From positions 288,001-352,000 of the forward strand of contig OZ251219.1 of the NCBI GenBank assembly GCA_965240465.1: 64,000 nucleotides of DNA, written 5' to 3'. Position numbers and translations under genes: made by a program. The notes under the pieces were generated by a model. It was not told the origin of the DNA. It worked only from the letters and a program-made list of their open reading frames with translations, and searched no databases. This stretch comes from a bacterium (GTDB lineage: Bacteria; SAR324; JACQKK01). Below, one piece after another: positions 1 to 64,000 of the stretch (positions are counted from its first letter, which is position 1; each line of letters starts with the position of its first letter).

Positions 1-214
1 GAAAACTGATGCCATCCACCGCTACGTGTCTGCCATAATGCTTGCAGAGAGATTTTACTTCAATCACGGAAAGTACTCACGAAAATCATTCTACCACAAA
101 AACTGACGACCAATAAAAATAGCGACCCTCAAACTAAGATCTACAATAGTCCATGTCCCTAGTGCTTACGTCAAGCAGTTATTAGTAATTAGAATGTGAA
201 AATACAAACATACC

Positions 215-303
215 CGGAGGGGGGGGGATTCGAACCCCCGGAGCCCTTTAAAAGACTCAGCGGTTTTCAAGACCGCCGGTTTCAACCACTCACCCACCCC
301 TCC
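215..303 (-). tRNA. tRNA-Ser(TGA)
   Basis: Reverse complement reads GGAGGGG...GCGGT-CTTGAAA-ACCGC, long variable arm, GGTTCGAATCC T-loop, acceptor CCCCTCC-G; CCA not encoded. Confidence 0.95.
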
Positions 304-432
304 GAAATCCAACCCTGTTAATAGCATCCATATTGATTAAATGGTTTGTGCATCAATTTTCTTTACCCTTCTCTGCAAAAACATAAACTTGATGTGTAAA
401 TATTGGCAACAAAACAAATAAATTTATTTTTA

Positions 433-1323
433 TTAAAATATTTCTTCAAATATATTGTCTAATTTACTATCACCCTTCAATTTAGAATGTGGGATATGTA
501 AATTTTCTAAAACAGTAGCAAACTTTGTGAAGCCATTATCAGCTCTTAATTCTACCCATTCAATCTTTAAATTATCTAATTGTTTTTTATTTGCATCTGA
601 TAATTTGTCTGCAACAAAAATTCTACTACTTCTTGCTATTACAGAATCAGCACTTTCTGGATTACCTCTTCCCATAAGCTTAACTTCACATTTATACAGA
701 TCACCTCCTTTTTTCAGATAAAAATCAACTTCTCTCTCAGAATCATCATTTTTTATTTCTAATGAATAATTATCTTTTGATACCCCGTATAATTTACAAA
801 GTGTTTGCATAAGAGGTTTTTCTACTCTTTTACCAGCTGTACTCCAAAGTCCTCCTCTTATTGCTGACCTCTTTACAGCTAATGTATTTATAACAATTAA
901 ACTTTCACTAATATTCAAATCTACACTTATCCCATTAAATTTTATTGTAAGTGTCAATTCCAGACCATGTTCAGCATCTATAAGATGTTTTATTGATTCA
1001 TACAAAATGTCATAGTGTTCATTTGAGGCACCAATTACAATGCTTTTTTTTGATGAATTGAACATATTCTTAATTGTTTTTTTGTTTAATCCTGAATTAA
1101 TAGCTATTTCTTCTGATGGCAGATTAGGATCAAGAAAAACTTTTTTATACCAATCAACAGTAATACCTTTGTTTCTTAACTTTGCATCTACAATACTTTT
1201 GAAAAAATCAATTGAGAATTGTAAAAATTCTTCATTTATTAATCTAAGAATTACAACTCTATAATCCTCACCTTTTAGAAGGTGTTTTATAATATTTTTA
1301 ACTATCCTATCTGTTATTGTCAT
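433..1323 (-). CDS. Type II restriction endonuclease, CfrBI-like (PD-(D/E)xK fold)
   Basis: 296 aa; EVDF...CEVK nuclease motif; RGGLWSTAGKRVEKPLM segment recalled from the CfrBI family; ATGA overlap with the upstream MTase gene; very AT-rich. Confidence 0.75.
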   Translation of the reverse strand: MTITDRIVKNIIKHLLKGEDYRVVILRLINEEFLQFSIDFFKSIVDAKLRNKGITVDWYKKVFLDPNLPSEEIAINSGLNKKTIKNMFNSSKKSIVIGASNEHYDILYESIKHLIDAEHGLELTLTIKFNGISVDLNISESLIVINTLAVKRSAIRGGLWSTAGKRVEKPLMQTLCKLYGVSKDNYSLEIKNDDSEREVDFYLKKGGDLYKCEVKLMGRGNPESADSVIARSSRIFVADKLSDANKKQLDNLKIEWVELRADNGFTKFATVLENLHIPHSKLKGDSKLDNIFEEIF

Positions 1324-2720
1324 AATTCAACCTTGGTTAAAGAAATAAAATCATTTAATTGCATAAAATTAGTTTCTATTTTATATGATCTAAAAAAATC
1401 TTCATTTTTAATTAAATTTCGCTTCATTATGTTTATATATTTTTCCTCTTTCTCGGTTAAAAAAAAATTTCTTTCAAGTTTTATTGCCGATTTTCCAAGT
1501 GTTCCACTACCAGCAAAAGGATCAAAAACTAAATCACCCGAAAAAGAGTAATATTTTATCACTCTATCGCATAATCCTAGAGGAAATACCGCACTATGTA
1601 CCTTATCAAAAACAGGATCTATATACCAAACATTTGTTGTTTCATATTTTTCTTTGATCTTACTTTTTTCTACTTTTCTCCAGCTATATTGTTTGATATT
1701 CCAATCAATTAATTTATCTGTTTTTTTTCTGTAAACCATTAGACTTTCAGTAATGGCATTTGGCTTATATCCTAATGGTTTTCTATGCTGCAAAAAACCT
1801 GCATTTCTATTTTTTACACTTGCTTCAGGCTTTACCCAAATTATATCATCAATAAATTCCCACCCCATTTTTACAAGTAGAGGATGAATATCATATGGTA
1901 TCGGATATCTTTTACTTGAATGTGCACGACTAATTCTAGAAATAATAATTGGAGAAGTATTTAAGATAAAAAATCTCCCTTCTTTTGTAATTCTATGTAC
2001 TTCTCTAAAAACATCTTCTAAAAAATTTAAATATTCTGCATAACTCTGATAAATTGAATAATCTCTTGCATTATAATAAGGTGGTGATGTAAAAGTTAGA
2101 TGAATTGATTCATCAGGAATATATTGTAGAGTTTCTTGAACATCACCGTTAACAATTTTATTTTTCATAAATAACGGAAATTCATCATGTTTTTGATTTG
2201 ATATTGATGTAAATTTACTGCTATTGATCTCTCTATCAATAACTTCTTTAATTAATTCATTTGGGTGATTAATTAATCTCTCAAGTTTGATTTTAACATC
2301 TTTTCTATTAGAAAACATTAATAACCCCCTAATAGCTTGCATTACAATTTTTGGATCTTTGTCTGATGAAAATTGAATTAAAATTGGAATTATTTTTTCG
2401 TTACGTAGTCTTCCAATAGCTGAGATGGCTTCTCGCCTTACATTTGTACTATCATCTTCTTTGGCATATTTTACAAAGATATCTAATAAAGAAATATCAC
2501 CTATTTTGGCTAGATTTTTTATAGCAAGAGTTCTTATCCTATTGTTTTTTTTATTCAATAGATATAACAATGGTTCTTTGTTGTATCCATTTTCTAATTT
2601 ACCAAGCTTTTCAAGAGTATATATGATTTTCCCATCACTCTGAGTTCCAAAAAAACTAAAAAGTGTCTTAGTATTATTTTTTAATTCTTCAATTTGATTT
2701 CTATTTATTACATTATTCAT
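1320..2720 (-). CDS. DNA amino-methyltransferase (beta class, likely N4-cytosine) with N-terminal HEAT-like repeats
   Basis: TSPPY motif IV precedes DPFAGSGT motif I; N-terminal ~165 aa has HEAT_2-like units (IRTLAIKNLAKIG, VRREAISAIGRL, IVMQAIRGL). Confidence 0.9.
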   Translation of the reverse strand: MNNVINRNQIEELKNNTKTLFSFFGTQSDGKIIYTLEKLGKLENGYNKEPLLYLLNKKNNRIRTLAIKNLAKIGDISLLDIFVKYAKEDDSTNVRREAISAIGRLRNEKIIPILIQFSSDKDPKIVMQAIRGLLMFSNRKDVKIKLERLINHPNELIKEVIDREINSSKFTSISNQKHDEFPLFMKNKIVNGDVQETLQYIPDESIHLTFTSPPYYNARDYSIYQSYAEYLNFLEDVFREVHRITKEGRFFILNTSPIIISRISRAHSSKRYPIPYDIHPLLVKMGWEFIDDIIWVKPEASVKNRNAGFLQHRKPLGYKPNAITESLMVYRKKTDKLIDWNIKQYSWRKVEKSKIKEKYETTNVWYIDPVFDKVHSAVFPLGLCDRVIKYYSFSGDLVFDPFAGSGTLGKSAIKLERNFFLTEKEEKYINIMKRNLIKNEDFFRSYKIETNFMQLNDFISLTKVEL

Positions 2721-2947
2721 GTCAAATATTCTATTTTAGTTAATGTTGTATAAGAAAAATCACATTTTTCTGCCGAGTAGTCTTATGTCAGTCCTTTACA
2801 GCCCTGCTAGGTAGCCAAAGTAATCACTCTTCACCTTTTTACACCCGATAAATGTACATGGCAAAAATAATGCAGGCAGTTTCAGCTTCAGTGTGTTAAA
2901 CGGTTGATAATGCTAGCTGTTGGCATGTTGTGTTTCCATAAGTATTT

Positions 2948-4303
2948 ATGCATATCCAGTATCACTCAGAGTCATGTGATCCTATTTTGAATGGAAAGCT
3001 AGTAATAGCCTTTGATTTAGAGATGGCTAATTCTTTCGTTAATGAGTCCCCAGTGATTTGCATGGTGGGAATGGGAGTATATGATGATTTTGCCTCTGAT
3101 TTAAAGTGTACTATTGCCAGCATTGTTTCTCGGGATGAGGAAAAGGAGCTAGTTTGTTGGTTTTTGCGGCAGTTGCAAGCATTTCAGAAGCAGCATCCCC
3201 AAGCTAGTTTATTGTCTTTTTCTGGCTCAGATAATGATGTTCCGTGGTTACAAAAGCGGATAGACAAGTATCACATTTCAGAAAAGGATGCCGTAATACT
3301 AAAGCGGATTGGGCACTTGGACTTAAAAAGAGAGTTCAAGAAACGCACTCAACGGGACCATATTTCTCTCAAGCGTTTGGAGCGGTTATTCGGGATTGAA
3401 CGCACCGATAAGCTAAGTTCTCGTCAGGTGAGCTTTATGCTGACCAGTTTGATGAAGCAAGGAGGCAATAAGGGAATTACCGATGCTGTGTATAAGTATT
3501 TGTTTCAGGATGTTGCCAATTTGTTTCACATTTACAGGCGTTGGGATGAGGTATCTTTGGATAAGGAGTGCTTGGGAGAGAGAGAATATCTGGAATGGCT
3601 GTTGAGCTTGTGTAGACGGACAAAGCGTTGTTTTCATGGGAGGCGTGCTCCTTTGAGTGGTTTGTCTGCTGAGGTTCTGGGGAATTTTTATCAGCAGTTG
3701 CTAGCTTCCATTGAGAGTGCGGTTTCCGTGAGAAGTTTTGCTGAGTTCAAATTACCTGCCTGGCCAGATTTAGCTTCTGAACATAAAGAGATTAAACAGC
3801 TGGAGGATCGTTATCGTACTCTTGACGAATTGTGCTTAAAACAAGGTGGTCGGTATTGGTTGCTTCGCGATTTAACGCGTCCTCAGGGTGCTTTGGCGGT
3901 GGTTCGCAATCAAGAAAAGCAGGTACTGATGATCCAACGCGGCCCGAATTTGTCGCGAGCCCCGGGCTGTTGGGGATTTCCCGGTGGAGTAATGGAAAAA
4001 AGCGAATTGCCGGGTGCTTGTGCTCAGCGCGAATTAAAAGAAGAAGTTAACTTAGATGGAAATACCATTGCCATGCTGGGGAGCAGCATCAGTTACGATG
4101 GAGAATTTGATCTGCTTTGGATGGAAGTTCTACTGAATAACCCTGAAGCCGAACCTTATCCTAATAAAAAAGAGGTCGCCCAAGTACGCTGGGTATCAAT
4201 GGATGAAATTTCCGCCCTCAAACCCCTAATTCCGGGCACCTTAGAGGCAGTACAACACATCTTAGGAGGTCGCTTAAAAAAGAGATCTAAGAACACTCTA
4301 TAA
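2948..4303 (+). CDS. RNase H-like (YprB-type DEDD) exonuclease domain fused to C-terminal NUDIX hydrolase
   Basis: AFDLE, SFSGSDNDVPWL, HLDL, SLKRLERLFGIER and YLFQDV match the RNase_H_2 pattern; Nudix box GGVMEKSELPGACAQRELKEEVNL. Confidence 0.75.
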   Translation: MHIQYHSESCDPILNGKLVIAFDLEMANSFVNESPVICMVGMGVYDDFASDLKCTIASIVSRDEEKELVCWFLRQLQAFQKQHPQASLLSFSGSDNDVPWLQKRIDKYHISEKDAVILKRIGHLDLKREFKKRTQRDHISLKRLERLFGIERTDKLSSRQVSFMLTSLMKQGGNKGITDAVYKYLFQDVANLFHIYRRWDEVSLDKECLGEREYLEWLLSLCRRTKRCFHGRRAPLSGLSAEVLGNFYQQLLASIESAVSVRSFAEFKLPAWPDLASEHKEIKQLEDRYRTLDELCLKQGGRYWLLRDLTRPQGALAVVRNQEKQVLMIQRGPNLSRAPGCWGFPGGVMEKSELPGACAQRELKEEVNLDGNTIAMLGSSISYDGEFDLLWMEVLLNNPEAEPYPNKKEVAQVRWVSMDEISALKPLIPGTLEAVQHILGGRLKKRSKNTL

Positions 4304-4458
4304 AGAAAATTTGATTCTGGTATGTATTTGTTTTAGCATCTGGTTTGTGATAAGTTGGTACACCCAAGTTATTATAATTGGAACTCTTCAAGCATAAATG
4401 TAAAAATAAGGGCAAGAAAAGGGATACAATCGGGTGGGTACGTGATCACAGGAGGAAC

Positions 4459-4701
4459 ATGAACGAATACTATGTATATAAGCTAACCAAGGGTAGCACG
4501 ATCGTCTATTTCGGCAACACAGAGAAAGATCTGGATGAAGTTGTCAAGGATCACCGTGGACAAGGCTGGGATTTCGACTCCAGCGAGTGCATTGGCACTT
4601 TGCCAGATAAAGAAACAGCCCAAGATTTGTGCGAAGTACAACTCAAAGACTACGAGAGCAAAAACAGTCAGCTACCTAAGTACAACATAGAGCAAGAATA
4701 A
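4459..4701 (+). CDS. Small GIY-YIG-like protein (80 aa)
   Basis: GGAGG RBS before ATG 4459; YVYKL...VYFGNT and C-terminal LPKYN pattern. Confidence 0.55.
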   Translation: MNEYYVYKLTKGSTIVYFGNTEKDLDEVVKDHRGQGWDFDSSECIGTLPDKETAQDLCEVQLKDYESKNSQLPKYNIEQE

Positions 4702-4708
4702 GGAGCTC

Positions 4709-4769
4709 GCAGGAGAAGGATTGGGAGGAGAGGATTGGCAGGAGAGGATTGGCAGGAGAGGATTGGCAG
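4709..4769. repeat. Tandem repeat, 14-bp unit GGCAGGAGAGGATT, ~4 copies
   Basis: Read directly. Confidence 0.9.
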
Positions 4770-4780
4770 TCTCTTTGGGA

Positions 4781-5178
4781 TAGGGGATATTCTTAGGGTC
4801 TGAGGTGCTAGGGGATGTTCTTAGGGTCTGGGGTGCTAGGGGATATTCTTAGGGTCTGGGGTGCTAGGGGATATTCTTAGGGTCTGGGGTGCTAGGGGAT
4901 ATTCTTAGGGTCTGAGGTGCTAGGGGATATTCTTAGGGTCTGAGGTGCTAGGGGATATTCTTAGGGTCTGAGGTGCTAGGGGATATTCTTAGGGTCTGAG
5001 GTGCTAGGGGATATTCTTAGGGTCTGAGGTGCTAGGGGATATTCTTAGGGTCTGAGGTGCTAGGGGATATTCTTAGGGTCTGAGGTGCTAGGGGATATTC
5101 TTAGGGTCTGAGGTGCTAGGGGATATTCTTAGGGTCTGAGGTGCTAGGGGATATTCTTAGGGTCTGAGGTGCTAGGGG
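4781..5178. repeat. Tandem repeat, 28-bp unit TAGGGGATATTCTTAGGGTCTGAGGTGC, 14 copies plus a partial copy
   Basis: Period 28 (4781, 4809 ... 5173); no spacers; lies between convergent genes. Confidence 0.97.
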
Positions 5179-5184
5179 GAATCT

Positions 5185-6609
5185 TTATTTCAGGCGTTCC
5201 AGTTTGTAGCCGTTGGGATTATCTTCTACCGCATAACCTGCCTCCAGCAATGTCTTACGTAGGTCATCAGCCTGCTGCCATTTTCTTTGCTCTCTGGCTT
5301 GCTGGCGAGCATCTGCCAATGATTTCACCTCATCTGGGATGGTCTGAAAATCTGTTTCTGCAGCTCTTAAACGACTGAAATCTAATAGCCCTAATCCCAG
5401 CAAGGGTTCAACCCAAGCGACCAGATCACATTTCTTCTGAGCCTCCAAACTATCATCACGCATTGCCTGCCACAACAATCCCAAAGCCCGCGGAGAATTG
5501 AGGTCATCACAGAGAACTTCCATTATGGACTGCTGCAGATCATCAGCTGGGGAAGATAAAGTCGGAACGGCAGGCTGGTTAATTTGCTGAAAAGCAGTTC
5601 GTACTAAGTACCTCATATGCATTAGGGCAGACTCAGCAGCTCGCAATGCAGACCAAGAAAACTGCAAATATTGCCGATAATGATTGTTAAAAGCCAAATA
5701 ACGAAACGCCAAGGGTTCTATTTCCTCGGCAAGCAGGGAATCCAAGCTCAGCATATTCCCTTCCGATTTTCCCATCCGCCCCTCCTTGAGAACCAAAAAT
5801 GCCCCATGCATCCAATAATTAACAAAACGCTTACCAGTCGCAACTTCAGATTGGGCTATCTCATTAGTATGGTGAACTGGAATATGGTCGCTACCACCAG
5901 TGTGAATATCAAATGTTTCTCCCAAATATTTCATGGACATGGCAGAGCATTCAACGTGCCAGCCTGGGAATCCCCTACCCCAAGGACTGTCCCACTCCAT
6001 CTGACGCTCTACACCCTCGGCAGTGAATTTCCATAGGGCAAAATCACTTTTCCCCTTCTTGCCATGCACTTCTATTCGGACTCCCGAACGCAAACCTTTA
6101 AGGTCCAAACGAGCCAGACGACCATAATCTGCAAAATTCCTAGCATGATAATAAATCCCATCTGAGGTGCGATAAGTGAACCCCTTGGCTTCCAGATTTC
6201 TAATCAGGTCAATCTGCTCTGTGATGTGCTCTGTAGCGCGGGGTAGATGATCGGGAAGCTGAATACCCAATTGCTTAATATCTTGTAAAAAGTAGTCGGT
6301 GTATTCTTGAGCAATCTCCCAAGCTGAGCATTCATTAACACGGGCAGCACGCTCTACTTTATCTTCTCCCTCATCGGCATCAGAAATTAGATGTCCTACA
6401 TCGGTGATGTTTATCACATGGCATACCTCCAGCCCCAAGGCACCTAACACCCGCTTTAGCAAATCTGGAAACAAATAGCTGCGTAAATTGCCGATATGAG
6501 CTCGTGCATACACGGTCGGACCGCAGGTATAAATACCTGCTCGTTTCGCGATAAGCGGCTTAAAAACCTCCTTTTTGCGAGTGAGGGTATTAAACAGCCT
6601 TAGTTGCAC
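5185..6609 (-). CDS. cysS: Cysteinyl-tRNA synthetase
   Basis: CGPTVY, HIGN, GFPGWHVECSAM, DIHTGG, and RMGKS (KMSKS-like) motifs. Confidence 0.98.
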   Translation of the reverse strand: MQLRLFNTLTRKKEVFKPLIAKRAGIYTCGPTVYARAHIGNLRSYLFPDLLKRVLGALGLEVCHVINITDVGHLISDADEGEDKVERAARVNECSAWEIAQEYTDYFLQDIKQLGIQLPDHLPRATEHITEQIDLIRNLEAKGFTYRTSDGIYYHARNFADYGRLARLDLKGLRSGVRIEVHGKKGKSDFALWKFTAEGVERQMEWDSPWGRGFPGWHVECSAMSMKYLGETFDIHTGGSDHIPVHHTNEIAQSEVATGKRFVNYWMHGAFLVLKEGRMGKSEGNMLSLDSLLAEEIEPLAFRYLAFNNHYRQYLQFSWSALRAAESALMHMRYLVRTAFQQINQPAVPTLSSPADDLQQSIMEVLCDDLNSPRALGLLWQAMRDDSLEAQKKCDLVAWVEPLLGLGLLDFSRLRAAETDFQTIPDEVKSLADARQQAREQRKWQQADDLRKTLLEAGYAVEDNPNGYKLERLK

Positions 6610-6647
6610 GGCAGATTCACATTCAGTTTTTTAATATGATCAGCATC

Positions 6648-6771
6648 GGTTTTTGGCACTGGTCTTTGACACTGGTTTTGGCACTGGTTTTGGCACTGGT
6701 CTTTGACACTGGTTTTGGCACTGGTCTTTGACACTGGTCTTTGACACTGGTTTTGGCACTGGTCTTTGGCA
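6648..6771. repeat. Tandem repeat of interleaved 12-bp (GGTTTTGGCACT) and 13-bp (GGTCTTTGACACT) units, ~10 copies
   Basis: Read directly; upstream of cysS. Confidence 0.92.
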
Positions 6772-6839
6772 AATTCCTGTTTTCAAGTCCTATCTTGAGC
6801 GTATCAGATAGGGACTCAATATAAAAGGGAGCCGATAGT

Positions 6840-8618
6840 TTAGGGGGTGCGATGGTGAATCACGGCTTGATAGATAGCTTTAGCGACCTTTTGTCTAGCG
6901 GCGGGAGTGATCATCAGGGTTAGGTCTTGGGGATTGTTAAGGTTTGAGATTTCCAACAGGATGGAAGAGCGGATAGGGCTGTAGTGCAAGATAGCGGGCA
7001 AGGCACGTTCTCCTTGGCGATAATAGAAGCTGCGTACTGGTCTGCGAGTACTAACCAGTAGCTGATTTTGCTTAAAGCTCCTTTGGATGGAAAGAGCCAA
7101 TTTACGACTGTTTTCAGCTATTTTGCGTCTTTGTTGGGCTGAGAAATGAATTCGCGAGGGGACTCCTTCTTTGCGGCGTTGATAGATATTTCCCTTGGGG
7201 TAAAATTCTGAGGAGCGTAGTAGGTGATCTGGATAGTAGAACATGGCACCTCGCATGGTTTTGATGAGGGCATCGCCATGGATGCTAATAAGCAGGATAT
7301 TATTTTCGGGCACTCCTTTTTTTCGTAATCTGCGATGTAGATCATTGACTAAGAACACCCTCATATTAGTTGCGACATGCGATGAGTCCATGAGGTAGGG
7401 GGGAGTGACTTGTACTCGTTCACCACCCCGAATAGCCGTTTGCAGGTGTTGAATGGGACCCTTCTGATGATGATCTCGCACAGTTAGATAGGGCTTATGT
7501 CCGGCGGCACGCACCATTTTTTCTAGACGCAGAGCTATGTCATAGACAATTTCATGCTCGGACAAGGTAGCCTTAGTTTTCGGATGCCGATAAACTGCTC
7601 CTGGGTCTTTACCGCCATGGCCAGCATCGATCAACACATGCAGGATGGATTTATTCTGTGTAGTTCCTTTTGCATTGCTGCTCTTGTTATTTGAGCTGAT
7701 ACTTCTATTAGAACTTTTACCAACAATAGTTCTTTGATGAGTAGTGGTGGGGATATTAAGCCATTCATTGCTTAGCCAAGCTAGGGGGATATATAGCTTT
7801 TTGCCTATCGGCAGGTGGGCTGGGTTCTTGATATTATTATGTCGGGCTAGTTCCCCAGACATGCGTTTGAATTCATCGGCGTGTTCTTGGTCGGTGAATC
7901 GCTCCAGCAGCCGATACAAGGAATCACTCGGTAGTACCCGATAACTTGCCCTAAGTTGTCCTGATGATTTTTTTTCTAGTCGCAAGGGCAATTTCAAGCT
8001 ATTCCTGCCGAAGCCCATTTCACTCGGAATCCAATCCAGCGGGATGACCACCATTTGTCCCAGTCGCAGAACATCGGGATTGGCTAACCGATTATAGCGT
8101 GCCAGCTCTAGATAACGGCGTTTATCACCAGTATATGCCTGAGATAAGCTAATCAGTTTTTCATGAGGGTGAGAAACCCTATGTATCCAACCTCGCTGGC
8201 TTATTTTATCTTCAGGATAAAGTTTTCTTAATGACAACCCTTGCACGGAAAAAGGCAACCATTCCAATCTAACCCGTACTGGCTTCCCTAAGCGAACCAC
8301 CTGTTTTTGGTTCAGAATCTCTAACCCACTAGCCCACTGGGCAGTACCCGTTAAACGCTCAGATAGCTGAATATACCCCTCATTCTGTTTGGGTAGTATC
8401 CTTGCTTCTAGCTGACCCTGCCGCCAACCAATCTCAAACTCACCGACCTCCTTGCTCCGAGCCAGAGTGCTTTCGCTGGCAACAGCTCCGCTGCCTAGCA
8501 ATAGCAAAAATACCAGATACACCCCTCGCCAGATCAATCCTCCCCTGGCTATCCTGCCAATCCAGGGTGTGATGACAATACTCCCTAATCGCCGCAATTC
8601 ACACCTCTTAAAAAACAC
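6840..8618 (-). CDS. N-acetylmuramoyl-L-alanine amidase (Amidase_3) with LysM-like domains
   Basis: IDAGHGGKDPGA, E..YDIA, ISIHGD, SILLEISNL; LysM-like LARYNRLANPDVLRLGQ; start uncertain. Confidence 0.88.
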   Translation of the reverse strand: MFFKRCELRRLGSIVITPWIGRIARGGLIWRGVYLVFLLLLGSGAVASESTLARSKEVGEFEIGWRQGQLEARILPKQNEGYIQLSERLTGTAQWASGLEILNQKQVVRLGKPVRVRLEWLPFSVQGLSLRKLYPEDKISQRGWIHRVSHPHEKLISLSQAYTGDKRRYLELARYNRLANPDVLRLGQMVVIPLDWIPSEMGFGRNSLKLPLRLEKKSSGQLRASYRVLPSDSLYRLLERFTDQEHADEFKRMSGELARHNNIKNPAHLPIGKKLYIPLAWLSNEWLNIPTTTHQRTIVGKSSNRSISSNNKSSNAKGTTQNKSILHVLIDAGHGGKDPGAVYRHPKTKATLSEHEIVYDIALRLEKMVRAAGHKPYLTVRDHHQKGPIQHLQTAIRGGERVQVTPPYLMDSSHVATNMRVFLVNDLHRRLRKKGVPENNILLISIHGDALIKTMRGAMFYYPDHLLRSSEFYPKGNIYQRRKEGVPSRIHFSAQQRRKIAENSRKLALSIQRSFKQNQLLVSTRRPVRSFYYRQGERALPAILHYSPIRSSILLEISNLNNPQDLTLMITPAARQKVAKAIYQAVIHHRTP

Positions 8619-8749
8619 AATGATGTACCTCAGATAACCGTTCAGTATCCCTGCTCAGTACTCCCACTCACTCCCCCCCGTACCCGACAAACCCCGATGA
8701 TCCTATACGTACATATGCATACAGCGTGCCTGAAGACCCCCCCCCCCCC

Positions 8750-8905
8750 CACCTAAGCCCGACTATCTTTGCAGCTTGCCAAGAATCCGCTAGATTTTCA
8801 CCTAAGCCCGATTATCTTTGCAGCTTGCCAAGAATCCGCTAGATTTTCACCTAAGCCCGACTATCTTTATAGCTTGCCAAGAATACGCTAGATTTTCACC
8901 CAAGC
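8750..8905. repeat. Tandem repeat, 49-bp unit, 3 copies plus a partial copy, preceded by a C homopolymer
   Basis: ACCTAAGCCCG.. at 8751, 8800 and 8849; partial at 8898. Confidence 0.92.
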
Positions 8906-9709
8906 TTATTCTTGTTCTACTTCTTCCTGTGGTTCCAGATTTTCATCTTGTGCTGGGTATCCTTCTGGGAGTGAGGGACGAACATCAGTTTCTCCAATAT
9001 CGCTGGCGTCAATTTCGCCTTCCAACCGTTCCACCACCTCTTGATCGTGCAGACGGGCGGCCCAGAGATATAATAAATACCCCGAGCGTTCCAGTTTTTT
9101 ATAGCTGTTGTAGGCAGCGACATAGCCATCGGCAACGATACCGCGTTCTCGGGTAGGATTGCCCTCGGCATCCTCCAGAGCAGGAATGTTGACCACAGCA
9201 CTGATACTCAATAGATCGGGGTCTTCCAGCTGGGGATTGGCTCTGAGTATGGCGGGCCACAGATATCCCTGGCGATACCATGCATCGGACAACCTCCAGA
9301 GAGAATCGCCTTCCAGAACAGTATGTTTTCCTCCTTGCCTGCCATTGAAGACATAGGGGCTATCCAAAGAAGATGGTCCTTCAATGCCCAACACTCCACG
9401 CACCAGATGAGGAGTATTCTGGTACAAATAGTAGCCATATACTACAAGCCCCGCCAGCATGGCCGTGCCCAAGACAGCCGCAAACATTCGGCGGCGATGA
9501 GCACGCCTTTGTGCTTCCAGCACCCGCATATAGTGAGCAACACTCTCTATCCCCATCCGGTGGGCCTCTTGATGAAGAGGACTATTTTTTATGGTTAGCT
9601 CGGGAGAAACAAAATCTGGCTCTTTAAGAACACCCAACAAGCCTTTCAGTTTACGCTGACGCTCGTTTTCTATTTCTTCTGCATGTCTTGCGACTTCTTC
9701 TCTATCCAT
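8906..9709 (-). CDS. Membrane-anchored LysM domain protein
   Basis: One hydrophobic helix (MFAAVLGTAMLAGLVVYGYY); LysM HTVLEGDSLWRLS...WPAILRANPQLEDPDLL; AAGGAG RBS. Confidence 0.85.
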   Translation of the reverse strand: MDREEVARHAEEIENERQRKLKGLLGVLKEPDFVSPELTIKNSPLHQEAHRMGIESVAHYMRVLEAQRRAHRRRMFAAVLGTAMLAGLVVYGYYLYQNTPHLVRGVLGIEGPSSLDSPYVFNGRQGGKHTVLEGDSLWRLSDAWYRQGYLWPAILRANPQLEDPDLLSISAVVNIPALEDAEGNPTRERGIVADGYVAAYNSYKKLERSGYLLYLWAARLHDQEVVERLEGEIDASDIGETDVRPSLPEGYPAQDENLEPQEEVEQE

Positions 9710-10027
9710 ATTTCTCCTTGGGTTAGAATATCATTGTTGCAAATGCTATAAAATTTAATGCTCTGGAATGTTATGATGTCTCTTCAAGCAGAATATCAGC
9801 ACTACCACACAATAACATAGCTGAATAACATAGCTGAAATTCGTTGAGCAGACCTGGGCAAAATTGCAATAATCACTGCATATAGGGATGATTCTAACGC
9901 AATCAACCTACATAAGCAAATAGATATTCGTCAAAGTGTACTATTTGGAGCTAAAATTCGTATTTAAGCACAAAACATTCTTAACCACTCTGCACCTTTT
10001 ACTTAACTCACTTAACCTTATCACAGT

Positions 10028-10260
10028 ACTTCTAGCTATTCGTACAACACTTCTAGCCATTCGTACAACACTTCTAGCCATTCGTACAACACTTCTAGCC
10101 ATTCGTACAACACTTCTAGCTATTCGTACAACACTTCTAGCTATTCGTACAACACTTCTAGCCATTCGTACAACACTTCCAGCTATTCGTACAACACTTC
10201 CAGCTATTCGTACAACACTTCCAGCTATTCGTGCAACACTTCTAGCCATTCGTGCAACAC
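10028..10260. repeat. Tandem repeat, 21-bp unit ACTTCTAGCCATTCGTACAAC, ~11 copies
   Basis: Read directly. Confidence 0.95.
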
Positions 10261-10332
10261 AGCACCACCCTAAAACGTACCTTGCACCCGCCGCATTGGA
10301 ACACATAAATTATCCTGTGTCAAATTCATTTT

Positions 10333-11184
10333 TCATTTAATGGCCCCTATCTTTTGCCCAAGAAGTAGAGGTTTCCCTGGCTTTAATGAAGAAGAAAGAG
10401 TAACTGCATTAGGAGGAAAAACCAACATTAAGCTGGAGCCCATCAAGAATTTACCTAGTTCTTGATTTTGTTTCAAATTGCAAGTTGGCTTGATCTCCCT
10501 AAAGGTAGGTCGCCAATGAGATTGATTGTTAGTATCCCCAGAAAAAGAAAGCTGGATATTACTCACGCCCGTAGCCGCGATGGCAATGAATATCCACTGC
10601 CCAAAGGAGGAATTCATCCCGAGGGCAATACGCTCATTACGCAGAAATAGGCCAGGGATAGCACGCAATCCTAAAGGGCTTACAGTCCAGAGGTCACCGG
10701 GCATATGAACCAGCCATTTAATTTGGGCATCACAGGGGAGATGAAATCGGTGGTAATCACGCGGACTGAGGTAGATACTGAGGAATTTACCGCTTTCAAA
10801 TGCTGAGGCTGGGGGAGCCTTAGGAAAAATATTCGCCCCCCAGAGTCCGCCCAGGGAGCAAGACTGGTTTTTTATTTGCAGGAATTGCTCGTTATTAACC
10901 GTTCCGCCTTGGATGATCTTACCATCACAAGGAGATGAAAGGACTGGTGGTAGCGATAACTTACGTGCTTCGGGGCGTAAGGTGCGAACAAAGAATTCAT
11001 TGAAACACTGCCAGTCTGTTTTTTCAAATTGACCGAGGTTGATACGAAACCAGCCTGCATAAACACGGATGACACATTTAAGCAACCAAGCAGGAAGCGA
11101 TGCCGAAGCCAGTTTACCTAAACAGCTACTAAATAGTCGCTTTGGGAAACAGGTGAATAATACCCGATACAGTAGGGGTATCAT
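10333..11184 (-). CDS. psd: Phosphatidylserine decarboxylase proenzyme
   Basis: FNEFFVR, SPCDG, YLSPRDYHRFHLP, LFLRNER, FLMGSS autocleavage motif. Confidence 0.95.
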   Translation of the reverse strand: MIPLLYRVLFTCFPKRLFSSCLGKLASASLPAWLLKCVIRVYAGWFRINLGQFEKTDWQCFNEFFVRTLRPEARKLSLPPVLSSPCDGKIIQGGTVNNEQFLQIKNQSCSLGGLWGANIFPKAPPASAFESGKFLSIYLSPRDYHRFHLPCDAQIKWLVHMPGDLWTVSPLGLRAIPGLFLRNERIALGMNSSFGQWIFIAIAATGVSNIQLSFSGDTNNQSHWRPTFREIKPTCNLKQNQELGKFLMGSSLMLVFPPNAVTLSSSLKPGKPLLLGQKIGAIK

Positions 11185-12968
11185 GCTGTTTTGATTATTT
11201 TCAGTAATTCTTCGCTTTCTACGGTTTCTTTTTCCATCAGACGCTTAGCTAGGGCATGAAGCACTGCTAGGTTTTCGGAAAGCAATTTTTTAGCTTTTTG
11301 GTAGCAAGATTTCAGAATGCTGTTCATTTCAGCATCTATACACTCTGCAGTATATTCTCCATAAGGGCGTTCCACATTAATACTGCGACCTAAGAACATG
11401 TTTTGGGATTCATTTTCCAAATGCAGAGGTCCCAGTTTGCTCATGCCCCAAGCGGTAACCATCTTGCGTGCCGTGCGAGTAGCTTGCACAATATCGCCTC
11501 CAGCCCCAGTGGTTATTTCCCCAAATACCAATTCTTCGGCGGCCCGACCACCCATGGCTACCACAATAGACTCCAGCAAGTATTCCTTATCATGATTATG
11601 TAATTCCTCACGAGGCATAAAGCTAGTTAGTCCCAAGCAGTGACCACGAGGAATAATGGTGACCTTATGTACATCATCCGCCCGAGGCAATAACCCTCCC
11701 ACAATGGCATGACCTGCCTCGTGATAGGCAGTATTCTTACGCTCTTTGGCAGTCATCACCATGCTATGCCGCTCTGGCCCCATCAATAGCTTGTCCCGTG
11801 CCCATTCCAGATGCTCTAAAGCAACACTCTTATGATTGCAGCGAGCAGCATACAAGGCAGATTCGTTGATTAAATTACGCAAGTCGGCTCCAGAAAACCC
11901 TGGGGTTCCCCGAGCGACCACCGACAGATCTACTCCTTTTTTTAATCGCACCTTAGAAGCATGAATAGCCAAAATTCGTTTCCGACTACGCAAATCAGGC
12001 AAAGGAGCATTAACAGTACGGTCAAAACGACCAGGACGTAACAAAGCCCTATCCAACACATCAGCCCGATTGGTAGCCGCTAGTACCACCACCCCTTCTG
12101 AAGATTCAAAACCATCCATTTCCACCAAGATCTGATTCAAGGTTTGCTCGCGCTCATCATGACCATTCCCCAAGCCAGACCCCCGACGACGACCAACCGC
12201 ATCAATTTCATCCACAAACAAAATGCAAGGAGCATTCTTACGACCCTCCTCAAATAAATCACGCACCCGACTAGCTCCCACTCCCACAAACATCTCTACA
12301 AAATCTGAACCGCTCACCGAAAAAAATGGCACTCCTGACTCACCAGCTACCGCTTTCGCTAACAAGGTCTTGCCACTGCCCGGAGGCCCTACCAATAACA
12401 CCCCCTTGGGAATACGACCTCCTAACTTGCTAAATTTCTTAGGATCCTTCAAAAACTCAACAATCTCCACCAACTCCTCTTTGGCTTCTTCCACTCCAGC
12501 AATATCTGCAAAAGTTACCTTCTGTTTCGCTTCATCCGCCCGATAAGCACGACTCTTCCCCAACGAAAATAATTTACTCCCCAACCCGCCACGCATACGC
12601 CTAGCAAAAAAAACAAAAACCACCACCAGCAAAAGTAAGGGACCCCAACCCGCCAAAAATCGCAAAGGCCACGAACCAACCTCCGGCGAACGAACCGAAA
12701 TAACTACCCTCTGGCTACGCAGTAATGGCACCAATCCCGCGTCCGATGGCGTAATTACCTTAATCTTCTCGCCACTCTTTAAGGTCCCAAAAACGTTATC
12801 CCCAGACATCAGCACTTCCGATACCTCCCCCTGCTTCACCTGCGATAAAAAATCACTGTACGCCAGCTCCTGATCCCCCGTCCCCTTGTGTGCCAAACCA
12901 TTCAGCAACATGATGAACCCCACTACTGCCACTAAACCCAATAAGAATTTCCTGTTTTGCTTTTCCAT
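11181..12968 (-). CDS. ftsH: ATP-dependent zinc metalloprotease FtsH
   Basis: Two TM helices, [28 protein letters not shown]. Confidence 0.98.
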
Positions 12969-13077
12969 CTACCAATTCCAATCGCCAAAAACTCCACTGA
13001 TAAAAACACTCACTCCCCAACCATCCTCAACCATCCTCCCTCTTCCCATCCTAACATACATAAGTCAACGCAACTTC

Positions 13078-14535
13078 TCAAAACCCCCTGGATTTAGGAG
13101 AATATGCCTGAAAAATGATATGCCGCTCGCCAATCTCGCTGGATACCACCTTCGGGAGCTCTCTCCCATTAGAGATTCCATCAGCTCTCCCATTATAGAC
13201 TCCATCGGCTCTCCCATCGGATACTCCATCGGCTCTCCCATTAGAGATTCCATCAGCTCTCCCATTAGAGACTCCATCGGCTCTCCCATCGGATACTCCA
13301 TCAGCTCTCCCATTAGAGACTCCATCGGCTCTCCCATCAGAGACATTTTTGGGGATCTCAATAGATACTTGGTTAATATTTCTAACTCCAGATTTCACAC
13401 AACGCCCGATCTCGCGTACCTCTAGTTCTAAAGGCTTGGCTAATTCTTCAAGCACCCGTACCAGCCGAGGATCACCAATTACCTCCATGCGATGCCCCAT
13501 ATTGAACACTTGGTACATATCCCTCCGAGATGCTTGGCTGGTATTTGCTATCAATTCAAATAGCGGTGGCGGATCAAATAGATTGTCTTTAACATAGTTG
13601 ATTTCGTGTCCCAGTCTTAAGCACTTGGTTTGACCACCTCCAGTGCAGTGTACCAGCCCCGATACCAAATCTGAATGTTTTTCCAGCAATGGTTTGATGA
13701 TGGGAATGTAGCTCCGAGTAGGGGAAAGAAGGGCTTGCCCGATGGAAAGCGGTGTGCCTTCAAGGGTATCTTGGATGGAAAAATTGCCTTTATAATGCAG
13801 ATTTGAATCAACGAGGCGGGGTTCCAAGGTTTCGGGGTATTGCTTGGCGTAGCTTTCTGAGAGTAAGTCATGGCGGGCAGAAGTGAGACCATTGCTACCT
13901 ATCCCGCTATTGTACTGCTCTTCATAAGTTGTTTTGCCAAAAGATGACAATCCTACTATGACATCCCCTGGGGCAATTTTACTGCCATCTATCACTCGGG
14001 ATTTTTTCATTCGGGTAGTCAGGGTGACATCCACCAGCATGGTTCGCACGACATCTCCTACATCGGCAGTTTCTCCGCCTGTCAGGCAGACTTCCACTCC
14101 CCATTTCTTAAAAAACTCCGCTGATTTCCTAAGTCCACGCAAGAAAGCTTCCAAAGCCTCTGGTGGCAAGCGATGGGTATTGCGAGCAACCGTATTAGAA
14201 CACAAATAGGGACCCAAAGCCCCCACGCACAACATATCATCGGTATTCATTACTAAGGCATCATGTGCCAAACTTTCAAAGCCCTGTAAATCCCCTGTTT
14301 CCTCGTAATATAGATATGCAACTATGCCCTTGCTTCCAGCTCCATCGGTATGTTGCAAAGAGCACCACTCGGGATCATTTCCCAATAAATCCTCAGTCAA
14401 ATTGCAGAATGCCCCCTTAAAAATAAATCCGTTCGTATTGGCAGCTGCCACCCTGCGGACTTCGTCCTTATGGGCTGAGACCCCACGCTTAGAATATATT
14501 TCTGGGTCTTTTTCTAGTTTTCTAGCTGGTTCCAT
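13078..14535 (-). CDS. purM: AIR synthase (phosphoribosylformylglycinamidine cyclo-ligase) with repeat-derived C-terminal tail
   Basis: YSKRGVSAHK, DGAGSK, MNTDD, GGETADVGD, SNGLT, HCTGGG, FNMGHRME. Confidence 0.85.
   Translation of the reverse strand: MEPARKLEKDPEIYSKRGVSAHKDEVRRVAAANTNGFIFKGAFCNLTEDLLGNDPEWCSLQHTDGAGSKGIVAYLYYEETGDLQGFESLAHDALVMNTDDMLCVGALGPYLCSNTVARNTHRLPPEALEAFLRGLRKSAEFFKKWGVEVCLTGGETADVGDVVRTMLVDVTLTTRMKKSRVIDGSKIAPGDVIVGLSSFGKTTYEEQYNSGIGSNGLTSARHDLLSESYAKQYPETLEPRLVDSNLHYKGNFSIQDTLEGTPLSIGQALLSPTRSYIPIIKPLLEKHSDLVSGLVHCTGGGQTKCLRLGHEINYVKDNLFDPPPLFELIANTSQASRRDMYQVFNMGHRMEVIGDPRLVRVLEELAKPLELEVREIGRCVKSGVRNINQVSIEIPKNVSDGRADGVSNGRADGVSDGRADGVSNGRADGISNGRADGVSDGRADGVYNGRADGISNGRELPKVVSSEIGERHIIFQAYSPKSRGF
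13161..13344. repeat. In-frame 24-bp tandem repeat (GRADGVS[ND]), ~7.5 copies, in the purM 3' end
   Basis: Unit CTCTCCCATTAGAGACTCCATCGG and variants. Confidence 0.93.
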
Positions 14536-14672
14536 TTATCTAGCAAAGAATATGTCGGATAATTTGGGAATGCAATCTGCTTCCATTTAGTCCCCCAGTA
14601 TCTCCATTCTTCCATGCCCTTACCCTAGCAACAAGAATTTAATTCTTCAATCAAAATATTTCTTTGGAGGGA

Positions 14673-15737
14673 CTATCGCCAAGATTTTATTAGCATGCAG
14701 TCTCCATAGCTATAGAAGCGATATTTTTGCTGGATGGCTTCATGGTAAGCATTTAGTAGCTGAGTGCGGCCATGGAAAGCTGCAGTAAGCAGTATCAGAC
14801 TGCTGGCGGGGAGGTGAAAGTTCGTCAGCAAGCCATCTACCACCAAGAAGCGATGCCCTGGGCGGATAAATAGCAGGCTATTTCCCTGAAAAAAAGCGGG
14901 CGATTGATGTTCTCCCCATGTTTCCAGTGCTCTGACGGTGGTAGTACCGATTGCTACCACTGGATTTTGGTGCTTTTTAGCGTGTTTGATGGCTTGTACG
15001 GTTTCGGTAGGGATGTTTATCCATTCGGCTGCCAGTTGGTTTTTTTTAAGTTGTTCAGCAGTAAGAGGGGTAAATGTGCCTACTCCTATGTGGAGGGTGA
15101 TAAATGCCAGCTTAATTTCTTTTTCTTGGAGTTCCTTCAAGGTGCGAGCAGTAAAGTGCATGGCAGCCGTGGGAGCCGCGATGGAACCATCACAGCGAGC
15201 AAATATGGTTTGGTAGTCATTTTTATCGGCAGCCGCGGTAGCCACCCGAGTAGGATTTAAGCGGCGTATGTAGGGGGGCAAGGGTGCTAATCCATGTTGC
15301 TGTAGTCGGTCTTTTAGGGTTTTGGGATTTTCAAATTCTAATAACCATTGTTCGTCATGCTCTCCGCAACGCTCTAGAGCCACCGCTTTTAGGTCTCCTC
15401 TGGCAAAGGAAATCAGCATGCCCGACTTCACCCGACGAGCTCGCTTTATCAAGGCCTGCCACCTCCCTTCGGTGCATTGCTGGGTCAGTAGAGCCTCCAA
15501 GAGCACCCCATTTGGGAGGCGTGCCTCCAAAAGACAAGGCTGCACTCGGGTATCATTAACTACCAGCAGAGAACGCGGCGGAAGCAACTGGGGAAATTGC
15601 TGAAATCGGCGATGCTCCCAATCATCACTACCGCGCGGCAAGACCATCATGCGAGAGACATCAGCGGGCTTACACGAATATTGTGCCACTAATTCATCAG
15701 GCAGGGTGTAGCGATACGCGTCCAGCTCACTAGTCAT
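14673..15737 (-). CDS. queA: S-adenosylmethionine:tRNA ribosyltransferase-isomerase
   Basis: LVVNDTRV, PLPPYI, YQTIFA, AAPTAAMHF, LTNFHLP, YRFYSYGDCM. Confidence 0.97.
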   Translation of the reverse strand: MTSELDAYRYTLPDELVAQYSCKPADVSRMMVLPRGSDDWEHRRFQQFPQLLPPRSLLVVNDTRVQPCLLEARLPNGVLLEALLTQQCTEGRWQALIKRARRVKSGMLISFARGDLKAVALERCGEHDEQWLLEFENPKTLKDRLQQHGLAPLPPYIRRLNPTRVATAAADKNDYQTIFARCDGSIAAPTAAMHFTARTLKELQEKEIKLAFITLHIGVGTFTPLTAEQLKKNQLAAEWINIPTETVQAIKHAKKHQNPVVAIGTTTVRALETWGEHQSPAFFQGNSLLFIRPGHRFLVVDGLLTNFHLPASSLILLTAAFHGRTQLLNAYHEAIQQKYRFYSYGDCMLIKSWR

Positions 15738-15821
15738 TGTTGCTAATTCTTGTTGCTAATCCTTGCTGCTAATCCTTGCTGCTAATCCTTGCTGCTAATC
15801 CTTGCTGCTAATCCTTGCTGC
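15737..15821. repeat. Tandem repeat, 13-bp unit TGCTAATCCTTGC, ~6.5 copies, abutting the queA start
   Basis: Read directly. Confidence 0.92.
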
Positions 15822-16026
15822 GAATTGTGTCACTTTTGCCAGTGAGCTTCTCAATTTAGTTCTCACAAATTATTGTCACGAATTTTATAGTCACGAACTA
15901 TTGCCACGAACTATAGCGTGCCTAAAATCCGTGAATAACAAGCATTCAAGAAGAATTGTGGAGGAGAGTTTTTTGCTGAGAACCACAATTGAGAAGCTAA
16001 TTATTGAGAAGCTAATTGTAGAGAAG

Positions 16027-16584
16027 CTAATTGTGGAGGAGAGTTTTTTGCTGAGAACCACAATGAGGACAAGTAGCCACCGATAAACCCAGCCTGCGAC
16101 CACAACTGGTACACGGTCTGTGGTCCCAGCGATCCAACCTACCCTGACTACGAAAAGCAGGCTCCTTTTTGAAAACCCGAGCCTCCTTGCCATCCACTTT
16201 GGTGGTGGAATTATCACTTCTTTCTGCTAAGAGGGAGTATTCCATATCGTTCCAGTTTTTGACATAGGACCTGAATTGCAATCCAAAGCGGATCAACGCC
16301 AAAAATAAAAGCAGCGATAACACCATCGGCACATAGGACAACCAACTCGGAAACTCACCCTTAAAGCTCAGTAGTACCAAAACGGTAAGCAGAGTGAGGC
16401 AAAGTGCTACCCAGTTTAATCGCATAGCATCCACCAACAACCGATGCTGATGCTGAAATAAGCCCCAGAACTGCAAGCGATAATTCGTCCCCGTAGCACC
16501 CCATTCCAAATTGCCACTGCCTTTACGACGAGCAATAGGGATTCTTTTGAAAATATCAGAACCTAGCATTTGCTTTTGTCTCAC
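16027..16584 (-). CDS. Hypothetical membrane protein with C-terminal zinc ribbon
   Basis: Two hydrophobic helices; CTSC...CPHC; its last ~36 bp are duplicated at ~15954-15990, with 15-bp repeats between the copies. Confidence 0.65.
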   Translation of the reverse strand: MRQKQMLGSDIFKRIPIARRKGSGNLEWGATGTNYRLQFWGLFQHQHRLLVDAMRLNWVALCLTLLTVLVLLSFKGEFPSWLSYVPMVLSLLLFLALIRFGLQFRSYVKNWNDMEYSLLAERSDNSTTKVDGKEARVFKKEPAFRSQGRLDRWDHRPCTSCGRRLGLSVATCPHCGSQQKTLLHN

Positions 16585-16665
16585 TAATGAATTGCATGGT
16601 AGCCATCAGTTATCGCGAAAAATAGGGGTGACCTGTTTTCTCATTAAGAATAGCGAGGGAAGGAA

Positions 16666-16739
<74 letters not shown>

Positions 16740-16888
16740 CCAATCTACAAGCCTATACCCCTCACTCCTGCTTGAAAAAATACTTATGCAAAATCTCTCA
16801 ACTATATCAATCATCTTAGCTATTCCTTTGGTTACCTAATAAGTGGCAATGCATATTCCTTACCTACATCCTCGCCCGAGAGCAAAAA

Positions 16889-16962
16889 AGCGGGAAACGG
16901 GATTCGAACCCGCGACCCTCAGCTTGGAAGGCTGATGCTCTAGCCAACTGAGCTACTCCCGC
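16889..16962 (-). tRNA. tRNA-Gly(TCC)
   Basis: GCGGGAGTAGCTCAGTTGG...TCAGC-CTTCCAA-GCTGA...GGTTCGAATCCCGTTTCCCGC-T. Confidence 0.95.
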
Positions 16963-17127
16963 GTACCGCTGAATTGCTAATCTAAAAAATAACAGCTGAT
17001 AAGTCAAGCCAACAAGATACTTTATTTCATGGTAGACTGAAAAATATCCTCTTTGTGGTGGATAAATTGCCCTTCGGCAGATAACCTTGAAATATCCTCT
17101 TTTTATTTCTCATTGTACTTTTTAACT

Positions 17128-17367
17128 ATGTCCGAACCTAGTCAAAAACAAGCTTCCGAACTGGAAGATCTACTGGAATTAGTTTTTATGTTTCATCGTG
17201 GTGATCGCGACAAAGTAGATGACTGGTTGCGTGCCAGCCACGCCTCCTTAGGTGGAAAAACCCCCATGGATGTCATCCGTAGTGGTAATTATCGCGATAT
17301 CGTAGACATCATCAGGATAGAGAGCGGCGCCCTGGATGATGATCCCCGATTTAAGGTACAAAAATAA
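17128..17367 (+). CDS. Xre/MbcA/ParS antitoxin C-terminal (toxin-binding) domain protein
   Basis: GDRDKVDDWLRASHASLGGKTPMDVI...IESG matches the W-L..P...LGG.TP pattern. Confidence 0.75.
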   Translation: MSEPSQKQASELEDLLELVFMFHRGDRDKVDDWLRASHASLGGKTPMDVIRSGNYRDIVDIIRIESGALDDDPRFKVQK

Positions 17368-17445
17368 TCTCCCTCCCCAAAATAGATACCCAGAATAGAT
17401 AAAGGCGATACGATCATAGATCCCGCCCGCTATAAACTCCGCCCG

Positions 17446-18225
17446 CTATAAATTCCATCCGCCACTGATGGTAACATTGGCACCGCTGATGTATTCGGCT
17501 GGCGGCGAGCAGAGATAGTCTATGGCAGAGATGACATCCCTAAAGCTGCCTTTGCGTTTGAGAGGAAAGTTGATTTTATCATCGGTAGGGAGTTTCAAGC
17601 TATTGTGAAGCATGCCCGGCGATACCATGTTAACCCGAATACCAGCTGGAGCTAGTTGTTGAGCAAAGCTTCGTGTTAGTACATTCACTCCTAGTTTGGA
17701 AATATGATAGGCGGGGTCGTTGCTATGAGCGGTAATGCGGTCGGCAGCAGCATCTCCTATGTTGATTATTGAAGATGGCGCCCCGCGTCGTAGCAAGTCT
17801 TGAGCTAGCAATATCAGGTGATGGACTGCGGCACAGTTGACCTCCAAGGTATTAGAGAAAGCCGATGCTTCCCATTTATCAAATGGTGCCGAGCGGAATA
17901 CCGCGGCATTGTTGATAAGCAAGCACAAGCTCGGGCAACATTTTCTCACTTGGGCGAAGAGGCCTTCACGAGCTGCGGGTTGAGAGAGATCTGCCTGCAG
18001 GACTTCCACTTGAGAACCTTGCGATTGAGCTTGGCGGGCAATTTCTTCTACTGCCTGTAAGCTGGAGTTGGCATGTAGCATCAAATGTACTGGCTTTTGG
18101 CTCCAATGCAGAGCTAAGGCATGTCCTAATCCGCGACCAGCCCCAGTAATTAGCACGCCTTTTTTAGCGTCCCTTTTGATGTCTCTCTTGGTGTCTTTTT
18201 TTGGAAGGTTGTGGATATCTGTCAT
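17446..18225 (-). CDS. SDR family oxidoreductase, pteridine reductase/FolM-like
   Basis: TGAGRGLG, NNAA, IINIGD, YHISK, VNMVSPG; adjacent to folB. Confidence 0.85.
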   Translation of the reverse strand: MTDIHNLPKKDTKRDIKRDAKKGVLITGAGRGLGHALALHWSQKPVHLMLHANSSLQAVEEIARQAQSQGSQVEVLQADLSQPAAREGLFAQVRKCCPSLCLLINNAAVFRSAPFDKWEASAFSNTLEVNCAAVHHLILLAQDLLRRGAPSSIINIGDAAADRITAHSNDPAYHISKLGVNVLTRSFAQQLAPAGIRVNMVSPGMLHNSLKLPTDDKINFPLKRKGSFRDVISAIDYLCSPPAEYISGANVTISGGWNL

Positions 18226-18288
18226 GGAAGATTCTTGGGCAAGAAGATTTCTGGGCAGGAAGATTTCTAGGCAGGAAGATTTCTAGGC
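18226..18288. repeat. Tandem repeat, 16-bp unit GGCAGGAAGATTTCT[AG], ~3.5 copies
   Basis: Read directly; abuts the SDR start. Confidence 0.85.
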
Positions 18289-18404
18289 GGAATGAATTAA
18301 AGCTGTTCTTTGGTTTGTATTAGCTGTTGGCACTACTACTGGAGACGCTGCTACTAGAGGCACTACCGAGGTTGGCATCCCTGCTACAAAACATTGTTAC
18401 TGGC

Positions 18405-18893
18405 TTATTTCTGTTTGTTCGGATGATGCCTATAAAATAAGCTGACCGCGGCGGCTTTGGCTTGGGTCATCGCCTGAGGTTTCCTGATGATCAGACGCAA
18501 CCAGTGAAATCCGAACTGCTGGCAAAGCTGGCACGCTAATTTTCTGATAAGAGTTTCTAATAAATGAAATTTTCCTTGACGGATAAAATCACTGGTAGCT
18601 TCAGCTAGTTTTACATAGTCCACCGTGTGTTTCAGTTGTCCGCTCTCGGCAGCTACCGAAAAATCTGCCCTCGCGATTATATCCACCAGCAATGGTTGTT
18701 CCCGCTGGCGTTCACGAGGTAGCACTCCCACAATGCAGTTGACCGTGAGCTCTTCTATCCTAATGGTCTCTACCCATTCAGCATCAGCAACCGAGCCAGA
18801 CTGGGTGGTAATGATAACCTCCTCAGGTATGCTATCTTCCGTGTTGTCTTTACTACCCCGAGCATCAAAATTGTGGTGGTTATCTATCAACAT
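18405..18893 (-). CDS. folB: Dihydroneopterin aldolase with N-terminal extension
   Basis: VGVLPRERQREQPLLVD, TVDY, FHLLE, IRKPQA; start uncertain. Confidence 0.88.
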   Translation of the reverse strand: MLIDNHHNFDARGSKDNTEDSIPEEVIITTQSGSVADAEWVETIRIEELTVNCIVGVLPRERQREQPLLVDIIARADFSVAAESGQLKHTVDYVKLAEATSDFIRQGKFHLLETLIRKLACQLCQQFGFHWLRLIIRKPQAMTQAKAAAVSLFYRHHPNKQK

Positions 18894-18946
18894 GGCACAA
18901 ATATCAAAGCCTGAAGGGAACAAAAGATCAAAGACGAGCCTACTGC

Positions 18947-19051
18947 CTCAGGTTTGGCATCGCGGGTTGGGCATCTCAGGTTGGGCATCGCAGGTTTGGC
19001 ATCTCGGGTTGGGCATCTCAGGTTTGGCGTCTCAGGTTGGACATCTCAGGT
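18947..19051. repeat. Tandem repeat, 14-bp unit CTCAGGTTGGGCAT and variants, ~7.5 copies, overlapping the gshA stop
   Basis: Read directly. Confidence 0.9.
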
Positions 19052-20526
19052 GGTACTGCGTCCAGGGAGGCTATTAGTTGTTGGCTGGAGGCGTGGTTGT
19101 TGACGAAAAAATCTGAGTTAAAGATACCGTTTATATCTTGTTTCCAAGCTCCGTGCCACAAATCTAGCAGTCGCTCTGCTTGGCTACGCTCTTCTATCAC
19201 TTCCCATAGAGGATTAAGATAACCTCGCTCATCCGCTTGGAGAGGCTCGCTACCGAGTCTTCTAATGCCGAGTCTTCTAATGCCGAGTCTTCTAATGCCG
19301 AGTCTTCTAATGCCGAGTCTTTGCAGACCTCCAGCAGCGATATCCAGTACTTCACGTCCCCAAGCCCGTAAAGGACGCTTAAGCAGCTGAGCTTCCAGTC
19401 CTTTAACAATGGCTTGATGCTGGAGAGCATCCATATCTGTGGGAGGCCATTCGGCTACCAAGTCTTCCAAGGCGGATAAGGCATGTGACTCATAGAACAA
19501 GCCGCGAGATAGGGCGGTCAGGACACATACCATGCTGGGTAAGCCCATATCGGCAGGACGCCACTCAATGAATTGCTTCAGTCGTGCGTGAGGAAATATG
19601 GTAGTCAAGTGCATTTCCCAGTCTTCTTCTAGGGCTTGCTCTCCTTGCATGCCATGCTCTAAGAAAGCCCTAAAACTCAGCCCTGAACAATCCAAATGCC
19701 GACCCTGACGCTGAATAAAAAACATGGGAACATCCAGGGCGTACTGGACATAATCTGCATAGCCAAAGTCGGCATGCAGAGCTCGCTTAATAAACCCACC
19801 GCGATGAGAATCTACATGCTCCCAGATCCAAGCTCTCTCGGATAAACGACCGCACGGTTTTCCGTCTACAAAGGGAGAAGCCGCAAACAGGGCGGTTACT
19901 AGGGGCGTCAATAGTAACATTAGACGCAATTTGCGTCCCATATCGGACTCATCGGAATAGTCCAAGTTAACTTGTACCGTGCAGGTATGCTGCATCATGT
20001 CCAGAGCCATAGATCCTCTGGTGGATAGATATTTCCGCATTATCGCATAACGCTCTTTGGGTACCCAAGGAGAATCAGCCTCGTGCACAAAGGGAATACG
20101 CCCGATTGTGAGCCATCCCAAGCCGAGTTCAGCTGAAATGCCTTGAATTTCTTTTAGATGCTCTCCCATCTCATGACATGTATGATAGGTATCTGGCTGT
20201 ACCAAGCCGCTTAGCTCAAATTGTCCGCCTGGTTCCAGCGTGATAAAGGATCCATCTTTTCTTTTAAGGGCAATAGGATGCTTACCCTCATAAACCGCCT
20301 GCCCGATTGATTTATCTGCTAGTTTCTCCAGCAAGATATTAATTCCAGCTTGATTTTTTGTTCCATGGTAGGGCAAGCGAGAATTATTGGATAAGAACCC
20401 AAATTTCTCATGCTCTGTACCTACTCCCCAACTTGAGCGAGGTTTCTCGCCGCGTAGAAATATGGAGCATAAGTCCGATTCCTTACGAATAGGAGGAGAA
20501 TCTCCCTTGAAATTGGTGGTGGACAT
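19018..20526 (-). CDS. gshA: Glutamate--cysteine ligase (GCS2 family, plant/alphaproteobacterial type)
   Basis: GTEHEKF, ITLEPGGQFELSG, PKERYAIM, TCTVQVNLD, WEMHLTTIFP; internal LGIRR x4 insertion. Confidence 0.92.
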   Translation of the reverse strand: MSTTNFKGDSPPIRKESDLCSIFLRGEKPRSSWGVGTEHEKFGFLSNNSRLPYHGTKNQAGINILLEKLADKSIGQAVYEGKHPIALKRKDGSFITLEPGGQFELSGLVQPDTYHTCHEMGEHLKEIQGISAELGLGWLTIGRIPFVHEADSPWVPKERYAIMRKYLSTRGSMALDMMQHTCTVQVNLDYSDESDMGRKLRLMLLLTPLVTALFAASPFVDGKPCGRLSERAWIWEHVDSHRGGFIKRALHADFGYADYVQYALDVPMFFIQRQGRHLDCSGLSFRAFLEHGMQGEQALEEDWEMHLTTIFPHARLKQFIEWRPADMGLPSMVCVLTALSRGLFYESHALSALEDLVAEWPPTDMDALQHQAIVKGLEAQLLKRPLRAWGREVLDIAAGGLQRLGIRRLGIRRLGIRRLGIRRLGSEPLQADERGYLNPLWEVIEERSQAERLLDLWHGAWKQDINGIFNSDFFVNNHASSQQLIASLDAVPPEMSNLRRQT

Positions 20527-20759
20527 CAGTACGTTCCGTTAAAATGGCTGGCCTACGAATACTTGAACCATAAACGGCTCTTACATATCATACGCGAACC
20601 AAAAGCCTAATTTGTCCCTTACTTTATCATTTCACTAGTGGTGCATTTATGCCAACTCATAATATCGGCATCAGTACAATTTACTTTTAAGCATGGTAGA
20701 AGGTAAATGATGTATCTAGCATAATCCTGTCTTTCCCCATTTGATAGAATACTGCTTTT

Positions 20760-21626
20760 GTGAATCGCCTTTTGCTTCAATTTGCTGCTTGGCTGGAGCT
20801 GAGCGGTTATTCCCCCAATAGTCTGCAAAGCTATCGCTTGGATGTAAAGCGTTTTATCGCTTGGATGGCAAACACCAAAAAAATCAATCCGCCAGACTTG
20901 AAACTACTCACCCATGCCGATCTGCATAACTATCTTATGACGCTGTCTCAAATGCTAAAACCGCGTTCAGTGAATCGTCATTTATCTTCTTTGCGATTGT
21001 TTTTTCACTTTCTCCAGCAGCACGGACTAATCAGCGATGATCCTTCCCTCCGCCTGCAGATACCTGCCCTACCTCCCATGCCTGCCCCACCATTGCCAGA
21101 AGAACAACTCAACCTACTCCTGACCGCCTCTAACCCCGATACCCCCCAAGGCTTGCGCGATGCCGTTATGCTGGAACTGTTGTATCACTATGGCTTGAAA
21201 CTAAACGAATTGACCTCCATCAACACCGCCGATCTGCTACTTAAGACCAGTGCCCTACAAATTAGAGGCCGTAGAGCTCGTACGCTAGTGCTTTCCGAAC
21301 AAAGCTGTAAGCTGCTAACACTCTACCTTAGAACCGCACACCCTAAAATGATCAAAAATCGCCCCGCACCCTGGCTATTTCCTTCTCGCAGTGGCAAAAG
21401 ATTAGACCGCATCGGAGTTTGGAGGCTCATCAATCGCCGAGCCGCCAGAGTGGGACTTACTCAACATTTCACGCCCCGTAGCTTAAGACATGCACTCGCC
21501 ATCCAACTATTGAAAAATGGACGAGAACTAAAATCCGTCAAAAAATTACTCGGCTACCAAAGAAATGAGGGCATGGCAATATACGCCCATATCACTCCCA
21601 AAAATTCCCCCTCTGCCGACCGATAA
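20760..21626 (+). CDS. XerC/XerD-like tyrosine recombinase fold protein with degenerate catalytic residues
   Basis: N-terminal core-binding domain (SPNSLQSYRLDV, SVNRHLSSLRLFF); GLRDAVMLELLY, WLFPS, LRHALA, LLGY...IYAH. Confidence 0.85.
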   Translation: MNRLLLQFAAWLELSGYSPNSLQSYRLDVKRFIAWMANTKKINPPDLKLLTHADLHNYLMTLSQMLKPRSVNRHLSSLRLFFHFLQQHGLISDDPSLRLQIPALPPMPAPPLPEEQLNLLLTASNPDTPQGLRDAVMLELLYHYGLKLNELTSINTADLLLKTSALQIRGRRARTLVLSEQSCKLLTLYLRTAHPKMIKNRPAPWLFPSRSGKRLDRIGVWRLINRRAARVGLTQHFTPRSLRHALAIQLLKNGRELKSVKKLLGYQRNEGMAIYAHITPKNSPSADR

Positions 21627-21658
21627 CCTATCTCACGCTACTCAAATACGTCGCTATA

Positions 21659-22393
21659 ATGCCAGTGTCAAGTACTCAAACCCTAAAAAATATGCTCCCT
21701 CCGCATTGGCAAAAACCTCTGCCTTCTAAACGACCATTTGTTACCCTCAAAGTCGCCATTACCCTAGACGGTAAACTTGCTGCTGCTAATCATCACTCCC
21801 AATGGATCACCAGCCCCCCTGCCCGTGAACATGCTCACCAACTGCGAGCTGAGCATCAAGCCATCTTGGTAGGACACAAAACAGTGCTCCATGATGACCC
21901 CCTACTAACCGTCCGACTCAAACCACCGCCTCGCTCACAGCCCATCCGCATTATCTTAGATTCCAAAGCCCAACTAGCTCAACAATCCCCGCGATGCCTA
22001 GCTAATCCCATACCCTCTGAATCGCCTATCATGGCAGTAGGTAACCACGCTCCCCAAAAAAACATCCGCTCACTACTACAAAAAGGAATCCGAGTCTGGC
22101 AAGACACTCAACACATCCAGCCTTCCATACCTCATCTGCTTAAATGGCTAAAACAACTATCCATTAACTCCCTGCTCGTAGAAGGAGGCTCCCAAACCTA
22201 CACTAGCCTAATCCAAACCCAAACAGCCGATGCCCTCGCCCTTTACCTCGCTCCACGCCTGATGGGACAATCACAAGCCCTAAACTGGTGCCAAGACCTC
22301 GGACTGATAGGACTTACAGACCTACCACAACTGAAAATACTCACCTCACAACCATTAGGCAAAGATCTCTTCCTGCTCGCCCGCTTTCTGTGA
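21659..22393 (+). CDS. ribD: RibD C-terminal reductase domain only
   Basis: PFVTLKVAITLDGK, SQWIT, AILVG..TVLHDDPLLTVR, LLVEGG; no HAE/PC..C deaminase domain. Confidence 0.85.
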   Translation: MPVSSTQTLKNMLPPHWQKPLPSKRPFVTLKVAITLDGKLAAANHHSQWITSPPAREHAHQLRAEHQAILVGHKTVLHDDPLLTVRLKPPPRSQPIRIILDSKAQLAQQSPRCLANPIPSESPIMAVGNHAPQKNIRSLLQKGIRVWQDTQHIQPSIPHLLKWLKQLSINSLLVEGGSQTYTSLIQTQTADALALYLAPRLMGQSQALNWCQDLGLIGLTDLPQLKILTSQPLGKDLFLLARFL

Positions 22394-22412
22394 ACCACCA
22401 CCACCCAAAAAC

Positions 22413-22440
22413 TTGACACGGAGTTAAATCGTGGTACCAT
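22413..22440 (+). promoter_or_regulatory. Putative sigma70 promoter for array genes 1-4
   Basis: TTGACA-16 bp-TACCAT with TG extended -10. Confidence 0.6.
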
Positions 22441-22530
22441 ATCGGGGCTGGAGTGCTTGATCGGGCTGAGCAATACTTTTTAGCCAGCATCTTGCCACGT
22501 TAAATTCACCTCGGTTGAACTGGAGAACTT

Positions 22531-25305
22531 TTGACGAAAAAATTATCACTGCTTTCGGCTTGTATTTTCGCTCTATTTTTAGCTAGCTGCGGGGGGAGCA
22601 GCGGAGGCGGCGGGGGGCCTGCTGATGCCGATTCCGATGGCGTCCCCGACAGCAAGGATCTGTGCAAAAATAGCCTTGATGAAAACTTCATCAGCAGTAG
22701 CACCACCGACCATGATGGCGACGGTTGCAAAGATAAAGATCCTTATGGAGAAGACCAAGATGGTGGTAATGGTAAAGACAAAGATAATGATGGCAAGGTA
22801 GGTGATGATGATAAATGTCCGCAGGGTGACACTAATTGGACGAGCAATGGTGACACCGACTACGACAGCGATGGTTGTCGGGATGACAGCCCTGAAGACA
22901 CTGATGACGACAATGACGAGGTAGACGATTTTAATGCAGACGGCAGCGAGCTAGACAAATGCCGAAAAGGCAATTTCTTCATCAGCGACGACACCACCGA
23001 CTACGATTCCGATGGTTGCCAAGATGACAGCCCTGAAGACACCGATGACGACAATGACGAGGTCAACGATTTTAATGCAGAGGGCGAGGAGCTAGACAAA
23101 TGCCGAAAAAGTCTTGATAAAGACTTCATCAGCGACGACACCACCGACTACGATTCCGATGGTTGTCGGGATGCTGGCGAGGACACCGATGACGATAATG
23201 ACGAGGTCAACGATGTTGATGCAGACGGCAGCGAGCTAGACAAATGCCGAAAAAGTCTTGATAAAGACTTCATCAGCAACACCACCACCGACTATGATTC
23301 CGATGGTTGTCGGGATGCTGGCGAGGATACCGATGACGACAATGACGGGGTAGACGATGTTGATGCAGTCGGTAGCGATCTAGACGAATGCCGAAAAGGC
23401 AATTTCTTCACCAGCGACGACACCACCGACCACGATTCCGATGGTTGCCAAGATGACAGCCCTGAAGACACTGATGACGATAATGATGGCAAAGATGATG
23501 ATAGTGATAGCTGTGCCAAAGGTAACATAGGTTGGAGCAGAACCACTGACGCCACCACTGGCACTGACAAAGATGATGATGGTTGTCAGGATGCTACTAG
23601 CGAGGACCGAGATGGTGGTGATGGCACTGATGACGACAATGATGGCAAAGCTGATGTTGATGATAGCTGTCCCGAAGGTGACACAAATTGGCTCAGCACC
23701 ACTGACGCCACCACTGGCACTGACAAAGATGATGATGGTTGTCAGGATGCTACTAGCGAGGACCAAGATGGTGGTGATGGCACTGATGAAGATAATGATG
23801 GTATTTCTGGCACTGACGCCAATAGCATTGAGCTTGATAAGTGCGAGAACGGCGACAAAGGCTGGACGAGCAATGACCAAACCGACTACGATTCCGATGG
23901 TTGTCGGGATGCTGGCGAGGATACCGATGACGACGATGACACCATCCTAGACGTCACTGACGTGGATGACGACAACAACGGTCTAATAGAAATTGCCACT
24001 GCTGAGGAGCTAATCAACATCCGCCACGATATGGACGGCACTCACTATAATGATGGCAGTAATTCATCTGATGCGGGCTGTCCTACTACTAATCCCGTAG
24101 GTTGCAAGGGCTATGAACTACTCGGGGACATTGATTTAGTAGCCCCAGTTAGCCCTGATACTAAAAACTGGGATCCCGTTGGTAACTATAGCTATCCTTT
24201 TACCGCTACCTTAGAAGGCAATGGTTTCACCATCAGAAACCTAACCATTAGCAATGGCTCCAACTACACGGGCTTTTTTGGGGCCCTGGGGGGGACAGTC
24301 CAAAACTTGTCCTTTGTAGGAGGTTCAGTTACCAGTACGTACGTGGGTACCAGGCATTATACAGGGGTTCTGGCAGGTTATAATTATGGAACAATATCGG
24401 GTGTTGCTGCGGGGCTCTTGGTATCTGTCAACCCAGGTTCCTATGGCGATGTGGGCGGCTTGGTAGGTTATAATGATGCACATCATAGTAATAGTGGTGC
24501 AGTCCTCATCCGAAATAGCTCTGCCACTGGCAATGTTAATGGCGGTGGTGGTGGTGACTATGTAGGTGGTTTGGTAGGTTATAATAGGACTGGCACCATT
24601 CAAAATAGCTCTGCCACTGGCAAGGTGAGTGGCGGTGATGGTACTGACAGTGTAGGTGGCTTGGTAGGTTATAATAGGACTGGCACCATTCAAAATAGCT
24701 CTGCCACTGGCAAGACCGATGGCGGTGCTGATAGTAAGGATAAGGTAGGTGGCTTGGTAGGTTATAATAATACTGGCACCATTCAAAACAGCTATGCCAC
24801 TGGCAAGGCTACTGGCGGTGCTGGTGGTAGTGATAGGGTAGGTGGCTTGGTAGGATATTATGTTTCTGGAACCATCGGTAACAGTTATTCCCTAAGTGCT
24901 GTTGATGGAGGGGATGGTAATATTAATACTGTGGGTCGCTTGGTTGGCCGTAGAGATGGTGGTAGTATTGTGAACAGCTATTATGATAAAAATAGTACTG
25001 CTACAGGCGGTACTCTATTAGTCTTGGGGATAGGCAAAACCAAAGCCCAGCTGAAAGCCATCAATCTGGATCCCCCCGATAATCTGGCTGCTTGTGAAGC
25101 AGCTGGGGGAACTTGGGATGGTACTGCATCATCATGTACTTCTGGTAATCTAGCTGGCTGGAACGCTTTCAACTGGGAATTCCAAGCTGGCTTCTATCCC
25201 ACCCTCAAGTCCTACAAGGTGGATTCCAGCAATGCCCAAATCGCAGGCACTCTACTCTGCGGGCAATTACCCGAAGCTGACTTCGTTCAGTGTCCCACGC
25301 CTTAG
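22531..25305 (+). CDS. Array lipoprotein 1: TSP3-like Asp-rich repeats + GLUG repeats
   Basis: TTG start after GGAG; lipobox FLASC; DxDxDGC repeats; DDDNNGLIEI..GYEL cap; VGGLVG repeats; LLCGQLPEADFVQC end. Confidence 0.9.
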   Translation: MTKKLSLLSACIFALFLASCGGSSGGGGGPADADSDGVPDSKDLCKNSLDENFISSSTTDHDGDGCKDKDPYGEDQDGGNGKDKDNDGKVGDDDKCPQGDTNWTSNGDTDYDSDGCRDDSPEDTDDDNDEVDDFNADGSELDKCRKGNFFISDDTTDYDSDGCQDDSPEDTDDDNDEVNDFNAEGEELDKCRKSLDKDFISDDTTDYDSDGCRDAGEDTDDDNDEVNDVDADGSELDKCRKSLDKDFISNTTTDYDSDGCRDAGEDTDDDNDGVDDVDAVGSDLDECRKGNFFTSDDTTDHDSDGCQDDSPEDTDDDNDGKDDDSDSCAKGNIGWSRTTDATTGTDKDDDGCQDATSEDRDGGDGTDDDNDGKADVDDSCPEGDTNWLSTTDATTGTDKDDDGCQDATSEDQDGGDGTDEDNDGISGTDANSIELDKCENGDKGWTSNDQTDYDSDGCRDAGEDTDDDDDTILDVTDVDDDNNGLIEIATAEELINIRHDMDGTHYNDGSNSSDAGCPTTNPVGCKGYELLGDIDLVAPVSPDTKNWDPVGNYSYPFTATLEGNGFTIRNLTISNGSNYTGFFGALGGTVQNLSFVGGSVTSTYVGTRHYTGVLAGYNYGTISGVAAGLLVSVNPGSYGDVGGLVGYNDAHHSNSGAVLIRNSSATGNVNGGGGGDYVGGLVGYNRTGTIQNSSATGKVSGGDGTDSVGGLVGYNRTGTIQNSSATGKTDGGADSKDKVGGLVGYNNTGTIQNSYATGKATGGAGGSDRVGGLVGYYVSGTIGNSYSLSAVDGGDGNINTVGRLVGRRDGGSIVNSYYDKNSTATGGTLLVLGIGKTKAQLKAINLDPPDNLAACEAAGGTWDGTASSCTSGNLAGWNAFNWEFQAGFYPTLKSYKVDSSNAQIAGTLLCGQLPEADFVQCPTP

Positions 25306-25390
25306 GATGAACTTTACCTCTTGACTTCTTGCCTCCTCGGGTGCTACGGTAGGGGCTGGCACTTTCACGCGTTCTGACATAGGACTTTCC

Positions 25391-27481
25391 ATGAAAAAAT
25401 TATCACTACTTTCGGCTTGTATTTTCGCTCTATTTCTAGCTAGCTGCGGGGGGAGCGGTGGGGGTGGAGGAGGAGGGGGGGGGTCTGCTGATGCCGATTC
25501 CGATGGCGTCCCCGACAGCAAGGATCTGTGCGAAAATAGCCTTGACGAGAACTTCATCAGCGACGACACCACCGACGCCGACAAGGACGGTTGCGAGGAC
25601 AGCACCGAAGACCAAGATGGTGGTGATGGCAGTGACGAAGATAATGATGGCATTTCTGGCACTGACATCAATAGTGCTGAGCTTGATAAGTGCGAGAACG
25701 GCGACAAAGGCTGGACGAGCGGAAGAGACACCGACTACGATTCCGATGGCTGCCAAGATGACAGCACTGAAGACACCGATGACGACAATGATGGCGTGCT
25801 TGATGTCAATGATAACTGTTCCAAAGGTAACACAGGTTGGCTCAGCACCACTGACGCCACCACTGGCACTGACAAAGATAATGATGGTTGCCGAGATGAA
25901 GGGGGCGAGGACCAAGATGGTGGTGATGGCACTGATGAAGATAATGATGGTATTTCTGGCACTGACGCCAATAGCATTGAGCTTGATAAGTGCGAAGACG
26001 GCGACAAAGGCTGGACAAGCAATGACCAAACCGACAACGACAGCGATGGTTGTCGGGATGCTGGCGAGGATCCCGATGACGACAATGACACCATCCTAGA
26101 CGTCACTGACGTGGATGACGACAACAACGGTCTAATAGAAATTGCCACTGCTGAGGAGCTAATCAACATCCGCCACGATCTGGACGGCACTCACTATAAT
26201 GATGGCAGTAATTCATCTGATGTGGGCTGTCCTACTACTAATCCCGTAGGTTGCAATGGCTATGAACTAACTCAGGACATCAGATTAGCAGATCTAACTG
26301 GCTCTGACACTAAAAACTGGGATCCCGTTGCGGGGGATTTTACCGCTACCTTAGAAGGCAATGATTATACCATCAGAAACCTAGTCATTGCCACCGACGA
26401 TACCACCCAATACACGGGCTTTTTTAGGACTTTGGGTGCGAATAGCATAGTCAAAAACTTGTCCTTTGTAGAAGGTTCAGTTACCAGTACGAGCGTGAAT
26501 AGCCTCAGCAGGATAGGGGTTCTGGTAGGCAGAAATGATGGAACAATATCGGGTGTTTCTACGGGGATCTCGGTTGTTGCCGGCTCAGCTCCCTCTAACT
26601 ATGTAGGTGGCTTGGTAGGTTGGAATACTAGCACCATCGGTAATAGCTCTGCCACTGGCGATATTACTGGCGGGGGTGGTGATGACAGGGTAGGTGGCTT
26701 GGTGGGTATTAGTGATAGTAGTGCCATTATTCAAAATGGCTATGCCACTGGCAAGGTGAATGGCGGTGCTGGTAATGACTATGTAGGTAGCTTGGTGGGT
26801 ATTAGTGATAGTAGTGCCATTATTCAAAATGGCTATGCCACTGGCAAGACCGATGGCGGTGCTGGTAATGACTATGTAGGTGGCTTGGTGGGTTGGAATG
26901 CTGGCACCATCGGAAATAGCTATGCCACTGGCAAGGTGAGTGGCGGTGCTGGTGATGACTATGTAGGTGGCTTGGTGGGATATGCTTATAATAGGTTTTC
27001 TTCTGTAACCATTCAGAACAGTTATTCCTTAGGCGATGTGGATGGGGGCGAGGGAGACGATGGAGTGGGACGCTTGCTTGGCGCAAAAGGTATGTGGACT
27101 AATAATGCAATTACAATTACCAGCAACTATTACAATAGTAGTAGTAACCTAAACTTCGTTACTGGCGAGGATACCGAACTAACCCTTCCAGATACCGAGG
27201 CGGTTGGCAAAACCAGCGACCAGCTGAAAGCCATCAATCTGGATCCCCCCGATAATCAGGCTGCTTGCGAAGCAGCTGGCGGAACTTGGGATGGCACTGC
27301 ATCATCATGTACTTCTGGTAATCTAGCTGGCTGGAACGCTTTCAACTGGGAATTCCAAACTGGCTTCTATCCCACCCTCAAGTCCTACAAGGTGGATTCC
27401 AGCGATGCCCAAATCGCAGGCACTCTACTCTGTGGGCAATTACCCGAAGCTGACTTCGTTCAGTGTACTCCTACGCCTTAG
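25391..27481 (+). CDS. Array lipoprotein 2
   Basis: Same architecture; AGGA RBS; FLASC. Confidence 0.9.
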   Translation: MKKLSLLSACIFALFLASCGGSGGGGGGGGGSADADSDGVPDSKDLCENSLDENFISDDTTDADKDGCEDSTEDQDGGDGSDEDNDGISGTDINSAELDKCENGDKGWTSGRDTDYDSDGCQDDSTEDTDDDNDGVLDVNDNCSKGNTGWLSTTDATTGTDKDNDGCRDEGGEDQDGGDGTDEDNDGISGTDANSIELDKCEDGDKGWTSNDQTDNDSDGCRDAGEDPDDDNDTILDVTDVDDDNNGLIEIATAEELINIRHDLDGTHYNDGSNSSDVGCPTTNPVGCNGYELTQDIRLADLTGSDTKNWDPVAGDFTATLEGNDYTIRNLVIATDDTTQYTGFFRTLGANSIVKNLSFVEGSVTSTSVNSLSRIGVLVGRNDGTISGVSTGISVVAGSAPSNYVGGLVGWNTSTIGNSSATGDITGGGGDDRVGGLVGISDSSAIIQNGYATGKVNGGAGNDYVGSLVGISDSSAIIQNGYATGKTDGGAGNDYVGGLVGWNAGTIGNSYATGKVSGGAGDDYVGGLVGYAYNRFSSVTIQNSYSLGDVDGGEGDDGVGRLLGAKGMWTNNAITITSNYYNSSSNLNFVTGEDTELTLPDTEAVGKTSDQLKAINLDPPDNQAACEAAGGTWDGTASSCTSGNLAGWNAFNWEFQTGFYPTLKSYKVDSSDAQIAGTLLCGQLPEADFVQCTPTP

Positions 27482-27566
27482 GATGTACTTTACCTCTTGA
27501 TTTCTTGCCTCTTCGGGTGCTACCTTGGAGGCTGGCACTTTCAGGCATTCTGACATAGGACTTTCC

Positions 27567-30500
27567 GTGCAAAAATTATCACTACTTTCGGCTTGTATTT
27601 TCGCTCTATTTCTAGCTAGCTGCGGGGGGAGTAGCGGAGGAGGAGGGAGGCCTGCTGATGCCGATTCCGATGGCGTCCCCGACAGCAAGGATCTGTGTGA
27701 AAATAGCCTTAACGAGAACTTCATCAGCAGTAGCATCACCGACGACGACAAGGACGGTTGCGAGGACAGCACCGAAGACCAAGATGGTGGTAATGGTAAA
27801 GACAAAGATAATGATGGCAAGGTAGGTGATGATGATAAATGTCCGCAGGGTGACACTAATTGGACGAGCGATGGTGACACCGACTACGACAGCGATGGTT
27901 GTCGGGATGAGGGGGGCGAGGACCGAGATGATGGTGATGGCACTGATGACGACAATGATGGCAAAGCTGATGCTGATGATAGCTGTCCCGAAGGTAACAC
28001 AAATTGGCTCAGCACCACTGACGCCACCACTGGCACTGACAAAGATGATGATGGTTGTCGGGATGCTAGCGAGGACCAAGATGGTGGTGATGGCACTGAT
28101 GAAGATAATGATGGTATTTCTGGCACTGACATCAATAGTGCTGAGCTTGATAAGTGCGAGAACGGCGACAAAGGCTGGACGAGCGGAAGCGACACCGACT
28201 ACGACAGCGATGGTTGTCGGGATGACAGCCCTGAAGACACTGATGACGACAATGACGAGGTCAACGATTTTAATGCAGACGGCAGCGAGCTAGACAAATG
28301 CCAAAAAAGTCTTGATAAAGACTTCATCAGCGATGACACCACCGACTACGATTCCGATGGCTGCAAAGATGACAGCCCTGAAGACACCGATGACGACAAT
28401 GACGAGGTAGACGATTTTAATGCAGACGGCAGCGAGCTAGACAAATGCCGAAAAAGTCTTGATAAAGACTTCATCAGCAGCACCACCACCGACTACGATT
28501 CCGATGGTTGCCAAGATGACAGCCCTGAAGACACTGATGACGACAATGACGGGGTAGACGATGTTGATGCAGTCGGTAGCGATCTAGACGAATGCCGAAA
28601 AGGCAATTTCTTCACCAGCGACGACACCACCGACTACGATTCCGATGGTTGCCAAGATGACAGCACTGAAGACACTGATGACGATAATGATGGCAAAGAT
28701 GATGATAGTGATAGCTGTGCCAAAGGTAACATAGGTTGGAGCAGAACCACTGACGCCACCACTGGCACTGACAAAGATGATGATGGTTGTCAGGATGCTG
28801 GCGAGGACCGAGATGGTGGTGATGGCACTGATGACGACAATGATGGCAAAGCTGATGTTGAGGATAACTGTCCCGAAGGTGACACAGGTTGGCTCAGCAC
28901 CACTGACGCCACCACTGGCACTGACAAAGATGATGATGGTTGTCAGGATGCTGGCGAGGATACCGATGGTGGTGATGGCACTGATGAAGATAATGATGGT
29001 ATTTCTGGCACTGACGCCAATAGCATTGAGCTTGATAAGTGCGAAGACGGCGACAAAGGCTGGACGAGCAATGACCAAACCGACAACGACAGCGATGGTT
29101 GTCGGGATGCTGGCGAGGATACCGATGACGACAATGACACCATCCTAGACGTCACTGACGTGGATGACGACAACAACGGTCTAATAGAAATTGCCACTGC
29201 TGAGGAGCTAATCAACATCCGCCACGATCTGGACGGCACTCACTATAATGATGGCAGTAATTCATCTGATGTGGGCTGTCCTACTACTAATCCTGTAGGT
29301 TGCAATGGCTATGAACTGCTCGGGGACATTGATTTAGTAGCCCCAGTTAGCCCTGATACTAAAAACTGGGATCCCGTTGCGGGGGATTTTACCGCTACCT
29401 TAGAAGGCAATGGTTTCACCATCAGTAACCTAACCATTAGCAATAACTCCACGCACACGGGCTTTCTTGCGGTCTTGCGGGGGACAGTCCAAAACTTGTC
29501 CTTTGTAGGAGGTTCAGTTACCAGTACGCGCTGGGACTCTGGTGAGAACTTTATAGGGGTTCTGGCAGGTTATAATCATGGAACAATATCGGGTGTTTCT
29601 GCAGGGGTTTCGGTTTTTGCCAATAATGGTAATTATGACAATGTGGGTGGCTTGGTAGGTTGGAATGCTGGCATCATTCAAAATGGCTCTGCCACTGGCA
29701 ATGTTAATGGCGGTGGTGGTATTGACTTTGTAGGTGGCTTGGTAGGTTGGAATGCTGGCACCATCGGAAATAGCTATGCCACTGGCAAGACCGATGGCGG
29801 TGCTGGTAATAATGGCCAGGTAGGTGGCTTGGTAGGTTGGAATGATGGCACCATTCAAAATAGCTATGCCACTGGCAAGGTTATTGGCGGTGCTGGTAAT
29901 GACCAGGTAGGTGGCTTGGTAGGTTATAATAGGTCTGGCACCATCGGAAATAGCTATGCCACTGGCAAGACCGATGGCGGTGCTGGTAATGACAGAGTAG
30001 GTGGCTTGGTGGGTACTGCTGCTGTCAGCATTCAAAGTAGCTATGCCACTGGCAAGGTTATTGGCGGTGCTGGTAATGACCAGGTAGGTGGTTTGGTGGG
30101 ATATGTTTATAATAGAATTTCTTCTGTAACCATTCAGAACAGTTATTCCTTAGGCGATGTGGATGGGGGCGAGGGAGCCGATGAGGTGGGACGCTTGCTG
30201 GGCAAAAAAGGTACTGGGCCTAAGGCAATTACAATTACCAGCAACTATTATGATAGTGGGAGTGCCCTAAATTTCGTTGCTAGCGACGATACCGAACAAA
30301 CCCTTACAGATTCCGAAGCTCTTGGCAAAACCAAAGCTCAGCTGAAAGCCATCAATCTGGATCCCCCCGATAATCAGGCTGCTTGCGAAGCAGCTGGCGG
30401 AACTTGGGATGGCACTGCATCATCATGTACTTCTGGTAATCTAACTGGCTGGAACGCTTTCAACTGGGAATTCCAAGCTGGCTTCTACCCCACCCTCAAG

Positions 30501-30599
30501 TCCTACAAGGTGGATTCCAGCGATGCCCAAATCGCAGGCACTCTACTCTGCGGGCAATTACCCGAAGCTGACTTCGTTCAGTGTACTCCTACGCCTTAG
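27567..30599 (+). CDS. Array lipoprotein 3
   Basis: GTG start positioned like the paralog ATG after ATAGGACTTTCC; same architecture. Confidence 0.9.
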   Translation: MQKLSLLSACIFALFLASCGGSSGGGGRPADADSDGVPDSKDLCENSLNENFISSSITDDDKDGCEDSTEDQDGGNGKDKDNDGKVGDDDKCPQGDTNWTSDGDTDYDSDGCRDEGGEDRDDGDGTDDDNDGKADADDSCPEGNTNWLSTTDATTGTDKDDDGCRDASEDQDGGDGTDEDNDGISGTDINSAELDKCENGDKGWTSGSDTDYDSDGCRDDSPEDTDDDNDEVNDFNADGSELDKCQKSLDKDFISDDTTDYDSDGCKDDSPEDTDDDNDEVDDFNADGSELDKCRKSLDKDFISSTTTDYDSDGCQDDSPEDTDDDNDGVDDVDAVGSDLDECRKGNFFTSDDTTDYDSDGCQDDSTEDTDDDNDGKDDDSDSCAKGNIGWSRTTDATTGTDKDDDGCQDAGEDRDGGDGTDDDNDGKADVEDNCPEGDTGWLSTTDATTGTDKDDDGCQDAGEDTDGGDGTDEDNDGISGTDANSIELDKCEDGDKGWTSNDQTDNDSDGCRDAGEDTDDDNDTILDVTDVDDDNNGLIEIATAEELINIRHDLDGTHYNDGSNSSDVGCPTTNPVGCNGYELLGDIDLVAPVSPDTKNWDPVAGDFTATLEGNGFTISNLTISNNSTHTGFLAVLRGTVQNLSFVGGSVTSTRWDSGENFIGVLAGYNHGTISGVSAGVSVFANNGNYDNVGGLVGWNAGIIQNGSATGNVNGGGGIDFVGGLVGWNAGTIGNSYATGKTDGGAGNNGQVGGLVGWNDGTIQNSYATGKVIGGAGNDQVGGLVGYNRSGTIGNSYATGKTDGGAGNDRVGGLVGTAAVSIQSSYATGKVIGGAGNDQVGGLVGYVYNRISSVTIQNSYSLGDVDGGEGADEVGRLLGKKGTGPKAITITSNYYDSGSALNFVASDDTEQTLTDSEALGKTKAQLKAINLDPPDNQAACEAAGGTWDGTASSCTSGNLTGWNAFNWEFQAGFYPTLKSYKVDSSDAQIAGTLLCGQLPEADFVQCTPTP

Positions 30600-30684
30600 G
30601 ATGAACTTTACCTCTTGACTTATTGCCTCTTTGGGTGCTACCTTAGGGGCTGGCACTTTCAGGCATTCTGACATAGGACTTTCC

Positions 30685-33600
30685 GTGCAAAAATTATCAC
30701 TACTTTCGGCTTGTATTTTCGCTCTATTTCTAGCTAGCTGCGGGGGGAGCAGTGGGGGTGGAGGAGGCGGGGGGCCTGCTGATGCCGATTCCGATGGCGT
30801 CCCCGACAGCAAGGATCTGTGCAAAAATAGCCTTAACGAGAACTTCATCAGCGACGACACCACCGACTACGATTCCGATGGTTGCCAAGATGACAGCCCT
30901 GAAGACACCGATGACGATAATGACGAGGTAGACGATTTTAATGCAGACGGCAGCGAGCTAGACAAATGCCGAAAAAGTCTTGATAAAGACTTCATCAGCG
31001 ACGACACCACCGACTACGATTCCGATGGCTGCAAAGATGACAGCCCTGAAGACACTGATGACGACAATGACGAGGTAGACGATTTTAATGCAGACGGCAG
31101 CGAGCTAGACAAATGCCGAAAAAGTCTTGATAAAGACTTCATCAGCAGCACCACCACCGACTACGACAGCGATGGTTGTCGGGATGACAGCCCTGAAGAC
31201 ACTGATGACGACAATGACGAGGTAGACGATGTTAATGCAGAGGGCGAGGAGCTAGACAAATGCCGAAAAAGTCTTGATAAAAACTTCATCAGCAGCACCA
31301 CCACCGACTACGATTCCGATGGTTGCCAAGATGACAGCCCTGAAGACACTGATGACGACAATGACGAGGTAGACGATTTTAATGCAGACGGCAGCGAGCT
31401 AGACAAATGCCGAAAAAGTCTTGATAAAGACTTCATCAGCAACGACACCACCGACTACGATTCCGATGGTTGCCAAGATGACAGCCCTGAAGACACTGAT
31501 GACGACAATGACGAGGTAGACGATTTTAATGCAGACGGCAGCGAGCTAGACAAATGCCGAAAAGGCAATTTCTTCACCAGCGACGACACCACCGACTACG
31601 ATTCCGATGGTTGCCAAGATGACAGCACTGAAGACACTGATGACGATAATGACGAGGTAGACGATTTTAATGCAGACGGCAGCGAGCTAGACAAATGCCG
31701 AAAAAGTCTTGATAAAGACTTCATCAGCGACGGCACCACCGACTACGATTCCGATGGTTGCCAAGATGACAGCCCTGAAGACACTGATGACGACAATGAC
31801 GAGGTAGACGATTTTAATGCAGACGGCAGCGAGCTAGACAAATGCCGAAAAAGTCTTGATAAAGACTTCATCAGCGACGACACCACCGACTACGATTCCG
31901 ATGGTTGCCAAGATGACAGCACTGAAGACACTGATGACGACAATGACGAGGTAGACGATTTTAATGCAGACGGCAGCGAGCTAGACAAATGCCGAAAAAG
32001 TCTTGATAAAGACTTCATCAGCAACGACACCACCGACTACGATTCCGATGGTTGCCAAGATGACAGCACTGAAGACACTGATGGCGACAATGATAGCGTG
32101 CTTGATGTTAATGATAGCTGTCCCAGAGGTGACAAAGGTTGGACCAGCACCACTGACGCCACCACTGGCACTGACAAAGATGATGATGGTTGTCAGGATG
32201 CTACTAGCGAGGACCAAGATGGTGGTGATGGCAGTGATGAAGATAATGATGGTATTTCTGGCACTGACGCCAATAGCATTGAGCTTGATAAGTGCGAAGA
32301 CGGCGACAAAGGCTGGACGAGCAATGACCAAACCGACAACGACAGCGATGGTTGTCGGGATGCTGGCGAGGATACCGATGACGACAATGACACCATCCTA
32401 GACGTCACTGACGTGGATGACGACAACAACGGTCTAATAGATATTGCCACTGCTGAGGAGCTAATCAACATCCGCCACGATCTGGACGGCACTCACTATA
32501 ATGATGGCAGTAATTCATCTGATGCGGGCTGTCCTACTACTAATCCCGTAGGTTGCAAGGGCTATGAACTACTCGGGGACATTGATTTAGTAGCCCCAGT
32601 TAGCCCTGATACTAAAAACTGGGATCCCGTTGGTAACTATCACGATCCTTTTACCGCTACCTTAGAAGGCAATGGTTTCACCATCAGAAACCTAACCATT
32701 AGCAATGGCTCCCAGTACACGGGCTTTTTGGGGGTCTTGAGGGGGACAGTCCAAAACTTGTCCTTTGTAGGAGGTTCAGTTACCAGTACGTACGGGGGGG
32801 GTTTAGGCTCTACAGGGGTTCTGGCAGGTTATAATTATGGAACAATATCGGGTGTTGCTACGGGGCTCTTGGTATCTGTCAACCCAGGTTCCTCTGGCGA
32901 TGTGGGCGGCTTGGTAGGTAGAAATGGTACTGATTACGGTAATGGTGCAGCCCTCATCCGAAATAGCTCTGCCACCGGCGATGTTAATGGCAGTGATGGT
33001 GCTGACAATGTAGGTGGCTTGGTAGGTAGGAATGATACTGGCACCATTCAGAATAGCTATGCCACTGGCAAGGTGAGTGGCGGTGATGGTATTGACTATG
33101 TAGGTGGCTTGGTAGGCCTTAATGAAAGCACCATTCAAAATGGCTCTGCCACTGGCAAGGTTATTGGCGGTGGTGGTATTGACAGGGCGGGTGGCTTGGT
33201 AGGTGAAAATGCTGGTGGCACCATTCAAAATAGCTCTGCCACTGGCAAGGTTGATGGCGGTGCTGGTGATGACTATGTAGGTGGCTTGGTAGGTCAAAAT
33301 GGTACTGGTGGCACCATTCAAAACAGCTATGCCACTGGCAAGGCTACTGGCGGTGCTGGTTATGAGGATAAGGTAGGTGGCTTGGTAGGATATTATTTTT
33401 CTGGAACCATCGGTAACAGTTATTCCCTAAGTGCTGTTGATGGAGGGTATGGTAGGTATACTACTGTGGGTCGCTTGGTTGGCAATAGAGTTAGTGGTAG
33501 CATTGTGAACAGCTATTATGATAAGAATAGTTCTATTGCAAACGGTACTCTATTAGTCTTGGGGATAGGCAAAACCAAAGCTCAGCTGAAAGCCATCAAT

Positions 33601-33840
33601 CTGGATCCCCCCGATAATCAGGCTGCTTGCGAAGCAGCTGGCGGAACTTGGGATGACACCGCATCATCGTGTACTTCTGGTAATCTAGCTGGCTGGAACG
33701 CCTTCAACTGGGAATTCCAAGCTGGCTTCTATCCCACCCTCAAGTCCTACAAGGTGGATTCCAGCGATGCCCAAATCGCAGGCGATCTACTCTGCGGGCA
33801 ATTACCCGAAGCTGACTTCGTTCAGTGTCCTACGCCTTAG
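30685..33840 (+). CDS. Array lipoprotein 4 (eight ~49-aa stalk repeats)
   Basis: GTG start after ATAGGACTTTCC; 147-bp tandem units from 30865. Confidence 0.9.
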   Translation: MQKLSLLSACIFALFLASCGGSSGGGGGGGPADADSDGVPDSKDLCKNSLNENFISDDTTDYDSDGCQDDSPEDTDDDNDEVDDFNADGSELDKCRKSLDKDFISDDTTDYDSDGCKDDSPEDTDDDNDEVDDFNADGSELDKCRKSLDKDFISSTTTDYDSDGCRDDSPEDTDDDNDEVDDVNAEGEELDKCRKSLDKNFISSTTTDYDSDGCQDDSPEDTDDDNDEVDDFNADGSELDKCRKSLDKDFISNDTTDYDSDGCQDDSPEDTDDDNDEVDDFNADGSELDKCRKGNFFTSDDTTDYDSDGCQDDSTEDTDDDNDEVDDFNADGSELDKCRKSLDKDFISDGTTDYDSDGCQDDSPEDTDDDNDEVDDFNADGSELDKCRKSLDKDFISDDTTDYDSDGCQDDSTEDTDDDNDEVDDFNADGSELDKCRKSLDKDFISNDTTDYDSDGCQDDSTEDTDGDNDSVLDVNDSCPRGDKGWTSTTDATTGTDKDDDGCQDATSEDQDGGDGSDEDNDGISGTDANSIELDKCEDGDKGWTSNDQTDNDSDGCRDAGEDTDDDNDTILDVTDVDDDNNGLIDIATAEELINIRHDLDGTHYNDGSNSSDAGCPTTNPVGCKGYELLGDIDLVAPVSPDTKNWDPVGNYHDPFTATLEGNGFTIRNLTISNGSQYTGFLGVLRGTVQNLSFVGGSVTSTYGGGLGSTGVLAGYNYGTISGVATGLLVSVNPGSSGDVGGLVGRNGTDYGNGAALIRNSSATGDVNGSDGADNVGGLVGRNDTGTIQNSYATGKVSGGDGIDYVGGLVGLNESTIQNGSATGKVIGGGGIDRAGGLVGENAGGTIQNSSATGKVDGGAGDDYVGGLVGQNGTGGTIQNSYATGKATGGAGYEDKVGGLVGYYFSGTIGNSYSLSAVDGGYGRYTTVGRLVGNRVSGSIVNSYYDKNSSIANGTLLVLGIGKTKAQLKAINLDPPDNQAACEAAGGTWDDTASSCTSGNLAGWNAFNWEFQAGFYPTLKSYKVDSSDAQIAGDLLCGQLPEADFVQCPTP

Positions 33841-33886
33841 GCTAGTCCCCCCCAACTGCTTGAAAAAGGTAGCCGAGCATTCTTCT

Positions 33887-33915
33887 GGGAGTGAGTATTA
33901 ACTCACTCCCTTTTT
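33887..33915 (+). terminator. Rho-independent terminator GGGAGTGAGT-loop-ACTCACTCCC-T tract (second copy at 33976-34005)
   Basis: Perfect 10-bp stem followed by a U-tract. Confidence 0.85.
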
Positions 33916-34190
33916 CTTTTTGCCTGAAAAAGATACTAGGCAAATTGCCTGAAAAAGATACCTGACATTTCTTCTGGGAGTGAGTAGTACTCACTCCCTT
34001 TTTTTATTCATTTTAAGGGGGGGACTAGGGGGATTTGGGGAGGGGGAGTGTAAGGGGAGATTCTCCTTAAATTTGACCTGAAAACCCTTTTACTGATACT
34101 ATATTAAGTATGAAAACCATCTTATCACGAAAAATAACACTTAAATATTACCTAAGTACAGTCCTTCACCCCCAAATTGCAGGGTTGTCT

Positions 34191-36566
34191 ATGAAATTAT
34201 CAAAGAAATCATCCCTAAAGAAATTATCCCTCCTCTTAGCTAGTTTTATCCTCACCCTGTTTTTAGCTGGATGTGGTGACATTGGAAAGGATGAAGCGTT
34301 TGCTGATACCGATGCCGATGGTATCTTTGACAGCCGAGATTCATGCCCTGAAAGCCCTGCAGGCTTTATCAGCGATGACACCACCGACAGCGACGGCGAT
34401 GGTTGCGAGGACAGCACCGAGGATCAAGATGGTGGTGATGGCAGTGATGAAGATAATGATGGCAAGGTAGGTGCTTATGATGAATGTCCACGGGGTGAAG
34501 TTGGCTGGACGAGCAACGAGCAAACCGACTACGATGATGACGGTTGCCAAGACTCAGGCGAAGATACCGATGACGACAACGATAACGTGCTTGATACTAG
34601 TGATAGTTGTCCTGTAGGTGATACTGGCTGGGCGAGCAATGACAGAACCGACTACGATTCCGACGGCTGCTATGATGACAGCACTGAAGACAAAGATGAC
34701 GACAATGATGGAGTCCCCGATGTTGATCCAGACGGCGACACTACCAAAAATGACAAATGCCCCAAAGGCAATTTTTTCACCAGCATAAGCACCAGCAATA
34801 ATCCCGCAGCCATCACCGATAACGATGGCGACGGCTGCCAAGACAAAGATGAAGACAAAGATGACGACAACGATGGCTTGCTTGATACTAGTGATAGCTG
34901 TGCTGCGGGCGATACTGGCTGGAAAAGTAATAGCACCACCGACAACGATGGCGACGGCTGCCAAGACTCAGGTGAAGACACCAATGACGACAATGATGGC
35001 TTGCTTGATACTAATGATAGCTGTCCCGTAGGTAATATTGGCTGGAAGAGTAATAGCACCACCGACAAAGATGGTGACGGCTGCCAAGACTCAGATGAAG
35101 ACAAAGATGACGACAACAACGGTCTGATAGATATTGCCACTGCTGAGGAGCTAACCAACATCCGCCATGATTTGGACGGCACTCACTATAATGATGGCAG
35201 TAATTCATCTAATGCGGGTTGTCCTACCACTACCACTCCTCTGGGTTGCAAGGGCTATGAACTAATCGGGGACATTGTTTTGGTAGCCCCGACTGCTCCT
35301 GATACCAGCAACTGGGGAACTATCGCGGGTGATTTTACTGCTACCTTAGAAGGCAATGGCAATACCATCAGTAACCTAGCTATTGATTCTAACACCCAAT
35401 ACACGGGCTTTTTTGCATATATTAGTGGCACGGTACGAAACTTGGAATTTACTGGAGGTTCAGTTACCAGTAGCTTCATTTCTGGTACTGACACTGCCCC
35501 GAGTCATGTGGGTTCTTTGGCGGGTAGTAATGCTGGAACTATAGACAATGTTTCTGTTAGCGTCACGGTTTCCGTCGGTGGTGGCAATTTTAATCGGGTA
35601 GGTGGTTTAGTGGGTGCTTCTGGCGGCACTATAAACAACAGCCAAGCCACTGGTTCTGTTGATGGCGGTACTGATGGTCACGATAGTGTAGGTGGTTTAG
35701 TAGGTTATAATATCAGCGGCGTCATAAACAATAGCCGAGCCACTGGCAATGCTGATGGCGGTGCAGGAAATCTTGACAATGCGGGTGGTTTGGTAGGTTA
35801 TAATGATAATAATGGTATCATCAAGAATAGTTATGCTACTGGTTCTGCTAGGGGTGGTGCTGGCAATACGGATTCTGCGGGCGGTTTAGTGGGTATTTCT
35901 GATAGCTTCATCATCAAAAACTGCTACGCTACCGGTCCTGCTTATGGCGGGGCTGGCGATGATGACGCGGTAGGCGGTTTGGTAGGATTTTCTAGTAACA
36001 CGATTATCAAGAATAGTTATGCTACTGGTTTAGTCAGTGGTGGTAGTGGCAATGATGATTTAGGCGGCTTGGTGGGATATATTGTTTCTGGTAAAATCCA
36101 GAACAATTATTCCTTAGGTGCTGTTGATGGGGAAACTGAAAACGATGAAGTTGGTCGCTTGGTTGGCAAAAGGAATTCTTCTGGGATAATAATTACCAAC
36201 AACTATTACAATAGTGCAAGCACCCTGGATAATGGCGAGACCATAGAAGAACTTACGGGTACTGATGAAGCTACAGGCAAAACCGAAGCTCAGCTGAAAG
36301 CCATCAACCTGGATCCCCCCGATAATCAGGATGGTTGTGAAGCAGCTGGGGGAACTTGGGATGGTACATCATCGTGTACTTCTGGTAATCTAGCTAGCTG
36401 GAACGCTTTTGACTGGGATTCTGGCACAGACACCCAATACCCCACCCTGAAGTCCTATGAGGCTACTACTGATACCAACGCCACCCCTCCAACAGTCACC
36501 CAAATCGCAGGTGTTTTACTCTGCGAGCAACCCACCGATTTCGTTCAGTGTACTCCTACGCCTTAG
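34191..36566 (+). CDS. Array lipoprotein 5
   Basis: Lipobox FLAGC; same architecture; upstream ATG 34110 is an alternative start. Confidence 0.88.
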   Translation: MKLSKKSSLKKLSLLLASFILTLFLAGCGDIGKDEAFADTDADGIFDSRDSCPESPAGFISDDTTDSDGDGCEDSTEDQDGGDGSDEDNDGKVGAYDECPRGEVGWTSNEQTDYDDDGCQDSGEDTDDDNDNVLDTSDSCPVGDTGWASNDRTDYDSDGCYDDSTEDKDDDNDGVPDVDPDGDTTKNDKCPKGNFFTSISTSNNPAAITDNDGDGCQDKDEDKDDDNDGLLDTSDSCAAGDTGWKSNSTTDNDGDGCQDSGEDTNDDNDGLLDTNDSCPVGNIGWKSNSTTDKDGDGCQDSDEDKDDDNNGLIDIATAEELTNIRHDLDGTHYNDGSNSSNAGCPTTTTPLGCKGYELIGDIVLVAPTAPDTSNWGTIAGDFTATLEGNGNTISNLAIDSNTQYTGFFAYISGTVRNLEFTGGSVTSSFISGTDTAPSHVGSLAGSNAGTIDNVSVSVTVSVGGGNFNRVGGLVGASGGTINNSQATGSVDGGTDGHDSVGGLVGYNISGVINNSRATGNADGGAGNLDNAGGLVGYNDNNGIIKNSYATGSARGGAGNTDSAGGLVGISDSFIIKNCYATGPAYGGAGDDDAVGGLVGFSSNTIIKNSYATGLVSGGSGNDDLGGLVGYIVSGKIQNNYSLGAVDGETENDEVGRLVGKRNSSGIIITNNYYNSASTLDNGETIEELTGTDEATGKTEAQLKAINLDPPDNQDGCEAAGGTWDGTSSCTSGNLASWNAFDWDSGTDTQYPTLKSYEATTDTNATPPTVTQIAGVLLCEQPTDFVQCTPTP

Positions 36567-36651
36567 GATGGACTTTACCTCTTGACTTCTTGCCTCTTCG
36601 GGTGTTACGGTGGGGGCTGGCGCTTTCAAGCATTCTGACATAGGACTTTCC

Positions 36652-38557
36652 ATGCAAAGATTATCACTACTTTCGGCTTGTATTTTCGCTCTATTTTTAG
36701 CTAGCTGCGGGGGGAGTAGCGGGGGGTCTGTTGATACCGATTCCGATGGCGTCCCCGACAGCAAGGATCTGTGCAAAAATAGCCTTGACGAGAACTTCAT
36801 CAGCGACGACACCACCGACGCCGACAAGGACGGCTGCGAGGACAGCACCGAAGACCAAGATGGTGGTGATGGCAGTGATGAAGATAATGATGGCAAGGTA
36901 GGTGATGATGATAAATGTCCGCAGGGTGACACTAATTGGACGAGCATAAGCACTAGCACTGACCCTGCTGTAACTATCACCGACTACGATGGCGACGGTT
37001 GTCGGGATGCTGGCGAGGATACCGATGACGACAATGACACCATCCTAGACGTCACCGACGTGGATGACGACAACGACGGTCTAATAGAAATTGCCACTGC
37101 TGAGGAGCTAAACAACATCCGCCACGATCTGGACGGCACTCACTATGATGATGAACTAGCTGACACCGATACTGGTGATGAAGGCTCTAATGCGGGCTGC
37201 CCTACTACTACCACTCCCGTAGGTTGCAATGGCTATGAACTAGCGAATGATATTAGCTTGGCTTCCATTATAAACTGGGTACCAATTTCCGCGGTTTCTG
37301 CACTGTTTACCGCTACCTTAGAAGGCAATGATTATACCATCAGTAACCTAGTCATTGCCACCGACGCTACCACCCAATACACGGGCTTTTTTAGGACTTT
37401 GGGTGCAAATAGCATAGTCAAAAACTTGTCCTTGAAAGGTTCAGTTACCAGTAGCTACATTACTGGCCATAACACAAACCCCAACTTTGTAGGGGGTTTG
37501 GCAGGCAGTAATGGTGGAACAATATCGGGTGTTTCTGCGGGGGTCTCGGTCTCTGCTGGCACTGGCAACAGTGACTATGTAGGTGGCTTGGTAGGTAATA
37601 ATGATACTACTGGCACCATTCAAAATAGCTATGCCACTGGCTCTATTGCTGGCGGTGAGGGTGGTGCGCTGTGGGTGGTTTGGCAGGTTATTCTAATGGT
37701 ACCATCCAAAATAGCTATGCTACTGGTCCTGTTAGTGGCGGTGCTGATGGTGACTACGTGGGCGGCTTGGTGGGAGATATTGCTTCTGGAACCATTCAGA
37801 ACAGTTATTCCCTGAGTACTGTTAGCGGTGATGGTGGTGATGACTACGTGGGCGGCTTGGTGGGAGATATTGCTTCTGGAACCATTCAGAACAGTTATTC
37901 CCTGAGTACTGTTAGCGGTGATGGTGGTGATGACTCCGTGGGCGGCTTGGTGGGAGATATTGCTTCTGGAACCATTCAGAACAGTTATTCCCTGAGTACT
38001 GTTAGCGGTGATGGTGGTGATGACTCCGTGGGCGGCTTGGTGGGAGATATTGCTTCTGGAACCATTCAGAACAGTTATGCCTTAGGCGATGTGAATGGGG
38101 GCACTGGAGACGATAATGTGGGTCGCTTGGTTGGTAAAAAGATGAGTAGTGTAACAATTACCAGCAACTATTTTGATGGTGGGAGTACCCTAAGCGTAGT
38201 TGCTAACGAGGATACCAAACTAGCCCTTAGCGACCCCGAGGCAGTTGGCAAAACCAGTGTTACACTAAAAGAATACTGACTGCCCATCTTCAAACAAAAA
38301 TAAACAAGATTACCGAACCATTTTCTTAGCCAGCTGATTTGACAGGCGACAATAACGGCTGGAACGCCTTCAACTGGGCTTTTGGCAAGACTAGATAAAT
38401 GCCAAAAAAGCGAATACCCCACCCTCAAGTCTTATGAGACAGAAGGTACTGACTAACCAGTGGCAACCCTGACGACAACGATGGCACCCAAATTGATAGC
38501 AATTTACTCTGCGAGCAACCCGCAACCGATTTCGTTCAGTGTACCCCGTAATCCCTA
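36652..38557 (+). pseudogene. Array lipoprotein 6, frameshifted (pseudogene or consensus error)
   Basis: Apparent 1-nt deletion near 37666; continues in the 37671-38279 frame; remnants of the WN..YPTLKSY..LLC..DFVQC tail with many indels up to ~38557. Confidence 0.75.
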
Positions 38558-39068
38558 AGCAGATTATCTGTGGTTGCTCTTTCCAACTTTGCGTTCCTAA
38601 AAAGGAATGCCGCAGGACTGGACTTTTGCAAACCGTATTTGTGGGGGGTTAACAGAACGCATACTGGCAGAATGTTTCTGTGGGGCATACTAGCGAGATT
38701 CCCCATGGATTATCACCTTGTAGCCAGCTGTTTCTAGTTTGCCACTGTCTTCCACTGTCTTGGTAGGGTTTAAGTTCCATTGCCTTTGAAATGCCTGCCA
38801 TTCGCTTGGCTCCGTTATGCTACTTGGCTCCGCTTGGCTCCCTGATCGCCCGCTTCTGTGAAATACAACCTATTCTAAACTCGGTTATTAAAAAAATATC
38901 ATTTTATCAAAAAAAGCTTGACATGTCAATTAAATCATCAGGCAGCTGTCAGTGCTTAGAACAGTCTGGTTAAGCAATGCTTTTTAGCCAGCACTTTTTG
39001 GCCAGTTGCTAACGAGGCATCTCACGATGTACACTAGAATTCACAGCTATTAAACTGGAAAACTTATA

Positions 39069-41175
39069 ATGAGGTACAAATTATCCTTGATTTCAGCTTG
39101 TATCTGTGGTTGCTCTATTTAAAAAGGAAGCCAGGACTGGCTGTGTATAACAGAAGCATAGCAGTACTGGCAGTAACAACTGCTCGCTGATACCGATGGC
39201 GACGGCATCTAAACGATTTTCAAAAAAAGCAGATGGCACCACCGAGCTAGATAAATGCCGAACCAGCCTAAACCCCAATTTTGTCAGCGTTAGCACCAGC
39301 AATAACCCCGCAGATATCAACGACTACGATGCTGACGGCTGCGAGGATGACGGTACTTTTGAAGAAGACTTTGATGACGACAATGATGGGGTCAACGATG
39401 TTGATGCAAGCGACATGTCGCTAGACAAATGCCCCACAGGCATAATTGGCATTGCTGTCGCTTCTGATCCTGATATTGACAGCGACGGCTGTAAAAACTC
39501 CGAAGACACCGATGATGACGGTGATGGCGACCTAGACGATGTTGATGTGGATGATGATAATAACGGTCTAATAGAGCTCACCGCTACTACCCCCCTAACC
39601 AACATCCGCCACCAACTAGACGGCACTAGCTATAATGATGGCAGCACAGATTCTGATACGGGCTGTCCTACTGCTGATTCTAGTGCTCCTATTCCTGGTC
39701 CCGCAGGTTGCAATGGCTACGAACTAACTGGCGACATTGATTTAGGAACAGCTGGCGATTGGGATCCCGTTGGTACCAATAGCATTCCTTTTACCGCTAT
39801 CTTAGATGGCAACAGCTTTACCATCAATAACCTAGCCATTAGCAATGACGATGCGTACACGGGCTTTCTTGCGGTGTTAGGTACTAATGGCACGGTAAGA
39901 AACTTGTCTTTTGCAAAAAGTGCAACAGGCACGGGTTCAGTTACCACTAGCAATGCTGCCGGCAACTATATGGGGGTTTTGGTAGGTCGTAACAGAGGAG
40001 GAACAATATCCGATGTTTCTATTACGGGGATCTCGGTTACTGTCGGCGATGGTGGTAGTAATAACGTAGGTGGTTTGGTAGGTTATAACGAAAAAGGAAC
40101 AATATCCAATGTTTCTACTACGGGGACGGTTACTGTCGGCGATGGTGGTAGTAATAAAGTAGGTGGTTTGGTAGGTTATAACGAAAAAGGAACAATATCC
40201 AATGTTTCTACTACGGGGACGGTTACTGTCGGCGATGGTGATGAGGATCTTGTAGGTGGTTTGGTAGGTGATAATAAAGGCACCATCCAGAATGGCTCTG
40301 CCACTGGCAATGTGAATGGCGGTAGTGGTGATAAGGATCATGTAGGTGGTTTGGTAGGTTATCTTAATGGAAGTTCTGCTAGTAGAGCCATCATTCAAAA
40401 TAGCTCTGCCACTGGCTCTGTCACTAGCGGTGCTGGTACTACTAATCATGTAGGTGGCTTGGTGGGTCGTAGTAATGGTGATTCCACTATTCAAAGTAGC
40501 TCTGCCACTGGCATTGCTACTGGCGGTGCTGATGAGGATGATCGGGTAGGTGGCTTGGTGGGGAATTCTGGTGCCATCATTCAAAATAGCTATGCCACTG
40601 GCACTGCTAATGGTGGCAATGGTGATGATGATGGTATAGGCGGCTTGGTGGGATATAATTATGGAACCATTCAGAACAGTTATTCCCTGGGTACTGTTAA
40701 CGGTGGGGATGGTGGGGAGCCCGTGGGCGGCTTGGTGGGATTTTTTAGTGGTGGAACCATCCAGAACAGTTATGCCTTAGGCGATGTGAATGGGGGCACT
40801 GGAGACGATAATGTGGGACGTTTGATTGGTAAAAGTAATACTGGAGTAGTAGTTACAACTGCCAGCAACTATTTTGATGGTGGGAGCACCCTAAGCGTAG
40901 TTGCTAACGAGGATACCGAACTAACCCTTAGCGACCCCAAGGCGGTTGGCAAAACCAGTGCTGAACTCAAAACCTTGACTGCTGAAATCACCGACGCTGA
41001 CTTTACTGGCGACAATAACGGCTGGAGTACTAACAACTGGAATTTTGGTACAGACAGCACATACCCCAGCCTGAAGTCTTATGAGGTGGATCTCAGTAAT
41101 GCCCAAATCGCAGGCAAGTTACTCTGCGGGCAATTACCCGAAGCAGACTTCGTTCAGTGTACCAGTAATCCCTAG
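39069..41175 (+). pseudogene. Array lipoprotein 7 with disrupted 5' end; intact from ~39230
   Basis: Recognisable but indel-ridden signal sequence (AAATTATCCTTGATTTCAGCTTGTATC); downstream ORF 39196-41175 has the full stalk, GLUG repeats and tail. Confidence 0.7.
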
Positions 41176-41223
41176 GCTAGACCCCCCCCCAACTGCTTGA
41201 AAAGGGCAGCCGAGCATTCTTCT

Positions 41224-41252
41224 GGGAGTGAGTTAATACTCACTCCCTTTTT
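41224..41252 (+). terminator. Repeated array terminator hairpin
   Basis: GGGAGTGAGT-TAAT-ACTCACTCCC-TTTTT. Confidence 0.85.
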
Positions 41253-41346
41253 CTTTTTGGAGACTGCGTGTTGCTCTTTTAAGCACTTGGTAAACTTATC
41301 GCCAATGAAGTTCTGGCTGACTTTTTTAGTGTGTTAACCATTAAAC

Positions 41347-41375
41347 TTGACATTAGATAATTTATAGTATACACT
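41347..41375 (+). promoter_or_regulatory. Putative sigma70 promoter for array gene 8
   Basis: TTGACA-17 bp-TACACT. Confidence 0.65.
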
Positions 41376-41470
41376 GACTAGATCGGGTTATTTTGTGCCC
41401 TAAGGTGTGTTGATTTACGGCGATTTGTGTTAATCCGTATCAATTGAACTTAACAATAGGAGGAATCTCA

Positions 41471-44400
41471 ATGGGAAAGTTATCATTACTCTCAAGCATT
41501 TTTATTATCACTCTTTTCCTAGCCAGCTGTGGTGGCAGTAGCGAAGAGAAAAAAGGTGTTGTAAACCCTGTTACTGATACCGATGGCGACGGCATCGACG
41601 ATTTTGAGGCAGATAGCACCACCAAGAAAGACCTATGCTCCCCTAGTAAAGATGGGAAATTTGTCAGTACCCCCATAACTGACCACGATCGCGACGGTTG
41701 CAAAGATGACGGCGAAGACCCCGATGACGACAATGATAACAAAAAAGATGCTGTTGATGACTGCGAAAAAAGCCCCAAAGGCTTCCTCAGCGGCGATAGA
41801 ACCACCGACTACGATGACGACGGCTGTAAAGATGATGACCCCGAAGACCCCGATGACGACAATGATACTGTCAACGATTTCGAGGTAAATGGCACCACCG
41901 AGAAAGATAAATGCCGCACCAGCGAAACCTCCGGCTTTATCAGCGTTAGCACCAGCAATAACCCCGCAGCTATCAACGACTACGATGGCGACGGCTGCGA
42001 AGATGCTGGCGAAGACGAAGATGACGACGATGATACTGTCAACGATTTCGAGGCAGATGGCACCACCGAGAAAGATAATTGCCGCACCAGCAAAACCTCC
42101 GGCTTTATCAGCGTTAGCACCAGCAATAACCCCCTAGCTATCAACGACTACGATGGCGACGGCTGCGAAGATGCTGGCGAAGACAAAGATGACGACGATG
42201 ATACTGTCAACGATTTTGAGGCAGATGGCACCACCGAGAAAGATAAATGCCGCACCAGCGAAACCTCAGGCTTTATCAGCGTTAGCACCAGCAATAACCC
42301 CCTAGATATCAACGACTACGATGGCGACGGCTGCGAAGATGCTGGCGAAGACAAAGATGACGACGATGATGGGGTCGCCGATTTTGAGGCAAATGGCACC
42401 ACCGAGAAAGATAAGTGCCCTCTTGTAGGCTTCACTACCGATAATAATGGCGACGGCTGCGAAGACACCACTACCGATAGCGATGGTGATACGGTATTCG
42501 ACGATTCTGACAGATGCATAACAAGCGAAACCTCCGGCTTTATCAGCGTTAGCACCAGCAATAACCCCCTAGCTATCAACGACTACGATGGCGACGGCTG
42601 CGAAGATGCTGGCGAAGACAAAGATGACGACGATGATGGGGTCGCCGATTTTGAGGCAAATGGCACCACCGAGAAAGATAAATGCCCTCTTGTAGGCTTC
42701 ACTACCGATAATAATGGCGACGGCTGCGAAGACACCACTACCGATAGCGATGGTGATACGGTATTCGACGATTCTGACAGATGCATAACAAGCAAAACCT
42801 CCAGCTTTATCAGCGTTAGCACCAGCAATAACCCCCTAGCTATCAACGACTACGATGGCGACGGCTGCGAAGATGCTGGCGAAGACAAAGATGACGACGA
42901 TGATACTGTCAACGATTTCGAGGCAGATGGCACCACCGAGAAAGATAAATGCCGCACCAGCGAAACCTCTGGCTTTATCAGCGTTAGCACCAGCAATAAC
43001 CCCCTAGATATCAACGACTACGATGGCGACGGCTGCGAAGATGCTGGCGAAGACGAAGATGACGACGATGATACTGTCAACGATTTCAAGGCAGATGGCA
43101 CCACCGAGAAAGATAATTGCCGCACCAGCGAAACCTCTGGCTTTATCAGCGTTAGCACCAGCAATAACCCCCTAGATATCAACGACTACGATGGCGACGG
43201 CTGCGAAGATGCTGGCGAAGACAAAGATGACAACAACAACGGTCTGATGGAAATTGCCACTGCTGATGAGCTAGGCAATATCCGCTACAGCCTGGATGGC
43301 ACTCGCTATGGTGATGGCAGTAGTTCATCTGATGCGGGCTGTCCTACTATTAATCCTGTGGGTTGCATTGGCTATGAATTAGCCAATGATATTGACTTGC
43401 TATCCGTCAACTTTGAACCCATTACGGGTAATTTTACCGCTATCTTAGAAGGCAATAATAAAACCATCAGCAACCTAGTCATTGTCACTGACGCTAACAC
43501 CAAAAACGCGGGCTTCTTTATATCCTTGGCTTCTGGTAGCACGGTACGGAACTTGTCCTTTGCAACAGGTTCAGTTACCAGTAACTATGTTGGTGGCACT
43601 CAAAACAGTCCCAACTTTGTAGGAGTTCTAGCCGCTGGTAATGTTGGAGTAATATCCGATGTTTCTATTACGGGGATCTCGGTTACTACCGGCGATGGTG
43701 ATTATGACCGTGTAGGTGGCTTAGTGGGTGGTAATATTAATACTGGCACCATCCAGGATAGCTCCTCTGCCGCTGTCTCTGTTACTGGAGGGGCTGGAAG
43801 TGACCAGGTGGGTGGCTTAGTGGGTAGTAATATTGGCACCATCCAGGATAGCTCCTCTGCCGCTGCCTCTGTTACTGGAGGTGCTGGAAGTGACCAGGTG
43901 GGTGGCTTAGTGGGTGGTAATATTGATACTGGCATCATCCAGGATAGCTCCTCTGCCGCTGACTCTGTTGCTGGAGGGGCTGATACTGACTATGTGGGTG
44001 GCTTGGTCGGTAGTAATTACCATATCATCCAAAGCAGCTCTGCCACTGGCAATGCTTATGGAGGGGCTGGAGGTGACCAGGTGGGCGGTTTGGTAGGTTC
44101 AAATGCTGCTGGAGGCATCATCCGAAATAGCTATGCCACTGGTGATGCTGATGGCAATGATAATGATCCTGGTATTGAATGGGTGGGTGGTTTGGTGGGT
44201 AGTAATTACAACATCATCCAAGACAGCTATGCCACTGGTGATGCTTATGGAAGTGAGAATAATGACTATGTCGGTGGCTTGGTGGGAGGTATTATTTCTG
44301 GAAGCATCAAGAATAGTTATGTCTTAGGCAATGTTGATGGTGGTGGTGGTAATGACCATGTTGGCTACTTGGTGGGCTGGAAATACGCTGGTACAATTGC

Positions 44401-44689
44401 CGCCAACTATTATTATGGTGATATCATGTTGAATAATGGTGAGACCGTATTCGCCCTTAACGACGACGAGGTTAAAATCAAAACCAGCGATAACTTAAAA
44501 GACTTGACTGCCATCATCAGCGAAGGTGATTTCGGTACGGGCAAAGGCTTTAGTACCAAAAACTGGGATTTTGGTTCAACAAGCCAATACCCCAGCCTGA
44601 AATCCTACAATTCCACCGCTGGCGAGGGCACTCTACTCTGCGGGCAATTACCCGAAGCTGACTTCGTTCAGTGTCCTCCTACGCCTTAG
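41471..44689 (+). CDS. Array lipoprotein 8 (56-aa and 89-aa stalk repeats)
   Basis: AGGAGG RBS; FLASC; 168-bp and 267-bp tandem units. Confidence 0.9.
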   Translation: MGKLSLLSSIFIITLFLASCGGSSEEKKGVVNPVTDTDGDGIDDFEADSTTKKDLCSPSKDGKFVSTPITDHDRDGCKDDGEDPDDDNDNKKDAVDDCEKSPKGFLSGDRTTDYDDDGCKDDDPEDPDDDNDTVNDFEVNGTTEKDKCRTSETSGFISVSTSNNPAAINDYDGDGCEDAGEDEDDDDDTVNDFEADGTTEKDNCRTSKTSGFISVSTSNNPLAINDYDGDGCEDAGEDKDDDDDTVNDFEADGTTEKDKCRTSETSGFISVSTSNNPLDINDYDGDGCEDAGEDKDDDDDGVADFEANGTTEKDKCPLVGFTTDNNGDGCEDTTTDSDGDTVFDDSDRCITSETSGFISVSTSNNPLAINDYDGDGCEDAGEDKDDDDDGVADFEANGTTEKDKCPLVGFTTDNNGDGCEDTTTDSDGDTVFDDSDRCITSKTSSFISVSTSNNPLAINDYDGDGCEDAGEDKDDDDDTVNDFEADGTTEKDKCRTSETSGFISVSTSNNPLDINDYDGDGCEDAGEDEDDDDDTVNDFKADGTTEKDNCRTSETSGFISVSTSNNPLDINDYDGDGCEDAGEDKDDNNNGLMEIATADELGNIRYSLDGTRYGDGSSSSDAGCPTINPVGCIGYELANDIDLLSVNFEPITGNFTAILEGNNKTISNLVIVTDANTKNAGFFISLASGSTVRNLSFATGSVTSNYVGGTQNSPNFVGVLAAGNVGVISDVSITGISVTTGDGDYDRVGGLVGGNINTGTIQDSSSAAVSVTGGAGSDQVGGLVGSNIGTIQDSSSAAASVTGGAGSDQVGGLVGGNIDTGIIQDSSSAADSVAGGADTDYVGGLVGSNYHIIQSSSATGNAYGGAGGDQVGGLVGSNAAGGIIRNSYATGDADGNDNDPGIEWVGGLVGSNYNIIQDSYATGDAYGSENNDYVGGLVGGIISGSIKNSYVLGNVDGGGGNDHVGYLVGWKYAGTIAANYYYGDIMLNNGETVFALNDDEVKIKTSDNLKDLTAIISEGDFGTGKGFSTKNWDFGSTSQYPSLKSYNSTAGEGTLLCGQLPEADFVQCPPTP

Positions 44690-44737
44690 GATGGACCCTC
44701 GGCAGACTGCTTGAAAAAGGTAGCCAACCATTTTTCT

Positions 44738-44772
44738 GGGAGTGAGTTAATACTCACTCCCTTTCTTTTTTT
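44738..44772 (+). terminator. Repeated array terminator hairpin
   Basis: Same stem as 41224. Confidence 0.85.
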
Positions 44773-44860
44773 GGGGACTGCATTTTGCTCTTTTAAGCAC
44801 TTGATAAACCGATCGCCAATGAAGTTCTGGCTGACTGTGTTCAGTGTGTAACCACTAAAC

Positions 44861-44889
44861 TTGACAGTAGCTAATTTTTGGTGCATAAT
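44861..44889 (+). promoter_or_regulatory. Putative sigma70 promoter for array genes 9-10 (identical copy at 57991-58019)
   Basis: TTGACA-17 bp-CATAAT. Confidence 0.65.
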
Positions 44890-45000
44890 AGGCGGTATGG
44901 GTTGTCTTGTGCTCTAAGGTACATCACCCCAAGGTACATCAATTTGTGGCGGTTTATGTTAGATCATATCAGTCAAAATTAACGAATAGTAGGAAACTCA

Positions 45001-46821
45001 ATGAAAAAATTATCATTACTCTCAAGCATTTTTGTTATCACTCTTTTCTTAGCCAGCTGTGGCGGTAGTGAAGATAAGAACGATGGCGGTAGCGAAGATA
45101 AGAAAGGTGTTGTAGACCCTGTTACTGATACCGATGGCGATGGAATCAACGATTTCAAGGCAGATGGCACCACCAAGCTAGATAGATGCCAACCAAGCGA
45201 AGACATCACCTTTAGAAGCACTGCCGCCAACGACCGCGATAGCGACGGCTGCGAAGATGCTGGCGAAGACAAAGATGACGACAATGATGGGATCAACGAT
45301 GTTGATATAAACGGCAACGAGCTAGATCAATGCCCCGAAGGCATAATTGGCATTGGAAATGACCTAGATAACGACGGCTGTAAAAACTCCAAAGACACCG
45401 ATGATGACAACGATACCATACTTGATACTGCTGATGCCTGTCCCAGAGGCATAATTGGCACTAACGATCCCGATGCTGACAGCGACGGCTGTAAAGATTC
45501 AGTGGATGTCGATGACGACAACAACGGTCTAATAGAAATCGCCACTGCTGCCGAGCTAGACAACATCCGCTACCAACTGGACGGCACTAGCTATAAAACA
45601 AGTGCCAACGATATAGGCTCTGATACGGGCTGTCCTACTGCTGATCCTGTGGGTTGCAATGGCTACGAACTAGCTGGCGACATTGATCTTTCTTCCATTA
45701 CCGACTTTGAACCCATTGGACCATCAGGCAGTCCTTTCACGGCTATCTTTGAAGGCAATGGCAACACCATCAGCAACCTAATCATTAGCAATGACACTAG
45801 ATACGTCGGTTTCTTTGGAATCTTGGGTGCTAGTAGCGAAGTCCGAAACTTGTCCTTTGCAAAAAGTGCAACGGACACAGGTTCAGTTACCAGTAGAAAC
45901 ATCTCTATTTCTACTGAAATTGGTAGCGTGGGAACCCTGGCAGGCGAAAATAGAGGAACAATATCCAATGTTTCCACTGCTCTCTCTGTTTCCGTTGATC
46001 TCAATACTTCCGTAACTGGTCCCAAGTATGTAGGTGGCTTGGTAGGTGAGAGTACGAGTACTGGTACCATACAAAACAGCTCTGCCACTGGAAATGTCAG
46101 CGGCGGTAGCGGTGGTGACACCATAGGTGGCTTGACGGGATCAGGAACTGTAACGAACAGTTACTACTCCACAGGCACTGTTGATGGGGGTAGCGGTAAT
46201 GACACCGTAGGTGGCTTGACGGGATCAGGAACTGTAACGAACAGTTACTACTCCACAGGCACTGTTGATGGGGGTAGCGATAATGACAGAGTAGGTGGCT
46301 TGACGGGATTGGGAAGTGTAACGAACAGCTACTCCACAGGCACTGTTAATGGGGGTAGCGGTAATGACAAAGTAGGTGGCTTGACGGGATTGGGAAGTGT
46401 AACGAACAGCTACTCCATAGCCACTGTTAATGGGGGTACTGGTACCGATACAGTCGGTCACTTAACTGTCCCTATTAGTATCTCGGCGAATCCTGTTGTT
46501 ACTAACAGCTATTATGATAGTGGTATCACCCCGACGGAAGGGACCCTCCAAACCTATGGGACCGGCAAAACCAGCGACCAGCTGAAAGCCATCAACAATG
46601 TTGCCTCCATTACTGATACTACTTGCACTAGTGCTGGGGGAACTTGGGATGGCACTGCATGCACCGATGGGCATCTGAACCTTAGTACCGACAACTGGGA
46701 TTTCACTGCTGGCAAATACCCCAGCCTGAAATCCTACAAGGTGGATGCCAACGATGCCCAAATCGCAGGCGATCTACTCTGTAACCAACCCACCGACTTC
46801 GTTCAGTGTGCTATGCCTTAG
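45001..46821 (+). CDS. Array lipoprotein 9 (short VGGLTG repeat variant)
   Basis: FLASC; GGLTG-type repeats; LLCNQPTDFVQC end. Confidence 0.9.
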   Translation: MKKLSLLSSIFVITLFLASCGGSEDKNDGGSEDKKGVVDPVTDTDGDGINDFKADGTTKLDRCQPSEDITFRSTAANDRDSDGCEDAGEDKDDDNDGINDVDINGNELDQCPEGIIGIGNDLDNDGCKNSKDTDDDNDTILDTADACPRGIIGTNDPDADSDGCKDSVDVDDDNNGLIEIATAAELDNIRYQLDGTSYKTSANDIGSDTGCPTADPVGCNGYELAGDIDLSSITDFEPIGPSGSPFTAIFEGNGNTISNLIISNDTRYVGFFGILGASSEVRNLSFAKSATDTGSVTSRNISISTEIGSVGTLAGENRGTISNVSTALSVSVDLNTSVTGPKYVGGLVGESTSTGTIQNSSATGNVSGGSGGDTIGGLTGSGTVTNSYYSTGTVDGGSGNDTVGGLTGSGTVTNSYYSTGTVDGGSDNDRVGGLTGLGSVTNSYSTGTVNGGSGNDKVGGLTGLGSVTNSYSIATVNGGTGTDTVGHLTVPISISANPVVTNSYYDSGITPTEGTLQTYGTGKTSDQLKAINNVASITDTTCTSAGGTWDGTACTDGHLNLSTDNWDFTAGKYPSLKSYKVDANDAQIAGDLLCNQPTDFVQCAMP

Positions 46822-46930
46822 GCATTGCCCTACCTCCTCTCCTGACTCTTGCCTCCTCGGGTGCTACCTTAGGGGCGGTACTTTCACGCATTCTAACTAG
46901 GACTACCCAAATAATGTAACAGGATTACCC

Positions 46931-49801
46931 ATGAAAAAATTATCACTACTTTCGGCTTGTATTTTCGCTCTATTTTTAGCTAGCTGCGGAGGGGGTATAA
47001 GTAGCGGGGGTGGCAGTTCCAAGCCTGCTGATGCCGATTCCGATGGCGTCCCTGATCTTGTAGACCAATGCTCTCCTAGTGCTGATGAGAAATTCATCAG
47101 TACCTCCAAAACCGACTACGATAGCGACGGTTGCAAAGATGACGACCCTCACGGAGAAGACGATGATGACGACAATGATAAAGTCCCCGATGTTGATCCA
47201 AACGGCGACCCTACCAAAGATGACAAATGCCCCAAAGGCAGTTTGTTCACCAGCATAAGCACCAGCACTGACTCCACCGTAACTATCACCGACTACGATA
47301 GCGACGGTTGCAAAGATGACGACCCTCACGGAGAAGACGATGATGACGACAATGATGGAGTCCCCGATGTTGATCCAAACGGCGACCCTACCAAAAATGA
47401 CAAATGCCCCAAAGGCAATTTGTTCACCAGCATAAGCACCAGCACTGACTCCACCGTAACTATCACCGACGTTGATGGCGACGGCTGTGAAGATGGCACC
47501 ACCGAAGATATTGACCTTGACGGAGATGGTCAAAGAAATTCAGCGGATGACGATGATGACGGTGATGGCAAAGAAGATGTTGCTGATGCCTGTCCCAGAG
47601 GCATTATTGGCACTGTCGGTCTTGATATTGACGACGATGGCTGTAAAAATGCCGAAGATGATGATGATGACGGTGACAACGAACCAGACACAACTGATGT
47701 GGATGATGATAATGACGGTCTGATAGAGATTGCCACTGCTACCGAGCTAAACAATATCCGCTACAGCCTGGATGGCACTCGCTATGATGATGATGAAGAT
47801 GACAGCACCGGTAATGAAGGCTCTAATGCAGGCTGTCCTACTACTAATCCCGTAGGTTGCAATGGCTATAAATTAACCAGTGACATTGACTTGGGATCCA
47901 ACAACTTTGAACCCATTGTAGGAGGTTTTACCGCTATATTAGAAGGCAATTATAAAACCATCCACAACCTAGTCATTGTCACTGACGCTAACACCAGAAA
48001 CGCGGGCTTCTTTATGCTCTTGGCTACTGGCAGCACGGTACAGAACTTGTCCTTTGCAACAGGTTCAGTTACCAGTGGCTATATTGGTGGCACTCAAAGC
48101 AGTGCCAACTATATAGGGGTTCTAGCCGCTGGTAATGATGGAGCAATATCCAATGTTTCTACTACGGGGATCTCGGTTACTGCCGGCAATGGTGATTATG
48201 ACCATGTAGGTGGCTTGGTGGGTGATAATACTAATACTGGCACCATCCAGGGTAGCTCTGCCACTGGCAATGTTGCTGGCGGTGATGGTAGTGGTGACAA
48301 TGTAGGTGGCTTAGTGGGTGGTAATGCTGGCACCATCAAAAATGGCTCTGCCACTGGCAATGTTGCTAGCGGTGATGGAAGTGACCAGGTGGGCGGTTTG
48401 GTAGGTGATAATACTAGTACTGGCACCATCAAAAATAGCTCTGCCACTGGCAATGTTACTGATGGTGCTGGCGGTAGTTTTGTAGGTGGCTTGATAGGGA
48501 GTAATTACAATATCATCCAAGACAGTTATGCCACTGGCAATGTTGATGGAGGTGCTGGAGATGACCAGGTGGGCGGTTTGGTGGGTGGTAATGCTGGCAC
48601 CATCAAAAATAGCCGTGCCACTACTGGCTCTGTTGCTGGAGGTGACGGAAATGACCGTGTAGGTGGCTTGGCAGGGAGTAATACAAATATCATCCAAGAC
48701 AGTGATGCCACTGGCAACGTTGCTGGAGGTGACGGAAATGACCGTGTAGGTGGCTTAGTGGGTGGTAATACTAATACTGGCACCATCCAAAGCGGCTCTG
48801 CCACTGGCAACGTTGCTGGAGGTGACGGAAATGACCGTGTAGGTGGCTTAGTGGGTGGTAATACTAATACTGGCACCATCCAAAGCAGCTCTGCTAGTGC
48901 GAATAATGACTATGTAGGTGGCTTGGTAGGTTATAATAATGGAGGCACCATCAGAAATAGCTATGCCACTGGAAATGCTGCTGGAGGTGACGGAAATGAC
49001 CGTATAGGTGGCTTAGTGGGTAGTAATACTGGCACCATCAGAAATAGCTATGCCACTACTGGCGATGTTGCTGGAGGTGCAAATGATGACTATGTAGGTG
49101 GCTTGGTAGGTTATAATAATGGCACCATCAGAGGTAGCTATGCCACTACTGGCGATGTTGCTGGAGGTGCGAATAATGACTATGTAGGTGGCTTGGTAGG
49201 TTATAATAATGGCACCATCGGAAATAGCTATGCCACTACTGGCGACGTTGCTGGAGGTGCGAATAATGACTATGTAGGTGGCTTGGTGGGTAGTAATTAC
49301 AACATCATCCAAGACAGCTATGCCGCTGGAAAGGCCGATGGAGGTGCGAATGATGACTATGTAGGTGGCTTGGTGGGAATTCTTTTTGCTGGAAGCATCA
49401 AGAATAATTATGTCCTAGGCAATGTTGACGGTGGTGATGGTAATAGTGACTGGGTTGGCTACTTGATGGGCTCGAGAAGCAACACTGATACTACAGCTGC
49501 TGGCAACTATTATAATAGTGAGAGTAGCCGTGAGGGTGCTGAGGAAGAATTAACCCTTAACAACACCGAGGTTAGAAGCAAAACCAGCGACAAACTAAAA
49601 AAATTGACTGCCAATAACACCGAAACTGACTTTGGTGCGGGTAATCGCTGGAATAAATACAACTGGGATTTTGGCACAAACACCGAATACCCCACCTTGA
49701 AGTCCTTCAGGGTGGATTCCAACAATGACCAAATTGAGGGCTATTTACTCTGTGGACAAAAACCCACAGGCGACTTCGTTCAGTGTATCTCTACGCCTTA
49801 A
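46931..49801 (+). CDS. Array lipoprotein 10 (longest GLUG tract)
   Basis: Same architecture; more than a dozen VGGL[VIA]G repeats. Confidence 0.9.
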   Translation: MKKLSLLSACIFALFLASCGGGISSGGGSSKPADADSDGVPDLVDQCSPSADEKFISTSKTDYDSDGCKDDDPHGEDDDDDNDKVPDVDPNGDPTKDDKCPKGSLFTSISTSTDSTVTITDYDSDGCKDDDPHGEDDDDDNDGVPDVDPNGDPTKNDKCPKGNLFTSISTSTDSTVTITDVDGDGCEDGTTEDIDLDGDGQRNSADDDDDGDGKEDVADACPRGIIGTVGLDIDDDGCKNAEDDDDDGDNEPDTTDVDDDNDGLIEIATATELNNIRYSLDGTRYDDDEDDSTGNEGSNAGCPTTNPVGCNGYKLTSDIDLGSNNFEPIVGGFTAILEGNYKTIHNLVIVTDANTRNAGFFMLLATGSTVQNLSFATGSVTSGYIGGTQSSANYIGVLAAGNDGAISNVSTTGISVTAGNGDYDHVGGLVGDNTNTGTIQGSSATGNVAGGDGSGDNVGGLVGGNAGTIKNGSATGNVASGDGSDQVGGLVGDNTSTGTIKNSSATGNVTDGAGGSFVGGLIGSNYNIIQDSYATGNVDGGAGDDQVGGLVGGNAGTIKNSRATTGSVAGGDGNDRVGGLAGSNTNIIQDSDATGNVAGGDGNDRVGGLVGGNTNTGTIQSGSATGNVAGGDGNDRVGGLVGGNTNTGTIQSSSASANNDYVGGLVGYNNGGTIRNSYATGNAAGGDGNDRIGGLVGSNTGTIRNSYATTGDVAGGANDDYVGGLVGYNNGTIRGSYATTGDVAGGANNDYVGGLVGYNNGTIGNSYATTGDVAGGANNDYVGGLVGSNYNIIQDSYAAGKADGGANDDYVGGLVGILFAGSIKNNYVLGNVDGGDGNSDWVGYLMGSRSNTDTTAAGNYYNSESSREGAEEELTLNNTEVRSKTSDKLKKLTANNTETDFGAGNRWNKYNWDFGTNTEYPTLKSFRVDSNNDQIEGYLLCGQKPTGDFVQCISTP

Positions 49802-49918
49802 GACATATCGGGCAGATTGTCTATTGACATCCACCCCACCTGGGGTTATCGTGAGAGCAAGTGCTTTCTCTTGCCAATGGGACATCTTTTTTAAAGAATG
49901 TAATAGAGGATATGTCAC

Positions 49919-51481
49919 ATGCAATTATCGCTTAGGAAAATATCCCTCCTCTCAGCCAGTTTTGTTATTGCTTCACTTTTAGCCAGCTGTGGAGGGGGTG
50001 GCTCTATCAACACCGTTGATACCGATTCTGATGGCATCCCAGACACCCAAGATGTAGATGATGACGGAGATGGTTTAATAGAGCTTCACAATGCTACCGA
50101 GCTCAGTAACATCCGCTATGATCTGGACGGCACTCACTATGATGATGATCATGATGACAGCACCGGTAATGAAGGCTCTAACGCTGGCTGTCCTACTACT
50201 AATCCCGTGGGTTGCATTGGCTATGAACTAGCTGATGACATTGACTTAGCGACTGACCCTGCTACCAGCGACTGGGTACCTATCGCGGGGAATTTTATCG
50301 CTACCTTGGAAGGCAATGACTACACCATCAGTAACCTTGTTATCTCCGACGATACCAAATATACCGGTTTATTTACAAACTTGGATTCTGATAGCACGGT
50401 ACAAAACTTGTCCTTTGCGGAAGGTTCAGTTACCAGTAGCTACATTACTAGCACTAGCGAACTTAGCTTTGTAGGAGTTCTAGCGGGCATTAATATTGGA
50501 ACAATATCCAATGTTTCTGTTGGGCTATCGGTTTTTGCCGGCACGAGCGACGATAACCTTGTAGGTGGCTTGGTGGGTGTTAATACTGGCACCATCGTAA
50601 ATAGCTCTGCCACTGGAAATGCCGATGGAGGTGCGGGTAATAATGATAGGGTGGGTGGCTTGGTAGGTGGTTCTCTTTATGGTGGTACCATCCAAAATAG
50701 CTCTGCCACTGGAAATGCCGATGGAGGTGCGGGTAATCATGATAGGGTGGGTGGCTTGGTGGGTTATAATTATGGCAGCACCATCCAAGGTAGCTCTGCC
50801 ACTGGCAATGCTAATGGTGGTAAGGGTGATGATGACTATGTGGGTGGCTTGGTGGGTTATAATGCTGCTGGAAGCACCATTATGGGTTATAATGCTGCTG
50901 TAAGCACCATTCAAAATAGCTATGCCACTGGAAAGGCTGATGGAGGTGCTGGTATTGACTATGTGGGTGGCTTGGTGGGTTATAATGCTGATGGAAGCAC
51001 CATTCAAAATAGCTATGCCACTGGAAAGGCCAATGGAGGTGCAGATTCCGACCGGGTGGGCGGCTTAGTGGGATATATTTATAGTGGAACCTTACAGAAC
51101 AGTTATTCCATAGGTGCTGTTGATGGTGGTGGTGCAACTGATGATGGTGGTGCAACTGATGATGTTGGCCGTTTAGTTGGTGGTAGAGAACCTAATACAA
51201 TTATTACGGCTTCCGACATCTATTATAGTAGTCAGAGTGCCCTTGATAATGGTAGGGAGTTAACAATCCTTGGGATCAGCAAAACCAACGATGAACTAAA
51301 ATCCTTGGTTGACAGTAATACAGGTTGGGATACCAAAAACTGGAATTTTGGTTCAACAAGCCAATACCCCAGCTTAAAGTCTTACAAAGAGAATTCCAGC
51401 GGTGAACAAGTTAATGGCAAGTTACTCTGTGACCAACCCACCGACTTCGTTCAATGTCCTACGCATGCCCCTACGTCTTAA
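49919..51481 (+). CDS. Array lipoprotein 11 (almost stalkless)
   Basis: Lipobox LLASC; upstream TTGACA-17 bp-TATCGT at 49824. Confidence 0.88.
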   Translation: MQLSLRKISLLSASFVIASLLASCGGGGSINTVDTDSDGIPDTQDVDDDGDGLIELHNATELSNIRYDLDGTHYDDDHDDSTGNEGSNAGCPTTNPVGCIGYELADDIDLATDPATSDWVPIAGNFIATLEGNDYTISNLVISDDTKYTGLFTNLDSDSTVQNLSFAEGSVTSSYITSTSELSFVGVLAGINIGTISNVSVGLSVFAGTSDDNLVGGLVGVNTGTIVNSSATGNADGGAGNNDRVGGLVGGSLYGGTIQNSSATGNADGGAGNHDRVGGLVGYNYGSTIQGSSATGNANGGKGDDDYVGGLVGYNAAGSTIMGYNAAVSTIQNSYATGKADGGAGIDYVGGLVGYNADGSTIQNSYATGKANGGADSDRVGGLVGYIYSGTLQNSYSIGAVDGGGATDDGGATDDVGRLVGGREPNTIITASDIYYSSQSALDNGRELTILGISKTNDELKSLVDSNTGWDTKNWNFGSTSQYPSLKSYKENSSGEQVNGKLLCDQPTDFVQCPTHAPTS

Positions 51482-51590
51482 GGCTACACCCTTAACTACC
51501 ATCCTTACCTCCTTGGTTGCTTTGGTTGCTACCGTGGGAGATAGCACTTTCTGGCGGCACAGCCTTTCTTAGCTACTAAAAGGACTAACC

Positions 51591-53537
51591 ATGCGAAAAT
51601 TATCTCTCCTTTCAGCCAGTGTCTTCTCTCTATTCTTAGCCAGCTGTGGGGGCAGGGGCGGTGGAAGGTCTGCTGATACAGATTCTGATGGCATCTTTGA
51701 TAGCAAGGATTCGTGCCGCAACAGCTCCACAGGCTTCATCAGCACCCCCGAAACCGACTACGATGGCGACGGCTGCAAAGATAGCACCGAAGATGTAGAT
51801 GATGACGGAGATGGTTTAATAGAGCTTCACAATGCTACCGAGCTCAATAACATCCGCCATGATTTGGACGGCACTCACTATGATGACAGAACCAGTAATG
51901 AAGGCTCTAACGCGGGCTGTCCTACTACTAATCCCGTGGGTTGCATTGGCTATGAACTAGCCGATGACATTGACTTAGCGACTGACCCTGCTACCAGCGA
52001 CTGGGTACCTATCGCGGGGAATTTTATCGCTACCTTAGAAGGCAATGGTCACAGCATCAATAACCTAACCATTGACAGAGACTCTCTATCCGTGGGACTC
52101 TTTGAGGTCTTGGCTACTGAAGGCATAGTCCAAAATTTATCTTTTGTAGGAGGTTCAGTTGTTAGTAGATCTAATTCTAGCAATAGCCTTGTGGGGGTTC
52201 TGGTAGGCAAGAGTTTTGGAACAATATCCGATGTTTCTGTGGGGCTATCGGTTTCCATCAGAATGGTGATTGATTTTGGCACTGTGGGTGGCTTGGTGGG
52301 TGTTAATGCTGATGGCGGCACCATCCAAGGTAGCTTTGCCACTGGAAAGGCCGATGGAGGTGGTGGTAGTAGAGAAGCAGTAGGCGGCTTGGTAGGTGTT
52401 AATGAGGGCACCATCCAAGGTAGCTTTGCCACTGGAAAGACCGATGGAGGTGACGGTAATAGAGACGCCGTGGGCGGCTTAGTAGGTGTTAATGCTGGTG
52501 GCGGCATCATCCAAGGTAGCTTTGCCACTGGAAAGGCTGATGGAGGTGATGGTAATGCAGACTATGTGGGTGGCTTGTTGGGTTATAATGGTGAAAGCAC
52601 CATCGTAAATAGCTATGCCACTGGAAATGTCAGTGATGATGCTGGTGATGGAGACTTTGTGGGTGGCTTGGCAGGTTATAATGGTAGTGGAAGCACCATC
52701 CAAGGTAGCTATGCCACTGGCAAAGTTGCTGGCGGTGATGGTAATACAGATATTGTGGGCGGCTTGGTAAGTTATAATTTTCAAAGCAATATTGAAGATA
52801 GCTATGCCACTGGAGATGCTGATGGCAATAATGGTAATACAGACGTAGTAGGCGGCTTGGTAGGTTCTAATATTGGCAGCATCATCCAAAACAGCTATGC
52901 TACTGGCAAAGTTGCTGGTGGTGATGGTAATGGAGACGTAGTGGGCGGCTTAGTAGGTGGGCATTACAAAAGTGGCACCATCCAAAACAGCTATGCCACT
53001 GGCAAAGCTGATGGCGGTAATGGTGATGATGATAGAGTGGGCGGCTTGGTAGGTAATCTTTATGGTACGATCAAAAATAGCTATGCCACTGGCAAAGCTG
53101 CTGGCGGTAATGGTGATGGTGACCATGTGGGCGGCTTGGTGGGATATGTTTACTTTGGAATCCTCCAGAAAAATTATTCCCTCAGTGATGTTGATGGGGG
53201 TGCTGGAAACGATAATGTTGGCCGTTTAGTTGGCAGTAGAGAAGATAGTACAATGACGGCTTCCGACAGCTATTATAGTAATCAGAGTGCCTTTAATAAT
53301 AGTGGGACCGTATTAGACCTTGGGATCAGCAAAACCAACGATGAACTAAAATCCTTGGTTGACAGTAATACAGGTTGGGATACCAAAAACTGGAATTTTG
53401 GTTCAACAAGCCAATACCCCAGCTTAAAGTCCTACAAAGAGAATTCCATCGGTACCCAAATCGCAGGTGATCTACTCTGTGGACAAAAACCCACAGACGA
53501 CTTCGTTCAGTGTCCTACGCCTGCCCCTACGCCTTAA
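51591..53537 (+). CDS. Array lipoprotein 12
   Basis: FLASC; same architecture. Confidence 0.9.
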   Translation: MRKLSLLSASVFSLFLASCGGRGGGRSADTDSDGIFDSKDSCRNSSTGFISTPETDYDGDGCKDSTEDVDDDGDGLIELHNATELNNIRHDLDGTHYDDRTSNEGSNAGCPTTNPVGCIGYELADDIDLATDPATSDWVPIAGNFIATLEGNGHSINNLTIDRDSLSVGLFEVLATEGIVQNLSFVGGSVVSRSNSSNSLVGVLVGKSFGTISDVSVGLSVSIRMVIDFGTVGGLVGVNADGGTIQGSFATGKADGGGGSREAVGGLVGVNEGTIQGSFATGKTDGGDGNRDAVGGLVGVNAGGGIIQGSFATGKADGGDGNADYVGGLLGYNGESTIVNSYATGNVSDDAGDGDFVGGLAGYNGSGSTIQGSYATGKVAGGDGNTDIVGGLVSYNFQSNIEDSYATGDADGNNGNTDVVGGLVGSNIGSIIQNSYATGKVAGGDGNGDVVGGLVGGHYKSGTIQNSYATGKADGGNGDDDRVGGLVGNLYGTIKNSYATGKAAGGNGDGDHVGGLVGYVYFGILQKNYSLSDVDGGAGNDNVGRLVGSREDSTMTASDSYYSNQSAFNNSGTVLDLGISKTNDELKSLVDSNTGWDTKNWNFGSTSQYPSLKSYKENSIGTQIAGDLLCGQKPTDDFVQCPTPAPTP

Positions 53538-53663
53538 GGCTACACACCCCCTTAACTACCTCTTGATCTTGCCTCCTTAGTTGCTACGATTGCCATGGTT
53601 GCTACCGTGGGAGATAGCACTTTCTGGCGGCACAGTCTTTCTTAGCTACTAAAAGGACTGACC

Positions 53664-55547
53664 ATGCGAAAATTATCTCTCCTTTCAGCCAGTGTCTTCT
53701 CTCTATTCTTAGCCAGCTGTGGGGGCAGGGGCGGTGGGAGGTCTGCTGATACAGATTCTGATGGCATCTTTGATAGCAAGGATTCGTGCCGCAACAGCTC
53801 CACAGGCTTCATCAGCACCCCCGAAACCGACTACGATGGCGACGGCTGCAAAGATAGCACCGAAGATGTAGATGATGACGGAGATGGTTTAATAGAGCTT
53901 CACAATGCTACCGAGCTCAATAACATCCGCCATGATTTGGACGGCACTCACTATGATGACAGAACCAGTAATGAAGGCTCTAACGCGGGCTGTCCTACTA
54001 CTAATCCCGTGGGTTGCATTGGCTATGAACTAGCCGATGACATTGACTTAGCGACTGACCCTGCTACCAGCGACTGGGTACCTATTGCGGGGAATTTTAT
54101 CGCTACCTTAGAAGGCAATGGTCACAGCATCAATAACCTAACCATTGACAGAGACTCTCAATTCACGGGATTATTTGGGGTCTTGGGTTCCGAAGGCACA
54201 GTCCAAAATTTATCTTTTGTAGGAGGTTCAGTTGTTAGTAGCTATAATTCTAGCAGTTATGAGAGCTATGCGGGGGTTCTGGTAGGCAGTAGTTTTGGAA
54301 CAATATCCGATGTTTCTGCGGGGCTATCGATTTTTGCCAGCGCGGCTAGCTCTGTGGGTGGCTTGGTAGGTTATAACAAGGGAAATATCCAAAATAGCTC
54401 TGCCACTGGAAATGTCGATGGTGGTGGTGGTAGTGAAGAAGCAGTAGGCGGCTTGGTAGGTTATAATTACGGCATTATCCAGGGTAGCTCTGCTACTGGA
54501 AATGTCGGTGGTGGTGCCGGTGATAGAAACTCAGTGGGCGGCTTAGTAGGTGTTAATACTGATGGCGGCACCATTCAAGGTAGCTTTGCCACTGGAAAGG
54601 CCGATGGAGATGCTGGTGATAGAGACGTAGTGGGCGGCTTGGTAGGTTATAATTTTAGAGGCGGCAATATCGAAGATAGCTATGCCATTGGAAAGGCCGA
54701 TGGAGGTGATGGTGAGCGTGATAGGGTTGGTGGCTTGGTGGGTATCTCTTCTATTGGTAGCCTCATCCAAAACAGCTATGCCACTGGCAATGCTAATGGT
54801 GGTAAGGGTGATGATGACTATGTGGGTGGCTTAGTAGGTAGGAATTACGAAAGTGGCACCATTCAAAACAGCCACGCCATTATCCGAAACAGCTACGCCA
54901 CTGGAAAGGCCGATGGCGGTGATGGTAATGAAGACTTTGTGGGTGGCTTGGTAGGTTCTTCTAATCGTTACACCATTATTCAAAACAGCTATGCCGCTGG
55001 CAATGCTGATGGCGGTAAGGGTGATGGTGATAGAGTGGGCGGCTTGGCAGGTAATCTTGATGGTACGATCAAAAATAGCTATGCCACTGGCAATGGTAAT
55101 GGCAGCAATGGTAATGGTGACTATGTGGGTGGCTTGGTGGGATATGTTTACTTTGGAATCCTCCAGAAAAGTTATTCCCTCAGTGATGTTGATGGGGGTG
55201 CTGGAAACGATAATGTTGGCCGCTTGGTCGGATATAACGATCAGGGAACAATTAGTAGCAATTATTATTATAGTGGGGGTAGCTTAGCTAGTGGTGATAC
55301 TGAAGAAAGACTTGAAGGTACTAATGAGGCTGAGGGTAAGGACCTTACTCAACTAGGAGCGTTGGATGTTAACACCACCGTTAAGGACTTTGGGGCAGGT
55401 AACAGTTGGAGTACTAACAATTGGCAGTTCACCAATACCAAATACCCCAGCTTAAAGTCCTACAAAGAGAATTCCAGCGGTGAACAAGTTAATGGCAAGT
55501 TACTCTGTGACCAACCCACCGACTTCGTTCAATGTCCTACGCCTTAA
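53664..55547 (+). CDS. Array lipoprotein 13
   Basis: First ~165 aa identical to gene 12. Confidence 0.9.
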   Translation: MRKLSLLSASVFSLFLASCGGRGGGRSADTDSDGIFDSKDSCRNSSTGFISTPETDYDGDGCKDSTEDVDDDGDGLIELHNATELNNIRHDLDGTHYDDRTSNEGSNAGCPTTNPVGCIGYELADDIDLATDPATSDWVPIAGNFIATLEGNGHSINNLTIDRDSQFTGLFGVLGSEGTVQNLSFVGGSVVSSYNSSSYESYAGVLVGSSFGTISDVSAGLSIFASAASSVGGLVGYNKGNIQNSSATGNVDGGGGSEEAVGGLVGYNYGIIQGSSATGNVGGGAGDRNSVGGLVGVNTDGGTIQGSFATGKADGDAGDRDVVGGLVGYNFRGGNIEDSYAIGKADGGDGERDRVGGLVGISSIGSLIQNSYATGNANGGKGDDDYVGGLVGRNYESGTIQNSHAIIRNSYATGKADGGDGNEDFVGGLVGSSNRYTIIQNSYAAGNADGGKGDGDRVGGLAGNLDGTIKNSYATGNGNGSNGNGDYVGGLVGYVYFGILQKSYSLSDVDGGAGNDNVGRLVGYNDQGTISSNYYYSGGSLASGDTEERLEGTNEAEGKDLTQLGALDVNTTVKDFGAGNSWSTNNWQFTNTKYPSLKSYKENSSGEQVNGKLLCDQPTDFVQCPTP

Positions 55548-55671
55548 GGCTACACCCTTAAACTACCGCTTGACTCTTGCCTCCTTAATTGCTACGGTTG
55601 CTACGGTTGCTACCATGGGAGATAGCACTTTCTGGCGGCACAGCCTTTCTTAGCTACTAAAAGGACTGACC

Positions 55672-57810
55672 ATGCGAAAATTATCCCTCCTTTCAGCCAG
55701 TGTCTTCTCTCTATTCTTAGCCAGCTGTGGGGGCGGTATAGATGCATCTGGAGGCACTGATACAGATTCTGATGGCATCTTTGATAGCAAGGATTCGTGC
55801 CGCAACAGCCCCACAGGCTTCATCAGCACCCCCGAAACCGACTACGATGGCGACGGCTGCAAAGATAATAGCAAAGAAGACCTCGATGACGACAATGATA
55901 GGGTAACCGATGATACTGACAAATGCGACAAAGGCACCCTTGGCTTCATCAGCACCCCCGAAACCGACTACGATGGCGACGGCTGCAAAGATAATAGCAA
56001 AGAAGACCTCGATGACGACAATGACGGCGTATACGATGTTAATGCAGAAGGCCACAAGCTAGACAAATGCCCCAAAGGCAGTTTATTCAAAAGCATAAGC
56101 ACCAGCACTGACCCCAACGTAACTATCACCGACTACGATGGCGATGGTTGCAAAGATGACGACATTGAAGACAATGATGACGACAATGATGAGGTCAATG
56201 ATGTTGATGGCGATGGCAACATTGTAGACCTATGCCGAAAAAGTGCTAATAAGAAATTTGTCAGCAACGACACCACCGACCGCGACCGCGACGGCTGCGA
56301 AGATGCCAATGACGAAGATCAAGATGATGGCAGTGGCAAGGATGAAGATAATGATGGCAAATTTGGCACTGACCCCAATAACTCCACTATTGAGCTTGAT
56401 AAATGTGAAAACGGCGATAAAGGCTGGACTAGTCAACCCAGCACCGACGAAGATGATGATGGTTGTCAGGATGATGGCGAAGATGTGGATAAAGACAATG
56501 ACGGTCTAATAGAGATTAACGATGCTTTAGAGCTAAACAACATCCGCTATGATTTGGCAGGCACTAGCTATGATGATAACACAGGTGAACCGTCTAGTAC
56601 TGGCTGTCCCTCTGCGGGTTGCAGTGGCTATGAACTAGCGAATGACATTACTTTTGAAGACCCAAACATCATCCCTAGCAACTGGGACCCAATTGGTGAC
56701 GACAGCAACCCTTTTACCGCTACCTTAGAAGGCAATGACAATACCATCCGCAACCTTGTTATAGTCAATAGTACCCAAACAGATTCCGGATTTTTTATAA
56801 AACTGGATGGGACAGTCCAAAACTTGTCCTTTGAAGAAGGTTCAGTTACCAATACGTACACCGATGACATTAGCGACAGCACTACAGGGGTTCTGGCAAG
56901 CTATAATAGTAGAACTGGAACAATATACAATGTTTCTATTGGGCTCTCTATCTCTGCCGCTGATAGAAGAAACATTGTAGGTAGCTCGGTAGCTAGTAAT
57001 ATAGGTAGCTTGGTAGCTAGTAATAGAGGCACCATCCGAGATAGTTCTGCTACCGGAAATGTTGTTGGCAGTGCCGGTAACAATGACCGGGTAGGTGGCT
57101 TGGTAGGTGTAAATTACGTTGCTGGTACCATCAGAAATAGCTATGCTGCTGGCAATGTTTATGGAAGGGATGGTAATGATTTTGTGGGCGGCTTGGTAGG
57201 TTCTTCTTATGGTACCATCGGAAATAGCTATGCCACTGGCAATGTTTATGGAGAAGGTGGTAATGACCAGGTAGGTGGCTTGCTGGGTTCTGGTGATGGT
57301 GCCATCAGAAATAGCTATGCCACTGGCAATGTTGATGGCGGTACTGGCGATGACTCTGTGGGTGGCTTGCTGGGATATGCTGATAATAAATATGCTTATG
57401 TAACCCTCAGTAACAGTTATTCCTTAGGCAATGTTGATGGAGGGGATGGTAGCGATACAGTGGGACGCTTGCTCGGCAAAAAAGGCACTGGACCTGAGAC
57501 AATTGCAATTACCAACAACTATTATAATAGTGGTAGCACCCTAACCGTCTCTGGCGAGGATACCGAACTAACCCTTGTAGCCGCTGAGGCTAAGGACAAA
57601 ACCAGCCCCGACCTAAAAACCTTGACTGCCAACACCACCGAAGCTGACTTTGGTGCGAATAATCGCTGGAATGTATTCAACTGGGATTTTGGTTCAACAA
57701 GCCAATACCCCAGTCTGAGGTCTTATGAAAAGAATTCCAGTGGTAACCAAATTAAGGGTGGATTACTCTGTAACCAACCCACCGACTTCGTTCAGTGTTC
57801 TACAAACTAG
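55672..57810 (+). CDS. Array lipoprotein 14
   Basis: FLASC; same architecture. Confidence 0.9.
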   Translation: MRKLSLLSASVFSLFLASCGGGIDASGGTDTDSDGIFDSKDSCRNSPTGFISTPETDYDGDGCKDNSKEDLDDDNDRVTDDTDKCDKGTLGFISTPETDYDGDGCKDNSKEDLDDDNDGVYDVNAEGHKLDKCPKGSLFKSISTSTDPNVTITDYDGDGCKDDDIEDNDDDNDEVNDVDGDGNIVDLCRKSANKKFVSNDTTDRDRDGCEDANDEDQDDGSGKDEDNDGKFGTDPNNSTIELDKCENGDKGWTSQPSTDEDDDGCQDDGEDVDKDNDGLIEINDALELNNIRYDLAGTSYDDNTGEPSSTGCPSAGCSGYELANDITFEDPNIIPSNWDPIGDDSNPFTATLEGNDNTIRNLVIVNSTQTDSGFFIKLDGTVQNLSFEEGSVTNTYTDDISDSTTGVLASYNSRTGTIYNVSIGLSISAADRRNIVGSSVASNIGSLVASNRGTIRDSSATGNVVGSAGNNDRVGGLVGVNYVAGTIRNSYAAGNVYGRDGNDFVGGLVGSSYGTIGNSYATGNVYGEGGNDQVGGLLGSGDGAIRNSYATGNVDGGTGDDSVGGLLGYADNKYAYVTLSNSYSLGNVDGGDGSDTVGRLLGKKGTGPETIAITNNYYNSGSTLTVSGEDTELTLVAAEAKDKTSPDLKTLTANTTEADFGANNRWNVFNWDFGSTSQYPSLRSYEKNSSGNQIKGGLLCNQPTDFVQCSTN

Positions 57811-57868
57811 GCTAGACCCCCCCCCCCCCCTCCCCGACTGCTTGAAAAAGGCAGCCGAGCATTCTTCT

Positions 57869-57902
57869 GGGAGTGAGCTATACTCACTCCCTTTCTTTTT
57901 TT
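57869..57902 (+). terminator. Repeated array terminator hairpin
   Basis: GGGAGTGAG...CTCACTCCC followed by a T tract. Confidence 0.85.
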
Positions 57903-58130
57903 GGGGACTGCATTTTGCTCTTTTAAGCACTTGATAAACTTATCGCCAATGAAGTTCTGGCTGACTGTGTTCAGTGTGTAACCACTAAACTTGACAGTAG
58001 CTAATTTTTGGTGCATAATAGGCAGTATGGGTTGTCTTGTGCTCTAAGGTACATCACCCCAAGGTACATCAATTTGTGACGGTTTATGTTAGATCATATC
58101 AGTCAAAATTAACGGATAGTAGGAAACTCA

Positions 58131-59846
58131 ATGAAAAAATTATCATTACTCTCAAGCATTTTTGTTATCACTCTGTTCTTAGCCAGCTGTGGCGGTAGTA
58201 AAGATAAGAAAGGTGTTGTAGACCCTGTTACTGATACCGATGGCGATGGAATCAACGATTTTGAGGCAGATGGCACCACCAAGCTAGATAGATGCCAATC
58301 AAGCGAAGACACCACCTTTAGAAGCACGGCCACCAACGACCGCGATCGCGACGGCTGCAAAGATGACGGCGAAGACAAAGATGACGACAATGATGGGATC
58401 AACGATGTTGATATAAACGGCAACGAGCTAGATAAATGTCCTTTTGAAAAACCCACTACCGATGATAATGGCGACGGCTGCGAAGACACCTCTACTGATA
58501 GCGATGGCGATAACATAAACGACGACATTGACGTGGATGATGACAACAACGGTCTGATAGAACTCACCGCTACTACCCTAACCAACATCCGCTACCAACT
58601 GGACGGCACTACCTATAAAACAAATGCCAGCGATACAGGCTCTACCATGGGTTGTTCTACTGTTGATCCCATAGGTTGCAATGGCTATGAAATAACCAAT
58701 GACCTTGATCTTGTTGGCAACTTTGAACCCGTTGCAGGGAATTTCATCGCTATATTTGACGGCAATAATAATACCATCAATGACCTAACCATTGACAATA
58801 GCACTCAGTACACTGGCTTCTTCACTACGGTGGCTTCTGCTGGTGAAGTAAGAAGTATAAACTTTGTTGGTGGCTCAATCACCAGTAGCTTTACCAGTGA
58901 TTCAAACAATGTTAGCTATGTGGGAGTTCTGGCAGGCAAGAATGAGGGAACAGTATCCGATATTTCTGCCAATCTTTCGGTTTCTATTGGTGCGGGCATA
59001 AGTAACAATACAGGTGGCTTGATAGGCGAAAATAGTGGTATCCTGCAGGACAGCCAATCTTCTGGCAATATCAGCGGCGGTACCGGTAACAATGATAATG
59101 TGGGTGGCTTGGTAGGTTCCAATAATGGTGGCACCATCCAAAACAGCCGAGCCACTGGCAATGCCAGCGGCGGTACCGGTAACATTGATAGTGTGGGTGG
59201 CTTGGCAGGTACAAATAAATCCAGTACTAGCATTATCCGAAACAGTTATGCGGTCGGTTCTGCCAAGGGTAATGCTGGTGAGGATGATAATGTGGGTGGC
59301 TTGGTAGGTTTTAATGGTAGCACCATCCAGAACAGTTATGCTATCGGTTCTGCCAACGGTGGTAGTGGTAATGACTATGTGGGTGGCTTAGTGGGATTTA
59401 TTTCTCAAGGAACCATCCTGAACAGTTATGCCTTAGGCGATGTGAATGGGGACAATGGAGCAGCCAGTGATAGAGTGGGTGGCTTAGTTGGTAAGGTGCT
59501 GGTTGGTACGATTTCAGGTAACTATTTTGATAGTGATAGTGGATTAATTGGTAATGAAAAAGAAACCTTTGCAGCTTCCGAAGCTCTGGGCAAAACCAGC
59601 GACCAGCTGAAAGCCATCAACAATGTTGCCCCCACTACTAATACTACTTGCACTAGTGCTGGGGGAACTTGGGATGGCACTGCATGCACCGATGGGCATC
59701 TGAACCTTAGTACCAACAACTGGGATTTCACTGCTGACAAATACCCCAGCCTGAAGTCCTACAAAGAAGATGCTAGCGATGTCCAAGTTGAGGGTGTTTT
59801 ACTCTGTAACCAATCCACCGACTTCGTTCAGTGTACTACAAACTAG
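58131..59846 (+). CDS. Array lipoprotein 15
   Basis: Upstream region, 5' end and 3' end nearly identical to gene 9; different GLUG middle. Confidence 0.9.
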   Translation: MKKLSLLSSIFVITLFLASCGGSKDKKGVVDPVTDTDGDGINDFEADGTTKLDRCQSSEDTTFRSTATNDRDRDGCKDDGEDKDDDNDGINDVDINGNELDKCPFEKPTTDDNGDGCEDTSTDSDGDNINDDIDVDDDNNGLIELTATTLTNIRYQLDGTTYKTNASDTGSTMGCSTVDPIGCNGYEITNDLDLVGNFEPVAGNFIAIFDGNNNTINDLTIDNSTQYTGFFTTVASAGEVRSINFVGGSITSSFTSDSNNVSYVGVLAGKNEGTVSDISANLSVSIGAGISNNTGGLIGENSGILQDSQSSGNISGGTGNNDNVGGLVGSNNGGTIQNSRATGNASGGTGNIDSVGGLAGTNKSSTSIIRNSYAVGSAKGNAGEDDNVGGLVGFNGSTIQNSYAIGSANGGSGNDYVGGLVGFISQGTILNSYALGDVNGDNGAASDRVGGLVGKVLVGTISGNYFDSDSGLIGNEKETFAASEALGKTSDQLKAINNVAPTTNTTCTSAGGTWDGTACTDGHLNLSTNNWDFTADKYPSLKSYKEDASDVQVEGVLLCNQSTDFVQCTTN

Positions 59847-59892
59847 GCTAGACCCCCCCCCCAACTGCTTGAAAAATAGAGCAGACCATTTT

Positions 59893-59921
59893 GGGAGTGA
59901 GTTAATACTCACTCCCTTTTT
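59893..59921 (+). terminator. Repeated array terminator hairpin
   Basis: GGGAGTGAGT-TAAT-ACTCACTCCC-TTTTT. Confidence 0.85.
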
Positions 59922-59955
59922 CTTTCTGGGGGGACAACCAATCTCTTTTAAGCAC

Positions 59956-59984
59956 TTGACAAACTGATCGCGATACCCTACACT
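59956..59984 (+). promoter_or_regulatory. Putative sigma70 promoter of the candidate ncRNA
   Basis: TTGACA-17 bp-TACACT, same hexamers as the 41347 promoter. Confidence 0.65.
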
Positions 59985-59990
59985 CACATT

Positions 59991-60625
59991 ATCAAAACAT
60001 TTTTAGTGATCCAAACTGCAGTTATGCCGAACCTAGGCTGGTAAGGATAGGTTCGCTAAGGGTTTTAGATAACGAATGAAAGGGGATTGGTGGGTAGTGA
60101 CCGCCTGAGGTTCCGTCATACCGAAGGGTGGATCATGTGTGTCCTTTGTTGCCTTTTGGCATATGTTTTGGCACACGCAAATGACGAGGAAGATGAGGAG
60201 GTAGATTGCACCGAAATCTCTTCTCCCCTCCGCAAATGAGTAGAACTTAGGCAAGTCCTAGATTCCTGCCATTAAGGGATTAAAACGCGGATCAAGCAGT
60301 CGCAGAAACACTAGCGGGAGTTTAATAGCTCCGAAGGTCGTGGAACGCCGTTTCTGTTTTGGTGAGTACTTTTAGTACTTTTTCCAAGGTATAATTTCAC
60401 GCCTAGTACCGAGCTGGGACTGAGCAATTTTAATTAATTGCCAGAGCGAAAGCGAACGTCAGTCTCGGTTCACTTAGTGGCATCCTTTCGGTAGCCACTA
60501 GCGAAGCTGAGGTCGTCATTGCAAACCGTAAGACTTCGCGGGAGGACCGTGCCATCATCTCAGGGTGAGGATTTTTGAGAATAATGGAGCAAGCGATGAC
60601 ATTCCTCACCAAGCCTCTTTCATTC
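59991..60625 (+). ncRNA. Candidate large structured non-coding RNA (~630 nt), family unassigned
   Basis: Closing stem 60074-60094/60605-60625 (20 of 21 pairs, 2 G-U); multiple internal helices with G-U pairs on the + strand; GAAA tetraloop; own promoter; no credible ORF. Confidence 0.7.
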
Positions 60626-60721
60626 TACCCCCCCCGACTGCACCTTAGGCTACCTCCCCCCCCTCACCTTGATTTCTCCATCACCCTGCTCTTAAAGGCA
60701 TGCCAGATGGCAGAAGATAAC

Positions 60722-60750
60722 TTGACAACACCCCCTCTGCCTGCCATGAT
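60722..60750 (+). promoter_or_regulatory. Putative sigma70 promoter for array gene 16
   Basis: TTGACA-17 bp-CATGAT. Confidence 0.55.
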
Positions 60751-60817
60751 GAAGACTGGCGATTTCTCAAAGCTGAGGAATGCCCTAGCCTTTCGCATCC
60801 ATATCGGAGGATTTCTG

Positions 60818-62791
60818 ATGAAAGAATTATCATTACTATCAGCCAGTTGTATTCTGGCTCTATTTTTAGCTAGCTGCGGGGGGGGTAGTAGCGGGGGGGG
60901 GGGTGGCGGCGGGGTTGTAGATACCGATGGCGATGGCATACCCGACAGCAAGGATTTATGCAAAAATAGCATTGACGAGAACTTCATCAGCAGTAGCACC
61001 ACCGACGCCGACAAGGACGGTTGCAAAGATGACGACCCTAACGGAGAAGACCAAGATCGTGGTAATGGTAAAGACAAAGATAATGATGGCAAGGTAGGTG
61101 CTGATGATAAATGTCCGCAAGGTGAAACTAACTGGACGAGCATAAGCACTAGCACTGACCCCGCTGTAACTATCACCGACAATGACAGCGATGGTTGTCG
61201 GGATGCTGGCGAGGATGTAGATGACGACAATAACGGTCTAATAGAAATTGCCACTGCTCTGGAGCTAAACAACATCCGCCACGATTTGGACGGCACTCAC
61301 TATGATGAAGATGAAGATGACAGCACCAATATAGGCTCTAATACGGGTTGTTCTACTACTAATCCCGTAGGTTGCAATGGCTACGAACTAGCTGGCGACA
61401 TTGATATTTCTTCCATTATCAACTTTGTTCCCATTGGTAGCTTACCCGATCCTTTTTCTGCTATCTTACAAGGTAATGATTATACCATCAGTAACCTAAA
61501 AATTGCCACCGACAATCCCACCAGATTCACGGGCTTTTTTGCGGTTTTGGGTACTAATAGCACGGTACGGAACTTGTCCTTTGAAATGGGTTCAGTTTCC
61601 AGTAGCAACGGTAATGCTACTTTTGATAATGTCAACTATGTGGGGGTTCTGGCAGGCACAAATAAAGGAACAATATCGGGTGTTTCTGCTGATATATCAG
61701 TTTCTGCCAGTGAAGATACCTTTAACTATGTAGGTGGCTTGGTAAGTCATAATAGTGGCACCATCAGTTCTAGCCATGCCACTGGCTCTGCCACTGTCTC
61801 TGCTGCCGGTGGTAAACTTAGTCTAGTGGGTGGCTTGGTAAGTGCAAATTTTGGCATCATCAGTTCTAGCTCTGCCACTGGCTCTGCCACTGGCGGTGGT
61901 GTTGGTAATAACTGGGTAGGTGGCTTGGTAGGTTATAATTCATCCACCATCCAAGATAGTTATGCCACTGGCTTTGCCACTGGCGGTGCTAATAGTGACT
62001 TTGTCGGTGGCTTGGTAGGTGATAATTTTAGTGGCACCATCAGTTCTAGCCATGCCACTGGCAAGGCTGATGGCGGTGGTGGTGGTGACTTTGTCGGTGG
62101 CTTGGTAGGTTATCATGAGTTTCACACCACCATCATCAGAAATAGCTATGCCACTGGCAAGGCTGATGGCGGTGCTGGTGATGACATTGTCGGTGGCTTG
62201 GTAGGTTCGAATGAGAATACCATCAAGAATAGCTATGCCACTGGCAAGGCTGATGGCGGTGCTGGTGATGACATTGTCGGTGGCTTAGTGGGATTTATTG
62301 CTAATGCTTCCACAACCATCAGTAACAGTTACGCCTTAGGAACTGTTGATGGAGGTGCTGACGGCGATGAAGTGGGTCGCTTGCTTGGCAAAAAAGGGAC
62401 TGGTAGTATTGGGACAATTACAATTACCAGCAACTATTATGATAGTGGTAGTAGCTTAACTGGCGAAAGTCCCCTATCCCTTCCAGATACCGAAGCTCTG
62501 GGCAGGACCAAAGCCCGGCTGAAAGCCAACAACAATGTTGCCCCCGATAGTGATACTGCTTGCAGTAGTGCTGGGGGAACTTGGAGTAGTGCTGCATGCA
62601 CCTATGGGCATCTGGACTTTAGTACCGACAACTGGGATTTCACTGCTGACAAATACCCCAGCCTGAGGTCTTATAAGACTACCACTGATACCAGCACCCC
62701 CCCCGTGGTCACCCAAATCGCAGGCGATCTGCTCTGTGGGCAATTACCCGAAGCTGACTTCGTTCAGTGTCCCCCCTCCACTACGCCTTAG
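60818..62791 (+). CDS. Array lipoprotein 16
   Basis: GGAGG RBS before ATG 60818; FLASC; same architecture. Confidence 0.9.
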   Translation: MKELSLLSASCILALFLASCGGGSSGGGGGGGVVDTDGDGIPDSKDLCKNSIDENFISSSTTDADKDGCKDDDPNGEDQDRGNGKDKDNDGKVGADDKCPQGETNWTSISTSTDPAVTITDNDSDGCRDAGEDVDDDNNGLIEIATALELNNIRHDLDGTHYDEDEDDSTNIGSNTGCSTTNPVGCNGYELAGDIDISSIINFVPIGSLPDPFSAILQGNDYTISNLKIATDNPTRFTGFFAVLGTNSTVRNLSFEMGSVSSSNGNATFDNVNYVGVLAGTNKGTISGVSADISVSASEDTFNYVGGLVSHNSGTISSSHATGSATVSAAGGKLSLVGGLVSANFGIISSSSATGSATGGGVGNNWVGGLVGYNSSTIQDSYATGFATGGANSDFVGGLVGDNFSGTISSSHATGKADGGGGGDFVGGLVGYHEFHTTIIRNSYATGKADGGAGDDIVGGLVGSNENTIKNSYATGKADGGAGDDIVGGLVGFIANASTTISNSYALGTVDGGADGDEVGRLLGKKGTGSIGTITITSNYYDSGSSLTGESPLSLPDTEALGRTKARLKANNNVAPDSDTACSSAGGTWSSAACTYGHLDFSTDNWDFTADKYPSLRSYKTTTDTSTPPVVTQIAGDLLCGQLPEADFVQCPPSTTP

Positions 62792-62837
62792 GCTAGCCCC
62801 CCTCCCCCGACTGCTTGAAGAAGTCAGCCGAGCATTT

Positions 62838-62861
62838 GGGAGTGAGTCTCACTCCCTTTTT
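62838..62861 (+). terminator. Repeated array terminator hairpin (shortened loop)
   Basis: GGGAGTGA-GTC-TCACTCCC-TTTTT. Confidence 0.8.
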
Positions 62862-62968
62862 GTTTTTGGGGACTGCGTGTTGTTATTTTAATCATCAGAG
62901 GAGAAGGATTTTTAGTTTGCCCCTTGTGTGAAGCCCTTTTATTGCACTATCCTTGGGTTTGGGTCAGA

Positions 62969-63057
62969 GGAGAGGTGACTGAGTGGCCGAAAGTGGCAGA
63001 TTGCTAATCTGTTGTGTGGGGAAACTTGCACCGCGGGTTCGAATCCCGCCCTCTCCG
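62969..63057 (+). tRNA. tRNA-Ser(GCT)
   Basis: GGAGAGG...GCAGA-TTGCTAA-TCTGT, long variable arm, GGTTCGAATCC, CCTCTCC-G. Confidence 0.95.
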
Positions 63058-63100
63058 TTATTTGTATGGAAGTTAGCTGATGTTTGAGTGGAGGTTAGTA

Positions 63101-64000
63101 TTGGATCAGTTGGGTGGTAGTTTAACAAGGGGTAGTTTTGTGCGAGATTTTTTTTGGTATGGAGGAGTGAATGGGTTACAGGCGTTAATTCCATTGTGTT
63201 TATTACCTTTTATTACTCGGACGGTATCTAGCGAGCAATATGGTTTATATGGTTTTTTTATTGCGGTGGTGTTGTTATTTCATCCTTTTGTGCGTTTGGG
63301 GATGGACAGTTCGGTATTGTACAAGACGTTCACTTCTTCGAGCGAGCGTTTAAGTGAGTATTGGGGAACGGCATTAACGCTATGTTTTTTAGTGGGAGGG
63401 GTATTAGCGATGGTGGCTTGGTTTTTTCCTATTTTGTCTAGTTGGGGTATTCGGGGTTTATCTGAGCAAGGGGTTGGCATGGGGGTGTTACAGAGGTGGT
63501 TGCCGTTGGTGATAATGATTGCCTTATTTGAGAATGTGTTGGCGATTTTGCGTGCTTTTTCTATAGCGATAAGCAAGCGGATATATTATGCGGTATTGAC
63601 TTTGGGTCAGCGGTTGCTGTGGGCTTTATTGGCGATTTGGCTAGTGGTTTTGGGTGGTGAGCAGGCGGGTGGATTATTATTATCGCAGGTATATTCATTA
63701 TTGTTGCTGGTTTTATTGGGATTAGTTTGGTTATGGAGGATGGGGTATTTGAAGTTAGCGATCAAGTCAGAGGATATTTTACATAGTTTTAGGTATGGCT
63801 TACCGTTGGTATTGCAAGTATTTTCTTTCAACATGATTCAATATTCGGACCGTTTTTTCTTAAAAGTGATTAGTGGTTTGGATAGTTTGGGAGTGTATGT
63901 AGCGGGTACGCAAGTATCTTTAGCTTTTTTTGTTTTTACGGCTTCTTTGCAATCTATTTGGCATCCGTGGGTTTTTGCTCGTCTTGCTAGCGATAGTTAT
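63101..64000 (+). CDS. Wzx-like polysaccharide flippase (runs off the window end)
   Basis: Manual translation: LLPFITRTVSSEQYGLY, LGMDS, YGLPLV...YSDRFFL; multiple TM helices; TTG start after GGAGG (ATG 63080 is an alternative). Confidence 0.8.
   Translation, partial: MDQLGGSLTRGSFVRDFFWYGGVNGLQALIPLCLLPFITRTVSSEQYGLYGFFIAVVLLFHPFVRLGMDSSVLYKTFTSSSERLSEYWGTALTLCFLVGGVLAMVAWFFPILSSWGIRGLSEQGVGMGVLQRWLPLVIMIALFENVLAILRAFSIAISKRIYYAVLTLGQRLLWALLAIWLVVLGGEQAGGLLLSQVYSLLLLVLLGLVWLWRMGYLKLAIKSEDILHSFRYGLPLVLQVFSFNMIQYSDRFFLKVISGLDSLGVYVAGTQVSLAFFVFTASLQSIWHPWVFARLASDSY

Follow-up and report, generated by a model that had tools for sequence, protein, structure and literature searches.

Introduction

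Few large structured RNAs occur in bacteria outside the ribosome, RNase P and introns, and each class raises questions about what RNA is capable of. The ROOL, GOLLD and OLE classes span many taxa, and OLE genes have neighbouring genes for partner proteins, oapA and others. ROOL, GOLLD and OLE are reported to form homo-oligomers, and the raiA motif RNA has been reported in over 2700 species.

Here we describe a locus lying within a 64 000-nucleotide stretch of a bacterial genome, hereafter the window, that is predicted to encode an RNA of comparable size. Like ROOL, GOLLD and OLE, this RNA is several hundred nucleotides long and non-coding, with many nested helices and a transcription unit of its own, and its function is not evident from its context. 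Unlike them, it matches no model, is found in one species only, where it occurs as seven diverged paralogues that include a short, core-only form, and has no adjoining tRNA or phage genes, except for a tRNA 2.3 kb away. The short form is on the scale of the raiA motif RNA (∼200 nt), with which it has pseudoknots and an orphan function in common, but it has no Rfam match and the family occurs in one of 88 genomes of the phylum.

Two further comparisons are useful. RNase P RNA and group I introns also have a long-range closing helix around a pseudoknotted conserved core, hairpins that vary in length and sequence while their pairing is kept, and both minimal and expanded versions; the loci described here, however, match neither kind of model and do not lie inside a host gene. 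The 6S and CsrB/RsmZ-type RNAs would be alike in having a strong promoter of their own, paralogues and, as we propose below, protein binding through unpaired motifs. The predicted fold is multi-branched and pseudoknotted rather than rod-shaped as in 6S, and there is no string of GGA-loop hairpins as in CsrB; that the resemblance to such sequestering or scaffold RNAs might be functional is speculation.

Results

Seven copies in one genome

BLAST and covariance-model searches together located seven copies of the element in its own genome, a single contig of 1 599 138 bases. Five are long, spanning 552–590 nt with both strands of the closing stem included, and are 68–95% identical. They comprise the window copy (c348), c877 on the minus strand (93–95% identical to the window copy), c716 (90–93%), c531 (74%) and c1211 (68%). 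The other two, x1572 (minus strand, 251 nt) and x1328 (∼220 nt, with a leader lengthened by a 16-nt tandem repeat), consist of the core only and were detected solely with the covariance models R1 and R2, not by BLAST. R2 scores over the seven copies range from 91 to 160 bits. The three closest copies (90–95% identical) have common flanks and are therefore segmental duplicates, which reduces the seven copies to about five independent lineages.

Each of the seven contains the closing stem P1, hairpins P2 and P3, a CGUCAY/RUGACG pseudoknot, the block GAGGAGGU..UGCACCGWAAUCUCUU and a TTGACA-17-TAnnnT promoter. The multi-copy state, the short core-only form and hairpin P2 had been overlooked in the sequence-only reading of the window that preceded this analysis.

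Organization of the locus

The features of the window copy are collected in Table 1. The sequence-only reading had taken the segment for a large, structured RNA that is non-coding and has a promoter of its own, set off from its neighbours by an upstream terminator and by a second promoter in front of the next gene. All three signals were recovered by our scan, and this part of the proposal is supported.

Table 1. Features in and around the putative RNA gene (positions in the window)
Feature	Position	Strand	Remarks
Intrinsic-terminator-like hairpin and T run of upstream lipoprotein gene	59893–59916	+	Scan
Sigma-70-type promoter of the RNA gene, TTGACA-17-TACACT	59956–59984	+	Scan, 10/12
5′ leader	59991–60073	+	Alignment; conserved blocks ACAUUUUU..GUGAU and AAACUGCAG
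P1 closing stem, 5′ strand	60074–60094	+	GAATGAAAGGGG-A-TTGGTGGG
P2 hairpin	60097–60136	+	60097–60106 with 60126–60136; conserved loop CUGAGGUUCCGUCAUACCGAA, containing pseudoknot strand CGUCAU (60114–60119)
P3 hairpin	60137–60176	+	Variable length; GUGUGUC (60137–60143) with GGCACAC (60170–60176)
Junction	60177–60194	+	GCAAAUGACGAGGAAGAU; AUGACG (60181–60186) pairs with the P2 loop as a pseudoknot
Module A (P4)	60195–60223	+	GAGGAGGU (60195–60202) can pair with AUCUCUUC (60216–60223); loop UGCACCGWAAUCUCUU (60207–60222)
Peripheral domain	60224–60576	+	Long copies only; ∼350 nt between module A and tail
Peripheral stem-loop	∼60233–60278	+	
Peripheral helix	60302–60309/60350–60357	+	GCAGAAAC/GUUUCUGU
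Peripheral hairpin	∼60361–60386	+	
Peripheral long hairpin	∼60406–60471	+	GAAA loop
Peripheral hairpin	60475–60500	+	
Module B	60509–60531	+	GAGGUCGUCAUUGCAAACCGUAA; conserved in 5/5 long copies
P5, 5′ strand	60515–60522	+	GUCAUUGC, within module B (GUCRUUGC)
Conserved 3′ tail	60577–60604	+	GAGAAUAAUGGAGCAAGCGAUGACAUUC; P5 3′ strand GCGAUGAC at 60593–60600
P1 closing stem, 3′ strand	60605–60625	+	CTCACCAA-G-CCTCTTTCATTC; end of conserved unit
Second promoter, for downstream lipoprotein gene	60722–60750		Scan
Downstream lipoprotein gene	60830–62791		

The hairpin at 59893–59916 insulates the RNA gene against transcription from upstream, and a terminator module of this type is found behind many other lipoprotein genes. 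Judging by the position of the promoter, transcription would start near 59991–59993. A promoter of the form TTGACA-17-TAnnnT can be read in front of all seven copies, and the scan tool agrees for c531, c1211 and x1572. Scans of the window copy, c531, c1211 and x1572 found no canonical terminator 3′ of P1. In an alignment of the five long copies the conserved block runs from the −35 box, which lies ∼120 nt upstream of the first arm of P1, to the 3′ strand of P1. We conclude that positions 59956–60625 probably form a self-contained gene for a highly structured non-coding RNA.

A common core

We then asked what is retained among the copies. P1 (20 bp) is paired in 96.9% of 131 cells over the seven copies in an ordinary MAFFT alignment of the whole unit, with changes on both sides at three pairs; in c1211 it carries a matched deletion on both strands, and in x1328 it is likewise shorter on both. 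P2 is 97.2% paired over the seven copies, with both sides changed in five of its 11 pairs, and P3 is 95.9% paired, with both sides changed in all seven. Direct reading of the sequences gives the pseudoknot as CGUCAU/AUGACG in the long copies and CGUCAC/GUGACG in both short ones, a single compensatory change from U-A to C-G. The loop strand of the pseudoknot has one extra base inside it in c877 and c1211, and the column count for this helix in the core alignment is invalid because the loop was aligned one base out of register.

That core alignment (A4) consists of the 5′ core of the seven copies aligned to the covariance model. Both sides are changed in 12 of its 34 pairs and 90.7% of 227 cells are paired, compared with 36–58% in slid controls and with 0 of 500 shuffles reaching the observed values, although these counts lean towards structure because A4 was fitted to the model and its paralogues come from one genome. 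The covariation derives from about five paralogue lineages of one genome, in which the counts may be raised by gene conversion or shared ancestry.

Not every element of the core varies enough to be informative. The module A block, GAGGAGGU...UGCACCGWAAUCUCUU, does not vary among the seven copies except at W; P4 is 100% paired, but seven of its eight pairs are invariant, and we regard it as a candidate hairpin. The conserved leader blocks are similar in x1572. Within the leader, the hairpin proposed earlier at 60028–35/60048–55 is present in the window copy but is weakly conserved, with 78% of cells paired among the long copies.

The remaining helices that had been picked out by eye were re-examined in the same way. 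All lie where they had been placed, and 80 of the 80 listed pairs are standard in the window copy; across the five long copies that structure is paired in 92.5% of 385 cells, compared with 33–47% when slid, and seven pairs have both sides changed. The closing stem, CGTCAT/ATGACG, GCAGAAAC/GTTTCTGT, TAGTGGC/GCCACTA and GTCATTGC/GCGATGAC were upheld by the paralogues. The helix GCCTGAGGTTC/GAACTTAGGC (60103–13/60243–52) fared differently: it can form in the window copy, but no compensatory changes support it, the 3′ strand is absent from c1211 and from both short copies, and P2, which covaries in all seven, competes with it. We therefore do not retain it as a conserved helix. CGTCAT/ATGACG, which had been drawn as enclosed by it, is a real pair but forms the pseudoknot, and its nesting inside GCCTGAGGTTC/GAACTTAGGC is unsupported by the comparison. 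Similarly, the 13-bp helix GAGCTGGGACTGA/TCAGTCTCGGTTC exists in the window copy but its outer register fails in c531; an alternative register, read from the sequences as ACCGAG/CUCGGU in the window copy and AUCAAG/CUUGGU in c531, is compensatory.

The predicted common core, made up of P1, P2, P3, the loop–junction pseudoknot and helix P5 (see below), is kept through compensatory changes.

Periphery and the 3′ tail

The peripheral hairpins retain their pairing in c531 and c1211 while their sequences differ. In the short copies ∼60–80 nt stand in place of this domain.

P5, which joins module B to the conserved tail, is 100% paired in the five long copies. It reads GUCAUUGC/GCGAUGAC in the window type, GUCGUUGC/GCAAUGAC in c531 and GUCAUUGC/GCAAUGAC in c1211. 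The two short copies differ: here the tail is paired with the module A loop (GCUAUUGC/GCAAUAGC in x1572 and GCCACUGC/GCAGUAGC in x1328). Across copies, direct reading shows both-side differences at three positions of the tail helix.

Module B resembles the module A of the short form, as seen in a local alignment with the x1572 module. On the strength of this likeness we take the long form to be an expansion with partial duplication, in which module B would have arisen through duplication. The long form would then have developed from the short one, with the duplicated module B taking over the pairing with the tail.

Folding, strand preference and coding potential

The sequence-only reading had asked whether the segment folds better than shuffled sequence, and it does. 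The plus strand of 59991–60640 has a minimum free energy of −211.7 kcal mol−1 (z = −3.47; 0 of 20 shuffles as stable) and the minus strand one of −197.9 kcal mol−1 (z = −3.33), a difference of 13.8 kcal mol−1 in favour of the plus strand. For the short copies z is −6.04 and −7.42, with none of 200 shuffles as stable. G-U pairs sit on the plus strand, as had been remarked earlier of the imperfections in the helices: of the 227 core cells, 35 are G-U when the promoter strand is read, excluding two in the misaligned pseudoknot helix, and these become C-A mismatches on the opposite strand.

These data bear on the idea that the element acts as DNA, for example as a promoter that is switched by inversion or as a site of recombination, with the RNA structure a by-product of its inverted repeats. 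Such an element might combine a promoter with 21-bp inverted repeats, as here; the genome is also full of genes for surface proteins that look phase-variable, and both strands fold better than shuffles. The promoter, however, lies outside the inverted repeats, the 35 G-U cells would be mismatches in DNA as well as on the other strand, the local hairpins P2 and P3 covary, and contigs from the sequencing runs in which the sequence occurs contain no inverted joint, the only joints being skips that fit the paralogues. We consider a DNA-level element extremely improbable.

No ORF is common to the copies, and c1211 is without any ORF of at least 50 amino acids. Relative to the window copy, 14 of 16 indels in c531 and 16 of 18 in c1211 are not multiples of three. 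A small ORF beginning after GAGGAGGU (UUG/CUG CAC CGW AAU CUC UUC) was considered and rejected: its start would be CUG in three of the seven copies, the peptide is not conserved past six residues, and the wobble positions are invariant save for one synonymous CGA/CGU change. The combination of no conserved reading frame, compensatory pairs and G-U pairs on the plus strand indicates a family of RNA genes.

Comparison with known RNA families

At gathering score, Rfam 15 (4227 families) yields only four tRNAs in the window. Six copies, namely the window copy, three further long ones and the two short ones, were also scanned at E ≤ 10. Only scattered matches at chance level appeared, to eukaryotic, archaeal and viral families and to one streptococcal sRNA; they differed between paralogues, and no family matched more than one copy. 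ROOL (RF03087, gathering 99.1 bits), GOLLD (RF02032, gathering 150 bits) and OLE (RF01071, gathering 50 bits) were absent from the window at gathering score and from 59850–60850 at E ≤ 10. When searched individually against the whole genome (E ≤ 1), the three models again gave nothing; for ROOL and OLE the 14 control genomes were silent too, which leaves these two runs without a positive control. The model of the HEARO (IscB-associated) RNA, which we take to be within the Rfam library used, gave no match among the 4227 families at E ≤ 10, and the neighbouring ORFs encode lipoproteins, a helicase, an ATPase and housekeeping proteins, with no IscB or IS605-type gene. The 6S model (RF00013) found nothing in the whole genome at E ≤ 1, with the control positive in five of 14 genomes, and no RNase P-type match was present at the loci among all Rfam families.

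The element had been suggested to be either a divergent member of a class such as ROOL, OLE or GOLLD or a new class. At 552–590 nt the element is comparable in length to the models of ROOL (574 positions) and OLE (616 positions), and an ornate, multi-helix RNA without an evident function is what those classes would lead one to expect. Given that no Rfam family reaches gathering score, that the E ≤ 10 hits are at chance level and inconsistent between paralogues, and that ROOL, GOLLD and OLE alone return nothing genome-wide (ROOL and OLE without a positive control), a member of a known large class (ROOL, GOLLD, OLE, HEARO or raiA) missed by the Rfam models is highly improbable. It is the second half of the earlier suggestion, a new class, that agrees with these results, and we think it quite likely that the copies constitute a real structured RNA gene family that is absent from Rfam.

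A selfish or decayed mobile element, whether a group I or group II intron remnant, a retron-like element or a MITE with P1 as its inverted ends, was also weighed; a MITE or an intron remnant had been named in the sequence-only reading as the identity that would speak against an RNA gene. There are many copies in one genome and none in relatives, P1, with its inverted arms of 21 nt, is reminiscent of terminal inverted repeats, and three copies are 90–95% identical. Those three, however, are segmental duplicates that share their flanks. The intron models (group I, group II D5-6 and group II D1D4-1) are silent at every copy: in the genome at E ≤ 1, Intron_gpI (RF00028) and Intron_gpII (RF00029) gave a single sub-threshold match each, of 15.6 bits at 1293761–1293992 and of 17.8 bits at 8708–8803, both away from the copies, and group-II-D1D4-1 (RF01998) gave nothing. 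The genome has no RVT_1 reverse transcriptase, which removes the retron, DGR and mobile group II readings. Moreover, all copies lie between genes, each with a promoter of its own in front, and none interrupts a gene, the conserved unit begins ∼120 nt before P1, at the −35 box, and no target-site duplication was seen, on reading the sequence, next to either P1 or the unit. Finally, the P1 arms are compensatory with G-U pairs, and P2 and P3 covary, which a transposase site does not explain. We conclude that a mobile origin is quite unlikely, and return to an RNA gene family as the preferred reading.

Genomic context

Because the window copy lies within an array of lipoprotein genes, a link to the expression or diversification of the surrounding surface proteins had been suggested. 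The array accounts for part of the family only: four of the seven come immediately after a lipoprotein gene with an LFLASCGG-type lipobox, and three of these four are the segmental duplicates with common flanks. Both lipoproteins flanking the window copy have GLUG motifs. The other three copies occupy unrelated contexts: c1211 lies between a gene for a UvrD-like helicase and a convergent gene for an AAA_15-Toprim (OLD-type) ATPase, x1328 between an oxidoreductase-like gene and a 290-aa ORF, and x1572 upstream of the atp operon and divergent from it. With three of seven copies away from lipoprotein genes, a functional tie to the array is not supported. BLAST found no similarity of the RNA to any coding gene, and the absence of similarity to the lipoprotein coding sequences means that the RNA is not a template repeat. 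The lipoprotein array may have copied the RNA gene together with its own repeats.

We also considered that the RNA might regulate the lipoprotein gene downstream of it, as a long cis-acting leader or by read-through, or might otherwise drive the expression or variation of the array. Apart from the four copies that directly follow lipoprotein genes, this would be in keeping with the lack of a terminator between the window copy and the downstream gene, and with the AACTTGACAA −35 context that the promoter of the RNA has in common with lipoprotein promoters. The downstream gene, however, has a promoter of its own at 60722, and in three of the five long copies (c716, c531 and c1211) the next gene is convergent, in agreement with the earlier view that the segment is not a leader. 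Nor did the conserved loops have a complement elsewhere in their own genome with at most two mismatches, except for scattered 14-nt matches to a short Shine-Dalgarno-like motif. Such a role is therefore very unlikely.

Distribution beyond this genome

The search for homologues that had been recommended found none outside the element's own genome among 88 genomes of the phylum. BLAST of the element against 40 relatives gave no match, R1 none in 18 genomes of the family, and R2 none in 63 other genomes of the order or in 87 other genomes of the class, which together with this one make up the whole phylum set of 88. At E ≤ 10, R2 also found nothing in the sole other genome of the genus. That genome is distant (AtpA is 81% identical); synteny upstream of its atp operon is not conserved, and the RNA is absent there.

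For larger collections we used an exact gapped 21-base pattern from the invariant module, GAGGAGGTN{2,10}TGCACCGNAATCTC. In 185 579 species genomes it occurred at seven loci, mostly GC-rich, and in JGI metagenomes at 11, in each case with no other core motifs and with R1 scores of at most 11.5 bits. A pattern one base shorter gave three loci in IMG/VR, none with other core motifs; the best of these, at 19.3 bits with R2, was rejected, being antisense within a 269-aa ORF that apparently encodes a P-loop protein. We regard all of these pattern matches as chance hits. There was no blastn match in phage and plasmid collections. Since an exact pattern is blind to diverged relatives, the statement on distribution is limited to ‘not found’ in these collections. 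The sequence occurs in four sequencing runs, from two studies, and none of them is an RNA run; their contigs contain only the paralogues of this genome or near-identical pieces at low depth.

Discussion

The short and long copies suggest a modular RNA. We regard as evenly balanced the stronger claim that they represent a new class of large, modular, pseudoknotted RNA, with a core of ∼220–250 nt that is expanded to ∼550–590 nt in some paralogues with a duplicated module, and that has multiplied to seven genes, each driven by a promoter, in a genome of 1.6 Mb.

As to what such an RNA would do, we propose that it would be made as a stable and abundant transcript, and would act in trans, the invariant, unpaired motifs of its core binding a partner in the cell that is most likely a protein. 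On this view the RNA would serve as a scaffold or would sequester its partner, with the periphery stabilizing the core, and it would not regulate the neighbouring gene. A scaffold or sequestering mechanism in particular is put forward tentatively, as a possibility suggested by the architecture of the RNA.

Large ribozymes typically combine a conserved core with a periphery that can be dropped. The conserved pseudoknotted core of the RNA, and peripheral domains present in the long forms and dropped from the short ones, could follow the same pattern, and the invariant core might then be the active site of a ribozyme or the oligomerisation interface of an RNA-only assembly. The homo-oligomers reported for ROOL, GOLLD and OLE would be a precedent for the latter. 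However, neither a substrate nor a cleavage site or processing signal can be discerned, and there is no similarity to Rfam ribozyme families. We consider a ribozyme or RNA-only assembly unlikely, and prefer an RNA that would act by binding a partner.

The general importance of the family is uncertain, as it is known from a single organism. Within that organism, whose genome is reduced, it takes up an appreciable part of the non-coding DNA. The coexistence of minimal and expanded versions in one genome is unusual, as is a set of seven paralogues that supplies covariation without recourse to other species, and the family illustrates how an RNA can gain peripheral domains. If our reading is correct, seven genes would imply a dosage-demanding role for the RNA, be it catalytic, self-assembling or in the sequestration of a key protein, and with short and long forms both occurring naturally, the core could be dissected directly. 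If the RNA is expressed, it would offer a compact system for finding out what a pseudoknotted core of this kind binds or catalyses.

Repeat variation in and around the RNA copies

The long hairpin of the peripheral domain differs between paralogues in its apical loop, where the 13-nt unit CYAGTTTGCATTG is absent from the window copy, present twice in c877 and present three times in c716; these differences are copy-number variation within the RNA gene. Contigs of the sequencing runs that contain the RNA-gene sequence also show the 26-nt insertion in this loop. Other repeats are found at the short, core-only copies x1328 and x1572 (see table).

Surroundings of c1211 and genome inventory

The long copy c1211 sits precisely in the interval separating a UvrD-like helicase gene from the gene for an OLD-type ATPase. 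The protein pair encoded on its two sides resembles the Gabija defence pair; however, the flanking genes are convergent, whereas those of Gabija form a single operon. Across the whole genome, the 6S RNA model (RF00013) had no match at E ≤ 1, and no RVT_1 reverse transcriptase was found. Sampling of the phylum for comparison was limited to 88 species genomes, and in this set AtpA identity to the sole other genome of the genus is just 81%.

Features of the window and of the RNA loci
Feature	Coordinates	Details
tRNA genes (four)	window 215-303, 16666-16739, 16889-16962, 62969-63057
28-nt tandem array	window 4669-5256	at least 15 copies, identity up to 98%
Lipoprotein array	window ~22600-62800	lipobox LFLASCGG
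Homopolymer G/C tracts (examples)	window 59847-59856, 60629-60636, 60868-60900	in lipoprotein array
13-nt unit variation	window 60436; c877 and c716 loci (L008, L009)	apical loop of long hairpin
c1211 neighbourhood	L011, genome 1208196-1213260	UvrD-like helicase gene, c1211, convergent AAA_15 + Toprim (OLD-type) ATPase gene
16-nt tandem repeat GCAAGCATTAGAACAT	L039 ~6290-6560 (genome 1328290-1328560)	~12 units, between x1328 promoter and core
~14-nt repeat	L038 ~5800-6000	directly downstream of x1572

Repeats and the lipoprotein array of the window

The RNA gene is followed, 2.3 kb downstream, by the last tRNA gene of the window. The 28-nt repeats do not look like a CRISPR array, because the units are without spacers.

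From ~22600 to ~62800 the window carries paralogous lipoprotein genes in a long array. Many internal repeat families, of ~90, 147 and 186 nt, make up its sequence, and GLUG motifs are present in both of the array genes examined. Homopolymer G or C tracts are positioned at the lipoprotein gene starts and in the spacers, an arrangement that suggests phase variation by slipped-strand events.
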